Assembly: GCA_038046345.1 (NCBI GenBank)
Contig: JBBSWJ010000017.1
Location: 1-16,926 of the forward strand
Length of the DNA stretch: 16,926 bases
Direction: 5' to 3'
DNA from: Nanobdellota archaeon
GTDB taxonomy: Archaea > Nanobdellota > Nanobdellia > SCGC-AAA011-G17 > JACPNG01
The notes under the pieces were generated by a model that had not been told where the DNA came from, did not search any database, and saw only the letters and a program-made list of their open reading frames with translations. Position 1 is the stretch's first letter; every line of letters starts with the position of its first letter. The position numbers and the translations under genes were made by a program. Positions 1 through 16,926 of the stretch are shown piece by piece.

Positions 1-65
1 AAATGAAATTGTTAATTAAATTCTTTACTTTCTAAATCTTTAAATAGAACTAAATTTTATTAATT

Positions 66-81
66 TATCAACATGTTGTAA
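66..81. promoter_or_regulatory. NrdR box 1
   Basis: tatCAAcATgTTGtaa fits the NrdR-box consensus acaCwAtATaTwGtgt; the core CAACATGTTG is a perfect palindrome; it lies upstream of nrdR-nrdJ. Confidence 0.8.
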
Positions 82-97
82 CTATAAAAAACTATAC

Positions 98-113
98 ATA
101 CAATATGTAGTAC
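98..113. promoter_or_regulatory. NrdR box 2
   Basis: ataCAAtATgTAGtac fits the same consensus, lies 32 bp from box 1 (the typical tandem spacing) and ends 3 bp before the nrdR ATG. Confidence 0.8.
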
Positions 114-116
114 TCA

Positions 117-554
117 ATGAGGTGTCCATTCTGTTTTAATACCACATTCAAGGTAACAGATAAACGGATGTCTCTTAATGATACTATTCGTAGGCGCCGT
201 GAATGCAAAAAATGCAAGAAAAGATTCACAACTTACGAACGTGCAGAGATACCAACATTAGTAATAAAAAAAGATGGACGGCGAGAAAAGTTTGACAGGG
301 AGAAACTGTTAATGGGTATACAAAAAGCTTGTGAAAAAAGAAAGGTTAGCGTTGAAAAAATAGAGCAAATTGTAAATCACATCGAGACAAGAATAAAATT
401 AAGTCATGGTAATGAAGTTAAAACAAAAAAAATTGGTGAAGAAGTTATGAATGCCTTAAAAAAACTTGATAAGGTTGCTTACATTCGTTTTGCTTCTGTC
501 TACAAAGATTTTACTGACACAAAAGATTTTCAAAAGGAGTTAGAGGGATTGTAA
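117..554 (+). CDS. nrdR: Transcriptional repressor NrdR (Zn ribbon + ATP cone)
   Basis: MRCPFC...RRRRECKKCKKRFTTYE zinc ribbon; VIKKDGRREKFDREKL ATP cone; LDKVAYIRFASVY C-terminal motif; TAA directly abuts the RNR ATG. Confidence 0.97.
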   Translation: MRCPFCFNTTFKVTDKRMSLNDTIRRRRECKKCKKRFTTYERAEIPTLVIKKDGRREKFDREKLLMGIQKACEKRKVSVEKIEQIVNHIETRIKLSHGNEVKTKKIGEEVMNALKKLDKVAYIRFASVYKDFTDTKDFQKELEGL

Positions 555-3440
555 ATGACTTATGAATTAGCAGACCCACTAGACTTGTTTGAGGGAGATA
601 AAGTTGCTACAAAACTTAGATTGCTGCCTGTTTATGTTTCAGAAGCAAGAACATCTCGTTTACAAGATCCTTTATATGATCCAAATCATGATAAAATTAT
701 TTTAGAAAAATGGAGTAGAAAGGATATATACACTAAACGTTTTGCTGAAACCCCAGAAATTATTTTTTACCGTGTTGCTCTGCAGGTTGCTAAGGGGCTA
801 TGTAATAATGATCCTGAATTAGATTATAGTTCAACTGTTGAAATGGTATTTACCAAATTTATTAATCGTGAAATATACCCCAATACTCCTTATATGGCAA
901 ATGCAGGTCATTCCTTATTTGTAGGGGAGTTGTTAGATCTGTTGAATAAAACACCAAGTTGCGAAGCTTCGCATATAAAAGAGGATTTAGAAAGGCAATT
1001 AAAACAAGAACCACAGCTCTTTGCTTGTTATGTTCTTGGTATGTCAGATTCACGTAAAAGTATCAATCAGACAATGGACACAGCTGCAGAAATTCATGCG
1101 CATATGGGTGGTACTGGCTTTAATTTTAGTTTATTAAGACCTGCAAATGAGGTCATTGAGAAATCAAACGGGGTTACTGATGGCCCTGTAAGTTTTATGT
1201 CTGGTTATTCACATTATCTTGGTAGAGTCATGAATCAAGGTGGCAAAAGGGAAGGAGCTAATATGTTCAATCTCGATTATAATCATCCTGATATTATGCG
1301 TTTTATTTATTGTAAACGCCAAGATGGTGAAGTTTCTGCGGCTAATATTTCCGTAACTGTTGAACATGAGTTTTTTAGAAAAGCAAGAGCTGAAAATCCA
1401 AAAGATCGTTTATATCCTTTAGTTAATCCGCATTATAATCCAGAATTAAGACCTCACATACAACAGTTTTATACACGAGAGCAATTGATTGGCTCTTTAA
1501 AGACTGCAGAACTTAACAAAAAAGCTGTTGTATCATTAAAGTTAGGCGATGGTAATAAAATTATTAGCCCATGGCTTCCAGATAATCTTGATGAAGAATA
1601 TAGAGTTATTGGTGAAGTTGGTGATGATGGTTTTATTTATTTAGATGCTTCAAAAGTTCTTCGTCATTTGGCATTTGGTGCATGGTTTAATGGAGAGCCT
1701 GGTATTATCCATTTAGGGCATATTAATGATGGTAATCCGACACACCCAAGACATTACTTAGAATATTTAGCTGAAAGTTTTAAGGCATGTGATTCTGAAA
1801 CAACAGCATTAGTTGAAGGTATTAGAGATTGTAATCCAGATGTTAAAGTTGAAGAATTATTGCTTAAGTTCATTCAAGAAAAAGATGAAAATGGGTTATA
1901 CTTTAATCTGCCTATTGGTGTTGGAGAGATGCGTGCAACCAATCCCTGTGGTGAAAAACCCTTATTACCTGATGAAGCATGCGTTCTTGGGCATACTAAT
2001 TGGGTTTCATTTTTAGAACGAGTACCTGGAACAGTTTCAGATTACAAAGTTAATGAAGAATTATTAGCTGAAAATACTAAACTGATGTATGAACTTCTTG
2101 ATGATGCAATTGATGCTAATTATTTTATAAATATGGGCATTGAACGCACTCAGAAAAGTAATAGAAAAATTGGTTTGGGTTTTATGGGGTTAGGTCATGC
2201 ATTAATGAAATTAGAACTTCCTTACAACTCTCAAGAAGGAAGAGATCTTGTAGAAAAGATATGGTCAATTCAAGAAAGAATAACTTTAGAAGCATCAAGA
2301 GTAAAAGCAGAAAGACTGGGAGCATTCCCTAACTTTAAGTTTAGTTCTCTTAGAAAAGGTACACTTCAAAGGAATGCTATATTAAGGACTTTAGCGCCAA
2401 CAGGAACAACCAGCACAATAGCTAAGGTGAGCGGTGGTATGGAACCAGAATATGCCTTAGCGTATACAAGAGAAACAGTACAAGGTACTAAAATCAAGGT
2501 TTTAAATCCTGTGCTTGAAGAAAAAATAACAAAGTATCCTTTCTTATTTGATCCGGAAGAACGTCATGGGTTTCTTGACTTTGTAGTTGCAAATGGATCA
2601 ATGCAAGGATACAGTCTAAAAAGGCACCATACAGAATCTGATGAAGCATTTAAGTCTAGAGAATCCCATCTCCAGAAAGTTAAAAGGTTCATGGTGATAA
2701 GTTATGATATTTCACCTGAAGATCATCTTAAGATGGAAGCAGTTGTTCAAAAGCACACTGATGATGCAATAAGTAAAACAGTTAACTTTAGACATTCAGC
2801 AACTGTAGACGATATTATAGATGGATTTCTTTTAGCTGATGAATTAGGGATTAAGGGTTTGACATTTTATCGTGAGGGCACAAGAAAGGATGCTCCACTC
2901 CAAGTTGGTAGGAAACCGAAGGAAGTTACAGCTACTTTAGAAGAAATACTAGAAGAAAGATTAAATAGAGCTTATCCGAATCTTCGAGGAACATCACAAG
3001 AGCTAAGAACTCCCTTTGGTCATTTATTCTTAAACTACTTCTGGAAAAAAGAAGACGGTACACCTTATAATGCTTTTATTACCATCGCAAGAGCTGGCAG
3101 TGATATTGCTGCAATGGCTGATGCTATTGGAAGAAGTATTTCAGATGATCTTACTATAGGATTTCCCATTCAAAGGATTATCAAACGCTATAAAGGGATT
3201 GGTGGTGAATCTCAATCGGGGGTAGGCCATAATCGTGTTAAATCTCTGCCAGATGGTATCGCACAATTATTAGAACGTGCTGAAGAAGAAAGAAAGAAGG
3301 ACTATAATAAGTCTGCTGAAGATAATAAAAAAACTACACCATTAAGCGGTAATCTTTGTCATTTATGTAGTTGTCCTTTACAAATGAGTGAAGGGTGTGA
3401 GAAATGTAGCAACATGTCATGTTCTTATTCCAAATGTTAA
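555..3440 (+). CDS. nrdJ: Class II (adenosylcobalamin-dependent) ribonucleotide reductase with C-terminal TSCPD-like domain and Cys-rich tail
   Basis: Motifs PNTPYMANAG, QLFACYVL (C158), GGTGFNFSLLRP, TNPCGE (C465/E467), ACVLG (C476), APTGTTS, AISKTVN, KGLTFYREGTR; C-terminal CHLC...GCEKC...CSYSKC; no N-terminal ATP cone and no beta-subunit gene nearby. Confidence 0.92.
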   Translation: MTYELADPLDLFEGDKVATKLRLLPVYVSEARTSRLQDPLYDPNHDKIILEKWSRKDIYTKRFAETPEIIFYRVALQVAKGLCNNDPELDYSSTVEMVFTKFINREIYPNTPYMANAGHSLFVGELLDLLNKTPSCEASHIKEDLERQLKQEPQLFACYVLGMSDSRKSINQTMDTAAEIHAHMGGTGFNFSLLRPANEVIEKSNGVTDGPVSFMSGYSHYLGRVMNQGGKREGANMFNLDYNHPDIMRFIYCKRQDGEVSAANISVTVEHEFFRKARAENPKDRLYPLVNPHYNPELRPHIQQFYTREQLIGSLKTAELNKKAVVSLKLGDGNKIISPWLPDNLDEEYRVIGEVGDDGFIYLDASKVLRHLAFGAWFNGEPGIIHLGHINDGNPTHPRHYLEYLAESFKACDSETTALVEGIRDCNPDVKVEELLLKFIQEKDENGLYFNLPIGVGEMRATNPCGEKPLLPDEACVLGHTNWVSFLERVPGTVSDYKVNEELLAENTKLMYELLDDAIDANYFINMGIERTQKSNRKIGLGFMGLGHALMKLELPYNSQEGRDLVEKIWSIQERITLEASRVKAERLGAFPNFKFSSLRKGTLQRNAILRTLAPTGTTSTIAKVSGGMEPEYALAYTRETVQGTKIKVLNPVLEEKITKYPFLFDPEERHGFLDFVVANGSMQGYSLKRHHTESDEAFKSRESHLQKVKRFMVISYDISPEDHLKMEAVVQKHTDDAISKTVNFRHSATVDDIIDGFLLADELGIKGLTFYREGTRKDAPLQVGRKPKEVTATLEEILEERLNRAYPNLRGTSQELRTPFGHLFLNYFWKKEDGTPYNAFITIARAGSDIAAMADAIGRSISDDLTIGFPIQRIIKRYKGIGGESQSGVGHNRVKSLPDGIAQLLERAEEERKKDYNKSAEDNKKTTPLSGNLCHLCSCPLQMSEGCEKCSNMSCSYSKC

Positions 3441-3508
3441 TGCTACAACTTTCGTTAACCATCAACTTTAAAAACATTAGTAATTCAGTTATTATGGAGT
3501 TGATTAAT

Positions 3509-3757
3509 ATGTCTGTTGATGTTAAACATGAACGTTGGAAGTGTATTGCTTGCGGTGCTTGTGCAGCAGTTACGCCTAAATTTTGGGTGATGGATGATAA
3601 TGATTTTAAGGCGGACTTAATTAGTAGTTTGCATACTAATATCACTGAAGGTCTTCTTGAGACTAGAACAGTTGATGGTGATGCTCAGGATGAAAAAGAT
3701 CTTAAAGAGTCTGAAGAAGCATGTCCTGTTGAGTGTATTCACGTCAATAAAACTTAA
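3509..3757 (+). CDS. Single-cluster ferredoxin
   Basis: CIACGAC plus distal ACPVECI; start moved to ATG 3509 because GGAGTTGA (SD-like) lies at 3496-3503 and the longer ORF overlaps nrdJ. Confidence 0.88.
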   Translation: MSVDVKHERWKCIACGACAAVTPKFWVMDDNDFKADLISSLHTNITEGLLETRTVDGDAQDEKDLKESEEACPVECIHVNKT

Positions 3758-3781
3758 ATACTTCTGTTTCTATTTTGTCTT

Positions 3782-4534
3782 ATGGACTTATTCCCCCGTT
3801 CCAGTTTAGATAATCGAAAGAACTTTTATAAGCAAGAGTTTTCTGTTGATGCTTTAGATTACTTTTTCTTTATTCATCCTCAATTTTTTGTTATTGATCA
3901 TGGTACTGAAACAAGGATTATTAATGATCCAAAAAAAGCTAATTCTTTACAGATTCTTCCGCCTAACCTTAGTTTTAAAGCTTTGAAAGCAAAATTAATT
4001 ATTGAAACTCCTGAAGATGTTTATTATGATCGTAATCTCTACAAAGATCCAAACATTTGTTTATCATGTAGGAAGTTTGATAGTTGTTTTACTTGTCCTT
4101 ATGGTAATTTTATGGGCCAACAATTAGTTTTTGATATTGATCCGCAGAATATTAATTGTTCTTCTTGTGGGCTTAGTAAGCATACTAATTTTTGTCCTGA
4201 GTGCATACAGCTTGCTGTGAGTAATGCTTTTTTGTTGAAAGAAGAATTATTGTATCGTTTTAGTGATGTTCGTGTTGTTTTTTCTGGTCGTGGTGCTCAT
4301 GTTCATGTCATGGATAGTTCTGCAAGGCGCTTGTCTTTTTCTGATCGTGTTCTTCTTAACAAACAGTTTGCTCATCTTGGTATTGATCAGTTTGTTTCTG
4401 CTGGATCCAGGCTTATTCGTTTGCCGTATTCATTAAATGCATTATCTTCAAGAAGGGTTGTTCCTATTCAGGATTCTTTTGATATTTTTTCAGAAGTTTT
4501 AATTCCTAGTTTTTTGAAGTCAAGCCCGATTTAA
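3782..4534 (+). CDS. Archaeo-eukaryotic primase small-subunit (PriS)-like protein
   Basis: AEP motifs LVFDID, SGRGAHVH, GID and RLIRLPYSLN; a Zn-knuckle-like CSSC...CPEC follows the DxD motif. Confidence 0.82.
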   Translation: MDLFPRSSLDNRKNFYKQEFSVDALDYFFFIHPQFFVIDHGTETRIINDPKKANSLQILPPNLSFKALKAKLIIETPEDVYYDRNLYKDPNICLSCRKFDSCFTCPYGNFMGQQLVFDIDPQNINCSSCGLSKHTNFCPECIQLAVSNAFLLKEELLYRFSDVRVVFSGRGAHVHVMDSSARRLSFSDRVLLNKQFAHLGIDQFVSAGSRLIRLPYSLNALSSRRVVPIQDSFDIFSEVLIPSFLKSSPI

Positions 4535-5098
4535 TATTGATTCGCATGCATTGCAGAATTTAATTCCTATTCTTGATAGTATTCCACCAGAGGATTCACC
4601 TGTAAGATACTCAGGTAGTGGTATATACATTGGGCAGACAGTACCATCATCGCCTAAAGTTTCTTCAATATGGTGTTCTACTTCAGCTAATAAGTGTGCA
4701 AGTTCATGTACTGCAACGCATGCTGTGAGCTTTTGAGCGTGTTCTCCTGTAAAAGCTTCAAGCCATGTTGACACCCATGCAACTCTCTGTTCTGGGTCAG
4801 AATTCCCAGGCATATCTACGAAGAGAGTAAGATTAGTAGGGTAACGGGTAATCCCTAAGTTTAATTCACCTTTACATTTCTGTTCACTTAAATATCTAAT
4901 AATCTTATCATCATCCAGCACTATGCGGGATCGTTCATTGAATTCCCATCTCTCACTATCCGTAAAGATTAAATCATTAAGACCAACAATTTCAGCAAGT
5001 CTATAACTGCCTATTCCTGGAAGTGATTGAATTATTTGTTTTGCTAAACCTTCAAGATTATGATGGTATCCAATGGGTGTTATCACCAAGTTGCTCAT
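4520..5098 (-). CDS. Archaemetzincin-like Zn metallopeptidase, copy A
   Basis: HELAHLLAEVEHH, Met-turn-like CPM and C-terminal FCNAC; TATA-like TTAATAAA 21 bp before the ATG. Confidence 0.72.
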   Translation of the reverse strand: MSNLVITPIGYHHNLEGLAKQIIQSLPGIGSYRLAEIVGLNDLIFTDSERWEFNERSRIVLDDDKIIRYLSEQKCKGELNLGITRYPTNLTLFVDMPGNSDPEQRVAWVSTWLEAFTGEHAQKLTACVAVHELAHLLAEVEHHIEETLGDDGTVCPMYIPLPEYLTGESSGGILSRIGIKFCNACESILNRA

Positions 5099-5204
5099 AC
5101 AGTGCGCAAATGCTAGTTATTTATTAAGCTTACTGCTGTGATTTATTTATGTAAAAACTATTCAGGATTTTTTTTCAGAAGTTTTAATTCCTAGTTTTTT
5201 GAAG

Positions 5205-5786
5205 TCAAGCCCGATTTAATCTTGATTTGCATACATCACAGAATTTAAGTCCTATTATTGATAGTATTTCACCAGAAGATTCACCTGTAAGATCCTGGTA
5301 TGGTATTTGATACATTGGGCAGACAGTGCCATCATCGCTTAAAGTTTCTTTATGATGATGTGCTATTCCAGGAGCTAATAAGTGTGCAAGCTCATGTACT
5401 GCAAAGTATGCTGTGAGTATTTGGGCGTGTTCTCCTGTAAAAGCTTTGAGCCATGTTGACACCCATGCAACTCCTCTTTGAGGTTCATAACTTCCCGACG
5501 TAGCCCGGCAAAGAGTAAGATCAGTAGGGTAATTAGTGATACCTAGGTTTAATTTATCAGAATGTTTGTTTCTGATTAGATATGCCATAATTTTAGTATC
5601 ATCCAACACTATTGGAAGTGGCTCTTTAACATCCCATACTTCATCCCCTGTATAAGTTAAACCATCAGGCTCAACAACGTCAGCAATTCTATAACTACCT
5701 ATTCCTGGAAGTGATTGAGTTATTTGTTTTGCTAAATTTTCAAGGTTATCATTTAGTCCAATAGATGTTATGATCAAACGTGGCAT
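5205..5786 (-). CDS. Archaemetzincin-like Zn metallopeptidase, copy B
   Basis: HELAHLLAPGIAHHH, CPM and FCDVC; clear paralog of 4520..5098 with the same promoter geometry. Confidence 0.72.
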   Translation of the reverse strand: MPRLIITSIGLNDNLENLAKQITQSLPGIGSYRIADVVEPDGLTYTGDEVWDVKEPLPIVLDDTKIMAYLIRNKHSDKLNLGITNYPTDLTLCRATSGSYEPQRGVAWVSTWLKAFTGEHAQILTAYFAVHELAHLLAPGIAHHHKETLSDDGTVCPMYQIPYQDLTGESSGEILSIIGLKFCDVCKSRLNRA

Positions 5787-5836
5787 ATCCCATGCAAATA
5801 CTAGCTATTTATTAATTTTCCTGCTGTGATTTGTTC

Positions 5837-6601
5837 ATGGAAAAAGTATATTTAGTAAGGGTTTCTGAGATATTTCTAAAAGGTAAGAATAGACCGTTTT
5901 TTCAGAAGGCGTTACTTAGGAATATTCGTGCGTGTTTGCAGGCTAATAATATCATTGCTGAGGTTATAAACAAGCATAATCGTATTATTATTAAATCAGA
6001 TCAGAATTGTTTATGTTTAAAAAATGTTTTTGGTATAGCTAATATCTCTAAGGGGGTTATAATTCCTGCTGATTTTATGTTATTAAAAAAAACTATTAAA
6101 TCTTTTTGGGGTGGCAAACCATTTGTTATTGAGACCAGGCGTATTGATAAGTCTTTTTCATTGAGTAGTTTAGAGATCAGTAAAGAAATTGCTGGTTTTC
6201 TTGGTGGTGATGTTTCTTTTAAAGATTATAAAGAATGGTTTGGTGTAGAAATTGATTCTGATGAGTTTTTTGTATTCACTGAAAAAATCCAATGTTATGG
6301 TGGTCTGCCTCTTGGTACTAATGGTTCTGTTGGGGTTTTTGTTCAGGATGAGAATTCTTTAAAGGCTGCTTGGTTGGTAATGCGTCGTGGTTGTAATGTT
6401 ATTCTGTTTGGTATGGATATTGATATTACAAGATTGAAGCAGTTTTCTTATGGTTGTCAAGTAAGAAAACAAGGAAGTATTCCTAAAGATATTTCTGCTA
6501 TTGTTGTTAATGACACTTTAGATAATTTAAGAGATTATGATTTTAATCTTCCAGTCTTTAGGCCTTTAGTTGGGTGTTTTGAAGAAGTCCCTGTATCATA
6601 A
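5837..6601 (+). CDS. ThiI-like THUMP-domain protein with degenerate, shortened PP-loop domain
   Basis: N-terminal SEIFLKGKNRPFF, THUMP region, GGLPLGTNG, MRRGC and PVFRPLVG match ThiI, but SGGxDS is replaced by VFVQDENS; ATG 5837 preferred over TTG 5831. Confidence 0.8.
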   Translation: MEKVYLVRVSEIFLKGKNRPFFQKALLRNIRACLQANNIIAEVINKHNRIIIKSDQNCLCLKNVFGIANISKGVIIPADFMLLKKTIKSFWGGKPFVIETRRIDKSFSLSSLEISKEIAGFLGGDVSFKDYKEWFGVEIDSDEFFVFTEKIQCYGGLPLGTNGSVGVFVQDENSLKAAWLVMRRGCNVILFGMDIDITRLKQFSYGCQVRKQGSIPKDISAIVVNDTLDNLRDYDFNLPVFRPLVGCFEEVPVS

Positions 6602-6948
6602 TCACCATTTTTTACTGTGTCTCTACTTTCTTTCCACATTTCTTCAAGTCTTATTGCAGAGTCTATACCTTTTGTTAATAAATCTTCTTCTTTCCATATA
6701 GAACCAACATCTTGCACATAATTAAATCGTCTGCTTCGGGTGGTGGAGAATGCCATACCTAAGTTTATTACACAACCATGCATAAACCCGTCTGCTTCTG
6801 CCAGATGTAAAGCATCATATTCATTTGCAGCGTGATAAACTCTTGATTCAATTCTTATTGGTGATATAAATATTGATTCGGGTGTATGTGCATACTCCCC
6901 CCAAACTTCAAAATATGGTAGGGGTATCATGTTTTGTTGGATTTCCAT
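6535..6948 (-). CDS. Hypothetical protein
   Basis: 137-codon ORF from ATG 6948 with TTTATAAT 21 bp upstream; no motif recognised; overlaps the thiI-like 3' end by 67 bp. Confidence 0.55.
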   Translation of the reverse strand: MEIQQNMIPLPYFEVWGEYAHTPESIFISPIRIESRVYHAANEYDALHLAEADGFMHGCVINLGMAFSTTRSRRFNYVQDVGSIWKEEDLLTKGIDSAIRLEEMWKESRDTVKNGDYDTGTSSKHPTKGLKTGRLKS

Positions 6949-7009
6949 AAAAACAAACTTAACCCCTTTATTATAAATGTTTCTTCTAAAATTTAAAAAT
7001 AAAAAAGAT

Positions 7010-7819
7010 TTACTTTTTTGCGTTAGGCAAATCTTTCCATGCAAGGTCAAATAAACCGTTTAGTGCGTTTGCAAAGAATGGTGTTGTTATCCATATGCCG
7101 ACATCATAAGTTGGATGTACACTTGCATCGTCCATTACCATGAACATTACTTCTTTGCCGTCAACTATGCAAAATCTTGCTACTATTTTGTCTATGTGTT
7201 TTACTTCTGCTGTTTTTTCTAGTTCCTTTGCTGCTTGTGCAGTTTCCTTGCTTATTGGTGCTGCTATTCTGATTTTGACATTTCTTTTCGCTAACTTTTC
7301 AAACTCTGGTTTTAGTGCATCTATCTTTCTTACCAATCCTTTATTTGTGGTCATGATATTTACGCTTTTGTTTGCGTTTTTTATCATTAGTTCTAAGTGT
7401 GTGTAAAGATTGTGTCTTCCTCTTATTGCGCCAGAAAGATCAGATGGTTCTATAAACTCTATTCCTTCTTTGTGGAGAGCGTTCAGTTCCTTTAATATAT
7501 CTGTCCCTTTTAGTTCGTTTAAGCGGTTTGTTGATTCATCTGCGTGTATTTTTACGTATTTTTTTACACGTTCAACTACTTCTAATGGTTCTACTGCAAT
7601 ATACTTTATTGGCTTCCCAAGCTTCATTACTACAAAACCTTTTTTTTCTAAAGATTCTAGAACATCATATGCTCTGGATCTTGGTACATTACCAATATCG
7701 GACAGCTCACCTGCTGTTGACACACCTCTTGATAAAAGTGCAGTCCATATCCTCACCTCGTATAGGTTGAGATTGAACGCTCTTCTAAGCTTATTTAAAA
7801 AATCTTCTTTTACAATCAT
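7010..7819 (-). CDS. TrmB-family (TrmBL2-like) regulator / chromatin protein
   Basis: FNLNLYE...VPRSRAYDVLESLEKKGF wHTH plus C-terminal PLD-fold region (RFCIVDGKEV...F.NALNGLFDLAW); GGAGG SD at 7830-7834. Confidence 0.9.
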   Translation of the reverse strand: MIVKEDFLNKLRRAFNLNLYEVRIWTALLSRGVSTAGELSDIGNVPRSRAYDVLESLEKKGFVVMKLGKPIKYIAVEPLEVVERVKKYVKIHADESTNRLNELKGTDILKELNALHKEGIEFIEPSDLSGAIRGRHNLYTHLELMIKNANKSVNIMTTNKGLVRKIDALKPEFEKLAKRNVKIRIAAPISKETAQAAKELEKTAEVKHIDKIVARFCIVDGKEVMFMVMDDASVHPTYDVGIWITTPFFANALNGLFDLAWKDLPNAKK

Positions 7820-7911
7820 TCTGTATTTTCCTCCATGCCTCTTTTTTTAACCACTTGTTAATATTAAATGTTATTCCTTACTGTGGTTTGATATCCACTT
7901 AGTATGAATGG

Positions 7912-7939
7912 TGAAAACTCTTCTATATAAAGATTTTCA
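7912..7939 (-). promoter_or_regulatory. TATA box inside a quasi-palindrome upstream of the TrmB-family gene
   Basis: tgaaaa-ctcttctatataaaga-ttttca; TTTATATA on the minus strand at 7924-7931. Confidence 0.55.
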
Positions 7940-7955
7940 TTATTTAATCAAGATA

Positions 7956-8390
7956 TTAGAATTTTTTTTGATTCATTTGGTTTCTTGATGACTTAGTTTG
8001 TTTATTAGTTTCCTCAAATAGCTTATTGATAATATATTTAATACTCTGTTTATTGGTATGAATGAAATTCTTTGTTATCATGAATCCTTCGTATGAAATA
8101 CGATTTCTATAGTCTCTTAATTGTTGTAGGAATTGTCTGGTTTGTTCATTTAATTTATGTTTTTTTGCTACGTAATCTATTAATTCTTGGTGTCCTCCTT
8201 CTCCTCTTATTTTAATGCCTGTTTGTAGTGTGATTGCTTCTAATAGCTTGTGGATTGTATCATAATAATCTACCAGTGTGTTGCTTGGATAGTTTTCTTC
8301 ATTTATTGTCTTTAATCTTTTTAATGTCACGTTAGCCATTTTTATTAATGCTTCAGCTTTTTGTTTGTCCGGTGTTATTTCTATGATCAT
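7956..8390 (-). CDS. HEPN-domain protein (RX4Y variant), module 1
   Basis: All-helical protein with LRDYRNRISYEG; ATGA overlap with the upstream MNT gene. Confidence 0.78.
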   Translation of the reverse strand: MIIEITPDKQKAEALIKMANVTLKRLKTINEENYPSNTLVDYYDTIHKLLEAITLQTGIKIRGEGGHQELIDYVAKKHKLNEQTRQFLQQLRDYRNRISYEGFMITKNFIHTNKQSIKYIINKLFEETNKQTKSSRNQMNQKKF

Positions 8391-8923
8391 TTATACACCT
8401 CTAGGAATCCATAGATTATTATACCGTTTATAATATTATTCTTTAGTTCTGCAGGATAATTTGTAAATTTCTCATTGAAGTGTAACTCAATTTTTCTTTT
8501 AAGCTTTTTTTCAAATGGTTGTAGATTTAAGTATTCTTTTTTTGCTTCAACAAACAAATCTATATCACTCTCCTCAACATCTTCTCCTCGTTGGTAGCTT
8601 CCAAATATCACTATAGATTTTGGTAGTAGTTTTTCTTCAATATAATTTATTATTCCAGATTCTTCTAGTTGGGTGAGATTGTATATCCTTTTATATTTTA
8701 TAAATTGTTTATTTCTGGTTGCCTTGTATACAGGGAATTTTCTCTGCCCTTTTTTTTCTATTTTTTGTTCAATTAGACCTAAACTTATAAGGTTCTTGAG
8801 ATTTTGTTTTGTGGATGTATGCGCAAGTTTACTTTCTTTGCTAATGTCTTTTAGGGTAAATGATCCTATTGGATTATTGAAAAATACGGTTAAGGTTGTT
8901 TGTATACTACTTATTTGTAACAT
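8387..8923 (-). CDS. wHTH-fused minimal nucleotidyltransferase (MNT), module 1
   Basis: IVIFGSYQRGEDVEESDIDLFV (GS-x10-DxD); N-terminal HTH (FTLKDISKESKLAHTSTKQNLKNL). Confidence 0.88.
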   Translation of the reverse strand: MLQISSIQTTLTVFFNNPIGSFTLKDISKESKLAHTSTKQNLKNLISLGLIEQKIEKKGQRKFPVYKATRNKQFIKYKRIYNLTQLEESGIINYIEEKLLPKSIVIFGSYQRGEDVEESDIDLFVEAKKEYLNLQPFEKKLKRKIELHFNEKFTNYPAELKNNIINGIIIYGFLEVYK

Positions 8924-8955
8924 ATGTTACATTAAAGTAACTTAAGCTATTTAAA
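8916..8955 (-). promoter_or_regulatory. MNT1 promoter: TATA plus 16 bp palindromic candidate operator
   Basis: TGTAACATATGTTACA (8916-8931) is a perfect palindrome over the start codon; TTTAAATA on the minus strand at 8948-8955. Confidence 0.7.
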
Positions 8956-8968
8956 GGTTTTGGTGAAA

Positions 8969-10723
8969 TTAATTTTCCTTCCCTCTTTGTTTTTTATAAA
9001 TTCTAACAATGTCCCTTAAAGTAGAAATTTCTCGTAGTGGTTTGTCTAATCTTAAGTTTTTTACTCTTGGAAACCTTAATGCGTACCCCGAATTATATGT
9101 TGGGCTTGCTTGTATTTCCTCGTATGTTATCTCTAAAATAATTTTTGCTTTTACTATTACTTCTCTTCCATGTTCTTCTTGTACTAGTGGTTTTAATAAT
9201 TTAGTCAATTCTAAAAATGTTACCCCTTCGGTTTTTTCCTTTATTCCTGTTCCTACTTTGCCTATTTCTACGAGTTTATTTTCATCCATCACTGCTAATT
9301 TGAAAGAGCTTAGCCATGTTGACCGTTTTCCCTCGCCGTATTCTGCGCCAATGATTACTGCGTCTATTGGTTCAAGTATTGGTTTTACTTTCACTCCATG
9401 TCCTACTCTTGATCCTGGTTTGTAAGCTGCTTGTAAATTCTTTACCATTACTCCTTCTTGTCCTTCCGATAATGCTTCTTCATAGAATTTTCTTGCTTCT
9501 ATTTCATCGCTTGTAATAATTTGTTTTGCTAGAACTAATTCTTTTTTCTTTTCCTTTACGCACTTTTTTAATAATGATCTTCGTTCTTTAAATGGTAATT
9601 CAATAACACTTTTACCGTCTAAATATAATACATCAAAAACATTTATTTCAACTGGGTATTTTTTTGCTATGTCTTCTATGTCATATTTTCTTTTAATTCT
9701 TTGGCTTATTGTCTGAAATGGTAAATAACGCCCAGTTTTTTTATCGTATCCCACTACTTCTGCGTCTAGGATAAAACTTTTTGCTTTTACCTGTTTTTTT
9801 ACAGCTTCTATAACCTCAGGGAATTGTTTTGTTACATTCTCTAATCTTCTTGTATAACAGATTGTTTTTTTACCATCGTTATTGATTAATAATCTCATTC
9901 CGTCGTACTTAACTTCTATCGCAGCTGGTTTTCCAACGGTTTTAAATGCGTCTGCTAAGTTTTCCGCTTTTTGGAATAACATTACATTTAGTGGTTTTCC
10001 AGGCGTGATTGATATTTTCTCAAGAGCTTTTAATCCTTCTTTCTTTGCAATGCCTGCTACTTCGCTAAAATCATTTAAAATATCTAGTGCATGCTGTGTT
10101 GCGTTTACATATTGATCATATACTTTCCTATCAACCTCAAATGTATTATCTTTGTCATCGTACTTGAAATTAATTTCTTTTTCAAAGAAGGCCCATACTA
10201 TTGCATCTCTTATTGATCCTTCTGCGATTCCTATTCTTAGATTTCCTAGAACTATTTTTATTATGTACTTTGCTTCTTTTGGTGTTGCGCTTGTTAATAA
10301 CTCTGTTACTAATCCTATTTTTTTGTCAGTGCTTCCTTTTCCTTCAATGCTTGCAACATTTTGTAAATTTGTAAAAACTTTTTCTACTGTTATGGTAGTA
10401 TGGGCCAAGGTCATTTGTTTTCTTTTCTTCATTAATTCTTCTGTTACTATCCCTAAATCTCCTTCTTTGCTCCATAATTTTTTTATTGTGTCTATACTCT
10501 CTCCTGTTGCATTATGGATTATTTTTAGTGCAGTTTGATCACTTAATCCTAGAACTCTTTCGTCCCATGCTGGAAATACTCTTCCTTCTGATAGCATTAA
10601 TACTGCTTCTAAGTATTTTTGTGGTACTTTTTTTAGAAGCTCTGATAGTATGTATGTTTTTTTTAGTCTCTTGCTTGTTTTTGTTAGTTCTTCAAGTGTT
10701 ATGGTTAAATCTGTAAAGTTCAT
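8969..10723 (-). CDS. lig: ATP-dependent DNA ligase (archaeal type)
   Basis: Motif I EVKYDG, III ILDAEV, IIIa FDVLY, IV EGVMVK, VI ALRFPR..R.DK; N-terminal DNA-binding domain. Confidence 0.96.
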   Translation of the reverse strand: MNFTDLTITLEELTKTSKRLKKTYILSELLKKVPQKYLEAVLMLSEGRVFPAWDERVLGLSDQTALKIIHNATGESIDTIKKLWSKEGDLGIVTEELMKKRKQMTLAHTTITVEKVFTNLQNVASIEGKGSTDKKIGLVTELLTSATPKEAKYIIKIVLGNLRIGIAEGSIRDAIVWAFFEKEINFKYDDKDNTFEVDRKVYDQYVNATQHALDILNDFSEVAGIAKKEGLKALEKISITPGKPLNVMLFQKAENLADAFKTVGKPAAIEVKYDGMRLLINNDGKKTICYTRRLENVTKQFPEVIEAVKKQVKAKSFILDAEVVGYDKKTGRYLPFQTISQRIKRKYDIEDIAKKYPVEINVFDVLYLDGKSVIELPFKERRSLLKKCVKEKKKELVLAKQIITSDEIEARKFYEEALSEGQEGVMVKNLQAAYKPGSRVGHGVKVKPILEPIDAVIIGAEYGEGKRSTWLSSFKLAVMDENKLVEIGKVGTGIKEKTEGVTFLELTKLLKPLVQEEHGREVIVKAKIILEITYEEIQASPTYNSGYALRFPRVKNLRLDKPLREISTLRDIVRIYKKQRGKEN

Positions 10724-10786
10724 GATTGTTAAATATTTATCAACTAATTTAAGGTTTATGGAATGGATAAAAACATGCTTTTGCTA

Positions 10787-12361
10787 TCAATAGTCTGTTT
10801 CATTTTCTATTGGTGGTAAGCCAGGTTCTTTTGGTTTTGTTTTGTATAATTCAGGGTCAATCTTACTTCTAGTTAATCCTTCTTCTATAGGACAAAGTTT
10901 AAAGTTGCTATAATCAAAATCTACTAAAGCACTAGGGTTAGTATGGCTTACAATCGTAACCACATATGGTTGTGTCACACCGGTGATAAGTTCAGATGTT
11001 ATATGAGAATCTGGATGTCTCATTTTAAATTCTACTATTCCATTAGCTAAGAAATTAATAGCAAAATTATAATCTCCAGGAGGAGTGTTCCAGTTGACCC
11101 ATGCATAAGTGCTATAACGATTACTTACGAAAGGCCATGACTCGATAGTACCACTAGCGGAATTATATGCCAGATCATAAAAAAAGGAGTCTCCCGGTAA
11201 GAATTCTAATAATGCAGTAAGTTTAGTTTGATGAATCCCGGAACTTGGGTTAATTTGTGCAACATGGTAAATGCCACTTAATGGTTCTGATCCATGTTCA
11301 TCATGAAATCCAGCAGATTCTGTGTGTTCGATCCATTTATCAGGATCAACACCACCGCTTAAGAAATCGTCATAAAAATCACAACTGCCTAACCTACTAA
11401 TCTTTAGTTCGTCTATAAACCCCGTAAAAAATTGGTTATGCCCCGGAAGACCCCAGCCTACATATGCGTCCTGTCCAGTAAAAGGCATCAGCCCAGTTTT
11501 AGGCTCTGAACCATCAAGCACACCATCAATGTATAATCTCATGGATTCACCATCATAAACTAATTTTATTTTATTCCACGTATTTAACTGCAATTGTGTA
11601 CCACCATATACCTCGTCCCATTGATTGCCTTGACTACTATCTGAGTAAATACCACCTACCAGCGCACCATTTCGTATTGCAAGGAAGTAAGGACCATTTT
11701 TTGAATAAATCATGCCATCATTATCACTTGTTTTTTTTATCCAAGCTTCAATAATTACATTTTTGGTAAGGTCAAGAACCGGTGGTTGTCCTATAAGCAC
11801 AGAACCACCCAGTGTGCTATCAAACTCTATACACGATCCTGAGATACACTCTTCAGCCCAGCTTACTCCGTCATAAGAAAATAATCCTTCTATCCCATGG
11901 ATTACATCAGTTGTAATAACTCCGGTCCCCTCATCAAATGACCAATAGGCTATCAAGTTTGTAGCTTCTTCGCATCGGCTTGTATCATAAAAACATGATT
12001 CAGTACAACCAAGTGTTCCAGCTTCAAATCCTAAACTTTCACATGTTTGCCCGCCTAAATCTGTTCCATCACATTCTTCAATGTCTTGGTTTATTATTCC
12101 ATCACCGCATACAAATGGGTCTATTCCTATTGTGCATCCTCCAGTATCGTATTGGCAGGTTTCAAGACACGAGATTCTTCCTCCCGTAAATCCTAAACTC
12201 TCGCATGTTTCTTCTCCAAGGTCTGTTCCATCACATTCTTCAATTACTTGGTTTAGTACACCATCACCACAATATCCTGGTTGTTCGCATTGTTGTGCTG
12301 TTAGCAGGAGTGATAATGATAATATTGTAAAGAATGATATTTTCACTCTTTTTTTAATCAT
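10787..12361 (-). CDS. Secreted/lipid-anchored protein with two Cys-rich repeats, a LamG-like domain and a second beta-sandwich domain
   Basis: Signal MIKKRVKISFFTILSLSLLLTAQQC; two CGDG..N..IEECDGTDLG..TCESLGF..G...C...C.YDT..C repeats; LIAYWSFDEG...YDGESMRLYIDG...FTGFIDELKI (LamG); start at 12361 has a TATA 25 bp upstream and avoids overlap with the HEPN gene. Confidence 0.85.
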   Translation of the reverse strand: MIKKRVKISFFTILSLSLLLTAQQCEQPGYCGDGVLNQVIEECDGTDLGEETCESLGFTGGRISCLETCQYDTGGCTIGIDPFVCGDGIINQDIEECDGTDLGGQTCESLGFEAGTLGCTESCFYDTSRCEEATNLIAYWSFDEGTGVITTDVIHGIEGLFSYDGVSWAEECISGSCIEFDSTLGGSVLIGQPPVLDLTKNVIIEAWIKKTSDNDGMIYSKNGPYFLAIRNGALVGGIYSDSSQGNQWDEVYGGTQLQLNTWNKIKLVYDGESMRLYIDGVLDGSEPKTGLMPFTGQDAYVGWGLPGHNQFFTGFIDELKISRLGSCDFYDDFLSGGVDPDKWIEHTESAGFHDEHGSEPLSGIYHVAQINPSSGIHQTKLTALLEFLPGDSFFYDLAYNSASGTIESWPFVSNRYSTYAWVNWNTPPGDYNFAINFLANGIVEFKMRHPDSHITSELITGVTQPYVVTIVSHTNPSALVDFDYSNFKLCPIEEGLTRSKIDPELYKTKPKEPGLPPIENETDY

Positions 12362-12426
12362 GATAAGTTTTTGATGGACTAGATGGTATATATAGTTTTT
12401 TGTTTTTACTTTTTTAAAACATTTAA

Positions 12427-12825
12427 TTATTTTATCATTTCTTTTAATTTTTTGAGTAATGGATAGAAGCATGTCTTAGCTATTGATAGTGCATCTTCTG
12501 CTTCAGCTTTTGTTGGGATGTACCCGTAATAATTAATGTTGTGTCTTGTTCTTCTTAGTGTATCTATTAATTTTATTGGTCTCTCTGTTTTTACATTTAA
12601 CATTTCTAGCTCTTTTATTTGTGCTATATGATCTTGAGAGGTTCTTCCTTCTGATATCATTTTGGCATCTCCTAGCATGCGGAAACATTCATATATGTTT
12701 CTTATTATGTTGAATGCTGATTCTTCAGTTAATTGTAATTTTTTTGTGTACTCTAGTTCTTTTTCTGCTGCTTGAATTATGCTTAGTGCATTTTTTGTGT
12801 CTGGATGTTTTACTCTGAAATTCAT
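12427..12825 (-). CDS. HEPN-domain protein (RX4Y variant), module 2
   Basis: LRRTRHNINYYG; ATGA overlap with the upstream MNT gene; same architecture as module 1. Confidence 0.78.
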   Translation of the reverse strand: MNFRVKHPDTKNALSIIQAAEKELEYTKKLQLTEESAFNIIRNIYECFRMLGDAKMISEGRTSQDHIAQIKELEMLNVKTERPIKLIDTLRRTRHNINYYGYIPTKAEAEDALSIAKTCFYPLLKKLKEMIK

Positions 12826-13394
12826 GGTTTTACTTCTAGGAATCCTTCTAGTATGATCCCGTTGGCTATGTTTGAAAATAAGTTTAAATCTATTTTGTTT
12901 CTAGAAAATGTATGTATATTAACTTGAATATTCTTTCTGTAGCCTAAGTATTTTATAGTGCATAATTTTGATATTTCTATTTGTTTGTTGTCAAGAACTT
13001 CTATTGCAATGTCTATATCGCTTTCTTCAGTATCGTCACCCCATCTGTAGCTTCCAAATAGGCTTATTGCTCTTGCTTGGGGTATTGTTTTGTGTATTTT
13101 GTCTAGTATTTCTGATTCGTATATTTTTTCGAGGTTGTATGGTATTTTTTTTGTTGTGGAGTATTTATGTTTTTGATTTGTTGAGATTAGCCATGATTTT
13201 CCAATTATTTCTTTTTGTAGGAATTCTTTTTTTGTAAGGTCTTCAACTGCTTCTTTTGTTGCTGTTTTTGATGTTTTGATTGATTTTGATAGTTCTGTTA
13301 GTCCTATTTTTGTGTTTGGGAATGCGTAAAACCATGCTAAGCATTTTTCATGTGCTTTCCTTTTGGTTTCTATTTTTTTTGTTTTATCTTTCAT
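12822..13394 (-). CDS. wHTH-fused minimal nucleotidyltransferase (MNT), module 2
   Basis: ISLFGSYRWGDDTEESDIDIAI; N-terminal HTH (IGLTELSKSIKTSKTATKEAVEDL); start 13394 lies 20 bp after TTATATAG. Confidence 0.88.
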   Translation of the reverse strand: MKDKTKKIETKRKAHEKCLAWFYAFPNTKIGLTELSKSIKTSKTATKEAVEDLTKKEFLQKEIIGKSWLISTNQKHKYSTTKKIPYNLEKIYESEILDKIHKTIPQARAISLFGSYRWGDDTEESDIDIAIEVLDNKQIEISKLCTIKYLGYRKNIQVNIHTFSRNKIDLNLFSNIANGIILEGFLEVKP

Positions 13395-13479
13395 AGTTAT
13401 GAACTTTTTTAGAACTATATAAGCTTTTCTGTTACCATGCAGTATCAATAAAGCTCATATAAACTTTTTTTAGAACTAT
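13393..13479 (-). promoter_or_regulatory. MNT2 promoter with inverted repeat and duplicated 17-18 bp motif
   Basis: atagtt-N14-aactat (13393-13418); aac(t)6-7agaactat at 13402 and 13462; TATA-like elements at 13415-13422 and 13455-13462. Confidence 0.5.
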
Positions 13480-13503
13480 TAATCAAGACTACGAAAAATA
13501 AAA

Positions 13504-13769
13504 TTATGCTCTTCTTTGTAATAATTCACCAAAGACTTCTTTAAAAGTATCATTAACTACTTTAAAATTATGACAAAAAATAGTAAAAGACTCTCACTTA
13601 CTTTAAATTCCCAAATGTCATCTAAATATATCCAACCACCTCTAGGTATAGTAACTCATACAAAATAATTTTCTTTTAAAAAAACATTTGAATATCTCGT
13701 ATACTTATGGATGGAAGGCGGTTCTCTTGGGTATATCCAGGGAAGGTGTTCTTTGGACTTATCATAGCA
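13504..13769 (-). pseudogene. Probable 3' gene remnant (one in-frame stop, one frameshift), truncated at the fic left site
   Basis: Minus-strand reading CYDKSKEHLPWIYPREPPSIHKYTRYSNVFLKENYFV*VTIPRGGWIYLDDIWEFKVSES / FTIFCHNFKVVNDTFKEVFGELLQRRA*; the TGA at 13656-13658 is GGA in the second repeat copy. Confidence 0.45.
13647..13694 (+). repeat. Direct repeat copy 1 flanking the fic unit
   Basis: tatagtaactcatacaaaataattttcttttaaaaaaacatttgaata matches 14775-14823 with 2 substitutions and 1 indel. Confidence 0.9.
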
Positions 13770-13770
13770 T

Positions 13771-13812
13771 ATTGTCCACAAAATAGAAATGTTTATATAT
13801 TATGTGGACAAT
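13771..13812. repeat. Left palindromic site (A)TTGTCCAC-N24-GTGGACAA(T) enclosing the fic TATA box
   Basis: attgtccaca 13771-13780 and tgtggacaat 13803-13812; TTTATATA at 13792-13799. Confidence 0.88.
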
Positions 13813-13821
13813 AACAGTTGT

Positions 13822-14730
13822 ATGGCATACATTGATAAGATCAAGTCAGGAAAAAAGACATTCTATTACTTAGGAAAGACTATAAGAATTGGCGAAAACA
13901 AATGGAAGAAAATAAGGATTAGATTGGGAGAAAAAAAGCCAACAAAAGAAGAGATTGGGAAAAAACTAAAAGAACTAAAACTTGAAGAGTATAAGTTTTA
14001 CAATAAAGATTTTTTGGATGCTAATAAACTTGAAATTATTGATGATTTTAAGGAAGTATACAACAATCATCTCAATAAAATCCCCAAGACTGCTGTTGAA
14101 AAAGAAGAAGCTGATTTTGTGATTAGATTTACATATAATTCTAATGCGATTGAAGGAAATAGATTAACATTACGGGATACATATTTGATTATCAAGGAAA
14201 AACAAATCCCATCTGGAGCACCAGCAAAGGATTATAACGAAGCAATCAACGGCAAGGAAGCATTTGAATTTATTAAAAAGTACAAAGGAAAATTAACAAC
14301 GGATTTTCTTGAAAAATTAAATGGTATTCTAACAAAGAATACAGATGTAGTTTATTCTGGAAGAATTCGCTTTTTCCCTGTGAAGATTGAGGGCGCAGAT
14401 TTTACGCCCCCTGAACCAGAAAAAGTAAAACCATTGCTTAAAGAGATGATTAAATTTTATTATGAAAATAAGCGTAAAATCCACCCATTTGTTTTAGCTT
14501 GTTTGATTCATGCCCAATTTGTAGAAATTCACCCCTTTGAAGATGGAAATGGAAGAACAGGAAGAGCATTAATGAATTGGAGCTTAATGGAAGCAGCTTA
14601 TCCAAAAGTGTTTGTGCCTGTAAAACTAAGGCAAAAGTATTACGAAGCGATTGATCTTCACAACGAGAAAGACATCAGGGGTTATTGTGAAAAGATGTTT
14701 GAAGTAGTTGTAGAACAATTTAAGCTTTAA
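13822..14730 (+). CDS. fic: Fic-family AMP-transferase (class II, internal inhibitory helix) with basic N-terminal domain
   Basis: HPFEDGNGRTGR active-site motif; SNAIEG fits (S/T)xxxE(G/N); start 13822 lies 22 bp after the TATA box. Confidence 0.92.
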   Translation: MAYIDKIKSGKKTFYYLGKTIRIGENKWKKIRIRLGEKKPTKEEIGKKLKELKLEEYKFYNKDFLDANKLEIIDDFKEVYNNHLNKIPKTAVEKEEADFVIRFTYNSNAIEGNRLTLRDTYLIIKEKQIPSGAPAKDYNEAINGKEAFEFIKKYKGKLTTDFLEKLNGILTKNTDVVYSGRIRFFPVKIEGADFTPPEPEKVKPLLKEMIKFYYENKRKIHPFVLACLIHAQFVEIHPFEDGNGRTGRALMNWSLMEAAYPKVFVPVKLRQKYYEAIDLHNEKDIRGYCEKMFEVVVEQFKL

Positions 14731-14732
14731 TG

Positions 14733-14773
14733 TTGTCCACTTTAAGTAAGGAAAAATTATTTTTGTGGACAAT
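14733..14773. repeat. Right palindromic site TTGTCCAC-N24-GTGGACAA
   Basis: ttgtccac 14733-14740 and gtggacaa 14765-14772; begins 2 bp after the fic stop codon. Confidence 0.88.
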
Positions 14774-14774
14774 T

Positions 14775-14823
14775 TATAGTAACTCCTACAAAATAATTTT
14801 CTTTTTAAAAAAACATTTAAATA
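14775..14823 (+). repeat. Direct repeat copy 2; contains the TATA box of the next gene
   Basis: tatagtaactcctacaaaataattttctttttaaaaaaacatttaaata; TTTAAATA at 14816-14823 lies 21 bp before ATG 14845. Confidence 0.9.
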
Positions 14824-14844
14824 CGAGTGTTATCATTTAATCTT

Positions 14845-15588
14845 ATGACCTTAAAAAAAGTTCAAGATCAATTCAGAGCTTCTCCACAATATAAGCATTT
14901 AGTTAGAACATCAAAAGATTGGGGGAAGCCTAATAACAAACAGGATCAGAAGTATACAGAACAGCGTGAACCATCAAGATTTTTTAGTATGGCTTCCAGG
15001 GATCGTGTAATTGTTTTGATCGTAGTTTTACTAACAATTTTTTCAATAGCTTATTTTGTTGTTCGTCCTGCTGTTGTTGGTTATGGTGTTTATGATGATA
15101 TTCAAAGCTCTGGATTATCCTCAGTGGATTATACTGATCAATTAGTTGCACTTGATACTAGGATTACAGATCTTGCTTCTGGCTTGAATTCATGTAATGA
15201 TCTAACTAGTGGGCTTCGTGATGAAATAAAAACTGTTACTTCCAAACTTGATGTATGTGAAGATGATCGCAATTCTATTCGGTATACTCTAGCTTCTGTT
15301 AGAGCCGATCGGAATACAGAAGCAGATGAGTTACGTAGCGATTTAAGAAATAAGGATACTCTTGTTGAATCTTTAAAATATGAACGAGATGTTGCAGTTG
15401 CAGCTCTTGAAGAAGAGAAAGGACGTGCAGATAGTGCTTGGACAGATTATAATACAATCGCAAAAAACACTGCTAAGAATATTTGTTGTAAAAAAAAGGT
15501 TGATGATAGATCAATTTCTGGTTTTGTTATTATAGACAACATGGTATCGTGTGTTAGTTCTGGTGGCACTTCAATTTCTTGCGAATAA
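14845..15588 (+). CDS. Membrane-anchored coiled-coil protein, function unknown
   Basis: One hydrophobic segment (VIVLIVVLLTIFSIAYFVV), a long heptad-like region and a C-terminal Cys cluster (ICCKKK...SCVS...SCE). Confidence 0.75.
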   Translation: MTLKKVQDQFRASPQYKHLVRTSKDWGKPNNKQDQKYTEQREPSRFFSMASRDRVIVLIVVLLTIFSIAYFVVRPAVVGYGVYDDIQSSGLSSVDYTDQLVALDTRITDLASGLNSCNDLTSGLRDEIKTVTSKLDVCEDDRNSIRYTLASVRADRNTEADELRSDLRNKDTLVESLKYERDVAVAALEEEKGRADSAWTDYNTIAKNTAKNICCKKKVDDRSISGFVIIDNMVSCVSSGGTSISCE

Positions 15589-15621
15589 ACTTTAAATAGT
15601 AGTTACTACAGTAATCTAATA

Positions 15622-16926
15622 ATGAACAAAAGTTTATTATTTATATTAATGTTTTTGTTGATAATAATTTTAGGTTGCTCTCATAAAGATAGTTGTGGGG
15701 ATAATACTTGTCAATTTGCTGAGAAAATATTTGATTCTTGTCCTGCTGATTGCGAAGAAAAAACAGCTGTCAATGTTACTCAACCACAAACAGAGTCTCC
15801 ACCAGAAGAACCACCACCAATAGGGGGGAATACATCTTCAGTGGTTTATTGCGGTGATGGTACTTGTGATGGTGATGAAGACACATTAACTTGTCCGAAA
15901 GATTGTCTTGAAGGTTATATTCCTTCGTGTGGTAATGGTATTTGTGAAGGGAGTCGTAGTGAGTCTGTAAGTACTTGTCCTGCTGACTGTAGGCGAAGTG
16001 GTGGCGGTGGCGGTGGTGGAGGCGGAGGTGGAGGCGGAGGTGGTGGTAGTACTCCAGATCCTGGTACTTCTCCTCCTGCATCTTCGTGTGGTAATGGTGT
16101 TTGTGATTCTGATGAGACTTCGGCATCTTGTCCTGCTGATTGTGTAACTCCGCCAGTTGGGATTCCATGTGGTAATGGTGTTTGTGATTCTGATGAGACT
16201 TCGGCATCTTGTCCTGCTGATTGTGGTGTAGCTGGTGTTTGCGGTGATGGTATTATTAATTTAGCGGAAGACTGTGATGGTACTTCATTAAGTGATGAAA
16301 CATGTGCTTCTCAAAGCCATCCTGGGGGCGGGGTTCTTTCTTGCTATGCTGTAGGTACAGTGAATGAATGTAGGTTTGATATCTCGGTTTGCTGTATTGA
16401 TATTGATGTTGATGGTTATGGTAATAATTGTGATTTAGGTCTTGATTGTGATGATTCTGATGAGTTTGCTAATCCTGGAGCAGTTGAGTTTTGTGATAGT
16501 GTTGACGATGATTGTGATGGAGTCATTGATGATGGTGTGTTATTTACTTTTTATGCTGATGTAGATGGTGATGGTTTTGGTAATTCTGCTTCAACTGTTG
16601 ATGCTTGTTCTGCTCCTGCTGGTTTTACTGATCAGTCTGGTGATTGTGATGATGGTAATGCGTTAGTTAGTCCTGGTGGTGTTGAGGTTTGTGATGGTGC
16701 TGATAATGATTGTGACAGCTCGGTTGATGATGGTGTTTTGTTGAGTTTCTTTACTGATGGTGATGGTGATGGTTATGGTACTGCTCCTAGTATTGATGCT
16801 TGTTCTGCTCCTGCTGGTTTTAGTGCTGTGGGTGGTGATTGTGATGATTCTAATGCTTTAGTTAGTCCTGTTGGTGTTGAGGTTTGTGATGGTGCTGATA
16901 ATGATTGTGACAGCTCGGTTGATGAT
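15622..16926 (+). CDS. Large Cys/Asp-rich surface lipoprotein (5' part; runs off the window)
   Basis: Open frame of 435 codons from ATG 15622 to the window end; signal MNKSLLFILMFLLIIILGC (Cys19); CGNGxCxxxExxxxCPxDC repeats, Gly16 linker, and DCDD..A.VSPG.VEVCDG.DNDCD...DD repeats with D.DGDGFG (MopE-like putative metal-binding motif); TTTAAATA at 15591-15598. Confidence 0.92.
   Translation, partial: MNKSLLFILMFLLIIILGCSHKDSCGDNTCQFAEKIFDSCPADCEEKTAVNVTQPQTESPPEEPPPIGGNTSSVVYCGDGTCDGDEDTLTCPKDCLEGYIPSCGNGICEGSRSESVSTCPADCRRSGGGGGGGGGGGGGGGGSTPDPGTSPPASSCGNGVCDSDETSASCPADCVTPPVGIPCGNGVCDSDETSASCPADCGVAGVCGDGIINLAEDCDGTSLSDETCASQSHPGGGVLSCYAVGTVNECRFDISVCCIDIDVDGYGNNCDLGLDCDDSDEFANPGAVEFCDSVDDDCDGVIDDGVLFTFYADVDGDGFGNSASTVDACSAPAGFTDQSGDCDDGNALVSPGGVEVCDGADNDCDSSVDDGVLLSFFTDGDGDGYGTAPSIDACSAPAGFSAVGGDCDDSNALVSPVGVEVCDGADNDCDSSVDD
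16087..16225 (+). repeat. Intragenic perfect 58 bp direct repeat (period 81 bp)
   Basis: tgtggtaatggtgtttgtgattctgatgagacttcggcatcttgtcctgctgattgtg at 16087 and 16168. Confidence 0.93.
16598..16926 (+). repeat. Intragenic 195 bp (65 aa) repeat units
   Basis: ttgatgcttgttctgctcctgctggtttta at 16598 and 16793; 54 bp identical block at 16678-16731 and 16873-16926. Confidence 0.92.

Follow-up and report, generated by a model that had tools for sequence, protein, structure and literature searches.

The fic gene of the window (the whole stretch of 16,926 nucleotides that was analyzed) is bracketed by two modules of the form TTGTCCAC-N24-GTGGACAA, one around its promoter and one directly after its stop codon. 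Comparison of fic paralogues shows that the half-site changes together with strand-2 residues of a predicted β-sheet domain at the N terminus of the Fic protein. The sites are most likely read by this domain, which would be a new DNA-binding domain carried by Fic itself.

Paired sites at the fic locus

The original prediction described four copies of one 8-mer, all of them at fic, in two inverted pairs with a 24-bp spacer, and exact counting bore this out. TTGTCCAC occurs in the window exactly four times, at positions 13772 (+), 13804 (−), 14733 (+), and 14765 (−), against 0.34 copies expected, and four copies were reached in 0 of 200 shuffles; the spacer is 24 nucleotides (nt) in each pair. 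The putative 5′ operator module (13772 to 13811, + strand) consists of the half-sites TTGTCCAC (13772 to 13779) and GTGGACAA (13804 to 13811), with the TATA element tttatata at 13792 to 13799 in the middle of the pair, and it ends 10 nt before the ATG at 13822, the start codon shared by all orthologues (MAY...). The fic gene (13822 to 14730, + strand) encodes 302 amino acids and ends with the stop codon TAA at 14728 to 14730. After a gap of 2 nt follows the putative 3′ operator module (14733 to 14772, + strand), which has the same half-sites and 24-nt spacing as the 5′ module and an unconserved spacer without a TATA element. At the outer edges, ATTGTCCACAAAA (13771 to 13783) is the reverse complement of 14761 to 14773, giving a perfect 13-nt inverted repeat. 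The positions of the pairs relative to the TATA element, start codon, and stop codon, and the extension of the outer copies to a terminal inverted repeat, are thus as originally described.

Across the 821-kb genome, the TTGTCCAC 8-mer shows no enrichment, at 13 copies against an expected 16, and the paired form is found at the fic locus only, so that a REP- or MITE-type repeat was rejected. No Rfam family matched the fic cassette, and a domain search of the main open reading frames of the window returned no transposase or recombinase, consistent with the original prediction. Its statement that the geometry matches neither dif nor attC also held: with arms of 8 to 10 nt and a spacer of 23 to 24 nt, the modules differ from dif/Xer sites (two 11-nt arms, 6- to 8-nt center), and an integron gene cassette was rejected because the gene has its own promoter in the 5′ module, sites at both ends, and no adjacent integrase.

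Other genomes carry the motif pair as well, and it flanks fic homologues there: of the 240 genomes searched from the order, 22 contain it, compared to 1 genome for a reversed-pattern control. In a set of 54 orthologues from species-representative genomes, the 5′ pair around the BRE/TATA of the leaderless fic promoter is exact in 52 and has one mismatch in the other 2, and the spacer consensus AAAATAGAAAnnTTTATATAnnAT is kept in all. About 40 of the 54 also have the 3′ pair past the stop codon, and roughly a quarter of the intact copies lack it; the spacer of the 3′ pair varies freely in sequence and is held at 23 to 24 nt in length. By this pattern, the 3′ module is selected for (putative) binding rather than for promoter activity. 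In one orthologue (L014), the two 3′ arms are altered symmetrically (TTATCCAC...GTGGATAA), as expected of a base-paired stem. Among 39 family genes in which the pair was detected automatically, the right arm ends 10 to 12 nt before the ATG in 37, and a cognate 8-mer lies between −15 and +60 nt of the stop codon in 20 (66 of 2,412 control windows). A pattern scan of metagenomes gave 120 matches, 20 of which carry a Fic gene; most are chance matches on unrelated, often high-GC contigs.

The Fic protein and its N-terminal domain

The protein scores 75 bits against the Pfam Fic model PF02661 (cut-off, 24 bits; 9e-21), and its closest solved relative is FICD (6e-39). The active-site motif HPFEDGNGRTGR, of the HPFx[D/E]GN[G/K]R type, comprises residues 237 to 248 (14530 to 14565, + strand) and is invariant in 36 sequences. 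The polypeptide also contains, ahead of its core, an inhibitory helix motif (S/T)xxxE(G/N), S107-N-A-I-E111-G112 (14140 to 14157, + strand), and residues N108 to N113 are invariant in the alignment. The core is, as judged by these motifs, that of a class II, FICD-like protein with predicted AMPylase activity.

The first 60 residues (13822 to 14001, + strand) are modeled by AF2 as a β3-α domain, a three-stranded β-sheet with a helix (pLDDT of about 90). No Pfam or NCBIfam model matches this domain, Foldseek against the PDB yielded nothing significant (best E value, 0.67), and the ESM Atlas gave no usable match. In a wide VIA-align search the best Z score was 5.7, and AP2 (6sy0; Z of 4.4) and an integrase arm domain (3jtz; Z of 4.2) were both at noise level. 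A profile search against 1.84 billion representatives returned 110 clusters of Fic proteins, fragments, PEP-utilizer fusions, and a NuoE-like fusion. The domain is thus also fused to unrelated enzymes, and homologues of one of them carry MerR-type helix-turn-helix (HTH) domains in the equivalent position. By its model and its fusions, it looks like a separate DNA-binding module. An IS1634-like assignment was rejected, since none of the 10 checked matches of non-Fic length, including all four of 563 to 573 amino acids, contains a transposase domain in Pfam. A weak match to an "integrase repeat unit" helicase (P0092; E value, 9e-5) resembles a match to a short W/G motif.

Fic paralogues that are 30 to 54% identical, several of which can occur in one genome, share the geometry and have different half-sites, among them TGTGCACA, TGGGCACA, GTCTACA, GTGACCAC, and others. 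In clade B (49 to 54% identical), TGTGCACA/TGTGCCCA is present in all 19 of 19 genes; at their 3′ end, a full pair straddles the stop codon in 10 of the 19, and at least one half-site is found in about 16. More distant paralogues have TGGGCACA, TGGGTACA, CGTCTACA, or CCCCTACA, one subgroup has direct GTGGACAA repeats, and many have just one half-site past the stop codon. The second fic paralogue of the window's own genome has GGTGACCAC-N22-GTGGTCACC, and genomes G052, G077, and G156 each harbor three paralogues with three site types. Arm spacing ranges from N20 to N29 between clades; this range and the subgroup with direct half-sites fit a rigid symmetric dimer poorly. At strand 2 of the N-terminal domain, residue T20 accompanies the half-site GTCCAC; where the residue is N, the half-site is G(T/G)GCAC, and where it is S, GTCTAC. 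At least two subgroups of low mutual identity show each of these pairings, in a co-variation that is confounded by shared descent.

A model of autorepression and its alternatives

We consider it fairly probable that the modules are cognate operators for the N-terminal domain of Fic itself, the 5′ module serving autorepression and the 3′ module serving as a second anchor (loop or roadblock). We infer that Fic binds the sites, that its binding represses the gene, and what the 3′ site does. The three-stranded β-sheet domain would bind both modules flanking its own gene. Of the two half-sites in the 5′ module, the first directly precedes the BRE/TATA and the second falls between the TATA element and the start of the leaderless transcript, so bound Fic would exclude TBP, TFB, and RNA polymerase, and occupancy would result in negative autoregulation. 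The 3′ module is a promoter-less copy that keeps only the half-sites and their spacing; it would offer Fic a second anchor and may pair with the 5′ module in a gene loop; alternatively, it may be a roadblock that insulates fic from transcription through its 3′ end. To our knowledge, there is no archaeal precedent for such a role of a 3′ site. The fixed position around the BRE/TATA, the conservation of the sites with the gene, and their change with the N-terminal domain of the paralogue all speak for the operator part of the second option in the original prediction, that of paired operators looping out the gene. An inversion switch was rejected: no inverted state was seen, and at every locus the ATG lies 10 to 12 nt from the promoter-bearing module. 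No conserved neighboring gene, as an antitoxin candidate, is found beside fic, the flanks differing between loci, and a type II toxin-antitoxin module was therefore rejected.

The first option in the original prediction was a mobile cassette. Comparison between families shows that the fic cassette has spread horizontally among Woesearchaeota lineages: Fic is 83 to 91% identical across families whose DNA ligases are 45 to 52% identical (83 to 87% in comparison to genomes G146, G068, G017, G140, and G037), the flanks are unrelated between loci, the distribution is patchy, and truncated remnants and solo sites or modules are present. The gene and its two modules would thus form a self-contained cassette. 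Locus-specific flanking direct repeats of 20 to 68 bp were found at 8 of 68 loci, including the window (49 bp), and none of 300 random window pairs spaced by 906 nt shared 20 nt or more. In the window, the left copy of the 48/49-bp repeat (13647 to 13694, + strand) repeats the promoter region found ahead of the downstream gene, with a mutated TATA element (TTTGAATA); the right copy (14775 to 14823, + strand) contains the TATA-like TTTAAATA (14814 to 14821) of that gene, whose ATG is at 14845. Between the left copy and the cassette lies a 77-nt segment (13695 to 13771, + strand), part of the inserted DNA, that is unmatched in the other loci or the rest of the genome. The repeat has just two copies genome-wide and, when tandem gene duplications, internal repeats of repeat-rich stretches, and a few 24- to 26-nt matches are set aside, it alone clearly brackets a unique insert. 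Here, the cassette probably entered the promoter region ahead of the downstream gene, and 49 bp of target were duplicated in the process. For this locus, none of 16 genomes of the same family contains a usable orthologue of the downstream gene from which an empty site could be read; at another, genome G142, which belongs to the genus of G140 and lacks the cassette, has the left flank in common until about 20 nt before the G140 repeat and then diverges, so that it offers no clean empty site.

These observations also bear on a possible but unlikely alternative, in which the modules are ends of a mobile element or recombination sites, used by a recombinase in trans or by Fic itself, and the promoter overlap is secondary, as in insertion sequences with the transposase promoter in one end. 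The layout resembles that of an insertion sequence, with a 40-bp module at each end (inverted in the window's subclade and in clade B) and the gene as the interior; sequence similarity among copies ends at the outer half-sites; in cassette pairs that are 91 to 97% identical, breakpoints of rearrangements lie directly beside the sites; and in G077 a second gene lies between two near-identical copies of the 3′ module (35 of 39 nt). The patchy distribution, the similarity of Fic across families, the flanking duplications, and the solo modules and remnants are likewise expected of a mobile element. However, Pfam and NCBIfam searches find only the Fic domain in the protein and no DDE, HUH, serine, or tyrosine recombinase domain, and no recombinase is consistently linked to the cassette (a tyrosine recombinase gene lies within 1 kb in just 1 of 5 genomes). 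There is no short target-site duplication of fixed length either: in 47 cassettes, k-mer matches of at least 3 nt are not above those in permuted flanks, and the "TA" beside each half-site belongs to the site, since the inner half-sites carry it too. The inner ends of the long duplications lie 1 to 77 nt outside the sites, so the inserted DNA was not cut at them. Moreover, roughly one in four intact copies lacks the 3′ module, many clade-B genes have it only as a single half-site, its orientation is direct in one other subclade, and most pairs are near synonymous saturation, where neutral flanks would be unrecognizable anyway. A conventional insertion sequence or transposon was rejected, having the terminal inverted repeats and lacking the recombinase and fixed short target duplication, and tRNA-type attachment sites were rejected since no flanking repeat has a tRNA gene. 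Of the mobile cassette originally proposed, the mobility is supported, while the missing short duplication, the offset ends, the lack of a consistently linked recombinase, and the frequent loss of the 3′ module speak against cut-and-paste ends at the half-sites. For the insertion mechanism itself, we infer from the long, variable flanking duplications a route in reduced genomes outside known transposition.

A different reading, which we regard as distinctly unlikely, makes the cassette a new type of selfish element in which DNA sites rather than a protein restrain the Fic enzyme. The modules would dock inactive Fic dimers, on the model of the dimer switch that DNA induces in CbFic2 and FICD; loss or damage of the DNA would free active enzyme, the DNA thus being the antidote, and the protein-bound ends might aid capture at new loci, giving the 20- to 68-bp duplications. 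It is very improbable that a host transcription factor unlinked to the cassette, and not Fic, binds the sites. Other regulators are encoded in the window and the genome, such as a TrmB-family protein at 7010 to 7819, but the paired motif is absent elsewhere in the genome and travels with the gene into unrelated genomes, and since paralogues in one genome have distinct half-sites, each would need a separate unlinked factor. There is least of all to be said for hairpins, i.e., a terminator or stabilizer stem-loop in the 3′ mRNA and a cruciform in the 5′ DNA: folding of the 3′ region yields −14.4 kcal/mol (z-score of −3.5 relative to shuffled sequences), with a T-run ahead of the 3′ arm and the compensatory double change in L014, but the 5′ pair is upstream of the predicted transcription start and hence outside the mRNA, many paralogues have a single half-site past the stop codon, the direct repeats of one subgroup cannot pair, loops of 23 to 24 nt with free sequence and fixed length are unlike those of terminator hairpins, and an identical 8-mer that tracks the protein clade is needed at both gene ends.

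Comparison with known systems

If operators read by Fic's own N-terminal domain are the correct explanation, this domain would represent a new family of DNA-binding domains, small and all-β, showing eight or more natural specificities and what looks like a simple relation of residue to base, in DPANN archaea, where gene regulation is almost unstudied. The matched sets of protein and site would be possible orthogonal repressor-operator pairs, and the arrangement, in which operators for a gene's product flank that gene, would make promoter-terminator looping or roadblock insulation directly testable in archaea. The cassette also suggests how a potentially toxic AMPylase may travel between genomes under its own control without an antitoxin gene.

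In Coxiella CbFic2, DNA binding via an HTH domain is reported to lead to dimerization and to a switch between AMPylation and deAMPylation (PMC10628234). Like CbFic2 and the SoFic-type "Fic domain containing transcriptional regulator" (PDB 3eqx), the protein described here joins an AMPylase core to a DNA-binding module (here putative). In contrast to those proteins, the module is N-terminal, consists of β-strands and one helix, has no Pfam or NCBIfam model, and appears to be specific for sites that bracket its own gene. AP2 and integrase arm-type domains are defined by three antiparallel strands packed on a helix; the module is predicted to have a β3-α topology, and its structural match scores to both are within the noise. 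A literature search turned up no Fic protein described as having operators that bracket its own gene.

The phd-doc operon is an autoregulated toxin-antitoxin operon with palindromic operators at its promoter, and Doc has a related Fido fold. Both systems combine a potentially toxic enzyme with palindromic promoter sites in a compact, mobile unit that often has many divergent copies per genome. Here, however, there is no antitoxin gene, inhibition is predicted to be intramolecular through the S-x3-E-G helix, the putative DNA-binding function is fused to the enzyme, and a second module follows the stop codon.

There are insertion sequences in which the transposase, bound to the terminal inverted repeats, represses the promoter of its own gene within one of the two ends. 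The fic cassette shares with them a promoter enclosed in the 5′ end, sites at either end that match the putative DNA-binding domain at the N terminus of the protein, a breakdown of homology beyond these ends, and the occurrence of remnants and solo ends; it differs in having no recombinase catalytic domain, no fixed short target duplication, imprecise ends, and a low copy number per genome. Looping through auxiliary operators is known from lac O1/O2, gal OE/OI, and the promoter-terminator gene loops of eukaryotes. As in these systems, a single regulator would have two separate binding modules, here at the promoter and, about 0.95 kb further on, at the gene end. The fic locus differs in that the distal module lies right at the stop codon and the regulator would be the gene's own product.

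Paired sites at both ends of fic

The 8-mer TTGTCCAC occurs four times in the window, at 13772 (+), 13804 (−), 14733 (+), and 14765 (−), against an expectation of 0.34, and none of 200 shuffles gives four copies. The copies are arranged as two inverted pairs, both with a 24-nt spacer; we term these the 5′ module (13772 to 13811) and the 3′ module (14733 to 14772), with their 8-nt arms referred to as half-sites; the fic gene with both modules is the cassette. The 5′ module encloses tttatata (13792 to 13799) and ends 10 nt ahead of the ATG at 13822, the start codon common to all fic orthologues, and the 3′ module begins 2 nt beyond the TAA stop codon (14728 to 14730). The outer copies lengthen into a perfect 13-nt inverted repeat (13771 to 13783 versus 14761 to 14773). 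The original prediction had described these two pairs of equal geometry, their placement around the TATA box and behind the stop codon, and the terminal repeat, and all three are borne out. Across the full 821-kb genome, TTGTCCAC is not enriched (13 copies versus 16 expected), and its paired form is found at the fic locus only.

A scan of 240 genomes of the same order, allowing spacers of 18 to 30 nt, detected the paired pattern in 22 genomes, always with a spacer of 23 to 24 nt (reversed-pattern control, 1 genome), and almost all matches sit at orthologues 72 to 91% identical to the window Fic. The concern that the pair might occur only here, with fic homologues lacking such flanks, can therefore be set aside. 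These orthologues form clade A (subclades A1, to which the window's gene belongs, and A2), whose cassettes are hosted by Candidatus Woesearchaeota/Nanoarchaeota metagenome-assembled genomes (MAGs). The exact 5′ pair is present in 52 of the 54 full orthologues from species-representative genomes, the remaining 2 being one mismatch off, and the 3′ pair (≤2 mismatches) in about 40. Conservation of the 5′ spacer extends to its sequence, AAAATAGAAAnnTTTATATAnnAT, which can be read as a BRE plus TATA, but that of the 3′ spacer only to its length of 23 to 24 nt.

In subclade A2 (proteins of 305 to 307 amino acids), the 3′ module overlaps the last codons and repeats the 5′ module in direct orientation, in degenerate form; at two loci (L122 and L247) the direct copy is almost perfect. 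In subclade A1, the 3′ spacer is either unrelated to the 5′ spacer or akin to its inverted copy, most clearly at locus L036. From these direct and inverted copies, the 3′ module appears to arise repeatedly from the 5′ module, with half-sites and spacing alone being retained thereafter. At locus L014 (genome G037, contig C25), the fic 3′ end carries the same symmetric change in both 3′ arms (TTATCCAC...GTGGATAA), and the 5′ module retains TTGTCCAC; such a change is consistent with pairing between the arms or with copying of one arm onto the other, and the operator model does not account for it. One sublineage has, immediately ahead of the 5′ module, a conserved GC-rich stretch of ∼130 nt with an internal hairpin, CCTCCGC-TTTAT-GCGGAGG (L114:12674-12853, minus strand; L204:2438-2617; L235/L236/L239:1271-1450). 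It has no match in Rfam and is absent from the window.

The Fic N-domain as putative reader of the sites

The fic ORF (13822 to 14730) encodes a Fic protein of 302 amino acids (Pfam Fic, 9e-21) with an intact active-site motif, HPFEDGNGRTGR. The inhibitory motif (S107-x3-E111-G112), located N-terminal to the core, places the protein in class II, and both motif and sequence mark it as a genuine member; among solved structures, FICD is the nearest in sequence (6e-39). Residues 1 to 60, here called the N-domain, match no Pfam or NCBIfam model. AlphaFold2, given an alignment of 36 Fic family members, predicts an antiparallel three-stranded sheet (residues 2 to 9, 12 to 24, and 27 to 36) followed by a long helix (42 to 60), with a pLDDT of ∼90. 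Fold searches with this domain returned nothing significant (top Foldseek E value, 0.67; top VIA-align Z, 5.7); AP2 and integrase arm-binding domains reached just Z 4.2 to 4.4 in VIA-align, amid unrelated rows. By profile search, the N-domain is also fused to other enzymes, namely, PEP-utiliser proteins of ∼565 amino acids and a NuoE-like 2Fe-2S protein (P0044, P0047, P0049, P0087, and P0090; loci L208 and L210), and in homologous PEP-utiliser proteins of two genomes of the order (G154 and G010), a MerR/excisionase-type HTH takes the same N-terminal place.

Fic proteins with this N-domain were found in 150 of the 240 genomes (at most nine matches in any one genome), and their genes carry the same architecture with other half-sites. 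All 19 genes of clade B (paralogues 49 to 54% identical) have TGTGCACA-N22-24-TGTGCCCA around the TATA box, 11 to 12 nt ahead of the ATG; a second, equally spaced pair lies across the stop codon in 10 of the 19, and at least one half-site is present there in about 16. More distant paralogues (33 to 40% identical) use TGGGCACA/TGTGCCCA, TGGGTACA/TGTACCCA, CGTCTACA/TGTAGACG (several of these with complete pairs at the 3′ end), CCCCTACA/TGTAGGGG, or GTGGACAA as direct repeats plus one copy at the 3′ end, and the second Fic paralogue of the window's own genome (contig C29, 32% identical) has GGTGACCAC-N22-GTGGTCACC around its TATA box. Among the 39 family genes whose 5′ pair was detected automatically, the right arm ends 10 to 12 nt before the ATG in 37, and the cognate 8-mer recurs between −15 and +60 nt from the stop codon in 20, compared to 66 of 2,412 control windows. 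In each of three genomes (G052, G077, and G156), three paralogues are present, and each has its own site type.

The half-site follows the residues of strand 2 in the N-domain, where the window Fic has LGKTIR: a T at position 20 accompanies the half-site core GTCCAC (in clade A and in the distant subgroup with direct repeats), an N accompanies G(T/G)GCAC (in clade B and one distant subgroup), and an S accompanies GTCTAC (in one further subgroup). The absence of the motif elsewhere in each genome, the different site types of paralogues within a genome, and the movement of the modules with the gene point to Fic's own N-domain as the putative reader of the bracketing sites. In the proposal of paired operators that loop out the gene, the operator part is well supported: the sites travel with the gene, the half-sites track strand 2, and an operator reading is the best supported, and we regard it as rather probable.

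Proposed action of the modules

The left half-site of the 5′ module lies immediately upstream of the BRE. The usual archaeal TATA-to-start distance predicts a start at the ATG, so that the transcript would be leaderless and the right half-site would cover about −18 to −11. An occupied 5′ module would keep the transcription machinery from assembling and thereby autorepress fic. Conservation of the 3′ arms and spacing around a free spacer suggests that the 3′ module may engage the same protein in the way the 5′ module does. It might pair with the 5′ module to form a loop, or it might act as a roadblock that insulates a potentially harmful fic after landing in arbitrary transcriptional contexts. 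In the window, a duplicated promoter copy upstream (13647 to 13694) is directed into the cassette, and the TATA box of the downstream gene (14814 to 14821) lies 42 nt past the 3′ module. For CbFic2, DNA binding drives dimerization of the protein and a switch in its enzyme activity (PMC10628234); by the same logic, the modules could keep Fic inactive.

Mobility and comparison with known systems

The cassette is horizontally mobile. The window's Fic is 83 to 87% identical to those of G146, G068, G017, G140, and G037, versus 45 to 52% for DNA ligase, and none of 16 same-family genomes has a clade A cassette. Flanks share no relation between loci. The closest pairs have breakpoints next to the modules. 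L197/L254 (92% identical) and L139/L157 (91%) part, at either end, immediately beside the half-site and its adjoining TA; L139/L253 (97%) have a common left flank broken by a 50-bp indel touching the 5′ module, whereas on the right their similarity ends 7 nt past the 3′ module. Synonymous sites are near saturation in most other pairs, and a sharp homology edge there therefore marks just the end of constraint.

Locus-specific direct repeats surround the unit at 8 of 68 distinct clade A loci (window, 49 bp; G140, 50 bp or more; L232, 56 bp; G114, 68 bp; L241, 30 bp; G146, 29 bp; L252, 26 bp; L265, 20 bp); none of 300 random window pairs of the window's own genome shares a repeat of ≥20 nt. Their inner ends lie 1 to 77 nt outside the 5′ module and 2 to 72 nt past the 3′ end. 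We found no tRNA gene at the repeats and no short fixed target duplication at the cassettes. In the complete genome G017, a tyrosine recombinase gene (G017:C1:625838-626317) lies ∼1 kb from the 3′ module, a linkage absent from the other four genomes checked. Of the original alternative of a cassette mobilized by recombination, the horizontal spread is supported, and a recombination-site role of the half-sites is rather improbable. With long, variable repeats whose ends are off the modules, and with no tRNA gene, short duplication, or consistently linked recombinase, the insertions look like capture of DNA fragments with a long, variable target duplication, which might have come about by template switching during replication or by the filling in of breaks with a wide stagger.

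Partial units left by decay were also observed. Contig C19 of the window's own genome holds the remnant of a second clade A cassette (G000:C19:12100-12230), a degraded 5′ module plus the first 25 codons (80% identical to the window Fic at the protein level) and then unrelated sequence. At L119:7780-7990, what is left is a 5′ module with a free-standing ORF of ∼47 codons encoding only the N-domain, and at L202:5360-5577, the last 57 codons with a 3′ module; promoter-like solo modules without fic occur at L096 and L150 and in G030, G085, and G065. At L031 (G077:C46:627-2656), a third module (627 to 665) matches the fic 3′ module (2618 to 2656) at 35 of 39 nt, and the two enclose a gene for a protein of 404 amino acids with an ATPase-like N terminus, in the direction of fic; it is the only other gene seen bracketed by such modules.

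Elsewhere in the window, two pairs of nucleotidyltransferase (MNT-like) and HEPN-type genes (7956 to 8923 and 12427 to 13448) lie around DNA ligase and LamG genes, one pair directly adjoining the fic insertion; similar pairs are near cassettes or solo sites in other genomes (L013 and L016). A tandem duplication (4485 to 5748; period, 685 to 688 nt; internal blocks 91 to 97% identical) spans two ORFs of 192/193 amino acids, and a gene for an NrdR-like repressor with a zinc ribbon and an ATP-cone (117 to 554) is immediately upstream of a ribonucleotide reductase gene.

A literature search linked no Fic protein with Woesearchaeota or DPANN archaea, and none of the titles and abstracts retrieved described a Fic gene flanked by operators on its two sides. 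Insertion sequences, integron cassettes, dif sites, and REP/MITE elements were rejected on their defining features, although the cassette resembles an insertion sequence in layout. Two of its features stand out, the putative operator module placed at the stop codon and the long, variable flanking duplications. It would work like an autoregulated toxin module, except that its putative DNA-binding function is fused to the enzyme. The cassette would thus unite the traits of an autoregulated fusion of enzyme and regulator with those of a mobile, toxin-like module.
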